Shown piece after piece: positions 1 through 34,687 of a stretch of DNA of 34,687 bases. Location: the IMG/VR virus record IMGVR_UViG_3300032373_000069, positions 1 to 34,687 of that record. One strand, 5' to 3'. The translations under genes were made by a program, and so were the position numbers. Numbering within the stretch: the first letter of the stretch is position 1; each line of letters begins with the position of its first letter. The notes beneath the pieces are model-generated. The model worked only from the letters and a program-made list of their open reading frames with translations, ran no database searches and was not told where the DNA came from. This DNA is from a virus (lineage: Duplodnaviria; Caudoviricetes).

Positions 1-127
1 CGCGATAGACTGAGATTGCAGCCGACTTAACCGCTTCTGGTCCTCAAGGTCTGACGGGGGGATAGGGAACTTTGAAACGGTCATTAGAACTCTCCGTCCT
101 CAGTTACCGTCACATCAACTCCTTGAG
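1..127. repeat. Terminal direct repeat, copy 1 (identical to 34561-34687); genome is circular or circularly permuted
   Basis: cgcgatagac...ccttgag matches the last 127 nt exactly. The gene at 34309-34644 continues directly downstream of 84-1589 across the junction (overlapping stop/start). Confidence 0.97.
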
Positions 128-1589
128 CGTGTGTCCATAGCGCATCCTCTGCAATATCGACCTGAACTCTCGCATACCTGCATGAGCGAGTGAAATGGGC
201 CATGCCGTTCGCATCAACTGCGTTGGGGCCATCTGTGCTTGTCGCTCCGCTTGGGCTGTCACGGTACGTTAAACTAGCCGTATATGTGCCTCCATCGACA
301 TAAGGTCGAACACCGTCAAAGTATATGCGCTCATTTGGCTTGGTGAATAGCTCCATGCCGCCAAACTCAGAAGTCGTCATTGTCGCAGGTAATGCGCTGC
401 CGGAGAAAGACGATAATTTGAATGATGAATCGAATGCAGAAAGTGTAAGCTGGCCTTCAATCCACGTCCGACTATCAAGGGACGTTGTGAGCGTGTCCAT
501 GTTGCCGAATGTGTCTAGCTGGTCGAGCGTGTAAGATTGCGTGATGTTTGAGAACAGGGAAAAGCTGCTTTGTTTGCCGAATGTCCAGCGCTGCGTTTCC
601 CAGTTGTAAACGATCAATGTATCAGGCGTTCCGTCCGAAGAAGGAGAAGACGGGTAAGACCAATATACCTGCTTGTTTACGGGATCAGCAGCCGCAGTAA
701 CTCTATCAATGTAATTAAAGTCGAGGTCATTAAAGAAATACTCATCAACCTTTTGCGCTCCAATCGGAATGGACTGTGTGCCGTCAAATAAGAAGAATCC
801 ATCTTCTCCTATGTACGCTGCAAATGGGCCGACATTGACAACCGATCTAGGAATGAAAGCACCGCGTCCACGTTCGATCTCTGTGAAGCTGAATACGAGT
901 GGCGCACCTTCATAGCTAACACGATAGATCGACTTGTCCATGAAGATAGCGCCGTCAGCACCACCAACAGCACCCGTAATATGCTGCACTTTTCCGCCTG
1001 TTGGCAAATCCTGTCTGTCTGACTGCACTTGAGCAGCAGCGCTTGAACCAATGGAAGGCCATGTTGTCGGGTCATCGATAGCACACCACCAGACGCGGTT
1101 TGGAACGTTCCCGTCTGTGCTGTCCCAAGTGTTACCGACCATAACGAAGTTGTTAATGACTGAAATATGTTTTGCTCTTGGTGCCGCCGCAGCAAGGTCA
1201 GCGAATACAGTGCTTGTTCCCATGACATAGCTCTGAATTTGGTCTGTTGGGCCGTTACAAGCTATTACATTGTCACCGTAAGCTACAAACTCCCAAGCAT
1301 CTTCATCCGCAGTCGTATAAGCGCCAGTGCTTTTCGATATCTCGTCCCACGTTGTCGATGTGAGAATATATAGGTCGTTTATATCGCCAGCGAACGTTGA
1401 GAACGTGCCATCCGATTCGCGGAAGGCATTAGCGCCCTGCGGTCTGTTGGGGAGCGCATCGACAACTGACGACAACTTAGGCATTGGCCCATAAGACGTG
1501 CCAGTTGTTGACAATACGTTCTTAGCAATCGTTGAGCCGGGGTTCTGATAGTCTGCTTTGTCAGGTTCCCATGAGCCAAAAGGAAGCAT
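84..1589 (-). CDS. Tail nozzle / head-closure (DNA stabilisation) protein, P22 gp10 / T7 gp12-like
   Basis: 501 aa, beta-rich with repeated W/Y-x-W motifs typical of propeller nozzles; directly follows the adaptor gene in podoviral order. Confidence 0.7.
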   Translation of the reverse strand: MLPFGSWEPDKADYQNPGSTIAKNVLSTTGTSYGPMPKLSSVVDALPNRPQGANAFRESDGTFSTFAGDINDLYILTSTTWDEISKSTGAYTTADEDAWEFVAYGDNVIACNGPTDQIQSYVMGTSTVFADLAAAAPRAKHISVINNFVMVGNTWDSTDGNVPNRVWWCAIDDPTTWPSIGSSAAAQVQSDRQDLPTGGKVQHITGAVGGADGAIFMDKSIYRVSYEGAPLVFSFTEIERGRGAFIPRSVVNVGPFAAYIGEDGFFLFDGTQSIPIGAQKVDEYFFNDLDFNYIDRVTAAADPVNKQVYWSYPSSPSSDGTPDTLIVYNWETQRWTFGKQSSFSLFSNITQSYTLDQLDTFGNMDTLTTSLDSRTWIEGQLTLSAFDSSFKLSSFSGSALPATMTTSEFGGMELFTKPNERIYFDGVRPYVDGGTYTASLTYRDSPSGATSTDGPNAVDANGMAHFTRSCRYARVQVDIAEDALWTHAQGVDVTVTEDGEF

Positions 1590-1590
1590 A

Positions 1591-2241
1591 TTAGTAACCC
1601 CTGTTTATGTCGAATCTGCCTGTTTTGACTAATGCACTATCAACTCTCGACGTGGCGTTTCTGCGTGATCTGTTGTCGTTGCGGTTTAGATCGTCCATCG
1701 CAGTAGTGAGGCCAGATGACCATAAGCTGATATCTTCGGCCTTCTTGATGTATGCTTTTGCTTCCAATAGCGCACCGTAAAGGTATGCGTCAGGCGCGTT
1801 CAAGATAAGCCAGTTTGTCAGGTCTGTTTCAATATCCCATCTCTTAAAATAATTGAGCGATAATGAATATTCTTGGTCTGCGTTGGTATTGAACAAAAGA
1901 TTGTAGCCGTTTGTCGTCGCATAAAGGCGTGGGCGGCTTAATGACGTTGACGTGTTGGATTGGCTGTTGAGTGCCTTAACAGATTGCGCCGTTAACGCGC
2001 TCTTGTCGTCACTGTGGATTAGATCGATAGTCTCAACCCAATCTGATGGAAGCGTTGCCGTGTTAGCACCTTGCGCCACCGTCACAGTCGCCGTTGCCTC
2101 TTGTTGTAGCAGTCTCAGCTTCCTATTCAGCCGTGACTCCGCAAACTGCACGAAATTGGACAGGACAACATCTGAGAGGTCTGAGCGATGGAGGTAATCT
2201 GCAAGTGTGGTTTTTAAACTGGAATAATCAACGATTGCCAT
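1591..2241 (-). CDS. Head-tail adaptor (tail tubular protein A-like)
   Basis: 216 aa; YSSLKTTLADYLHR..FVQFAE..LNR N-terminus and NWL...PDAYLYGAL motif; position after the capsid gene. Confidence 0.75.
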   Translation of the reverse strand: MAIVDYSSLKTTLADYLHRSDLSDVVLSNFVQFAESRLNRKLRLLQQEATATVTVAQGANTATLPSDWVETIDLIHSDDKSALTAQSVKALNSQSNTSTSLSRPRLYATTNGYNLLFNTNADQEYSLSLNYFKRWDIETDLTNWLILNAPDAYLYGALLEAKAYIKKAEDISLWSSGLTTAMDDLNRNDNRSRRNATSRVDSALVKTGRFDINRGY

Positions 2242-2446
2242 TGCGCTTTACCTTGCTTTTGGGTTTACGCTTTCTGTCAGCGATACGTGGAATCTTTGTT
2301 GGTTCTTCAACGATAGGTGCGACAACTGCCTTTGGTTCTTTTTCTAGGTCAGGGGTCCATCCTTCGGGGATAGCATCAACGAACGCAATCATTGAGTTGA
2401 TAACGCCCTGCTCGTTCTTACGGTAAACCATGCAACGTTTAGCCAT
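2228..2446 (-). CDS. Small hypothetical protein (likely start MAKRC at 2446)
   Basis: Short ORF between the capsid terminator and the adaptor; GGAG RBS upstream of 2446. Confidence 0.55.
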   Translation of the reverse strand: MAKRCMVYRKNEQGVINSMIAFVDAIPEGWTPDLEKEPKAVVAPIVEEPTKIPRIADRKRKPKSKVKRNGNR

Positions 2447-2458
2447 GACATTTCTCCA

Positions 2459-2495
2459 GAAAGAAAGTGCGGGGAGAGCGTGAACCCTCCCCGCA
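2459..2495 (-). terminator. Rho-independent terminator after the major capsid gene
   Basis: Minus strand TGCGGGGAGGG-TTCACG-CTCTCCCCGCA followed by CTTTCTTT. Confidence 0.75.
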
Positions 2496-2502
2496 ACATT
2501 GC

Positions 2503-3699
2503 TTAGTTGTTGCCGATACGACAAGCCAACTCAGGACGGATAGACTTATAACCGTACAGAACATCAATACGACAAGGGAATTTGTCGTTGTTGATGTCAT
2601 AGTCTCGAACGATACGAAGTGAGATGCCGTCGAGTTGCTTACGAGCAGCCATGTCAACGCCCTTTGGCATTACCAAGTCAGCCGTTGCGAATGCAAAAGC
2701 GTCTTTGTGATATGCCATTGAGTTTGAGTAGACAGAAGAAGCAGCGCCGCCAAGTTTCAACACTGGTGCGTTGTCAGCAGGAGCAGCCGTTACGTTCTGA
2801 GAACCGCCTGTGATCGAGATTGCCGGGGAGATGGCAATAGTCGTCGCAGAAGTGCCAGTCGCAGCCGTCACAACGAACTGTTGCAACTGGCCTGTGTCAG
2901 CCTTTGTCTCAGGGTGTACGCGGTTAACGCCTGTGATGGTGATAACGTCACCAGCAGTAAACGTACCTGCACCAGTGTCAACTGTCAGGCTTGAGCCTGT
3001 CTGGTCAGCACCGTCTACGAGGTAGTCACCTGTTGCATCGTCTGTTCCCGAAGTATGGGAAGGCCACAATGTATTCTCATAGATGCCATCAAAGCCAGCG
3101 AACGGACCAGCCAAGCGACCTTGCTTGTAGTTGCTAGACAGTTTGTCTTGAGCGTTGAACAGACCTTTGAGAGCGTCAACCATATCGACGTTTGATTGCG
3201 TGTCGAGGTTGAGGCAACGTGAGTCGTATGGTGTCAGGTTGTCAGTCAATCGCTTGCCAGCTTCAAGAGCCTTTGCGAAAGTCATAGACGACCCTGCGTT
3301 ATCAACGAAGTTATAAACCTCTTTGTAGACGCTGTTCATCATGTCGTATTCGATGTTTGACGCAAGAACAGACATTGCAGGGTCAATGATACGGTTTGAG
3401 AAATCATCGATGTCCAGTGTCAATTCTTCGGACGTGAAGTTAACGTCAACACCTTTTTGGCTTGTGACTGGCAAAGCAACGCTTGTCTCAGTGCTGTCTT
3501 GCGCTGAAAGTGTCGCACCAGAACGCACCGTGTATTGATTCGGCAGACGAACGCGAAGCGTATCGCCAATCTTAGCGCCTGACTTTGCAAAGCTGGAATC
3601 ATACTGGCGGTTAACTGTGCCAATGAAGTTTAGTTTTTGATGCAGGACCATCAACGCTTGGTTGGTAATCATGTCAATCGTTAGGTTAGTGTTAGCCAT
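2503..3699 (-). CDS. Major capsid protein, P22 gp5 coat family
   Basis: MAN.LT..MIT..AL.VL, GAKIGDT.RVR.P, FATA.L, RIDVLYG motifs characteristic of the P22-coat family. Confidence 0.92.
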   Translation of the reverse strand: MANTNLTIDMITNQALMVLHQKLNFIGTVNRQYDSSFAKSGAKIGDTLRVRLPNQYTVRSGATLSAQDSTETSVALPVTSQKGVDVNFTSEELTLDIDDFSNRIIDPAMSVLASNIEYDMMNSVYKEVYNFVDNAGSSMTFAKALEAGKRLTDNLTPYDSRCLNLDTQSNVDMVDALKGLFNAQDKLSSNYKQGRLAGPFAGFDGIYENTLWPSHTSGTDDATGDYLVDGADQTGSSLTVDTGAGTFTAGDVITITGVNRVHPETKADTGQLQQFVVTAATGTSATTIAISPAISITGGSQNVTAAPADNAPVLKLGGAASSVYSNSMAYHKDAFAFATADLVMPKGVDMAARKQLDGISLRIVRDYDINNDKFPCRIDVLYGYKSIRPELACRIGNN

Positions 3700-3704
3700 T
3701 GCTC

Positions 3705-4661
3705 TTATCCTTGTTTACGTTTCCGAGCCATGTATGCCTCTCTGTATGCGGCAGGGTCGGAAATCTTGGAGAGGTTTGACGGGGCTTTCTGTCGCCTTGG
3801 CTTAACTGCTTTCGGTGGCTGCTTAACCTCTGTCGGCTGCTTTGCCTTGGCGCTTTTTGCCTTCGCCGCTTGAATAGCTTTAAACCCAACTTGAGCATAG
3901 TATAGCGTTTTGATTTCTTGTGGACGTACCGCCCGCGAAACTGCTTCTGGTGCGAACCCGATAACATCAACAGCAAACTTGCCAAGCTCAGTTTTAAGCT
4001 CATCGCCCCAATTCGGGATTTCAGACTTCATAGCTTCGTCAGTGCGCTGGGCTGTCTTTGCCATATTCTCGTTGTGCAACTGCGTTCGATGCTGTTCCGC
4101 TACCTGAACATCTTGAATTAATGCGTTCCTAGCTTGGCCTAACTGCTCCATTTGGTGACGGAGTTTGGTCGCGCCCGCTAGATCAGTATCGTAGTAGCTA
4201 TTCCAGTCGATAGACTCATAGTCTTTGAGTTGCCTATCAATAGCAGACAATTCTGCCATTTTCTCTGAATTAGCTCTCGATGCCTCGACATACTGCTTGA
4301 AGTCCTCTTGCTCGGCTTCATACGCTTTCCGACTTTCAGCTAGTGCTTGTGTCTTGTGCGTGTAATCCTGATCTCGCATGATCGCATCTTTGATCTCAGC
4401 GGGAACAGCATATTTTTTGCCGTCATATTCGACTTCTACTGTGTCGGATGCGACTTCTGAATCGTCGTCGCTATCAGCGTCGTCATCATCAGTCTGGTCG
4501 CTTTCGGAGTCGTCGTCGTCTTCTTCTTCCGGCTCCGTATCAATGGACTCATCGTCCTCTCCAGTGACTTCATCTTCGGCAGAAGTTTGGTCATCATCGA
4601 CTTCTTCCGCGTCAGGTATGGACGTGTCAACTGCAACGCTACCCAATTCTTCGTCAACCAT
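3705..4661 (-). CDS. Scaffolding protein (likely start 4661)
   Basis: Very acidic N-terminus, DYTHKTQALAE coiled-coil motif, basic C-terminus; directly upstream of the coat gene. Confidence 0.85.
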   Translation of the reverse strand: MVDEELGSVAVDTSIPDAEEVDDDQTSAEDEVTGEDDESIDTEPEEEDDDDSESDQTDDDDADSDDDSEVASDTVEVEYDGKKYAVPAEIKDAIMRDQDYTHKTQALAESRKAYEAEQEDFKQYVEASRANSEKMAELSAIDRQLKDYESIDWNSYYDTDLAGATKLRHQMEQLGQARNALIQDVQVAEQHRTQLHNENMAKTAQRTDEAMKSEIPNWGDELKTELGKFAVDVIGFAPEAVSRAVRPQEIKTLYYAQVGFKAIQAAKAKSAKAKQPTEVKQPPKAVKPRRQKAPSNLSKISDPAAYREAYMARKRKQG

Positions 4662-4671
4662 ATCAAAAATC

Positions 4672-4947
4672 TCACAATTCGGCAAGAATAAGTAGCAACG
4701 CCAGATCGTCGTCGCTTTCGGCTACTCCATCCACTGCCGTTATGGATGGAACCATGATCTTATTTATCTTGTAAACCTGTTCACTTTGTACGCTCTTGGC
4801 CTGTATATCCCCGGCGCTTTCTTTTGCTGCCTCCCGGCCAAAATGTTCTTCTCTAAGAGTTGAAAGATACCTATTCGCCTTTTCTTCATCGAACCCTTTA
4901 GGAACGCCACCTGTTCGCGGCTGGTTGCATAAAAGTGCCGCTAACAT
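4672..4947 (-). CDS. Hypothetical protein
   Basis: 91 aa ORF coupled to its neighbours; ends DDDLALLLIL. Confidence 0.55.
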   Translation of the reverse strand: MLAALLCNQPRTGGVPKGFDEEKANRYLSTLREEHFGREAAKESAGDIQAKSVQSEQVYKINKIMVPSITAVDGVAESDDDLALLLILAEL

Positions 4948-6179
4948 TACTTGTTGTCGTACAGGTTAAGGCTGGTTCGCCCGATGACATCAACATCACC
5001 TTGCCCCCCAGATGCAGCAGTCGCAGTAAAGTACAGGACATCTCGTGCGTTCAATCTGAACCTAATCGGGTCGACCAAACTACTCTCAAGCGTGACAGAT
5101 GTATCAATGCTATCTCTGTAAATCTCATACCTAGTACCCACTAACCGACTGTACGAATAGCCTTTTAGTTCTATCGTCTTCGACTTGTTGCTTGTGATGG
5201 CCTTGAACCACACCATAGCTGCTGATGCCGTTTGGTTAAACCCTGTGTGGAATATCATCTGCTGCGTCACTGATCCAAGCGCAGGGATAACGGCTTGAAC
5301 TGAACCACCTGTTGTCGCTGTGACTGTAATGTCATTGGCGTTGTATGTTAGACCACCGTTGGTGTTTACCGCTGCTCTGTTAATGCCTAGACCAGTGAAG
5401 GATGTAACGTCACTGCCTGTACTGCCGAGCGTATGAACTGCAAGGGCCTGATTGCCATCAGCATCTAAGTAATAGATCACTAACGATAATGCGCCTGTCG
5501 TGCCGAGGCCATCAGTCGTGCTGTTGTATGCAATGGTGAAAGTCGATGCCGTTGTGATAATCGTGAAGTCATTAGGTGATGCTGCCCACACGACTTGCTC
5601 TGTACCAGCGGTCAGTGTTTCACGATAGCCAAACTTGTTCCAACTTGTGACGCCACTGCGTAGCCCTCTAATCACCTCATCTTGGTAGTTAGTCGGGCGA
5701 GTTGCTGCACCGTCACTGTCCAAGCCAATACTCTGGTTGCCGGGTGTGTTCGATGCCCTGAACGTGCCGTAGTAGCAATGCAAACGCATATATGTTTGAG
5801 CATCTGTGTCGTTGACATAGCGAAGTCGGAAGTATCGCGGCCCTTTTACGGCTGTGTGAAACTCATGGATGTTCGCCGCAACGGTAAAGCCTTGAACTGG
5901 GAACGTGCTGTCTGCGTTGACACCATCGTTAGAGAAATCGAAGTAAAGCGTCCCAGCGCCATCCGTCTTCATCGACACCATAACTTCTGACTGGTTGTTC
6001 TGTTCCCATTCGCCAGTGAACGTGGCTGATGCGTCTAATGGCTCAAGCGTTGTGTTGCCCGTACTCTCAAACGAATATTGCTCCACAATCTCGTTATGAA
6101 CTTCGCCAGCATCAGTGGTGACTTTGTTCGTGTTGAGGCTTTTCCCTGTACCTTCTACCGGGATAAAGTCATCGCTCAT
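4947..6179 (-). CDS. Putative virion structural / head-associated beta-rich protein
   Basis: 410 aa, Thr/Gly/Ser-rich, located between portal and scaffold. Confidence 0.5.
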   Translation of the reverse strand: MSDDFIPVEGTGKSLNTNKVTTDAGEVHNEIVEQYSFESTGNTTLEPLDASATFTGEWEQNNQSEVMVSMKTDGAGTLYFDFSNDGVNADSTFPVQGFTVAANIHEFHTAVKGPRYFRLRYVNDTDAQTYMRLHCYYGTFRASNTPGNQSIGLDSDGAATRPTNYQDEVIRGLRSGVTSWNKFGYRETLTAGTEQVVWAASPNDFTIITTASTFTIAYNSTTDGLGTTGALSLVIYYLDADGNQALAVHTLGSTGSDVTSFTGLGINRAAVNTNGGLTYNANDITVTATTGGSVQAVIPALGSVTQQMIFHTGFNQTASAAMVWFKAITSNKSKTIELKGYSYSRLVGTRYEIYRDSIDTSVTLESSLVDPIRFRLNARDVLYFTATAASGGQGDVDVIGRTSLNLYDNK

Positions 6180-8518
6180 TCTTCATTGACCTTTGCGCCC
6201 GTGATCTTGCCGTCAGCGTCACGCTGGATATCGATGTTTTTTGACCCGCTTTGGACATTAAACACTTGGACGGGTTCACGTTCTTCTCGCTCAACTTCGA
6301 CTTCCATGCTTGGGGCCGTTGATTGGGATGCTTTCATACAAGCGTCGGCTTCTGCTTTGAATTGCTCAAGAGCGAGCTTTTGTTCTTCAAGCAATAGCTT
6401 TTGTTCTTCAATCGTGATGCGGCGTTCTTCAAGCGCTGAGTCAATCTCTGTCTTTGCTTGATCGTGATTCAATTCCATCTGCTTTAGAATGCGTGGCATC
6501 TCGTCAAATGGCGTTTCTTTAGACGCTTTGGCGACTTCAAGCTGCAACTGTTGGCGCTTATACTCTGCGTCAACTTCTGCCTTGAGCCGATCAGTCTCAG
6601 CCTTCAAGCGGTTCGTCTCAGCGTTGGCAGAGTCGATGCCTAGCTTCTCCCGGTCCACTTGAATCTCAGCCATCTTTGCCTCTTTGCCAGCCATTAGCTG
6701 TTGGATCACAGCGTCCATCTCTTTGACCTGCGCTGCCAGCCGTGCCGCTTGTGGGTCTTGTTCTTCGTCTATAACACCCGGTGGCAATATAGCCTTGAGG
6801 CGCTTGGCGAATGCGTCAGCGTTGGGCCAATCCATGCTTTCAACTAATAGATCGCCTGTGACGCTCGCTGCTTGTGGGAACGCTTGGAGCAACGCAATCA
6901 TGCTCTCACGGCTTTCCTCGCGCTGTGTGGTGTACGATGGGCCAGCCTTGACCGTCACGTCATATTTGCCAACACGCAGATCATAGATGCTGTCTATCGC
7001 TTCCATTTGGTCCTGATAGTGGTCAGGTAGCATTTCTTCTTTGGTCTGAGGCGCACCGTTAACTCGCACTGTCTGAGGTGCCTCGTCTTGACCAATAATT
7101 CTAATCACTCGCTCTTGGTTGTAAACATGAGGTATCAAGTCAATGATGATGACCCCTGCGTGTCGGATAGCGCGGCTCATGTTGTCGATAAAGTGGAACG
7201 TTGACGTATCACCTTCACGGACACGCTTGCCGATAGCGACACCGCTTATCTCATTGCCGGGAGCGCCCATAGACGCATCATGCAAGCCCATAACCGTTTT
7301 CATGTCGTCAGAAGCGTTCAATGCCTCTTGCAATGCTCCGGCTGGTGGACCTGCGAACGGCTGGCGCTGTGGAGGAACAGGGCCGTCATACTCAAGGAAC
7401 GGGATTGTCTCAGTGTTCGCCACTTGCCAATTCTGCAAGTCAGTGTCGAATGAACCTGTCGGTCCAATCCAAGGTGCTTTAGGTGCAAGCGCGACAAGCT
7501 CTGTCGTCGTTGTACGCCAGTAGTTATACATACGCTGCGAGTCTTTGGCGAAGTGTACTAAGCTAAAGAAATGCCGTTCGCCTTCGCTGTAAACTTCCTC
7601 GCCGTAAACTGGGATGATAGGGATGTATGCGCCTTCCCATTCATCATGCTCAAGGATTTCTTTGCCGTTCATAATATAACGCATGACTTTGTGCTTAGTT
7701 GACTTGCGGGTTTTGATAACCTCAACCCCCATTGCGGCCAGCGTTTCTTGAGCTTCTTCAAGCTGCTCGTCGTCTAATACGTCACCAGTGTTTAATAGGT
7801 GAATGTTGTATTCTTCATCATTGCGCGTCCAATATTCGGCAATGCGAACGGACTTATCTTCGAACCACAACGCCTCTTTGTCAGTGTATGAACCTTCTTT
7901 GAAGTCGATAGGGTCAGCGTCAGGGTATTCAACCTTAAATTCGTCAATCGGCATCATCTCAGTCAAGAAGCAATAGTTCCAGTCTGAGCTATCAGCCGCA
8001 GTTGAATAAGCGTCAGGGTAAACCGTCAACGGATTCAAGATGCGGTTAATCTTGATCTCCATGTCAAACGTATCTTCTGAACAGTAATCAACATCGACGC
8101 GGAAGAAGCCCATGCCGCCAGATGCAGCGCAATCAATAGCCGTGTCGTATGCAAGGTCAGCTTTCGAAATGCCTTCGATATTTCTAATCAGGCCATTGAT
8201 AACTTCCGCTGTCTTAGGGTCTGATGTGTTGTCTTGGGGGAGGACTTTAATCTGTGGCTTGTTTTGTCTCGCATCGTTTGACACTTGGCGAATGAATGAC
8301 GGGAGGCGGTTGATCGTAATCATGGGCCGTCCGTCTTGCTTCCGTCGCTCTGCGTCGTCGTCGTCCCATTGCTCACCCATACGGGCAAACTTCACATCGT
8401 CCTCATAGCGGCGCTGGTTTTCTTCCCAAGCCTCTTGTGATTGCTCGAACCTTTCTAGGGCTTCTTCAAGAATCTCTTCACTCTCTTTCTCAGAAAGCGT
8501 TTTTTCTTCATCAACCAT
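6176..8518 (-). CDS. Portal protein, P22-like
   Basis: 780 aa; GEQW, RPMITIN, YIPIIPVYG, KDSQRMYNY, GPSYTTQRE motifs and a long C-terminal coiled-coil barrel. Confidence 0.93.
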   Translation of the reverse strand: MVDEEKTLSEKESEEILEEALERFEQSQEAWEENQRRYEDDVKFARMGEQWDDDDAERRKQDGRPMITINRLPSFIRQVSNDARQNKPQIKVLPQDNTSDPKTAEVINGLIRNIEGISKADLAYDTAIDCAASGGMGFFRVDVDYCSEDTFDMEIKINRILNPLTVYPDAYSTAADSSDWNYCFLTEMMPIDEFKVEYPDADPIDFKEGSYTDKEALWFEDKSVRIAEYWTRNDEEYNIHLLNTGDVLDDEQLEEAQETLAAMGVEVIKTRKSTKHKVMRYIMNGKEILEHDEWEGAYIPIIPVYGEEVYSEGERHFFSLVHFAKDSQRMYNYWRTTTTELVALAPKAPWIGPTGSFDTDLQNWQVANTETIPFLEYDGPVPPQRQPFAGPPAGALQEALNASDDMKTVMGLHDASMGAPGNEISGVAIGKRVREGDTSTFHFIDNMSRAIRHAGVIIIDLIPHVYNQERVIRIIGQDEAPQTVRVNGAPQTKEEMLPDHYQDQMEAIDSIYDLRVGKYDVTVKAGPSYTTQREESRESMIALLQAFPQAASVTGDLLVESMDWPNADAFAKRLKAILPPGVIDEEQDPQAARLAAQVKEMDAVIQQLMAGKEAKMAEIQVDREKLGIDSANAETNRLKAETDRLKAEVDAEYKRQQLQLEVAKASKETPFDEMPRILKQMELNHDQAKTEIDSALEERRITIEEQKLLLEEQKLALEQFKAEADACMKASQSTAPSMEVEVEREEREPVQVFNVQSGSKNIDIQRDADGKITGAKVNEE

Positions 8519-8577
8519 TGGGAACCCTATAAAAAATTATGAAAGGTTTGAATTATTACCACACATCTGCGCAAATC

Positions 8578-9819
8578 TCAACCCATCCATCCACTTCGCT
8601 TAACCGGACGAGTGCGCTTTGTTTTCTTTCTTATCAACGATGGGAATAGCTCAGTGAACAACCAAACCGCGCTATCAACCCGGTCAGGCGAGCCAGAACC
8701 TTCAAAGCCACCAGAAGTCATCTGGCATAGCTGCATTTCAAGTTCTGGGAATGTCCCTACGTGGCTGATCTGGTTATTTTGGTATAGCGCACTGATAGGC
8801 TCTGCCCTGACGTGTTTTCCACGCGTTGCAGTGACTTCAACGACTTTTACGCTTGGACGTACCGACTTGAGCGTGTTCGTCACCATGTCGCCGCCTTGGT
8901 TGCGCTCAACAACGATTGCATCAGCTTCATATCGATCATAGGCAGATATGGCGCGTTCCGCCCATTGCCGAGGAGAACCTTTCATCGTCACATCATCAAG
9001 CAGATACCCTCGACCATCTTCGCCTTCGCCGCCTACCGTTATACCGTGCTCGTCTGAGCCTTCGTTATTCGATACGGCAGGGTCAACGCTGACGAGTATG
9101 CGCTTCATTATTGGCGCTTCTTCTCTGCGGTTCTCATGGATGTTTGCCATGTTGAATATAGCACCAACAGCTTGCGGCATATATTCGCCAAGCCAGACGT
9201 GCGCGTACATATCACGCTCTTGCTTGTAATCGTGCAGACGTTCCTTTTCCAGCGTTTCGGGGAATAGGTTGTTCTCGTCGTAATTCACTTTCCGAATGAT
9301 TGCATCTTCTGGCGGCTTTTCACCTCTAAAGAACTTGTCAACCGGGTCTGCTGCAAAGCGTGGATTCCAGCTAAACCAAAGCTCAGAACCCGGCGCTCGC
9401 ATCGTCGGTCTAAGCAACCGGAGTGAAATTTCTGAGAGTGTCGCAGCCTCTTCGGCCCAAGCAACATGGAAATTTTCTAGCGACTTTATGGACTCGCTGT
9501 TGTGCTGGTTCATGCCTTGAAAGATGATAACGCCGCTGCCGGGAGTGATAATGCGGTCTTTCTGGATATCAAAACGGTCGTACATCCCCATGGCTGATAT
9601 CTTATCTTCTAAGAGAAGTTTCGCGCTTTCTGATAGTGACTTCTGGACTTCACGGATACACACGCCACGGAAGCCTTTTGTCTCCCCTGCGTTAGCTATC
9701 ATGCACTCTGCAAAGAAATGAGACTTTGCGCTACCTCTGCCGCCGTACAGCGCCTTATATCGTGACGGCACGATAAGGTCTGCGGAGAAGTCGAATGCTT
9801 CCCCTACTTTGTAGGCCAT
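8578..9819 (-). CDS. terL: Terminase large subunit (PBSX-like)
   Basis: Walker A GGRGSAKS, Walker B VAWAEEA, SWNP motif, nuclease residues VSVDPA and PDRVD. Confidence 0.95.
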   Translation of the reverse strand: MAYKVGEAFDFSADLIVPSRYKALYGGRGSAKSHFFAECMIANAGETKGFRGVCIREVQKSLSESAKLLLEDKISAMGMYDRFDIQKDRIITPGSGVIIFQGMNQHNSESIKSLENFHVAWAEEAATLSEISLRLLRPTMRAPGSELWFSWNPRFAADPVDKFFRGEKPPEDAIIRKVNYDENNLFPETLEKERLHDYKQERDMYAHVWLGEYMPQAVGAIFNMANIHENRREEAPIMKRILVSVDPAVSNNEGSDEHGITVGGEGEDGRGYLLDDVTMKGSPRQWAERAISAYDRYEADAIVVERNQGGDMVTNTLKSVRPSVKVVEVTATRGKHVRAEPISALYQNNQISHVGTFPELEMQLCQMTSGGFEGSGSPDRVDSAVWLFTELFPSLIRKKTKRTRPVKRSGWMG

Positions 9820-10184
9820 AAGACCAAAGGTTCCCCGTCCTTGCCTGTGATCTCCTGCTCAACCTTATCCCTGTAATCTTTGTGAAACCTGTTCTTCATT
9901 TGGAAGATAAACGAACTGGCGTTTCCAGTGCCTTCCGTGGCTTGGACCTTCCCAACTCGCTCCCACCACACTTGACTTCGGAGGTTAGCCCCCTTTATGG
10001 CGTCCGAAAATGCTGTGTGCTGGTCAATCCAATTGTACAAAGTATCTTTGGAGATACCCAAGGCAGCAGCAATTTCTGCCATGCTCTCGCCTTCGTCCCC
10101 TAGCTCATTTGCAGCCTCAACCATCTTTGCGCTGTACTTGGTTGGGCGACCTAGTGGCTTTTTATTTACACCTTTTGCCATCAA
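9804..10184 (-). CDS. terS: Terminase small subunit
   Basis: GRPTKY N-terminus, HTH (IAAALGISKDTLYNW), IFQMKNRF, TGKDGEP C-terminus; overlaps terL. Confidence 0.88.
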   Translation of the reverse strand: MMAKGVNKKPLGRPTKYSAKMVEAANELGDEGESMAEIAAALGISKDTLYNWIDQHTAFSDAIKGANLRSQVWWERVGKVQATEGTGNASSFIFQMKNRFHKDYRDKVEQEITGKDGEPLVLWPTK

Positions 10185-10432
10185 TGCAATCTCTCTTTGT
10201 TTTCTTCTATTGCCCGGTCATGGAACTCTGTCGCTTCGTAAGCTAACCCAACGAGATCAATATCATCGTCACGGTCTAGGCTTTGAAGATATTTAACAAC
10301 GTTGAACTTTTTGTCTAAGTCGGCAACCAGTGCAGCAAATTCATAAAGAACTTGAGATTGATCTATTAACACATCAACTTTTTCTTGGTCGGTTAAGTCG
10401 TCATAGTCAACAAAGTCTGATTCATCCATCAC
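10181..10432 (-). CDS. Hypothetical protein
   Basis: 83 aa acidic ORF coupled to terS. Confidence 0.6.
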   Translation of the reverse strand: MMDESDFVDYDDLTDQEKVDVLIDQSQVLYEFAALVADLDKKFNVVKYLQSLDRDDDIDLVGLAYEATEFHDRAIEENKERLH

Positions 10433-10436
10433 GGCG

Positions 10437-10610
10437 CTATCCTCCCCAACCTTTATATATTACACCGTAGTCGACTTGACAGGATAAAAACTTTACATCT
10501 TTTAATAGTTTGTCCATGTTTCTACGTTCCTGTCTTTGCTTTTTCTCCATCGCGATCATCCTTGCATTAAATAGCTTAAAGTGATCATCGTTTGTCATAT
10601 CATACACCAT
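10437..10610 (-). CDS. Hypothetical protein (start uncertain)
   Basis: Short ORF filling the gap between the GapR-like gene and the next ORF. Confidence 0.4.
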   Translation of the reverse strand: MVYDMTNDDHFKLFNARMIAMEKKQRQERRNMDKLLKDVKFLSCQVDYGVIYKGWGG

Positions 10611-10854
10611 GAATACGCTCCCAATAAAGGTCGAACATACTGATCTGCTCTGAGCGCTCGTTGGCATCCATTGCTCGTTCTTTAATCACCTGCTTGATGG
10701 TTTTCGAGCAATACCCAGCGCTATTTGCTTCTGAGTATACTTCTTTGATGTCGGCCCTGAGTGCGTCTGCTTCTTCGTTGAGCCGTTCAATACGCTCTAC
10801 GATTGTTCTAAGCCTATCGTCGGCTGCTGTGCTGTTTACTAATTCCATTTTCAT
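10600..10854 (-). CDS. gapR: GapR / DUF2312 (UPF0335) nucleoid-associated DNA-binding protein
   Basis: LRTIVERIERLNEE...DIKEVYSEA.S.GY..KTIKQVI..R.MD..ER.EQ....DLY matches the GapR consensus. Confidence 0.9.
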   Translation of the reverse strand: MKMELVNSTAADDRLRTIVERIERLNEEADALRADIKEVYSEANSAGYCSKTIKQVIKERAMDANERSEQISMFDLYWERIHGV

Positions 10855-10895
10855 TCTCCCTAGTTAAATATAGATTGCTTTACTGTTTCGGTCAA

Positions 10896-11093
10896 TCATT
10901 GCTCCAGCGCTCTGCGAAGCCCGTCCGACAATTCCTCAACGAAAGTGCTTATCTGGCTGTCTGGTTCTTTCCTGTGCGTTGATATATTACCACCTGTTGG
11001 CTTGCCGTTTATATCAGTGTCGATCTGAATATAGCACGTACCAAATTGCGTTTTGACCTTTGAAATCGTTGTTTCTGATCTTCCTTTATTCAT
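10896..11093 (-). CDS. Small TSCPD-like domain protein
   Basis: KVKTQFGTCYIQIDTDINGKP resembles the KV.TGCG..YVTVN.DE.G.P segment of the class II RNR C-terminal domain. Confidence 0.45.
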   Translation of the reverse strand: MNKGRSETTISKVKTQFGTCYIQIDTDINGKPTGGNISTHRKEPDSQISTFVEELSDGLRRALEQ

Positions 11094-11308
11094 AATAAAT
11101 CTGCCAATTCCTTTAATTTATTTAAACCAATAGATTTTGACCATTTAACAACAGTCAAATCACCATCTTTCGATATGCAAACTTCGATGCAATGCTGGCC
11201 CCTGCGAAAATATATTAAATCTGTTGCCTTCAACTCTGACTCTTTCTGCCTCCTAGCCACGCATTGGCAAGGATATACGCCGCAAGCTGTGCAAGCTGTT
11301 AGTGTCAT
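11090..11308 (-). CDS. Hypothetical protein with N-terminal CxxC-x4-CxC motif
   Basis: CTACGVYPCQC; AAAGGG RBS upstream. Confidence 0.55.
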   Translation of the reverse strand: MTLTACTACGVYPCQCVARRQKESELKATDLIYFRRGQHCIEVCISKDGDLTVVKWSKSIGLNKLKELADLL

Positions 11309-11335
11309 TGCGCTGCCCTTTCTGTTTGTTTGTTG

Positions 11336-12655
11336 TTAATCATGGCACCCGCCAAAGCCTGTATCGCAGTATGTATCGTTTTCTTCATCGAACACCCAAT
11401 CAGATTGGGCTGTGGCGTGGGCGATTAACTTTGCCCATGTCATGGACTTGTCTGGGTTTCTGAAATGCCTTCCGGTTGATTCAATGTCTGCCCACCACTT
11501 TGCCCTGTCTGGATGATATTTAGCAAGGAAAGCCCTTGATTTTTCCCCCTTTAAGAAGCATCCGTCACAGTTTGATAGGGATGAATGAACATTTAAGTCA
11601 AAATCGTTCTCTGACCACCACACACCTATATCTTGCTCAATAATTCCTGCCGTGTGCAATGGTGTAAATGTTTCCCAAATGTCATCATCCTTTAAATTGT
11701 TAACCCGTCGATTTTCATCTGCACGAAACCCAACGACAGCGGCCCACTCAGTATAGCCGCTGCGGATCATATATTCCTTGGCTGGCAATACTTTGAGGTC
11801 AGAGGTGCAGAACCTTGCCATGCTGTTTGGCGCAAATTTGCGTTCCTCTATAAGCGCACTAAATGGCTCGCCGCTGCGTGACGCGGTTTTGTAATCTACA
11901 ACCTTGAATGGGGTAGGTGCTGCTGGTGCGGTTTCTACGTTTGCGCCAGTGGCTTTAAACAAAAGTTTGTCTATTTTCTCCACCTTCCCAAAATACTCAG
12001 ATGCAATAGATATCAGCTTTGATATATCTTTAGCGTTCCCATCCCAAGCACCATACCGTGGCTCTTTTGGCAAATTAAATATTGCTACACCCCCGCAAGC
12101 TAAAGAAATTTGCATAAGTGTTTCCCGTAATGTTTTTTCGTCTGGCATCACGTTAAGAACATTAGAAGCCATGACAACAGGATATTTTCTATCCAGTGCG
12201 TTTATGTCGTGCAAGCCGGGGACAATGTTACGCCCTATCTCATAAGGCGTTGCTGATATACCTTGATCTAATAGCACCTTTGAGTGCATAGCAAACTTGC
12301 CAGCACCGAAGTCCAGAACCGGACCCTGCAAGTTTGCTGCGACATATCTTGGTACTATAGCTTTTGCACCGATAGCCTTTGAAGCGCGGCAGGTCTTATT
12401 GGATTTTTTCACCCATTCAGGCCACCCGAGCCTTTCAAGCCACACAATAGGGACGTTCCATTCTTCGCTGCACCGTTGCACAAAGTCCAAAGTCTCCGGC
12501 ATCTCTCTGCCAGTGTTTTGGAATAAGACATGGCAATCGTCAGGCAGCACACCATTATACCGATCTAATATCTTCTTGAGCATATACCCAGATGTTCGAC
12601 CACCGCTGAATTGTATAGCGACTGGCCCATCCGGTAATTTGTATGGATCGCTCAT
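11336..12655 (-). CDS. PAPS-reductase/DndC-like PP-loop protein with an inserted SAM-dependent methyltransferase domain (likely start 12655)
   Basis: FSGGRTS PP-loop, NTGRE, RFCT..LK, GFRADE, NCDGCFLK and a C-terminal Cys motif; internal VLDFGAG...SNVLNV domain. Confidence 0.85.
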   Translation of the reverse strand: MSDPYKLPDGPVAIQFSGGRTSGYMLKKILDRYNGVLPDDCHVLFQNTGREMPETLDFVQRCSEEWNVPIVWLERLGWPEWVKKSNKTCRASKAIGAKAIVPRYVAANLQGPVLDFGAGKFAMHSKVLLDQGISATPYEIGRNIVPGLHDINALDRKYPVVMASNVLNVMPDEKTLRETLMQISLACGGVAIFNLPKEPRYGAWDGNAKDISKLISIASEYFGKVEKIDKLLFKATGANVETAPAAPTPFKVVDYKTASRSGEPFSALIEERKFAPNSMARFCTSDLKVLPAKEYMIRSGYTEWAAVVGFRADENRRVNNLKDDDIWETFTPLHTAGIIEQDIGVWWSENDFDLNVHSSLSNCDGCFLKGEKSRAFLAKYHPDRAKWWADIESTGRHFRNPDKSMTWAKLIAHATAQSDWVFDEENDTYCDTGFGGCHD

Positions 12656-13086
12656 TGTGCTGCCCTTTCGATTGCATCCCGAAGCATCATTCTTCGTCTG
12701 CCCCATACTTCCAAATTTTCATATAACTCAGCCCAAGTTGGGAAAAACTTACTCGACCTGCGTATTGTCATCAGAACGTATTCAACGACATCTGCCGGGT
12801 ATTCTTCCAAGTCCTCAACGTAGATTGCTATTATAGCAGCCTTATCCATGTCGTCCATGTTTCGCATCGGCATAGTTAAAATCATTTTCTGAACCAGCCT
12901 TGCGATGGCCTTCTTGGGCAGTGGCTCACAAGCTGCTACCGCCTCGTCCAAATGCGTCAGGTCAACATTAGCAATATCAAATCCCACAACATCGTTCGTG
13001 TCACTCCCAGCCCAAACGGGTTGCAACCTCATCCCCGATTTCAAAGATGCTTCGAGGCTTTTTGTTATCTCTCCCGGGGTTGTCAT
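12652..13086 (-). CDS. Putative helicase loader/inhibitor-like replication protein (start uncertain)
   Basis: YVEDLEEYPADVV......R...KFFPTWAEL motif; directly downstream of the initiator, in the lambda P position. Confidence 0.55.
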   Translation of the reverse strand: MTTPGEITKSLEASLKSGMRLQPVWAGSDTNDVVGFDIANVDLTHLDEAVAACEPLPKKAIARLVQKMILTMPMRNMDDMDKAAIIAIYVEDLEEYPADVVEYVLMTIRRSSKFFPTWAELYENLEVWGRRRMMLRDAIERAAQ

Positions 13087-13783
13087 GGACGATCTGTGCG
13101 TGGTCGTCGTCATAGCATCCTTGGTTGAGCCATGTTGAAGGGTGCTTAATGAATTGCGATGATGTTCCTGCATCTTTGATCTCCTGATTGTAGGCTGTGA
13201 CACCTTGGGTTAATTGCTCGATTGTGACACCAGACTTGATGGCGCTGTTGAATGCTTTTTCTGCTGCCTTCTTGCCAATCTTACGAGGGTAAGAATCATA
13301 CCATTCATTAAAACCAGAATCTTCGACGATAGTCGGAGGTGGATAGTTAGTTACATCCGGTGTTACATCCGGTGTTACATCAGGTGTTCTAGTTTGTGCC
13401 CTTGCTGTGCCCTTGCTGTGCCCTTGCTGTGCCTTTACCTGTGCCCTATAATTATCAAAATCCTGATAAGTGTCATAATTACATATAGTTATAACCATTT
13501 GTCCTGTGCCCGTGTCTATGCCCACCATTGACGCATCTTGTAACTTGTTGAGAAACGTCCGAACCTCTTTAACACTCATACCCACAATATCAGCCATGAA
13601 CCTGAGAGACACTGTTAATTGTCCGCGCTGTATCGTTACAACCTTCCCTGATATTTCTTTGTCCCAAGGCTTCCAACGTGCCTCTGCTAAGAGCCAGCAC
13701 CATGCAGCAAACCGTTTTGGATTGTGAATACCAACGATAGGATGACAAAACATCTCCCTGCCGACTAGGAATAAACCTTTCAT
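13001..13783 (-). CDS. Replication initiator protein (lambda O position)
   Basis: N-terminal RGQL..S.R wHTH and ITICNY..YQ; C-terminal F..WY..YPRK.GKK.A.KAF...HPSTWLN; iterons in the linker. Confidence 0.85.
   Translation of the reverse strand: MKGLFLVGREMFCHPIVGIHNPKRFAAWCWLLAEARWKPWDKEISGKVVTIQRGQLTVSLRFMADIVGMSVKEVRTFLNKLQDASMVGIDTGTGQMVITICNYDTYQDFDNYRAQVKAQQGHSKGTARAQTRTPDVTPDVTPDVTNYPPPTIVEDSGFNEWYDSYPRKIGKKAAEKAFNSAIKSGVTIEQLTQGVTAYNQEIKDAGTSSQFIKHPSTWLNQGCYDDDHAQIVHDNPGRDNKKPRSIFEIGDEVATRLGWE
13350..13388. repeat. 12-bp tandem repeat GTTACATC(C/A)GGT x3
   Basis: Direct read; encodes (PDVT)3 in the initiator. Confidence 0.9.
13395..13523. promoter_or_regulatory. Putative replication origin: 11-bp iterons TGTGCCCTTGC x3, degenerate copies and an AT-rich tract
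   Basis: Perfect copies at 13395, 13406 and 13417; variants at 13428, 13440 and 13505; AT-rich 13447-13500; lies inside the initiator gene as in lambdoid origins. Confidence 0.75.
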
Positions 13784-14277
13784 TGGTCATCACCGTGGTT
13801 TGGATGGAACCCATATTTTTTATTAGCCACGGCTCTAGCTTCAACTGCGTCATTGATGTTGTCAAAGATTCCTAGATGTATACGTTCGCCGTTCACTCTG
13901 ATTGTTGATTGCCATTTACTTGTTTTTTTATGCCAACAAACACCAAGGTGGCCCGAAGTATTGTCCATCCTTATTTTCGCATTTTGTTGATTTTCTCGGC
14001 ATGTTACGCTACGAAGATTCACGATCCTATTGTCTGCTCTATCGTGGTTTATATGGTCAGTGTGATCGGCTGGAAACTCACCATGGATAAAAAGCCAAGC
14101 TAGTCTGTGAGCTAAAAATGATTCCCCGTTAAAATTTATTGATATGTATCCTTTGCTATCTACCCGACCTGCTTTTTCACCAGTAATAGCTTGAGGGGGT
14201 TTTGTAATACGCCAAGTGAAAATGCCCGTTAATGGGTCATAATCTAAGATTTCTTTTAGTTCATTTTGAGTAAGCAT
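13780..14277 (-). CDS. HNH endonuclease with C-terminal AP2 domain (free-standing homing endonuclease)
   Basis: L.YDPLTGIFTW, AHRLAW, DHINHDRADNRIVNLR, NTSGHLGV.W, IHLG.F. Confidence 0.93.
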   Translation of the reverse strand: MLTQNELKEILDYDPLTGIFTWRITKPPQAITGEKAGRVDSKGYISINFNGESFLAHRLAWLFIHGEFPADHTDHINHDRADNRIVNLRSVTCRENQQNAKIRMDNTSGHLGVCWHKKTSKWQSTIRVNGERIHLGIFDNINDAVEARAVANKKYGFHPNHGDDQ

Positions 14278-14282
14278 ATTAT

Positions 14283-14376
14283 CCTACCCCTTTCAAAGTT
14301 GGCCGGGGTGAAAATTACCCGACAGTCCGGCGAGCGATAAAGCTCAGGGTTCCCGACCAACTATGGAAAAGGTAGG
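14283..14376 (-). promoter_or_regulatory. Long RNA stem sequestering the HNH gene RBS
   Basis: 25-nt inverted arms at 14283-14307 and 14352-14376; 23 of 25 positions pair on the minus-strand transcript, counting G-U. Confidence 0.65.
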
Positions 14377-14410
14377 TCGGACAATCTATTCCGCTTTTCA
14401 CAGCGTTAGG

Positions 14411-14596
14411 TCACTCTACACTATGCTCGCGCTCAAGCAAAGCCTTTTGATATTCCAACTCGTGTTTAGTGACGCAGTAACTGCATAAGTCCAGATGCGC
14501 TGGTATCGTAAAGTCTACATCGTCTATGGCGTATGTAATGACGCGGGCTGGCATCATCACAACTCCGGAGCCTTGGCATACTTTACACATGACCAA
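14411..14596 (-). CDS. Small zinc-finger protein
   Basis: CKVCQGSG ... CSYC. Confidence 0.6.
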   Translation of the reverse strand: MVMCKVCQGSGVVMMPARVITYAIDDVDFTIPAHLDLCSYCVTKHELEYQKALLEREHSVE

Positions 14597-14735
14597 CCTC
14601 CATCTTGAGCATCTTTGTCATTGCCTGTTTGACTGCTCGCTCATGCCCTCGCTTGTATCCCGGAGTTGATTTTGCGTAGAGTTTCACTGCGTCAGCGTGT
14701 TCGATAATTGCTATTCGCTTGGCTGTAAGATACAT
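14583..14735 (-). CDS. Hypothetical 50-aa protein (MYLTAKRIAII...)
   Basis: Manually translated; fills the gap between VRR-NUC and the Zn-finger gene; GAAGGG RBS. Confidence 0.5.
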   Translation of the reverse strand: MYLTAKRIAIIEHADAVKLYAKSTPGYKRGHERAVKQAMTKMLKMEVGHV

Positions 14736-15076
14736 TTAATTATCCCTTCATCAGTAAGAATTTCAATTATGTCGTCGATAGATCGTGCGGTGTAAACTGC
14801 ACCGCCAGCCGCGTCGATATCCATATGCAGCGACTTCTGCACTTTGGATAAGTAGCCACCTTCTTTCTTTACCTCGATCCATATTGTCTTGCCTTTGTGT
14901 AATATCAGAATGTCTGGCACTCCTGCCTTCATCCCCATTGCCATTGAGTTGGCGGCTGCGACGATGCTCTTGCCGGGGATTGGGTTAATCGCTGTCCAGA
15001 ACGCATCGACAGGCAACACCACGTCGAGGTACTTTGCGATGCTGCGCTGTATTTGGTTCTCTGTCAGCTTAGACAT
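14711..15076 (-). CDS. VRR-NUC domain nuclease (putative Holliday junction resolvase; likely start 15076)
   Basis: E..IQ..I, G...GVPDI, WIEVK, LS..Q PD-(D/E)xK motifs. Confidence 0.88.
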   Translation of the reverse strand: MSKLTENQIQRSIAKYLDVVLPVDAFWTAINPIPGKSIVAAANSMAMGMKAGVPDILILHKGKTIWIEVKKEGGYLSKVQKSLHMDIDAAGGAVYTARSIDDIIEILTDEGIIKCILQPSE

Positions 15077-15266
15077 TGAAGAAGTCCTGCAACGTTGGCT
15101 CAACGCCCTGTGAGCGAGCCAGTTTGACGATTGCAGGGACATAGCGGTTTGGGATGCCGCCTCTTCGCCACTTGCTGATATGCGGCTCTGCGATGCCGAT
15201 GGCCTTAGCAATATCGCGAGTTCGTCCGAGTCGGTTGAGTAGTTCATTATGTTTGTGCATTTTCAT
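15069..15266 (-). CDS. Cro-like HTH transcriptional regulator
   Basis: 65 aa; LG....IAKAIGIAEPHISKWRRGGIP; first gene of the leftward operon. Confidence 0.8.
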   Translation of the reverse strand: MKMHKHNELLNRLGRTRDIAKAIGIAEPHISKWRRGGIPNRYVPAIVKLARSQGVEPTLQDFFNV

Positions 15267-15284
15267 TTCCTTTGATTAAAGATA

Positions 15285-15318
15285 TTTACCGTATACGTTA
15301 AAAGTAATTAGGTGTAAA
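15285..15318 (-). promoter_or_regulatory. Leftward promoter (TTTACA-17-TATACG) overlapped by an 18-bp near-palindromic operator
   Basis: TTTACCGTATACGTTAAA at 15285-15302 has one mismatch between arms and covers the -10. Confidence 0.55.
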
Positions 15319-15331
15319 CATAAATAATTAT

Positions 15332-15414
15332 AAAATAATGCAAATTAGTGCTTGTATAAGTTACCGGATAGTATAAACTCTAATCATCAAAACAACGCAA
15401 CAAGGAACAAACAA
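15332..15414 (+). promoter_or_regulatory. Early promoter/leader cassette, copy 1
   Basis: AAAATAATGCAAATTAG, TTGTAT-16-TAAACT, then CTAATCATCAAAACAACGCAAC. Confidence 0.65.
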
Positions 15415-15606
15415 ATGACACTCGCAGAAGCAAAAAAAATAGCAAAAGAACATGACCAATATATCGGGAAGCTAACAGCAGAAAAAGACAGCCAAGGCGA
15501 ATACAATGTCTACAATGATGGTATGTACATCAGTTCAAGCTATAGCGCGAATGCGACAGAAGCCAAAATCGGCGCAGTCCTATACGTGTGTGGAATAAAT
15601 TATTAA
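15415..15606 (+). CDS. Hypothetical early protein
   Basis: AAGGA RBS before ATG 15415. Confidence 0.65.
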   Translation: MTLAEAKKIAKEHDQYIGKLTAEKDSQGEYNVYNDGMYISSSYSANATEAKIGAVLYVCGINY

Positions 15607-15612
15607 CAAACC

Positions 15613-15628
15613 GGGGGCTTCGGCCCCC
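15613..15628 (+). terminator. GC-rich UUCG hairpin (terminator or stabiliser)
   Basis: GGGGGC-TTCG-GCCCCC right after the stop codon; weak U-tract. Confidence 0.5.
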
Positions 15629-15652
15629 TCACTTCCCCCCGCAATTTATTTC

Positions 15653-15734
15653 AAAATAATGCAAATTAGGTGTTGATTAAGTTTGAACGATCAAGTAATA
15701 TCTAATCATCAACAACGCAAACGGAGTTACTCAC
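15653..15734 (+). promoter_or_regulatory. Early promoter/leader cassette, copy 2
   Basis: AAAATAATGCAAATTAG, TTGATT-17-TAATAT, CTAATCATCAACAACGCAAACGGAG. Confidence 0.7.
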
Positions 15735-16028
15735 ATGAACAACGAAATCAACAGCCCAGAAGTTCCAGCCGCAATGCAGACAGAAGCATGGGCAAACATG
15801 TTTGATGCGATTGAAGCTGAGATGGCAGTTAAGCACCCAGTACAGAAAGCTCGCTACGACGACGGCGAACTCATCGACAACGAGTTCACATACCGTGGCG
15901 TAACATTCCGTAAATCAGATAGCGTTGGCCAAGGCTACCACGGTCATTATTCAATAGGTGGCTATCACAATGGCGTATCATTCACAAAGCGCAGCGAAGT
16001 ACTAGCCCACATCGACGCGCAATTCTAA
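15735..16028 (+). CDS. Hypothetical early protein
   Basis: 97 aa, GGAG RBS. Confidence 0.7.
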   Translation: MNNEINSPEVPAAMQTEAWANMFDAIEAEMAVKHPVQKARYDDGELIDNEFTYRGVTFRKSDSVGQGYHGHYSIGGYHNGVSFTKRSEVLAHIDAQF

Positions 16029-16035
16029 TCAACAA

Positions 16036-16055
16036 GCCGGGGCTTCGGTCCCGGC
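16036..16055 (+). terminator. UUCG hairpin between early genes
   Basis: GCCGGGGC-TTCG-GTCCCGGC. Confidence 0.5.
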
Positions 16056-16080
16056 ACCCTTTCAACGAAGGAGAAACAAA

Positions 16081-16293
16081 ATGAACGCATCAATTAAAAA
16101 TATCCTCGACCGCAAAGCAAAGCCGCAGCGCTGGGACATTGTTTCAGCAGTCCATGAAACAAATGAAATCTGCCAATCTTGCGAGTGGCGGGGGTATGAA
16201 GACGAGTGCCGATTGCTTGAAGGTACTGGCCCGAGTGTAGCTGGGTTCTGTCCCGGTTATGAAGATCAACTTGAAATGGAGGACGACGAATGA
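16081..16293 (+). CDS. Hypothetical Cys-containing protein
   Basis: 70 aa, CQSC..C..C; AAGGAG RBS. Confidence 0.65.
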   Translation: MNASIKNILDRKAKPQRWDIVSAVHETNEICQSCEWRGYEDECRLLEGTGPSVAGFCPGYEDQLEMEDDE

Positions 16294-16883
16294 CTGACAT
16301 GAAAAAGATGAACATCAACGAAGCATTTTGCGCCGCTCAATCTGAGATAGGCGTTGCGCGAAAGAACACCAATAACCCATTCTTCAACAGTAAATACGCT
16401 GACCTGAAAGAATGCTTCAACGCTTGCAGTGACGCTCTCAACAGGCATGGCATCCACATCAGCCAGCCGACTATGCTGGAAGGCGACCTGTTTGTTATCC
16501 GCACCATCCTGACCCACACAAGCGGGGAAACGATGCAGGACTTTGGTGTTCCTATCGTCGGATGGAAAGAAGCCAAGAACCCAGCCCAAGCATTCGGTTC
16601 GGGGCAGACGTATGCTCGTCGGTACGGTTTATGCGGCATGGTCGGAATCGCGCCAGCAGATGACGACGCTCAGAGCTTGACCAAAGACAAGCCGCAGCCT
16701 GAGAAGTTAATCTCACCTGAGAACGCTAAAATCATCAACGACTTGATTGAGCGCAAGGGGGCAAACGCCGAGGCTTTTATGAAATACTTCGGAGTCTCGA
16801 CGGTCTCCGAATTGCCTCAATCGAAATACGCTCAAGCAAAAGACGCGCTTGAGAAGAAGCAAGATGTTGGCGGTACTGAATAA
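16290..16883 (+). CDS. erf: ERF-family single-strand annealing recombinase
   Basis: NPFFNSKYADL, T.L.H.SGE, Q..GS..TYARRY.L...GIA..DDDA. Confidence 0.92.
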   Translation: MTDMKKMNINEAFCAAQSEIGVARKNTNNPFFNSKYADLKECFNACSDALNRHGIHISQPTMLEGDLFVIRTILTHTSGETMQDFGVPIVGWKEAKNPAQAFGSGQTYARRYGLCGMVGIAPADDDAQSLTKDKPQPEKLISPENAKIINDLIERKGANAEAFMKYFGVSTVSELPQSKYAQAKDALEKKQDVGGTE

Positions 16884-17518
16884 TGATTGTCCACGATGTT
16901 GAGCAAGGGACTGACGCTTGGTTTGAATTGCGGCTGGGCGTTCCGACAGCATCAGACTTTGGGAAAGTTATAACCCCAAAAAAAGGGGAACTTTCAACGC
17001 AAGGCGTATCGTATGCTTCAAAGCTGGCGCTTGAGTTGTTCAGAGGTGAGTCTATGAATGACTTCGAAGGGAATGAATATACAGAACATGGCAAAGAGCA
17101 TGAGGACGCGGCCATCGCTGGATATGAGTTTACAAATGATGTTCTTGTCCAGCGGGTCGGTTTTATAACTGATGAGAAAGGCAGGGGATGCTCTCCCGAT
17201 GGGCTAGTTGGTGACGATGGCATGGTTGAGGTGAAGTGCTTGAAAGACGTGAACCACGTTTCTGAGGCTATAAAATACCTGTTAAAGAACGAATTTGACC
17301 CTAAGTATATACCTCAAACTCAGGGTCAAATGATGATTGCAAAAAGGAAATGGTGCGACTTAGTATTCCATGCGCCAAATTGCCCGCAGCATATTGTTAG
17401 GCAATACCCAGACGACAAATATCAAGAGACAATGGACAAGGCTTTAGACTCTGTTTTGGAAATGAGAGACTTTGCTTTGTCTTGGTTGAAATGTGAAAAC
17501 AAGGAAATTGAAAAATGA
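16883..17518 (+). CDS. YqaJ/lambda-exonuclease family protein
   Basis: QGT..W...RLG.PTAS, G...E, GCSPDGL, EVKC, Y..Q.QGQM. Confidence 0.92.
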   Translation: MIVHDVEQGTDAWFELRLGVPTASDFGKVITPKKGELSTQGVSYASKLALELFRGESMNDFEGNEYTEHGKEHEDAAIAGYEFTNDVLVQRVGFITDEKGRGCSPDGLVGDDGMVEVKCLKDVNHVSEAIKYLLKNEFDPKYIPQTQGQMMIAKRKWCDLVFHAPNCPQHIVRQYPDDKYQETMDKALDSVLEMRDFALSWLKCENKEIEK

Positions 17519-17946
17519 GTGGTTCAGTAAATAAAGTAATTCTCGTCGGTAATGTTGGGCGCGACCCAGAAATCCGGTTCACGCAGTCAGGTGGCAAGAT
17601 CGCTAATCTATCCATCGCAACGTCTGAGACATGGAAGGACAAGCAAACGGGCGAACGCAAGGAAAAGACAGAATGGCATCGTGTTGTCGTCTTTGATGAA
17701 CGTCTTGCTGATATCGTTGAGAAGTACATCAAGAAAGGCTCAAAGCTATATCTTGAAGGCTCACTACAAACCCGTAAGTGGACAGGCAATGATGGTGTTG
17801 AGAAATACACGACTGAGGTTGTCTTGCAGCGCTTCTCTGGTGTACTGACTATGCTGGATGGTGCTAATGGTGGGCCTATTGAGGGTAGCCAGAAGGACAA
17901 GGAGCCGCAGGGCAATGACGATCTAGACGATATGGTGCCTTTTTGA
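17515..17946 (+). CDS. ssb: Single-stranded DNA-binding protein (alphaproteobacterial type)
   Basis: SVNKVILVGNVGRDPE...ATSETWKDK.TGERKEKTEWHRVV...acidic DDMVPF tail. Confidence 0.97.
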   Translation: MSGSVNKVILVGNVGRDPEIRFTQSGGKIANLSIATSETWKDKQTGERKEKTEWHRVVVFDERLADIVEKYIKKGSKLYLEGSLQTRKWTGNDGVEKYTTEVVLQRFSGVLTMLDGANGGPIEGSQKDKEPQGNDDLDDMVPF

Positions 17947-18076
17947 TGTAACAGAATTGGCATGGGTTGACGAAGCGAAAGCCCGTCAGTGGGCCTCTCC
18001 CCCACGTTGAACCCTAACCCGCCCGCTGCCGGGGACGGGATAATATCCCCGGCATCTTTTCAACGAAGGCAGGGAA

Positions 18077-18406
18077 ATGTTACCCAAGAAAACCAAACAC
18101 AACAGGATTAAGCGCAAGGAACGCAAAAGCAAACGTCATATGGCTTGGGTTGCACAGCACCCTTGCTGCGTATGTGGGCGAAACAACATCGCAGTTCATC
18201 ATCTGATCCACTACAAGCCAGCAGACAAGATTGGGCGCAGAGATGATAAGTATGTCATTCCAATATGCCGGGACAGCCACGATCTAGCACGAGGCGTTCA
18301 CGGTCCAGAAGCAGAGATTGGGTTTTTGGAATCTCGCGGGGTTAACGGACTCGATGTTGCGCTGGAACTTTTCAACAAATCACCATTCAAGGGAGAATTA
18401 GAATGA
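18077..18406 (+). CDS. DUF968-like zinc-binding putative HNH nuclease
   Basis: WV...PCCVCG...VHH...D...IPICR..H. Confidence 0.7.
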   Translation: MLPKKTKHNRIKRKERKSKRHMAWVAQHPCCVCGRNNIAVHHLIHYKPADKIGRRDDKYVIPICRDSHDLARGVHGPEAEIGFLESRGVNGLDVALELFNKSPFKGELE

Positions 18407-18777
18407 CACAGAGAATCATCATCAGAGAAGAACGCCAGCGCCTTCACGCCATCGACAGGATAGCAGCGCTTAATATTAAGACAGTCTGGGACGTGTCAAT
18501 CAAGCCATATAAGAAGAACCGCAGTCTTGAGCAAAACGCCTTGATGTGGAAGTGGCTCACCATCATAGGGAACGAACTTGGCTACACCAAAGACGAAATG
18601 CACGAAACATTCATGCGTAAGTTCCTAACGCCAGTCACAGTCAACACTTTAGACGGGCCAGCCGAAGTATATTCCACTAAGCCACTCAAGGTTAAAGAGA
18701 TGTCAGAGTATTTGAATCACATTGAACGGTTCGCCGCTGAGTACGCGATTGTGCTGCCGCTTCCTGACTGGGAATAA
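18403..18777 (+). CDS. ninB: NinB/Orf-family recombination protein
   Basis: RSLEQNALMW, ST..L...EM..YL..IE.FAAE..I.LP. Confidence 0.85.
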   Translation: MTQRIIIREERQRLHAIDRIAALNIKTVWDVSIKPYKKNRSLEQNALMWKWLTIIGNELGYTKDEMHETFMRKFLTPVTVNTLDGPAEVYSTKPLKVKEMSEYLNHIERFAAEYAIVLPLPDWE

Positions 18778-18792
18778 TTATTTTCTTTTTTG

Positions 18793-18865
18793 TGCAATTA
18801 AGTGTTTACAATGTTTGCAGGGTTAGGTAATATCTAATCATCAACAACGCAAACGGAGAAAACAA
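18793..18865 (+). promoter_or_regulatory. Early promoter/leader cassette, copy 3
   Basis: TGCAATTA, TTTACA-17-TAATAT; 32 bp (18827-18858) identical to 15695-15726. Confidence 0.7.
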
Positions 18866-19111
18866 ATGGACAACATGATTTCAAAAACAGATGCAGCGGC
18901 CCTAGTACACCTTCACAGCGATATGCTGGATTTGACCAACGGGCGATCAATGCTCGACAATCCAACAGCCGCTGTTGAACGTTACAAGCGCCTCGTTGCA
19001 AAGACTGGATTGTCGATTGCTTCTGATGCTTTCCTAAACAGCCTCGACTATTACGCTGGGGCAGAAAACCAACGCCGCAGCGCTGTAGCGAAAAAGATAT
19101 TCGCTGCCTAA
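18866..19111 (+). CDS. Hypothetical protein
   Basis: 81 aa, GGAG RBS. Confidence 0.65.
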   Translation: MDNMISKTDAAALVHLHSDMLDLTNGRSMLDNPTAAVERYKRLVAKTGLSIASDAFLNSLDYYAGAENQRRSAVAKKIFAA

Positions 19112-19137
19112 CACAACCAACAAAAGGGAACACACCA

Positions 19138-19332
19138 ATGACCAGCCTAGCCCAAATAAATAATGCAGCCGCGCCACACGGCCTAGAACTGATTAAGGAA
19201 AGCGGATATTTCCGGTGGGCGCACAATGAATGCTTTCCCGAAAGCGTTTACGTGAACGCATTTACCCACTTGAGCTACAAAGAATGGCTGGATGAGTTAA
19301 GCGCAGCAATAGAATTTTGCTCAAATAATTAA
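19138..19332 (+). CDS. Hypothetical protein
   Basis: 64 aa, AAGGGA RBS. Confidence 0.65.
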   Translation: MTSLAQINNAAAPHGLELIKESGYFRWAHNECFPESVYVNAFTHLSYKEWLDELSAAIEFCSNN

Positions 19333-19549
19333 CGCAGGGGATCGCATCCCCACTAAGCTGGTCAGTCAGTGACCCCGCCCCCGGGCCTAGCAATAGGTGG
19401 CCGGGGTTAAGCGGTATCAGATACGAACTACGCTAGGATAAAGGATAAATATCATGAAGACCTAAATCATATCGGGAACACACCAATCCCCCCTCCCCAG
19501 AGCCGAAAGGTGGCTGGGGTTTTCGGGTATCAACAACAGGAGATATAAA

Positions 19550-19687
19550 ATGACATACTTTGAAATCATCCGAGAGAACGTGGCAACAGGTCTGATGACC
19601 TATTCTGACGCGTTTGATTGGCTGCAATGCCACGGGGTTAAAGCCAGCTTTGCCATTACAGCTTTGGAGGGTTTGGACTATGAGTAA
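19550..19687 (+). CDS. Hypothetical 45-aa protein (MTYFEIIREN...)
   Basis: Manually translated; strong AGGAG RBS. Confidence 0.6.
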   Translation: MTYFEIIRENVATGLMTYSDAFDWLQCHGVKASFAITALEGLDYE

Positions 19688-19817
19688 TTTTCTTTTCGGC
19701 ATCCTACTTGTGCCACTGTTCATACTTTTGTGGTTGCTGGTGTTTATGTCTGTCAATGACCGTATGGTCGAATACCAAGAGTGCGGGTTTCAATACTGCG
19801 CACCGGGAGAGAAATAA
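19680..19817 (+). CDS. Small membrane protein
   Basis: MSNFLFGILLVPLFILLWLLVFM hydrophobic helix. Confidence 0.55.
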   Translation: MSNFLFGILLVPLFILLWLLVFMSVNDRMVEYQECGFQYCAPGEK

Positions 19818-20080
19818 TGGCAAAGTGGAATGGAAGTGGCGCTTGCACATTGTCCGAAAAAAGGTTGCGGGAACTTGCTGAGATAGCCAGCAACAGAGCG
19901 CAGGAGAGCAATAGTGGGTGGCCTAAGTGTTACCAAGGCAAGAAATGGGACAGGGCAACATTAGAAGCGTGTACCGATGAATGGTCACGGCTCATGCTCA
20001 ACAGTAAGTACAGTCAAACTAAGTACACGCAGTCGGAGATAGACCGGGCGTGGGAGCGGTTTGAAGGGTCAGAGTTATGA
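19817..20080 (+). CDS. Hypothetical protein
   Basis: TAATG-coupled start. Confidence 0.6.
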   Translation: MAKWNGSGACTLSEKRLRELAEIASNRAQESNSGWPKCYQGKKWDRATLEACTDEWSRLMLNSKYSQTKYTQSEIDRAWERFEGSEL

Positions 20081-20217
20081 CACCGCAAGAGAAATTGATA
20101 CAAGCGCAAGCCGAGTATATCCGCTACCTCACAGATATTATTCGTGACCTTGAGCGGCTGGATACATCAGTACAGGAAAGCCCGTTCGTGGCGCTATCAA
20201 GAGGAATGAAGGTATGA
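20077..20217 (+). CDS. Hypothetical 46-aa protein
   Basis: ATGA overlaps at both ends. Confidence 0.5.
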   Translation: MTPQEKLIQAQAEYIRYLTDIIRDLERLDTSVQESPFVALSRGMKV

Positions 20218-20834
20218 CCTGCAAACGCTGTAAAGGAACTGGAGAAGTAGACTTCACCTTCACCATTTGGGGGGTCAAGCGTCCGGGCAAATGCCCTGAG
20301 TGCAAAGGCACAGGAAAGGATGAAACAATGGATAAAGATGAACTCGAAGAAATAATCAGAAGACATCAATACCGCGTTGAACAACACACGTCAGAATTGG
20401 AGAGATACAAAAAGCAGTTAGCCGCCCTCAAGCGACCAAAGATCGTGCAAGGCCGGTTTGTGACTGCGCCTGAGGTTGAGACTTTGTGCTACGTCATAAT
20501 GTACGGCTTTGTCGAAGCTGTGGAGTGGGATGGATATGAAGACGACCTCCGTTGTCTAGGTAACGGTGATGTATTCGCCACCAGAGATGCCGCAGAGCAA
20601 TCACTACTCAAACGTAAAGCGCTACAAGCTATGAGAGGTTGTGAGGGTGCGAAGGAGTTTGAATGTGGTGAGGATAATTATCATGCTGTATGGAGCCACA
20701 ACACGAAAAAGTGGACAATTTTAGATTGGACCAGCATAGAACCAGTAGGCGACATTGTATGGTTCGACACCGAAAAACACGCCTCTGCCGCAATCAACAG
20801 CCTGTCACCTGAAATGCAGGAGGCTTTGCGATGA
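20214..20834 (+). CDS. Hypothetical protein with N-terminal DnaJ-like CxxCxGxG zinc finger
   Basis: CKRCKGTG ... CPECKGTG; possible internal start MDKDE with its own RBS. Confidence 0.65.
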   Translation: MTCKRCKGTGEVDFTFTIWGVKRPGKCPECKGTGKDETMDKDELEEIIRRHQYRVEQHTSELERYKKQLAALKRPKIVQGRFVTAPEVETLCYVIMYGFVEAVEWDGYEDDLRCLGNGDVFATRDAAEQSLLKRKALQAMRGCEGAKEFECGEDNYHAVWSHNTKKWTILDWTSIEPVGDIVWFDTEKHASAAINSLSPEMQEALR

Positions 20835-21325
20835 GTGAAATATCCACGATGTTCGCCAAGCGAGCGCAGCAATGGGTTGATCTTGATAGCGTACCATCTG
20901 ACTTAGCTTCGCAAGATATGCTTAGAGCATCTGAATGGTTGGCTAAGTATGAAGCCGAGATTGAACGGCTTGAGGTTAAGTTAAAAGACACCGAGCAAGA
21001 TTACATCGACGCTTCGATAGAGGCTGACACCATGCGTAGTCAACGCGACGAACTTGCTGCGGCTTTGCGGGAATTTATAGCATGGTTTGAAACCGCCCCG
21101 GAAGGCGATCCAGAAACTAGCGGAAAGTACGCACCTGAAGACCGTGACGATATTCATTGTGTTGAGTTGTCCATACAAGTGGCAAAATTAGATACAACAC
21201 TCGCCAAGCTGAAGGGAGATGAATGCCCTCACTGTGGTGCTGGTGATGAAAACCACCACTCGTTCACATGCCCAACGGGGCTGCACCCAGATCAAAAGAA
21301 GTCTCGTCAAGCTGAAAGGAGATGA
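20831..21325 (+). CDS. Hypothetical coiled-coil protein (Ea22/Ead-like modular type)
   Basis: AEIERL..., QRDELAAAL, LAKLKG motifs. Confidence 0.6.
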   Translation: MSEISTMFAKRAQQWVDLDSVPSDLASQDMLRASEWLAKYEAEIERLEVKLKDTEQDYIDASIEADTMRSQRDELAAALREFIAWFETAPEGDPETSGKYAPEDRDDIHCVELSIQVAKLDTTLAKLKGDECPHCGAGDENHHSFTCPTGLHPDQKKSRQAERR

Positions 21326-21328
21326 ACG

Positions 21329-21703
21329 ATGACCAATAAAAGAGAGCCTATCGTTTTAGATGTTAGTGCGGCGATGCAGACGTTAACCGATAACCCTGAC
21401 TTGTGTGAGCAGATGAATGAAATGATCGGCGGTGCGGCCTTAACCCAAGCACACAGGGAAGTCGAAGAATACAGAGTTGAGTGGCAAGAGCAAGAGGAAG
21501 CGAAGAACGCATGGCATAAACGGTGCTTGATGTTAGAGAAACAACGCGACGAACTCGCTGCGCTATTAGAAACAGTTAAACAGGCTTGCTTGTTTGATGA
21601 TGATGACGGTCGGATTGGTGTAAGTGAAGATGTAGTCATACCTACTGAGTTATTTACTGTAATCTGCGAAGCACTCAACAAGCTGGATGGAGATGAACGA
21701 TGA
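21329..21703 (+). CDS. Hypothetical coiled-coil protein, partial paralogue of the previous gene
   Basis: Shares QRDELAA and L.KL.GDE. Confidence 0.6.
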   Translation: MTNKREPIVLDVSAAMQTLTDNPDLCEQMNEMIGGAALTQAHREVEEYRVEWQEQEEAKNAWHKRCLMLEKQRDELAALLETVKQACLFDDDDGRIGVSEDVVIPTELFTVICEALNKLDGDER

Positions 21704-21888
21704 GTGACAAGGAAAAGATACGCCGACTTGAGCGGCAAGTTGATAATCACCAGCAAGCAATAGGGCTTCTTGTGGCTGCGCTGTCGGTGCAATTAGGTGG
21801 CGCAACGGTAGCAATGATTATGGATGTGGCTCATGGGGATACGTCCGACAATCGGGCATCGAAAGGAGAGGGCAATGAACTGGCTTAG
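21700..21888 (+). CDS. Hypothetical protein
   Basis: 62 aa, ATGA-coupled. Confidence 0.55.
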   Translation: MSDKEKIRRLERQVDNHQQAIGLLVAALSVQLGGATVAMIMDVAHGDTSDNRASKGEGNELA

Positions 21889-21977
21889 TGATTGGGCAGT
21901 TGCAGTGATGGTCGTAGGCGTTTGCGCCGTTGTCGCGCAGTGTTCGACCGGAAACATCTGGTAAACTGAAACGAGGG

Positions 21978-22421
21978 TTAAAACAGCAAGACCAGTGACG
22001 CGCCAGTAAGACTGCCTTCATATGCTTCCGCAGTGCGATTACTGGCGTGACCGTTTATAGACCGTCTGATAAGCGGTTGGGCCACGTTAGCTGCAAGCAC
22101 TAACCCCATGGAAAGAAGGCCACTCAGCGGGTCAATTTCGGCAAATCCGAACAGACTAGCGCCGAACATAACCGACGCAGCGGCCATACCATACCAAGAA
22201 CGGATAGCCATATCAGGGTAACTATTCCAATCCTCATACCCTTGCGTCAGTTGTCGCCCATAAAGCGCACCAATAATCACCGCTAAGATATAATTGTCTG
22301 TGAGCGTTAGTGAGATACCGACAGGCAGCAGCCAACCAATGACATTTGAGATAGGGTGACGATGGAAACCGCCATCAGTTAAGCGCCAAGCGCCGAATAG
22401 CAGTGCAATAATGTAGATCAT
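21978..22421 (-). CDS. Multi-pass membrane protein, last gene of the late operon
   Basis: 147 aa with several hydrophobic segments. Confidence 0.65.
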   Translation of the reverse strand: MIYIIALLFGAWRLTDGGFHRHPISNVIGWLLPVGISLTLTDNYILAVIIGALYGRQLTQGYEDWNSYPDMAIRSWYGMAAASVMFGASLFGFAEIDPLSGLLSMGLVLAANVAQPLIRRSINGHASNRTAEAYEGSLTGASLVLLF

Positions 22422-22642
22422 TCTCCATCTCCAAACATATTTGTTATTAATAGTGACCTTGCAATATCCAACGTAGCTATGTCTTCAAGGGTATTTGAGT
22501 TAGATGTTGAAGTGTACATTCTTCCGTCAGCTTCCCATCCTATAATCATAATCGATTCAAAATTAGTTCCTATCGCACCTTCAAGAACCTTGTCTGGTGA
22601 AATCTCTATTGATTGATTGGGGAAGTCTATTACTTTGCTCAT
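22418..22642 (-). CDS. Hypothetical protein
   Basis: 74 aa; VIDFP...PDKVLEGA...IIGW..DG pattern. Confidence 0.65.
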   Translation of the reverse strand: MSKVIDFPNQSIEISPDKVLEGAIGTNFESIMIIGWEADGRMYTSTSNSNTLEDIATLDIARSLLITNMFGDGE

Positions 22643-23109
22643 TTCTTTCCCTGCGTCATTCTATCCCCAAACCACCAAGTCACTGACGAAACTGCCATGT
22701 AAATCACAGCGGCTTCGATCTCCATCTTGCTTACGTCAGCAGCAAAGAAATAGATTATTCCAAGTAGAACAATAAGCCCCAAAGTGAGAGCAGGGCGAAC
22801 CAAACGAAGTATGTTAACAACCCACAGGGACGCTTTCCCCGTGTTGCTGTCGTGAGCATAGGACGCATTACGCAAATCGGATGCGGTTCTGTCTTGTTCA
22901 ATCTCGCGTTCATTCTCAAACTCCTTATCGCGGATACCTGCGTTAAGTTTTGTCAGTTCCATGACGCGTTGATGGTCTGCGGCTTTTTCTTCTTTCTCAG
23001 CCCACCATGAAAACGCTTTAGATATGCCGCCGAATATCAATCCGATGCCGCCTGTGCCAGCGCCGAATAACGCAGGGCCGATTAATTCTAATACTGATTC
23101 CATCACCAA
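22639..23109 (-). CDS. Putative holin (3-TM gene-transfer-release type)
   Basis: N-terminal Gly-rich TM, coiled coil, VRP..T, C-terminal WWFGDR; adjacent to the endolysin. Confidence 0.65.
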   Translation of the reverse strand: MVMESVLELIGPALFGAGTGGIGLIFGGISKAFSWWAEKEEKAADHQRVMELTKLNAGIRDKEFENEREIEQDRTASDLRNASYAHDSNTGKASLWVVNILRLVRPALTLGLIVLLGIIYFFAADVSKMEIEAAVIYMAVSSVTWWFGDRMTQGKK

Positions 23110-23480
23110 GTCCTCGCCCTGCCCATGTCGATATGGACAAAGGTGTTGTAATTTATACCAAGCCCTTTAAATCCCACCACTTTAGCCACTCTAATGATTT
23201 CTTTTTTCGTTCCAATCGCCAATGGTATATCGAAAGCCGAGCCAAGGCGATGTTGGCTGAAAGGTGCGCCGCCCACACGCGCATTGTGATATGCAGACCT
23301 GTAAGCACTATTCGGGGAAAACGGAACACCGATCTCTTTACGGAATTTATCAAGCGCCTGTAATGCCTGAACGTTGACGAGGATTTCGCCAGTGGCTTTA
23401 CACGCAATCTCGAACGGCGAAAAGAACTCACAGGGCCAAGTCTCGCTTGGAACATCTTTGTACGATTCATAGAGCATCAC
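23103..23480 (-). CDS. Endolysin, peptidase M15A family
   Basis: SAYRS..HNARVGGA..SQH..G.A.D ... FVHID zinc-peptidase motifs. Confidence 0.9.
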   Translation of the reverse strand: MMLYESYKDVPSETWPCEFFSPFEIACKATGEILVNVQALQALDKFRKEIGVPFSPNSAYRSAYHNARVGGAPFSQHRLGSAFDIPLAIGTKKEIIRVAKVVGFKGLGINYNTFVHIDMGRARTW

Positions 23481-24661
23481 TCACACATTTCTGGGGTCAC
23501 GTTGACTGTTGAGACAATACCATAGTCCTTGTGATATGTAACGCATTCTGCTTTTCGCTCTGAGAAATACCCACCGCGAGCGCTGTAACTGTCTTTTGCC
23601 GTAAGCGTCCTGTGTTGCGTTACGGTACAGCCCATATCCTCTTTTTCTTCCATCTTAATCTTATGGTGGTAATGGCCTGTGTGTGCGTAACGGTATTTCG
23701 TGCCGCCCCAAGTCTCAGGGAATTGCGCTGCGAAAACACCCGGCATTGATGGCAACTTCTTTAAGTGTCCATGGTGAAAGAACAACGCAGTCTTTCCGTG
23801 ACGGTATTCGTAATATGGCAAAGGTGATTTCTCGACGGTTATGCGAGGCTCGTTCTCATACAGAGCAGCGAACAGTGACCGGAGCCAAACCGACCCCACC
23901 AAATCGTGGTTTCCCTCTGCCATCAGCACAACGACTTCTTCATGCTTTGTTAATGCCATGTCTACGATCTGGCGCAGTATTTTTATAGCTGTTTCGATGA
24001 CCTTTTCGGCGCGTCCGTCTGAGTCGAGGATATGCCCTGATTGCGTCTGAGATACGAACGCCGGAAAATCTGTGTGAAGAAAGTCACCAAGCTGGCAGAT
24101 GAAACCGACTTTACTATCTGGTGCCATGCTCATCATTGTGCCGAATGCCTTAACCAACAAATCCTCACTGATATCTAAATCCCAATCGTCTTGCTTTGTC
24201 TCGCGGCTCCAAGCCCTCATGCCGTGGTGATAATCCGTGATAACATAGAGGTTCAATAAATCGTCTGTTGTCTGTTGTGGTGCTTTGATTGGCAATGCGC
24301 GGGGGATGTCCTCTGACATTGCCTGTATAGCCGCCCTGATAGCCATCTCTTGCTCTTCGGCGTCTCTGGTGGTCTTTTCCCAGACTAGCCTAGCCTCGCC
24401 CGTCTGAGCGTCCCTGAGTGTGCTCGTTCCCTTTATCATAAATCCGTTAGGGACTGGATGCTGCCAGCCAAACTCAGGGGCATAGCCTTGAATTGCGGCT
24501 TTTTTCTTAACCGCAGCCAATGCGCAACTCAATGTGCCGCGACTAATCCCCAACGCTTTGCAAGTCGCCCGATGGCTCCCGTACTTTTCAAGAGCAATGT
24601 GTTTTTCCCATTGGGTATCCGTGGCAAACTGCTCAAGGTTTGGATCAAGTTTGTAGGGCAT
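23477..24661 (-). CDS. Calcineurin-like metallophosphoesterase with N-terminal HTH
   Basis: TDYHHG, LGDFLH, EGNHD, HHGH, GHYHH; N-terminal GSHRATCKALGISRGTL. Confidence 0.85.
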   Translation of the reverse strand: MPYKLDPNLEQFATDTQWEKHIALEKYGSHRATCKALGISRGTLSCALAAVKKKAAIQGYAPEFGWQHPVPNGFMIKGTSTLRDAQTGEARLVWEKTTRDAEEQEMAIRAAIQAMSEDIPRALPIKAPQQTTDDLLNLYVITDYHHGMRAWSRETKQDDWDLDISEDLLVKAFGTMMSMAPDSKVGFICQLGDFLHTDFPAFVSQTQSGHILDSDGRAEKVIETAIKILRQIVDMALTKHEEVVVLMAEGNHDLVGSVWLRSLFAALYENEPRITVEKSPLPYYEYRHGKTALFFHHGHLKKLPSMPGVFAAQFPETWGGTKYRYAHTGHYHHKIKMEEKEDMGCTVTQHRTLTAKDSYSARGGYFSERKAECVTYHKDYGIVSTVNVTPEMCE

Positions 24662-24679
24662 ATAATGCGCCTTATGTTA

Positions 24680-25063
24680 TTAAGAGGGCTTTACATCTTT
24701 GGGATAGAATGGCTGGCCTTTAAGTAGCTTTTCCATGACCTTAGTTGGAATCTGCTCTGTATTATCTACGCAGCCTTCACCATTAACCCAGACTACCAAC
24801 ATCATAGGCGTTGGTGGCATATAATAAACCGCGATCAATGCCGCAGTTTTATCAGATTTTGGGGGGGATTCGTTGTAAGCAGCGACAAACTCTTGTACGT
24901 CTGTGCTGTCCATTATGCGCTCTAAGAGATTAGCTTTGTTGCGTTGTATAACTTCTGCCCGCCATGTCGTGAATACTCTATTTTGATCCCCGTCGCATTC
25001 AGACGCATGGGCTGAAATTGGGAACAACACTGACAGCAAAACAAGTCCAAGAAGGATACGCAT
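24680..25063 (-). CDS. Secreted/periplasmic hypothetical protein (likely start MRILLG)
   Basis: Signal peptide ending AHA; two Cys. Confidence 0.6.
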   Translation of the reverse strand: MRILLGLVLLSVLFPISAHASECDGDQNRVFTTWRAEVIQRNKANLLERIMDSTDVQEFVAAYNESPPKSDKTAALIAVYYMPPTPMMLVVWVNGEGCVDNTEQIPTKVMEKLLKGQPFYPKDVKPS

Positions 25064-25064
25064 T

Positions 25065-25280
25065 TCAATCTCCTTTAGATTCACAAGCTCCAACAATGGT
25101 CACGGTCTTTATCCCGTCATAGGTTTTTCGTGCTTCTTTTATCTTTTCAGACAATACTATTTCACAGATTTGCTGATCTGGGAAGGTGTTACGCCAAATA
25201 ACTGCGCTACGGTCATGAGGTGCTGATGGATTAGCCTGCATCCACACAACGATGATGAAGGCTATGAAGGGGGTCATCAC
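25065..25280 (-). CDS. Small membrane-anchored protein
   Basis: N-terminal hydrophobic helix, two Cys. Confidence 0.55.
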   Translation of the reverse strand: MMTPFIAFIIVVWMQANPSAPHDRSAVIWRNTFPDQQICEIVLSEKIKEARKTYDGIKTVTIVGACESKGD

Positions 25281-25702
25281 ATATCACCATATGTGAAGAG
25301 CGTAATCCACACTAAGAACAAAGCCCAAGCAGATACCGGAACCCACCAGAGTTGCCCGAATAATGTTCTAAGGCGAGAGCGTAGGTGGAAGCCGTAACCG
25401 ATTAGAATTGAGATAACACAAAGCCATAGCCAGTCAGCATTATATACAAACCAATCAGCAGAAGTCTTGTCACCATGGGATTTAGCCAGCCGCCAGAACC
25501 ACCAATAAGTACGGTGCAATGCAGACGCGCCGCTAACCAGCGCGATACCCCATGCAAGCTCTTTCGCAGTCGTCAGACCTTCGCCGCGTGTGCGCCATAG
25601 GTAAGCGCCGAATAAAGCCACCACCGACCAGCCGAAGCCAGCCCAAAGAGCGTTCTGGATACCTACCGCAACATTAACATGGAGAAATTCAAGCATAATC
25701 AA
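25277..25702 (-). CDS. Four-TM membrane protein
   Basis: Trp-rich, four hydrophobic segments. Confidence 0.65.
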   Translation of the reverse strand: MIMLEFLHVNVAVGIQNALWAGFGWSVVALFGAYLWRTRGEGLTTAKELAWGIALVSGASALHRTYWWFWRLAKSHGDKTSADWFVYNADWLWLCVISILIGYGFHLRSRLRTLFGQLWWVPVSAWALFLVWITLFTYGDM

Positions 25703-25860
25703 TCAACCCTTAGCTTATGTGCGTCGGCTTCAATATCTCGACACGCTCGTTCTATACGTTCTTTTGCACTCCTAATGCGGTTCTTGTTTTCAAGGTGCGT
25801 CCACTCGTAGAATTTACGCTTAACTTTATTCACCAAGGACGGGCTGCGAGCGTCATTCAT
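25699..25860 (-). CDS. Hypothetical 53-aa basic protein (MNDARSPS...)
   Basis: Manually translated; overlap-coupled on both sides. Confidence 0.5.
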   Translation of the reverse strand: MNDARSPSLVNKVKRKFYEWTHLENKNRIRSAKERIERACRDIEADAHKLRVD

Positions 25861-26027
25861 TTGTCGCTCCGTACTTCCAGTATTGTTGCGATGCGTTCCA
25901 ACGTCTTAGCAATATCGTCGGTGATATTCTTGTTCTCTTTTTTGCACCAATACAGAAGCACCAGAAGCAAGCCTGTCATGGCTCCCGCTTCTGAGAGTAT
26001 GGCGTCGACGATGGGCGTTAAGTCCAT
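25857..26027 (-). CDS. Small single-TM protein, holin-like (MDLTPIVDAILSEAG...)
   Basis: Manually translated 56 aa; GAGG RBS; TM followed by a charged helix. Confidence 0.55.
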   Translation of the reverse strand: MDLTPIVDAILSEAGAMTGLLLVLLYWCKKENKNITDDIAKTLERIATILEVRSDK

Positions 26028-26047
26028 TTATTGAACCTCGTCTGGCA

Positions 26048-26308
26048 TTAGAGTTTAGCCCGTTCAATGTTAAGCAGCACTTCGACTTCTTGAAGTTTAC
26101 CGATTGCATACGCATCACCTAAAGCTGCATCTCGCACCCAACGGTCAGGGATGGATGCCTCAAGTCGTGCGATCTCCTCAAGTGCGGCCTTGGTAGTAGC
26201 ATTCGCCAATGCTTGCGCGTCACGGGCTTCCGCTTCTATTGTTTTTTCTGGGGAAAGTGGAGCCTCTTCAACTCCAGATGGCGTACAAATTAATTGTGTT
26301 CTGGTCAT
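26048..26308 (-). CDS. Putative tail fibre assembly chaperone
   Basis: Follows the fibre gene; EIARLEA....R.VRDAALG ... ERAKL. Confidence 0.55.
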   Translation of the reverse strand: MTRTQLICTPSGVEEAPLSPEKTIEAEARDAQALANATTKAALEEIARLEASIPDRWVRDAALGDAYAIGKLQEVEVLLNIERAKL

Positions 26309-28071
26309 CCTGCATATCCATACATTTTAATTTCACCTGTGAAAGTTGAAGTGCTAGGCTGGAACCGTATGCCCTGCCAAGCGCCTGTGCCTCCATGGTA
26401 TCTGGAAAATCCTGTGTATTGGTAAAGGTTAGTGTCATCCCAGAAACCCTGCGAGAATATAGTTTTATACCCGGTTGTTGACTCAGGAAGTGCGAGCAGG
26501 TGCCGACTAGCGCAATTGTTGTTACGCGCTATCCCGCATACCCCTGTTGCATCGCTCGTTGATCCATAAGCACTGGTAGTAGAAGCAGCATACCCGCCGT
26601 TAATCGTCCAAGAATAATTTGCAGTTATCCAAGCGCCGCCAATTTTTACTTCAAATTGCATCTCCACGTCAGACGCGGCTGCATCAAAATCATAAAAAAT
26701 AAATTCAATAAGAGGGTATGTAGCGTCATCGAATAAGCCGTCAAATGTAATTAATGACGATGCCGATGGGCTTGCAGATGACAAAAGAACGCGCCCACCT
26801 CCACCCGCGTCTTGGAATGTTGGGGCTGCACCTGCGCCGTTCGACGTTAAGACTTGCGCTGCCGTTCCAACTGCGACAACAGCAGGTGCGCCAGTAGCGT
26901 CCCATGTAATCAATTCACCGTCTGTGCCATTGGCAAAGTCAGCAACTTCTATATTGGCGATTGAGTTGCCAGTGCCGTTGGCATCGAAAGTTTTATTCGT
27001 AAACGTGTCTGTCGATGATGCGGTCACGCCAGACCCGACAACAGCCGTTCCGTCTGCCTTTGTGTAGCAAGTGCATTGAACCGTGTTAGCGCCTGTGGAT
27101 TGCCACTCAGCAACGTCACCCGCCGCCGTTGTAATATCTGCCCCGCCGGGTAGGTCTTGTGTCGTGGCATGGTGCGTCAGCGTCAGGATGCCATCAAACT
27201 GCGTGTAGTAATGTCGGTCAGCCGCAACAGTATGCGTTGCGATTGTCGTGGTCCCGGTGACATCAAAATAGTTTCCGTCCGTCCCGACTACGAGAGGGTC
27301 TGCGGATGCAAGGTCTGCACCCTTCACACCGAATACCCCAGCGCTAACCCCTGCCGCCGCTGCACTCGCTGCCGCACTTGCAACATCAGCATTGGTTGAT
27401 ACTACGTCTGCGTTAGTGCTTACAACATCAGCATTCGTTAGAACTACGTCTGCCGCAGCTTTTGCAGCATAATGCTTGGCGCTGTACTCAGTCCCATCAA
27501 CCGTGTCATCTTCTGCGGCAGTCGCCCATTCTTTTGCAGCGCCTTTTCCAGCCGTATCTGTGACACCTGTGCCGCCGATAGCATACGCCTTGGCGCTGTA
27601 CTCAGAACTTGCTACGACACCATCTGTTTTTGAAGCCCATTCCTCTGCGAGTGCGCTCGTCGTAACGTCAGTGAAAGCCGACACTATCTGAAAGTTCGTT
27701 CCGTCATAAATGGCGATGACCTTTTGGCCTGAGATAATATCACCAGCCGCCATATTTGTGGAAACTGACTTCTTCAATATCTTAGCGCCAAGGCTATCGA
27801 CGTTGATCGTCACTGACCCTGTATTCGTTCCAGAAGCTTCAAATGCGATGACAAGTCCGTCATAATATGCTGACAGAGTTTGGTTCGCCGCAACAGTGAT
27901 GACATCAGCAGTGCCGCCGGGGGTGATAGACGCATTCGTGTCTTTATCCCAACGGGCAATGATACCTTCAAGCGCTCTCGCACCGTTGTTGACCGTTGAC
28001 GGTAGCTGGTTTTCTGGGAACCTCGCCGTGTTTGAAGCGTCTACAACATTAAGATCATTTATTTCAGCCAT
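26305..28071 (-). CDS. Tail fibre / receptor-binding protein
   Basis: N-terminal P..Q.PS.VNN.AR anchor, NTG.VTINV..LGAK and YDGTNFQ, Ala/Thr-rich shaft, QVLTSNG.GAAPTF, C-terminal G.IKMYG. Confidence 0.85.
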   Translation of the reverse strand: MAEINDLNVVDASNTARFPENQLPSTVNNGARALEGIIARWDKDTNASITPGGTADVITVAANQTLSAYYDGLVIAFEASGTNTGSVTINVDSLGAKILKKSVSTNMAAGDIISGQKVIAIYDGTNFQIVSAFTDVTTSALAEEWASKTDGVVASSEYSAKAYAIGGTGVTDTAGKGAAKEWATAAEDDTVDGTEYSAKHYAAKAAADVVLTNADVVSTNADVVSTNADVASAAASAAAAGVSAGVFGVKGADLASADPLVVGTDGNYFDVTGTTTIATHTVAADRHYYTQFDGILTLTHHATTQDLPGGADITTAAGDVAEWQSTGANTVQCTCYTKADGTAVVGSGVTASSTDTFTNKTFDANGTGNSIANIEVADFANGTDGELITWDATGAPAVVAVGTAAQVLTSNGAGAAPTFQDAGGGGRVLLSSASPSASSLITFDGLFDDATYPLIEFIFYDFDAAASDVEMQFEVKIGGAWITANYSWTINGGYAASTTSAYGSTSDATGVCGIARNNNCASRHLLALPESTTGYKTIFSQGFWDDTNLYQYTGFSRYHGGTGAWQGIRFQPSTSTFTGEIKMYGYAG

Positions 28072-29969
28072 TATTCTTGTGCTCCATATGCGCCGCCAAG
28101 GTATCCACCAACGCCGCTTGTGCCGCCTTGGAACATTCCACCACCATAGCTTAATGGTCGCATAATGTTTCCACCTTTCATTATTTGAAATGCTTGTGCT
28201 TTATCTGCCGCTTTCGGGGAAGCTAACAGTTTAGCAACAATTTGTGAAACATCTTCTGGCTGTGGTGCCATTTTATTTAAAGCGCCACGAAGAAGCATAG
28301 TCGTCGGGTCTGCACCAGCGACAACATCAGACGCATAGTTGAGCAAACTATTACCAGCACTCTGTCGTTGTGATGTTTGTGACCCACTAAGTTCAGCAAA
28401 TGTTTTGGCTTTTGCGGCTTCACTCTTTACTGTTTTACGGAACTCACGTGCGCCAGCCTTCCCAAGGAGATCGTCCATTGCTTCTTTAGCGGCTCTCGAA
28501 TTAAATATATTTGTAACGTCAGCGTATGGCGGCTTGCCTTTGATCTTCTTGACTAATACCGAAGCAGCACCCGAACGGAAAGCCTCAAGTTCATGCGCCC
28601 CCATTTTGGCAATGTCAGCTTTGCCAAACCCAGCCATAGCGCTTTTTTCGGCATCCAAGCTCAGCATGAACTTACGCCCATTCTCGACAGCTTCCATCGC
28701 CGCAGATGCACCAGCATATTCTGATCGGGCTTTTTTGTAATCTGGGATTATGTCGTCCAAGTGGTCGCGGAATTTGTCACGGAAGCCTTTTGCGCTAGTA
28801 CCCATGACTCCGCTCTTATTAAATTCTTTTTGAACAACCGCATCCAAGCCCTGCTTCATATAGTCGAGCATTCTTGCGTTAGGCTGTGCATACACCTTAC
28901 CAGCGTCTGTCTTGGTAAATAGTTTAGGTAAAATTACACCCTCACGCTCTGCGATTTTTTGAGCGAGCTTGTATGCCTGTTTTGCGTCTTTGGTTTCAAA
29001 AAAGCCCTTTAATTCGTCAGTAAGTGGCACCTCTGTCTCGTAGACCTTGCCATAATTTTTATTAGCCAATGCCCGCCTCGACCTGCCGATATCGTCAATC
29101 GTGTCAGCAGCACCACCGCTTGATATTTTCTTGCTGACCTGCGGCAAAATGCGGGCGTCCTGTGAGACTTGTCGAGCAGCTAAGAACTTCGCCTGATTGC
29201 CACCGCCAATGCTTCTGACAGCAGCGCCAGCCGCACGTTGAGTATCCACAGGAGCGTAATCAGCGATAACGCTTAGGGGGTCGGCATTGACCTTTTGCTC
29301 TAATGCAGCGACTTGCTTTCTTGGGATGGTCCCTTGAATTACGTTTGCAGCTTGTCTCTTAGCTCCACCGGGAATCATGCGACCAACAGCCGAAGCGCCC
29401 TTTTGAAAACCATGAGCCACACCCGGCAAGATAGCGCCACCAGCAAGGCCAACGCCTGTACCTGTCGCAACGTCAGCAGCCAATCCGCCCATGTCACCAT
29501 CGACAAAACCGTGTTCACTCATTCCAGCGCCAGTCAGACCGCCTTGAGCGCCGCCTTGAGCAGCGCCATAGAGCATCTTTGCGCCAAGGCCTAGCCCTTT
29601 GCCAGCTAACTTAAAGCCTGCGCCACCGACACCCGTTAAAAGCGCTCCAGCGCCCTGTAAACCGAGTGTTCCGAGTGTCCCAAGGCTATCTTCTGTCTGC
29701 TTCATGTCAGAACGCACTCTAGCTAAGTGCTTCTGGTATGCTTCACCTATTGGCTTGCCTTGGACAATTGCGTCTGCACCCGCTTGAAATGCAGCAGAGA
29801 TTTCGTCACCAAACCCCATCGCAGCGCCTTGGCCGAAGACTTGCTGTGCATAGTCGCCCCAACTCGGCTCAAACCCATTCGCATCAGGAACTTGCGCAGC
29901 CGCTTTAGACTCTAATTCTTCAAGCCTATCTAGTTCTCTTAATCTTTGAAGCTCTTCTTGAGGGGTCAT
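28071..29969 (-). CDS. Large DNA-ejection / internal virion protein
   Basis: QGAAMGFGDEI motif, long Gly/Ala amphipathic region, helical C-terminal part; P22 gp16 position. Confidence 0.7.
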   Translation of the reverse strand: MTPQEELQRLRELDRLEELESKAAAQVPDANGFEPSWGDYAQQVFGQGAAMGFGDEISAAFQAGADAIVQGKPIGEAYQKHLARVRSDMKQTEDSLGTLGTLGLQGAGALLTGVGGAGFKLAGKGLGLGAKMLYGAAQGGAQGGLTGAGMSEHGFVDGDMGGLAADVATGTGVGLAGGAILPGVAHGFQKGASAVGRMIPGGAKRQAANVIQGTIPRKQVAALEQKVNADPLSVIADYAPVDTQRAAGAAVRSIGGGNQAKFLAARQVSQDARILPQVSKKISSGGAADTIDDIGRSRRALANKNYGKVYETEVPLTDELKGFFETKDAKQAYKLAQKIAEREGVILPKLFTKTDAGKVYAQPNARMLDYMKQGLDAVVQKEFNKSGVMGTSAKGFRDKFRDHLDDIIPDYKKARSEYAGASAAMEAVENGRKFMLSLDAEKSAMAGFGKADIAKMGAHELEAFRSGAASVLVKKIKGKPPYADVTNIFNSRAAKEAMDDLLGKAGAREFRKTVKSEAAKAKTFAELSGSQTSQRQSAGNSLLNYASDVVAGADPTTMLLRGALNKMAPQPEDVSQIVAKLLASPKAADKAQAFQIMKGGNIMRPLSYGGGMFQGGTSGVGGYLGGAYGAQE

Positions 29970-31150
29970 TGATTTGGTCCCCTCTGGTGTTTTGCTCTAA
30001 GCATCTCCAACTCTGCAAAGTCACTGTCTGTCATATTGGGCGGCTTTGCTCCCGTCGCGAATGTGCTTCTATCAATTCGCGGCTTATATGGGTCATAGAT
30101 ACCACTGAAAGCGCGATTCGCATCAAGCCCCTCGTAACCATAGCTGCCAAACCTCTTCTTTTCAGACGCTAATCTGTTTTGCACCGTTCTGTCAGCAGTG
30201 TCGAATTGGTTTCTGGCTTGGCCTAAAAGTTTCTTGCGCTCGGTAGGGGTCAAAACGTCACCGCTCGACACCTTGCTCAACATACTTTTTAAATACCCCG
30301 GCAATCCACCCGTCTGCGCAGCCATTCCAAATTCACTTTCTCGAACGACAGAGGTAGGGTCGAGCATTTTCATAAAGCCGAAGATCAGGGCAAGGTCAGC
30401 AGCGCCCTGACCTGATGCCAAAACCTGAGAAGGATTTATTAGCACCCCGTCAACCGCGAATCCATCTCTGATTTGTTGCGTTGCCATTGCCGGGTTGTCT
30501 TGCGTTGCCTCAAGTGCTTTGAATGCGTTGATACGCTCCAGCGAGTCTTTAAGTGCTGTCGAGACTGTCTTGTTTGCGTCACGCTCAAGGGTGACAACAT
30601 CTTTTGCCGACAACCTCCCCTCACCGGAAGCCTTGAGGCGCTCAATTTCCATCTTTCTTTGGTGCTCTAGAAAAGAAGTAGCATTCGCTGCTTTCGTGGC
30701 AATGTCTGATTGTGCGACACCTAGCCCGTCAGCCTCAAGCATGGCGCGTCTTGCCGGGTCCATTGCCGTTTGCGCTTGTCCAGCGGCAACGGTCGGCCCT
30801 TGAGCCCCTCCCATCTGCTGAGACATAGAATATCGGTCAGCCGCTAATTGCTGTTGTTTCTGTTGCGCTTGTTGACGCTTTGCAGCTTCGATGGCAAGGC
30901 GTGTCTTTTCAGCTTCGGCTTGCATCTGCTGGTATTGCATATCAGCAATTTGGCCTTGTTTTGCTTTGTCGATTGACGATTGATACCCTTGACCGAAACC
31001 AGCGCCGCCCTGACCTAATGCACTTAAAAATGATGTAGGCATAGTTGACGGGCCACCAGCAGATGACAGGTTTTTGCCTAAGTTCAACAAGCCTTGATAC
31101 ACCGCTTGATGCTTATCACCGGGGCTTACTAATAATGGTTTATATGCCAT
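29966..31150 (-). CDS. DNA-ejection / internal virion protein
   Basis: Gln/Ala-rich; D.ALIFGFMKMLDP.SVVRESEF motif; P22 gp20 position. Confidence 0.7.
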   Translation of the reverse strand: MAYKPLLVSPGDKHQAVYQGLLNLGKNLSSAGGPSTMPTSFLSALGQGGAGFGQGYQSSIDKAKQGQIADMQYQQMQAEAEKTRLAIEAAKRQQAQQKQQQLAADRYSMSQQMGGAQGPTVAAGQAQTAMDPARRAMLEADGLGVAQSDIATKAANATSFLEHQRKMEIERLKASGEGRLSAKDVVTLERDANKTVSTALKDSLERINAFKALEATQDNPAMATQQIRDGFAVDGVLINPSQVLASGQGAADLALIFGFMKMLDPTSVVRESEFGMAAQTGGLPGYLKSMLSKVSSGDVLTPTERKKLLGQARNQFDTADRTVQNRLASEKKRFGSYGYEGLDANRAFSGIYDPYKPRIDRSTFATGAKPPNMTDSDFAELEMLRAKHQRGPNQ

Positions 31151-31162
31151 GCTTAAATATCC

Positions 31163-31996
31163 TTACTGAGGCCAAATGCCGCCTTTACCAAACAATGTCC
31201 CGCCAATGCCCGCCGCCGTCGAAGCTGCACCGAGATATTCAGCGCCCTTGTTGCGATAGATTGGAGTTGTTTGGGTGCCTTGAGCACCATACCCGCCCTT
31301 GATTAATGCCATGTAATTCGCAAGCGCGTCTTTCGGTGCGTTCTGTTCTGCCTGATAACGGCTGATTTGGTCTTGCAACTCTGCACCAGCCATACCCTCA
31401 CGCTCTTGACCAACATTCTTTAGCGCATTGATGTCAGTGTAATCTTGGTTTGCAAGTGCTGGTGCAAGCGTAGCTGCTTGTAGCTGCTTTGTACGCTCAT
31501 CACCGTACATCTTCGAAGCCATAGAGCCAGATACGTCGCCAACTTGACGAGCGATTGATTCACCAGCCCGCCGCTGCATATTCTCTTGAGCACCAGAACC
31601 ATACCGACCCTTCGCACTAACGCCCGATTGAATGCCGGGAAGAATATCTTGCTGCCAAGAGTCAATCATTGGGCGCGTTGCCGCGTCAACTGCCTGTTGG
31701 AAGTATGGGTTCTGATTGGACAAGTAGTCACCCGATAGCGTGTCACCGACCATGCCTTGAGCAGACTGAGTGACAGGAGAGCCAGCTAACGCCCGATCCT
31801 CTTGCATCTGCAATCCCTGCTCAGATTGTTGAGAGAACGGGACAACAGTGCTATTAGGGTAATATACATTAGGCTTCTCCAGAACATCGCTCTGCGCAAG
31901 CTCAAAGCCCTTCTTGAGATAGTCTTGCTGCGGTTCCCATGGGGAACTGTCAGTCTGAACTGTCTGATATGTTGATGGTTCGTCGTCGCCACTCAT
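31163..31996 (-). CDS. DNA-ejection/pilot protein (likely start MSGDDE at 31996)
   Basis: PW..QQ.YL, NPY, G.YGSG, Gln-rich, Gly/Ala hydrophobic C-terminus; P22 gp7 position. Confidence 0.7.
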   Translation of the reverse strand: MSGDDEPSTYQTVQTDSSPWEPQQDYLKKGFELAQSDVLEKPNVYYPNSTVVPFSQQSEQGLQMQEDRALAGSPVTQSAQGMVGDTLSGDYLSNQNPYFQQAVDAATRPMIDSWQQDILPGIQSGVSAKGRYGSGAQENMQRRAGESIARQVGDVSGSMASKMYGDERTKQLQAATLAPALANQDYTDINALKNVGQEREGMAGAELQDQISRYQAEQNAPKDALANYMALIKGGYGAQGTQTTPIYRNKGAEYLGAASTAAGIGGTLFGKGGIWPQ

Positions 31997-32691
31997 TATA
32001 CAATCCTCGTAATAGGGGCTGGAATAAAGTCGTTGCCTTCCCACCAGTTCCGTCTGAATTGGTATTGAGGCTGTGGGATGGGTGCCGCAGTTGGGTTTAG
32101 AACGCTTGGGCCAGCTTGTGGAGGGTATATAACGCCCGTGTAGTCGCTGCCACCACCAGAATCCCCTTCATTCGATACGTCTGCTGCTGTGGGAGAACCA
32201 GTAATGCTAATGCTCGCCTCTGTGTCTTGGTTCGCGGCTTCCATTGCCTCTGCCAGAGTGCCTTTTGCATTGTTAAACCCGACAACGTTGTCGGTAATGT
32301 CATTCGAAATAGGAGTCGCCAAGTCAAAAAGACCGCTTAGAAATCCTTCAACATTATATCCCTCAGTCTCTGCCGCTGGGCCTGTAAAGCCCGGTCCTCT
32401 CATTGGCGCGTTATTTTTTGGGTTAGTGTTAAAGAACGCTGGAGCCCATGATGGAGGGCCGACATTAGACGGAGAGCTACTAGGCGCATCAACGCTATAG
32501 CCATGCCCGACAGGTGATGCCATGCCTTGCGTATTCGCTGCGGAAACGTCACTCAAACCGGGGTGTCCGGGGGGTTCGCCGCCACCATCGCCACCGGGGC
32601 CTGCACCAGCAGCGAAACACATAGACGCAATGTTCTTGCGATCTAAATGCTCAAATGAGAATGCATCCAAGCTGTTACAAAATTCGTCCAT
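31996..32691 (-). CDS. Gly/Pro/Ser-rich low-complexity protein, putative virion component
   Basis: 231 aa; GAGG RBS; TAATG-coupled to the ejection gene; leader ends MCF before AAGAGPGGDGGG. Confidence 0.65.
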   Translation of the reverse strand: MDEFCNSLDAFSFEHLDRKNIASMCFAAGAGPGGDGGGEPPGHPGLSDVSAANTQGMASPVGHGYSVDAPSSSPSNVGPPSWAPAFFNTNPKNNAPMRGPGFTGPAAETEGYNVEGFLSGLFDLATPISNDITDNVVGFNNAKGTLAEAMEAANQDTEASISITGSPTAADVSNEGDSGGGSDYTGVIYPPQAGPSVLNPTAAPIPQPQYQFRRNWWEGNDFIPAPITRIV

Positions 32692-33148
32692 AGCGTCCTC
32701 TAATCGTTTTCATGTCTCGCGCTCTGACGCGTTTGCAGTCGCCGGGGATGATAGCCTTTAATTCTTCTAAGCAATGCCGAACGTGTGACGGGAGGATAAC
32801 AATTTCTGCTCCCCATAGCTCAGGACCAGAGCGCCAATCGCTAGGCTGCATCTGCCTGTTTCCAGCCATTTTTGTATGTGCAGTTTGCGGAGGTAAGTAC
32901 GCCCAAGTGACGAAACCAACAGGCGCATGGTTGTGAATGAACAGGTGAAATTGCTTGAGTTGAATCGGAGCCATCAAATAGTTCTTAATATCCGAGACTG
33001 TCCAATCCTTGTATCTGTCGAACATACTCATCAACGACACGACAAAGCCGAGTTTCATTGAGTCATGGAAAGGCTGTTCGCTAGTGTGATAAATGCTCAT
33101 GTCAGGGAGCGTTGAGTGCAGCGCATGGCTTGTCATAGCTTCACCCAT
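32675..33148 (-). CDS. HlyC/RtxC-family toxin-activating acyltransferase paralogue with divergent active site
   Basis: LG.V..LM, W.V..I.....PIQL.Q, PVGFVTWAYL, DWRSG.ELW; catalytic SxxH replaced by FDRY and DxIAPFG by EIVILPS. Confidence 0.82.
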   Translation of the reverse strand: MGEAMTSHALHSTLPDMSIYHTSEQPFHDSMKLGFVVSLMSMFDRYKDWTVSDIKNYLMAPIQLKQFHLFIHNHAPVGFVTWAYLPPQTAHTKMAGNRQMQPSDWRSGPELWGAEIVILPSHVRHCLEELKAIIPGDCKRVRARDMKTIRGRYGRIL

Positions 33149-33891
33149 GATATAACCATTCCAGCAGGGTCAAATTCCCACCACCGCTCTTTCGTTGTTT
33201 CTGCTCTTGGGCTTTTATGATGGTTGTTATGCCATCCTTCGCCAAAACTGAGGAAATTCAGCCACCAGACGTTTTTGCTCTTGTCTTTTGCATCGTGGCT
33301 TTGGTATCCCCAATTCTTATGAGCAGCCCAATTCAAGAAGCCCTCTGCGAACATCGTCAACGCGGCAGGGACGAAGAATCCCCAGTATAAGCCCTCAACA
33401 CCAAACGCAGCGAATATGCACATTGCAAAGACTGCAACGACTTGGAAGTAATACTTGTGCAAGAATGCGCAGAACGGGTCGCGGATAATTTTCTTCATTC
33501 CAGCGAAACCAGAAACCTTTTCCATATCGTACCGGACAGCTTGCATATTAAAAAACCCGATATCGCTGCGATGGGGGTCGCCGTCACGGTCTGAATATCT
33601 ATGATGTGATTTATGAATCACGGCCCACCCTAGAGGACTGCCGCTGCAACTTACTGCGCCAAGGAGAATGAATATCCGACGCAATGTCTCATTACGGAAC
33701 TCAAATGCGCCGTGGCTCAAATGTCTGTGATAACCGACGATCACGCCAAGGCCATTCATTAAGAACAACATGACGTAAGCTATTGCGATGCCATGCCAGC
33801 TTAATTCAACAAGCCCTATAGTCGGCAGCAAAAGCACACACGCAATATTAAATGCGAACAATAGTGCTATTTTGTCAACTGACTGATGCAT
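33133..33891 (-). CDS. Membrane fatty acid desaturase, Delta9 (OLE1/DesC-like)
   Basis: Three His boxes HRHLSH, HKSHH and HNNHH; SD..GDPH, GEGWHNNHH, WWEFDP; TM segments. Confidence 0.95.
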   Translation of the reverse strand: MHQSVDKIALLFAFNIACVLLLPTIGLVELSWHGIAIAYVMLFLMNGLGVIVGYHRHLSHGAFEFRNETLRRIFILLGAVSCSGSPLGWAVIHKSHHRYSDRDGDPHRSDIGFFNMQAVRYDMEKVSGFAGMKKIIRDPFCAFLHKYYFQVVAVFAMCIFAAFGVEGLYWGFFVPAALTMFAEGFLNWAAHKNWGYQSHDAKDKSKNVWWLNFLSFGEGWHNNHHKSPRAETTKERWWEFDPAGMVISWVKL

Positions 33892-34309
33892 TATGGCTCC
33901 TTGGTTTCACTATCAAATCGGAACTAACCCGTCTTGATTTCTTGTGCCGCCGCCATTCTGCTTTTGGATAGTCTGGGAATAGGTCGCGGCATTTACGGTA
34001 CAGTTTCCGAGCATCCCCAAATGGGGTTATGAAATCTGCGAAGATCAGAACGTTGCCGCTTCTCCAATCTTCAACTTGCAATCTATAGTTACCTTCAAGA
34101 AACCTATCAGCTTTTTCCCTGTCTGTAAATCCCCATGATACCCAGCCGTGCAATTGGCTATCTCTAAACAATCCGATGTTTTGCCTGAGATTTACCGGGG
34201 GGATTATTATTCGTGAAACCTGCTCCATGTTCCAATTCTTATGCACATCAGATTGCGACATCAAATGTATAACGTGGTCTAATGGCGCAGGGGCAAAGGT
34301 TTCTTTCAT
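33875..34309 (-). CDS. HlyC/RtxC-family toxin-activating lysine acyltransferase
   Basis: SDVHKNW (SxxH), WVSW, EDWRSG, DFITPFGD..KLY; aligns by eye along its length with E. coli HlyC motifs. Confidence 0.9.
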   Translation of the reverse strand: MKETFAPAPLDHVIHLMSQSDVHKNWNMEQVSRIIIPPVNLRQNIGLFRDSQLHGWVSWGFTDREKADRFLEGNYRLQVEDWRSGNVLIFADFITPFGDARKLYRKCRDLFPDYPKAEWRRHKKSRRVSSDLIVKPRSHNASVS

Positions 34310-34644
34310 CAGCCTACCAGAATGATTTTGTACGTCTTGTCAGTGTTTGCGTCGTTCGTGTGGATAAGTGACATTGAACCGTTAACCGGGCTTGTGAAGT
34401 CTCTGTAAGGCCAAATAGCTGCGGCTTCTGCGTTGACTGTCGTAGGGACTGCGATTGCAACGGTGTTGAATCCTATACGGCTGTCAGTAACAGTCGTCGC
34501 AGCGACATTCTCAGTTACGGTCACGTCAAGAACGTTGTTCGTTCTGCCGTTTGAAATACCCGCGATAGACTGAGATTGCAGCCGACTTAACCGCTTCTGG
34601 TCCTCAAGGTCTGACGGGGGGATAGGGAACTTTGAAACGGTCAT
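34309..34644 (-). CDS. Small putative virion (tail-associated) protein
   Basis: 111 aa, follows the nozzle gene across the junction; NGRTNN, TTVTDSRIG, H.N...DKTY..I.VG. Confidence 0.6.
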   Translation of the reverse strand: MTVSKFPIPPSDLEDQKRLSRLQSQSIAGISNGRTNNVLDVTVTENVAATTVTDSRIGFNTVAIAVPTTVNAEAAAIWPYRDFTSPVNGSMSLIHTNDANTDKTYKIILVG

Positions 34645-34687
34645 TAGAACTCTCCGTCCTCAGTTACCGTCACATCAACTCCTTGAG
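34561..34687. repeat. Terminal direct repeat, copy 2
   Basis: Identical to 1-127. Confidence 0.97.

Follow-up and report, generated by a model that had tools for sequence, protein, structure and literature searches.

A predicted class I SAM-dependent methyltransferase nested in a NinC-type PP-loop protein of a phage: a possible tethered two-enzyme anti-defence protein

What would a phage gain from a methyltransferase built into the middle of another enzyme? The question is raised by a gene on the minus strand (11336..12655) of a complete virus record with direct terminal repeats, whose 34,687 bp are the window analysed here. Its open reading frame (ORF) runs from an ATG at 12655 to a stop at 11336 and encodes 439 amino acids, for which the AF2 model reached a pLDDT of 85.9 and a pTM of 0.84. 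A sequence-only reading had proposed a methyltransferase inserted in frame within a DndC-like sulfur-transfer protein. The insertion was upheld, but the recipient proved to belong to the lambda-NinC/phrog_424 family rather than to DndC.

The three parts of the chain were delimited on the minus strand as follows. At the N-terminal end, aa 1-75 (12431..12655) form the first part of the NinC/phrog_424 PP-loop domain, with SGGRTS (aa 17-22, 12590-12607), FQNTG and IVWLE (aa 70-74). The predicted methyltransferase (aa 76-239) and a linker (aa 240-248) occupy 11912..12430, with VLDFGAG at aa 113-119 (LDFGAG at 12299-12316), YPVVMASNVLNV at aa 158-169, SNVLNVM at 12146-12166 and TAPAAPTP at aa 242-249. 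The NinC domain resumes on the C-terminal side (aa 249-439, 11336..11911), where it carries FKVVDYKTASRSGEPF (aa 250-265), RFCT (aa 281-284), GFRADE, NCDGCFLK (NCDGC at aa 362-366), C430 and C437. All the motifs on which the sequence-only reading relied were located in this ORF, namely motif I, the second insert motif and the linker on the one side and SGGRTS, RFCT and NCDGC of an intact PP-loop/cysteine host domain on the other. Its estimate of about 170 extra residues between WLE and F.VV agreed with an alignment to 10 uninterrupted homologues. In the model, the structural boundary of the insert lies at about aa 76-239, followed by the linker, and the insert stands between strands E70-75 and E250-253, where the uninterrupted homologues have a short loop; the methyltransferase is thereby predicted to sit in a surface beta-hairpin loop of the PP-loop domain. 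Among the 120 homologues listed, 117 are uninterrupted proteins of 266-300 aa lacking the block between WLE and F.VV, and three carry it (P0002, P0014 and P0015). The first of these is a full-length copy, 95% identical, from other datasets.

The junctions were checked against contigs of other sequencing runs, and run X1 was excluded from junction support since it may be the source of the record. A contig of run X3 spans 11340-12462 in one piece with 70 differences, and contigs of run X5 bridge each insert junction separately (X3/X5 differences, 70-83). A run X2 contig matches 11000-12460 without a single difference, although it extends only 30 bases past the N-terminal junction. Because the contigs of X3 and X5 bridge both junctions, a chimeric assembly is rejected. 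An intein or intron found no support either, the insert being wholly of methyltransferase fold with no nuclease or intein family match, and the window gave no Rfam match. No convincing repeat that could represent a target duplication was found at the insert's own junctions, and of the repeats spaced roughly like the insert (D3, D5 and D9 at 66-79%; D15, 11 nt) none coincides with both junctions. The N(R/K)TxR of the insert resembles SHNSASR of the host domain, but is not evidence of duplication because free members of the insert family carry N(R/K)TxR too.

The insert is under purifying selection. Of its 33 differences from X3, 29 were listed, 22 of them synonymous and 7 non-synonymous, for a pN/pS of 0.098, and against X5 the value was 0.103; the inserts of two further fusion loci, L004 and L011, differ by a dN of 0.23 and a dS of about 2.0. 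With a pN/pS of about 0.10 and the family-invariant residues retained, a decaying passenger was ruled out. Three 90% clusters, of 3, 5 and 10 members, contain the fusion. A neutral passenger, a self-splicing element or an assembly artefact would fit a rare and precisely bounded insert, but is extremely improbable in view of the independently bridged junctions, the low pN/pS, the three clusters and, for self-splicing, the missing Rfam, nuclease and intein family matches.

The host domain was assigned to phrog_424 by profile search (E 3e-44 over aa 6-412), while the PF01507 match of the fusion protein (21.6 bits, E 2.4e-4) fell below the cut-off of 22.5. With the insert skipped, model residues 1-371 aligned to the APS reductase 2goy with Z 14.0 and rmsd 3.3 over 173 aligned residues. 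In VIA the host fold matched APS/PAPS reductases (Z 13.4-14.0), tied with CysD, NcsA, LarE and TilS, whereas Foldseek of the full model gave no PAPS-like PDB match among the matches listed. The two host halves are thus modelled as rejoining into an APS-reductase-like fold. The uninterrupted relative P0003, 67% identical to the host part, aligned to lambda NinC at 31% (E 1e-15) and to the 479-aa p0018 of Vibrio phage 41E34.2 at 29% (E 1e-17), and matched 436 phage records, lambda NinC among them. The gene shares with lambda NinC/PHROG 424 the SGGRTS, NTG, FCT, RADE and CxxC motifs and the position after replication genes, and differs from them in the block that replaces their short loop. The PP-loop, NTG, RFCT, G[IF]RADE and NCDxCFLK are all intact in 5/5 fusion sequences. 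Across 122 aligned sequences C363, D364, C430 and C437 are invariant and C283 and C366 at least 90% conserved, and the conserved cysteines are likely Fe-S ligands. Gly370 was considered as a fusion signature and dropped, being present in P0040, P0080 and P0119 as well.

SspD and DndC proper were rejected as identities of the host domain. As SspD, the host domain scored 55.9 bits (PADLOC SspD, E 1.2e-15) against 293-380 for bacterial SspD genes; as DndC, it gave no TIGR03183 match, and P0003 reached 15 bits against a cut-off of 290. The likeness to the SspD, DndC and BrxP sulfurtransferases consists in a PP-loop fold, here predicted, with conserved cysteines, and the difference lies in the score and in the gene complement: no dnd/ssp partner (sspBC, dndDE or a cysteine desulfurase) was found in the 47 other ORFs scanned or in a six-frame motif scan of the whole genome, although the host may encode such partners. 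A motif scan of the whole genome likewise revealed no canonical DNA methylase motif. NinC is widely annotated as a sulfur-metabolism gene and is present in phage lambda, and the accessible portions of the literature found give no chemistry for it; in its accessible part, one source treats phage PAPS-reductase function as open (PMC11437467).

The insert, folded separately from an 86-sequence alignment (pLDDT 87.9), gave 364 Foldseek matches at E<=0.001. Its best structural match in VIA was 3h2b (Z 13.6, rmsd 2.9, 151 aligned), tied with UbiG-, ChlM- and TehB-like enzymes, and in the full-chain model residues 76-239 likewise aligned to methyltransferases. Together with motif I (DxGxG), these models bear out the earlier assignment of a Rossmann fold, and the insert is a predicted class I SAM-dependent methyltransferase. 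Its nearest folds are small-molecule O/N/S-methyltransferases and not DNA methylases, with RNA methyltransferases also among the neighbours. An N6A/N4C methylase was rejected, the motif after strand 4 being SNVLNVM and no (D/N/S)PP(Y/F/W) occurring in the ORF; a C5 methylase was rejected for the absence of the PCQ catalytic motif from the ORF, and Dam for the lack of a significant alignment to the Dam of p0018. No PADLOC methyltransferase model matched the insert. Searches against cultured phages and single-sequence scans of viral contigs returned no match, and PDB sequence searches no useful one.

At least 712 relatives of the insert were found at E<=1e-3 among 50% representatives, and the Atlas clusters of the family among those listed are 75-100% viral. 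Family proteins are shorter than 230 aa in 82/159 cases and longer than 1000 aa in 30/159. Among 47 scanned, the fusion partners included LPD38, ART-PolyVal, InPase, Mu portal, DarA_C, Topo IB and zeta toxin, and Bmt2 was found on 19% of the members of one Atlas cluster. Since the family joins many unrelated domains, fusion by itself does not imply a common function. These observations bear on the reading that the methyltransferase is independent mobile cargo with an RNA, protein or small-metabolite target, lodged in a permissive NinC loop so that the fusion merely co-expresses both. The occurrence of the family alone or in giant proteins with unrelated partners, the small-molecule and RNA methyltransferases among its fold neighbours and the Bmt2 annotations would suit such cargo, and the accessible part of Iyer et al. 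(PMC5512222) describes this pattern for phage polyvalent proteins. The insert family shares LPD38, ART-PolyVal, InPase, DarA_C and Mu portal partners with those proteins, but the methylase described in that part of the paper is a DarB-type N6A methylase with an SF2 helicase, and the insert family does not figure there. We nevertheless rate independent cargo as rather unlikely, in that two distant host clades have the insert at one site, with equal junction lengths and a residue confined to the fusions. Independent cargo is, moreover, more usually acquired by terminal fusion than by internal insertion.

The recurrence of the fusion was analysed with a second fused lineage (P0014, P0015, L004/L006 and L011), which has the insert at the same site of NinC. 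Junction spacing is equal in both lineages, with 12 residues from WxE to a conserved Asn. In a 65-sequence tree of the host domain the two lineages fell in separate starred clades, and host monophyly was rejected (p-AU 4.6e-5); free insert trees part the two inserts, but their monophyly was not rejected (p-AU 0.44). Met170, after SNVxNx, is present in 5/5 fusion sequences and in 0/164 other motif-bearing family members obtained by protein searches, 137 of which have Gln there; two of the 166 non-fusion members had no motif match. A DNA pattern containing the fusion Met gave 3 matches in all of IMG/VR, every one a fusion. The same site and the fusion Met in two host clades point either to one insertion moved between NinC alleles or to repeated insertion with convergence. 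A quick tree of host aa 249-330 joined both fusion lineages (96*). A careful tree did not reproduce the grouping, and a test of this segment did not reject a grouping with P0003/P0004 (p-AU 0.31), so that mosaicism is not claimed. Of 80 viral methyltransferase loci examined, three are fused, two of them encoding identical proteins, and in one (L063) separate methyltransferase and phrog_424 genes are adjacent; none of 80 metagenome loci was fused or adjacent in a search whose pattern excluded the fusion Met. In a Rhodocytophaga locus (L219:7959-10016), domain X (described below) is followed by a more distant methyltransferase and then by phrog_424; a DarB-like methylase and an ORF of 2152 aa lie nearby.

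The sequence-only reading had also noted a likeness to methyltransferases of phosphorothioation (PT) loci. It was borne out in part, by a shared domain and a profile match, while kinship is weak on single sequences. The shared domain, here called domain X (L062:1032-1502; alignment A5), comprises about 145 aa with the pattern GKxxGxxxYxH ... EP ... YHHKW and no Pfam or Atlas match. It is fused to an insert-family methyltransferase in 12/159 proteins (37/319 counting redundant loci), is a separate nearby gene in 8 loci of the family, and matches positions 318-472, the C-terminal part, of TIGR04096. Bacterial domain X loci contain a TIGR04096-like methyltransferase in 35/67 cases, a PAPS-like gene in 13/67 and both in 9/67, these loci being mostly from Planctomycetes and not independent; a scan of 11 of the PAPS-like genes gave a strong SspD match for 7 and a strong DndC match for 2. 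By sequence comparison, the insert family is tied to phosphorothioation loci through the domain X that it shares with TIGR04096. At a further locus (L183:3227-4507, minus strand), a PAPS-like domain lies behind an N-terminal domain matching a PADLOC type II methyltransferase model, and this PAPS-like fusion adjoins a methyltransferase-domain X fusion.

Direct homology between the insert family and the TIGR04096 methyltransferase was examined at the profile level, where hhalign gave 91.7% (E 7.7e-7 over 67 columns). A TIGR04096-like profile matched 8/221 insert-family domains at E<1e-3, and 2/86 members weakly matched TIGR04096. In the reverse direction TIGR04096 domains scored -1.8 to 8 bits on the insert-family profile, and single sequences were not separated from one generic control. 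The profile match makes homology suggestive. The insert shares with TIGR04096 the motif pattern DxGxG ... V[LI]NV, but was rejected as a TIGR04096 protein proper, given no match to the model (cut-off 150) and a phage genome from which domain X is absent. No function for TIGR04096 and no nested NinC-methyltransferase were found in the literature searched, the coverage of which stopped short of subscription journals and supplements.

The joining of NinC to a methylase is a known theme. As described in the accessible text of Piel et al. (bioRxiv 10.1101/2021.05.05.442762), p0018 of the Vibrio phage is a PAPS-Dam fusion that, moved with one neighbouring gene, gave Dnd escape; because the two genes were transferred together, that text does not isolate the role of the PAPS domain itself. 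The present gene resembles p0018 of Vibrio phage P5a in its NinC/phrog_424 host family, in combining it with a methyltransferase in one polypeptide and in belonging to a small phage. Unlike the Dam of p0018, which is appended C-terminally, end to end, the methyltransferase here is unrelated, nested and without an NPPY-type motif. What appears new, and was not found in the literature searched, is a nested, non-Dam, phosphorothioation-linked methyltransferase in two NinC host clades. The precedent, read by analogy, supports the anti-defence role suggested from the sequence.

One form that such a role could take is a decoy or inhibitor, in which the NinC fold would bind or out-compete DndC/SspD complexes, leaving the DNA unmodified, and the methyltransferase would inactivate a defence component. 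The homology of the host domain to SspD, the anti-Dnd phenotype of the family member p0018 and the occurrence of PAPS reductases in anti-defence operons, as given in the accessible part of PMC13551039, are consistent with it. The PP-loop, RADE and CxxC motifs, however, are conserved across the NinC family and in all fusions, a pattern that would fit catalysis, and we regard a decoy as very unlikely.

We tentatively favour, at slightly below an even chance, a tethered two-enzyme anti-defence protein, whose predicted effect would be to protect replicating phage DNA, by modification or shielding, from Dnd/Ssp-type (phosphorothioate) restriction. PP-loop/Fe-S enzymes such as SspD, DndC, NcsA and LarE adenylate a substrate oxygen and then transfer sulfur. 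By analogy with them, the NinC part would adenylate an oxygen of a nucleic acid or nucleotide with ATP at its SGGRTS loop, and its cysteines, likely holding a 4Fe-4S cluster, would install sulfur or another group. The insert would bind SAM and methylate a phosphate-bearing acceptor held by the conserved R90, H124, H149 and R200, at or close to the DNA on which the NinC part acts. NinC may bring the methyltransferase to DNA, replacing the domain X that often accompanies the insert family. Both activities would serve one purpose, and the product of one need not be the substrate of the other. Against this reading stand the absence of the insert from 117 of the 120 host homologues listed, the count of only three fused cases and one adjacent in the 80 viral loci, the small-molecule methyltransferases among the fold neighbours and the weak single-sequence kinship to TIGR04096. 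The fusion joins NinC to an uncharacterised viral methyltransferase family (at least 712 clusters) tied to phosphorothioation loci, and together with the insert-free comparator P0003 it makes two questions testable, the role of NinC and the acceptor of phosphorothioation-associated methyltransferases. Each active site is open to clean point mutants in one small gene.

A stricter reading would couple the two steps: NinC would sulfurate phage DNA, as a phosphorothioate or thio-base, and the insert would S-methylate that sulfur, so that the methylthio mark hides the DNA from PT-sensing and from ordinary restriction. The nested rather than end-to-end arrangement and the whole-chain pTM, from which alone a defined domain arrangement is suggested, argue for coupling, as do the position of the fusion-only Met170 beside the predicted acceptor site, the link of the insert family to PT loci through domain X and the adjacent gene pairs in L063 and L219. 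Thiol/S-methyltransferases and TehB-like enzymes are also among the fold neighbours, tied with many others. Against coupling stand the lack of a cysteine desulfurase or dnd/ssp partner in the scanned ORFs of the complete genome and the occurrence of most members of each family without the other; Met170, too, may mark only shared ancestry of the insert. S-methylated phosphorothioates are, besides, chemically labile. Strict coupling is considered unlikely. Its more general form, a single-chain thiolate-then-methylate machine in which NinC puts sulfur on DNA and a PT-linked family comprising the insert and TIGR04096 caps it with a methylthio mark not described before, is distinctly improbable; if true, it would provide a function for lambda NinC and for the orphan Dnd-associated methyltransferase together.

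The ATG of the fusion gene overlaps the TGA of the upstream gene (12652) as ATGA, and the gene directly preceding it sits after the replication initiator, with terminase genes downstream of the fusion gene. Its placement just downstream of the replication genes, as noted from the sequence, therefore held, and includes coupling by the ATGA overlap. An 18-bp direct repeat flanks the gene on the minus strand. The upstream copy (12652..12669) takes in the final codons and stop codon of the preceding gene together with the fusion gene's ribosome-binding site and ATG; the start of the next gene (11308) lies in the downstream copy (11305..11322). The copies are identical at 17/18 positions, the best of 1275 gene-start pairs in this genome, and the repeat is likely a target duplication left by a gene cassette, probably the fusion gene itself, that inserted where the 11308 gene starts. 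L011 has 15 identical bases at matching places (3786-3805 and 5139-5158), both genes starting with MRFN, and L004 a shorter match at the corresponding places. As the uninterrupted locus L163 (3974 and 4821) carries the repeat as well (16/18), cassette-like movement looks general for NinC-type genes and not special to the fusion. Elsewhere, two adjacent gene starts on the plus strand (21315-21332 and 21686-21703) share 16/18 bases, possibly another cassette boundary.

By family profile, the genome has portal and coat genes of the P22-like type, recombination genes (Erf/YqaJ/SSB) and a gene resembling GapR. The last, encoding a GapR-like DNA-binding protein (10600-10854, minus strand; PF10073, E 1e-23), lies between the fusion gene and the terminase and suggests an alphaproteobacterial host. 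Promoter and terminator counts showed no excess over shuffled sequence. In the whole genome GATC, CGCG, AGCT, GGCC and CATG are strongly rarer than expected (z -5 to -7.5), and GANTC-type pentamers are likewise under-represented, whereas GAAC/GTTC are not. At 32675-34309 on the minus strand, a fatty acid desaturase gene (PF00487, E 6e-22) lies between two genes for HlyC-like acyltransferases (PF02794, E 3e-22 and 1e-19). The three adjoin DNA-ejection genes and make up a lipid/acyl module that is unusual in a phage of 35 kb.

Follow-up and report, generated by a model that had tools for sequence, protein, structure and literature searches.

A possible virion protein acylation module of HlyC-like acyltransferases and a fatty acid desaturase in a podophage late operon

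What role do two homologs of the RTX toxin acyltransferase HlyC, with a fatty acid desaturase between them, play among the virion genes of a podophage? The window, the whole 34,687-nucleotide stretch of DNA analyzed here, is a circularly complete genome of a P22/SU10-like podophage with a 127-bp terminal repeat. A first-pass annotation had proposed that the three enzymes form one dedicated pathway that lipidates virion proteins, with the desaturase tailoring the acyl chain rather than serving as a general membrane fluidity gene. The locus bears on the way in which the ejection proteins of podophages get into the outer membrane of their host. Our literature searches, which covered the main texts of open papers, found no description of a phage HlyC-desaturase system, and we found no acylation terms in PMC8954989 or 10.64898/2026.09.03.749273.

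Results

Gene order and integrity of the locus

The cassette consists of four minus-strand ORFs, located where they had first been annotated: HlyC1 (33875..34309), the desaturase Des (33133..33891), HlyC2 (32675..33148), and a protein that we call X (31996..32691). Each overlaps its neighbors by 1 to 17 nucleotides. Upstream on the same strand are a conserved 111-amino-acid gene (34309..34644), which follows the nozzle gene throughout the family, and, across the circular junction marked by the terminal repeat, the nozzle/tail-tube gene itself (phrog_3287; 84..1589). Downstream, and again on the minus strand, is Ej1 (31163..31996), a gp7/gp14-like DNA ejection protein based on its match to phrog_4287 (E = 1e-12), followed by two putative ejection protein genes of 394 and 632 amino acids (28071..31150). 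Because the window is circularly complete, the order nozzle, 111-amino-acid gene, HlyC1, Des, HlyC2, X, Ej1 holds. The earlier description of a site ahead of three ejection genes is borne out in gene order and for Ej1; for the other two genes it rests on position, since they match only PHROGs of unknown function (phrog_13634 and phrog_5880).

The reading frames of HlyC1, Des, and HlyC2 are genuine and uninterrupted and evolve under purifying selection, with dN/dS values of 0.06 to 0.15 across the three enzymes (HlyC1, 0.11 against L004; Des, 0.06 against L091; HlyC2, 0.11 to 0.15). We considered a foreign composition for the cassette, and its GC content of 0.45 to 0.48, against 0.49 to 0.52 in the other virion genes measured, is not strikingly different.

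As first reported, there is no sign of an RTX system: regular expressions run over the ORFs of at least 60 amino acids matched neither a GGxGxD-type repeat nor an ACP-like motif, and profile searches of 39 of the 143 ORFs revealed no type I secretion family. Nor was any ACP, ligase, or ketosynthase seen by regular expression or in those 39 ORFs.

HlyC1 and HlyC2 share a fold and differ in their active sites

HlyC1 and HlyC2 are both members of the toxin-activating acyltransferase (TAAT) family PF02794, scoring 71 and 79.3 bits, respectively (cutoff, 25). The HlyC/ApxC fold that the first-pass annotation had assumed is supported for HlyC1 by a sequence match to ApxC (PDB structure 4WHN; E = 5e-13) and for HlyC2 by a predicted model (pLDDT 78), whose best Foldseek match is the same ApxC structure (E = 7e-8; TM score, 0.65; runner-up, E = 0.02). 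Neither protein matches PF11090 or phrog_308.

HlyC1 keeps S20, H23, and D92, of which H23 and D92 align with the SPLH and FIDW segments of ApxC. HlyC2 has no canonical dyad, with F43, Y46, and E115 in place of these residues (Tyr for His and Glu for Asp). The first-pass annotation had missed this, as well as the low identity between the two proteins, about 26%. Among 155 aligned homologs, the Ser is kept in 136, the His in 133, and the Asp in 133; the His position is Tyr in 16 of the 155 and the Asp position is Glu in 17. A broader alignment of 34 HlyC sequences was too divergent to scan. The dyad His is also missing in some HlyC homologs of cultured pelagiphages, and the F-x-R-Y/E pattern of HlyC2 recurs in the homolog at locus L092, at 36% identity. 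We rejected a recent duplication because HlyC1 and HlyC2 have such low identity and fall in separate clades, and we rejected a decaying copy because the dN/dS of HlyC2 is low and its altered site is conserved in L092.

HlyC1 occupies the IVP-A slot

In this phage group, HlyC1 is the resident gene between the nozzle and the first ejection gene, the position of T7 gp13/IVP-A. The available portions of PMC4819975 and PMC6775973 describe an acetyltransferase-family gene at this slot and assign it no substrate. A GNAT-like gene is common here, as first noted, being the sole occupant in 24 of 37 nozzle clusters. HlyC alone occupies 4, single clusters hold HlyC-Des-HlyC (the window), Des-HlyC-GNAT-like, and ICTA-Des (ICTA being a domain described below), and nothing was called in 6. 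The two families also meet in one protein, P0214, a natural fusion of IVP-A (phrog_308, E = 5e-40) to HlyC (117 bits). At L092 and L119, a GNAT-like gene and an HlyC gene sit side by side, each ahead of its own partner; these loci carry a desaturase and an HlyC2-type gene, with no second HlyC in the region covered.

HlyC genes of phages nearly always sit in virion modules. A head, tail, packaging, or IVP gene is clearly nearby in 15 of 21 viral HlyC clusters, probably in 3 more, and not in 3. In 16 of the 20 clusters that have a next gene, the gene after HlyC begins with a Gly/Ser/Asp-rich stretch and fits an N-terminal motif, defined after the data were seen, that 2 of 105 other genes of the same loci also fit. 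These two background matches are of the ejection type, and the motif may therefore be a mark of ejection proteins rather than of acylation. In its strict form it does not fit X of the window or the other desaturase-linked partners, L093 excepted, and a looser pattern of a small residue followed by a Gly-rich stretch does. In cultured phages HTVC026P, HTVC111P, HTVC112P, HTVC115P, and CRP-235, HlyC is annotated as a toxin-activating acyltransferase, in two of them at a siphophage tail-tip position, and the gene after it starts with Met-Gly in the four records examined. In the roseophage CRP-235, gp29, located after gp30, starts MGGGGGD. No desaturase is annotated near HlyC in these records, and our literature search found the HlyC of cultured phages in print as a figure legend mention only.

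The viral scans used short patterns, and their counts refer to the matches listed. With that scope, a desaturase was present at none of the 78 loci of the HlyC-centered scan (58 of them flanked by 900 bp or more on each side), and no Des-HlyC fusion occurred among the 120 listed of 206 longer homologs. The closest relatives of HlyC1, in L004 and L006, likewise have no desaturase. We reject an obligate three-gene unit because HlyC occurs without the desaturase in the 78 scanned loci and in these nearest relatives, and the proposal of one dedicated pathway is not supported.

The desaturase belongs to a clade tied to virion genes

Des is a membrane desaturase of PF00487 (79 bits; cutoff, 29.7). 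Its three His boxes, H55-x4-H60, H93-x2-H96H97, and H221-x2-H224H225, are intact and invariant in 15 sequences, and its family profile matches SCD1 (PDB structure 4YMK; E = 1e-27). The W-A-R-D-H segment of SCD1 reads W-A-V-I-H in Des, and the NCBIfam DesA score is 68.5 bits against a cutoff of 400; judged by sequence, "Delta9" is a family label for this enzyme.

Within the phage clade, 19 of 21 desaturases adjoin either HlyC (5) or an ICTA domain (14), and never both. ICTA is a Cys-bearing helical domain that ends a Gly/Asp-rich virion-module protein; none was found in the window genome. It is predicted to form five helices (pLDDT 80), and the fold search gave no PDB match above Z 4.5 and only unnamed phage proteins in BFVD, a result that does not show a new fold. 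A resemblance of the domain to CFI-box-CTERM was considered. The NCBIfam model of that name matched none of 10 ICTA domains at E values up to 10, with filters that drop weak matches, and a literature search returned no paper with the term.

Desaturases of the clade have switched between the two partners more than once. The five HlyC-adjoining desaturases do not form a single clade (p-AU = 0.00017), and the trees indicate that ICTA acquired desaturases from at least three desaturase lineages. Where a TYICTA-type locus has space for a following gene, that gene is a desaturase (28 of 28), and closely related ICTA-Des pairs occur on a podophage in one case and on a T4-like baseplate-type protein in another. 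ICTA often lacks a desaturase companion: 10 of 80 KIVCT-type loci and 4 of 16 clusters have none, and neither does cultured HTVC033P, whose ICTA domain is at the C terminus of gp76. One clade member, L104, sits in a T4-like island, and nothing in the His-box surroundings separates Des from the desaturases of such islands. A genome scan for a cellular source returned two distant loci (29 to 31%) and is weak because its patterns were narrow.

Dependence between the genes is one-way: the desaturase needs a partner, and HlyC does not. Independent assortment, which the first-pass annotation had named as evidence against its proposal, is thus found for HlyC and not for the desaturase. The cassette is two modules, not one fixed unit, and the desaturase with the HlyC2 that travels with it is a swappable insert. 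In line with the first-pass annotation, the clade of Des is tied to virion protein genes rather than metabolic islands.

Protein X and Ej1 are candidate targets

X is a low-complexity, Gly/Asp/Ser/Ala-rich protein with a C-terminal WWEGN motif and no Pfam, PHROG, or NCBIfam match, and it follows HlyC in L004, L006, L111, L116, L118, L119, and L124. A GAGG Shine-Dalgarno-like site precedes its first ATG. A predicted 26-residue leader (32614..32691, minus strand) ends in Cys-Phe, and its removal would leave Ala-Ala-Gly-Ala-Gly-Pro-Gly-Gly at the N terminus; the leaderless X of L092 and L119 begins MGAAAGPGG. The insert comes with a changed N terminus of X. Leaders ending in C[FY] occur in 7 of 20 HlyC clusters (6 by pattern plus L229). 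The leader Cys is doubtful as an obligatory lipid acceptor, as Arg-Phe replaces Cys-Phe in L213 and L225 and a number of partners, many in all, have no leader. No Lys is conserved in X (the window's X holds three, one within the leader), which makes RTX-style lysine acylation of X doubtful. We regard X as a candidate acylation target and a putative extra internal virion protein.

Ej1 probably starts at the ATG at 31996 (MSGDDE) and carries a C-terminal LFGK motif. Of the 7 distinct, complete Ej1 proteins from HlyC1-type phages, 6 have this motif (one as GQK), whereas none of the Ej1 shown from GNAT-only phages does, an association with HlyC1 that is confounded by kinship.

Discussion

We tentatively favor, at somewhat less than even confidence, a two-layer module for virion protein acylation. 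HlyC1 would move a fatty acyl chain, probably from host acyl-ACP, onto an internal virion protein, namely Ej1, X, or both. The swappable insert of desaturase and HlyC2 is predicted to supply X with an unsaturated chain; the desaturase would be an optional tailoring step and may act on a carrier-bound chain, a protein-attached chain, or a lipid. The N-terminal amine bared by Met or leader removal seems the likeliest acceptor, since the genes that follow HlyC in phages begin alike, with small residues and a Gly/Ser/Asp-rich stretch, and no Lys is conserved in X. Another candidate acceptor is the C-terminal Gly-Lys of Ej1. Once the protein has been ejected, the chain may aid its partition into the host outer membrane, like the CdiC-added chain on CdiA. 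The dyad of HlyC1 is the one needed by CdiC and the RTX activators (PMC8510554), and together with replacement at the slot, the P0214 fusion, the virion gene neighbors, the purifying selection, the N-terminal motif, and the partner fidelity of the desaturases, it argues for action on phage proteins, as first proposed. RTX-style lysine chemistry fits X poorly.

Known systems provide precedents for several parts of this module. Family, fold, and the dyad of HlyC1 are those of the RTX TAATs (HlyC, CyaC, and ApxC), which likewise carry His/Asp where HlyC2 has Tyr/Glu. However, RTX operons (rtxCABD) pair the enzyme with an RTX substrate and type I secretion, neither found here by regular expression or in the 39 scanned ORFs, and the setting is a phage virion operon and the partner a desaturase. 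In class IV CDI (PMC8510554), the TAAT CdiC acts on an adjacently encoded non-RTX protein for outer membrane anchoring in bacteria. CdiC acylates an internal Lys of a surface filament, whereas the candidates here would be internal proteins of a phage, possibly modified at the N-terminal amine; moreover, the neighbors of the window's genes are phage virion genes, with no cdiB or cdiA among them. TAATs can transfer C16:1 (PMC8953716). JamB (10.1101/291195) is a membrane desaturase that acts on ACP-bound chains, an example of an acyl substrate carried by a protein. It comes with a dedicated ACP and ligase, neither of which was seen in the window genome. One caution comes from P22, which carries an IVP-A homolog (PMC4819975): the mature N terminus of its gp7 can be read by sequencing (PMC8402733) and therefore is not blocked there.

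A first alternative keeps HlyC as a virion protein acyltransferase and makes the desaturase a late-expressed auxiliary enzyme that modifies the membrane lipids of the host, to serve lysis or fluidity, and whose gene merely uses the slot. We consider this unlikely, though it accounts for several observations that count against the acylation module: the 78 HlyC loci that do without a desaturase, the island-like His-box surroundings, and the position of L104. The frequent ICTA without desaturase, the lack of a Des-HlyC fusion among the 120 listed, and the altered dyad of HlyC2 also weigh against the module. Phage-borne desaturases with three His boxes are known from cyanomyophages (vFADs), and in yeast the DesC-like members use C16 chains of lipids as substrates (PMC5776448). 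Those genes belong to T4-like cyanophages, whereas the clade of the window lies mostly in podophage virion modules beside HlyC or ICTA; the separation from vFAD families I and II is by gene context. A generic lipid gene would have no reason to adjoin HlyC or ICTA in 19 of 21 cases, to swap partners more than once, to be recruited to ICTA from at least three lineages, or to accompany ICTA onto a myophage structural gene.

A role like that of IVP-A, either as a short-chain (acetyl) transferase or as a noncatalytic assembly factor for ejection proteins with no long lipid, appears improbable. The shared slot, the natural fusion, the Pfam label of T7 gp13 as a probable scaffold, and the missing dyad His in HlyC2 and some pelagiphage homologs are all consistent with it. 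HlyC1 shares the GNAT-like fold of IVP-A and differs from it in giving no PF11090 match and in being accompanied by an extra protein, X. Against this reading, the S/H/D residues are kept in most of the 155 homologs, L092 and L119 retain both enzyme types before separate partners, and the desaturase link would be left unexplained.

We find it very unlikely that the product of Des and HlyC2 is an unusual acyl group, made by them or transferred, on a nonprotein target such as host lipid A, other lipids of the envelope, or a small molecule, as might serve to prevent superinfection. The conserved altered site of HlyC2 in the window and L092 would suit such chemistry, as would natural products built by desaturases on carrier-bound chains, but no ACP, ligase, or ketosynthase was seen, the insert is accompanied by a changed N terminus of X, and every gene is packed into the late virion operon. 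Least probable is HlyC2 as a partner of a solely catalytic HlyC1, determining the choice of chain or connecting HlyC1 to the desaturase, an arrangement that resembles two proteins with tandem HlyC domains, the second without the SxxH motif (P0126 and P0178), but at odds with L092 and L119, where an HlyC2-type gene and a desaturase occur with no second HlyC in the region covered.

The acylation module, if true, would mean that phage particles bear a lipid modification made by phage enzymes, that TAATs reach beyond the Lys residues of secreted bacterial proteins, and that some phage desaturases are something other than membrane fluidity genes. More speculatively, tailed phages may widely lipidate injected or tail-tip proteins by interchangeable IVP-A-type GNATs, TAATs, or the Cys-bearing, cis-acting ICTA domain, with desaturases drawn in on several occasions to adjust the anchor to the membrane of the host. 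Under such wide lipidation, the T7 gp13 slot, long unexplained, would have a role, and a set of phage "auxiliary" desaturases would be virion maturation enzymes.

Gene order and enzymes of the cassette

The window genome is circularly complete, with a 127-bp terminal repeat, and belongs to a podophage whose portal and coat are P22-type and whose adaptor is SU10-type. On its minus strand lie, in order, the nozzle gene, a 111-aa gene, HlyC1 (33875-34309), the desaturase (33133-33891), HlyC2 (32675-33148), protein X (31996-32691; Gly-rich and acidic by sequence), the DNA ejection gene Ej1 (phrog_4287) directly after X, and two further putative ejection genes. From the 111-aa gene to Ej1, neighbors overlap by 1 to 17 nt. 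This order, with two HlyC-type acyltransferases flanking a desaturase, agrees with the first-pass annotation; all three enzymes scored above Pfam cut-offs, and the desaturase keeps all its His boxes. In line with that annotation, we found no RTX repeat in the genome, nor did we find in it an ACP-like motif or the ICTA domain described below.

Residues S20, H23, and D92 of HlyC1 align to ApxC, a toxin-activating acyltransferase (TAAT), and the TAAT dyad is given as His/Asp (PMC8510554). HlyC2 has F43, Y46, and E115 at these positions, and its model resembles ApxC (E 7e-8, TM 0.65), in keeping with the HlyC/ApxC fold expected at first. All three enzymes are under purifying selection, based on dN/dS of 0.06 (desaturase), 0.11 (HlyC2), and 0.11 (HlyC1). 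Among homologs, P0126 and P0178 each carry two HlyC domains, the second without an SxxH motif. Elsewhere in the window are a 410-aa unannotated protein in the portal/scaffold interval (4947-6179; no Pfam, PHROG, or NCBIfam match) and, in the replication region, a 456-aa PAPS-reductase-domain protein (11336-12706; phrog_424), possibly a DNA-modification gene.

HlyC1 and the desaturase-HlyC2 insert

The closest desaturases are accompanied by HlyC2; they are in loci L091 (96%) and L092/L119 (70%), the latter having no HlyC1 and instead a GNAT-like gene ahead of Ej1. The closest HlyC1 relatives (L004/L005, 91%; L006, 58%) are followed directly by X. The dedicated three-gene pathway initially proposed is not supported: the desaturase and HlyC2 form one module, and HlyC1, whose nearest relatives lack a desaturase, forms another. 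Outside its start, which is like that in the window and L092, X of L091 strongly resembles X of L004 and L116, suggesting that the new N terminus of X came in together with the insert. The C terminus of X (31996-32060) bears a WWEGN-x-F motif, possibly a packaging or docking signal, which is C-terminal in HlyC-linked X proteins and N-terminal in L123:2885-3937 and, as YWLGN, L136:10659-12092.

A nozzle-anchored census covered 62 loci, grouped into 37 clusters at 90%. In 24 of the clusters, the slot between nozzle and Ej1 contained a GNAT-like gene alone, as called by our own two-sequence profile, ESM neighbors with PF00583, and one record's annotation; a Pfam search of this gene gave no match. 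The others held HlyC only (4), HlyC-desaturase-HlyC (1), desaturase-HlyC-GNAT (1), ICTA-desaturase (1), or nothing called (6, three of them incomplete loci). An acetyltransferase-family gene (T7 IVP-A/gp13) is reported from this slot (PMC4819975, PMC6775973), and P0214 (334 aa) is a naturally fused protein in which an IVP-A/T7 gp13-like domain is joined to an HlyC domain. In many GNAT-slot phages, Ej1 (L125-L161) has an added C-terminal domain of ~80-100 aa replacing the hydrophobic tail. A second variable slot, between the nozzle and 111-aa genes, has inserts of 217-913 aa (L004:4957-5610, L111:9175-10791, L116:9175-11004, L092:2656-5397), several of which begin MAVLNYTPQ.

Partners of the desaturase

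The 133 desaturase loci form 75 clusters at 90%, and the window enzyme belongs to a clade of 21 of them (SH-aLRT 88, 94, and 97 over three builds). HlyC adjoins the desaturase in five of these 21 clusters (window/L091, L092, L093, L013, L022) and a Gly/Asp-rich protein ending in ICTA in 14; one of the remaining two is incomplete upstream and the other lies within a T4-like island. A single clade of the five HlyC-linked desaturases, a group defined by gene context after a tree had been inspected, was rejected (p-AU 0.00017), so partners have been swapped more than once. No locus examined had both partners, and this mutual exclusivity suggests that ICTA stands in for HlyC. In L123, from the window's phage family, the protein opens with an X-like WEGN motif and closes with ICTA, and the desaturase is the next gene, with no HlyC in the 2.2 kb covered.

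ICTA, a label of our own, is a 105-120-aa terminal domain that opens with GG-[TK][YI][IV]CT (L010:1235-1573, L015:5610-5972, L023:5550-5918, L123:3557-3937). Its model, a five-helix bundle, had no PDB match, and the domain has no Pfam, PHROG, or NCBIfam assignment. For the TYICTA subtype, whose seeds came from desaturase neighbors, a desaturase is next in 28 of 28 loci with room (30 found, 2 incomplete); for the wider KIVCT subtype, with 560 viral matches, only 10 loci among the best 80 have one, or 4 of 16 clusters, two of the four being seeds. Desaturases from two further lineages also adjoin ICTA, and one such ICTA-desaturase pair occurs in a podophage and again at a T4-like structural gene. 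The domain is portable and Cys-bearing and lies C-terminally behind a Gly/Asp linker; carriers include ejection-type proteins, a T4-like 1546-aa structural protein, and gp76 of cultured pelagiphage HTVC033P.

Genes following phage HlyC

The synteny expected at first was found in part. In an HlyC-centered viral scan (78 loci, 21 clusters at 60% identity), a virion or packaging gene was clearly near HlyC in 15 clusters, probably in 3, and absent in 3, but a desaturase occurred in 0 of 78 loci, 58 of which span at least 900 bp each side. The next gene's N terminus fits M-[GSAN][GS][GSDE], or a leader ending C/R-F/Y then a Gly/Ser/Asp run, in 16 of 20 clusters having one versus 2 of 105 other genes (both ejection-type proteins), with the motif drawn up post hoc from the data scored. 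Its strict form fails on the window's X (CF then AAGAGPGG) and on three of four cultured partners (MGGV, MGGI, MGAI); what the starts share is a small first residue. Host OpdA reportedly removes a 20-residue leader from P22 gp7, leaving a sequenceable N terminus (PMC8402733); this sets a precedent for loss of a leader and speaks against N-acylation being universal. Two siphophage pelagiphages, HTVC026P and HTVC112P (L007:7992-8405, L280:2929-3315), have an F-x-R-Y-type HlyC directly ahead of a large tail protein that begins Met-Gly-Gly; in HTVC112P this HlyC immediately follows minor tail protein L.

Proposed acylation of virion proteins

That a phage HlyC acylates a virion protein is, taken alone, probable. 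CdiC, a TAAT, is described as lipidating a non-RTX protein for outer membrane anchoring (PMC8510554), a substrate outside RTX proteins like that proposed here. More tentatively, we favor a reading in which acylation of internal virion proteins has two layers: HlyC1, the resident enzyme, would acylate Ej1 and/or X, and the optional desaturase-HlyC2 insert would give X an unsaturated chain. Acyl-ACP is the reported TAAT donor, C16:1 can be transferred (PMC8953716), and JamB is reported as an ACP-dependent membrane desaturase (10.1101/291195). The argument is weakest at the substrate of the desaturase, because the enzyme's sequence near the second His box is unlike acyl-CoA SCD1 and like T4-like island desaturases, and cyanophage desaturases are described as using lipids (PMC5776448). 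The main rival is therefore that the desaturase is a membrane-lipid gene, which we consider unlikely.

The HlyC/TAAT and desaturase families are already known, and HlyC is annotated in cultured pelagiphages and roseophages. In the open-access literature we searched, phage HlyC appeared only in a figure legend, and we found no description of ejection-protein acylation or podophage desaturases. Gene context supports well the reading that the acylation cassette of this phage would be a variation on TAAT-type lipidation.
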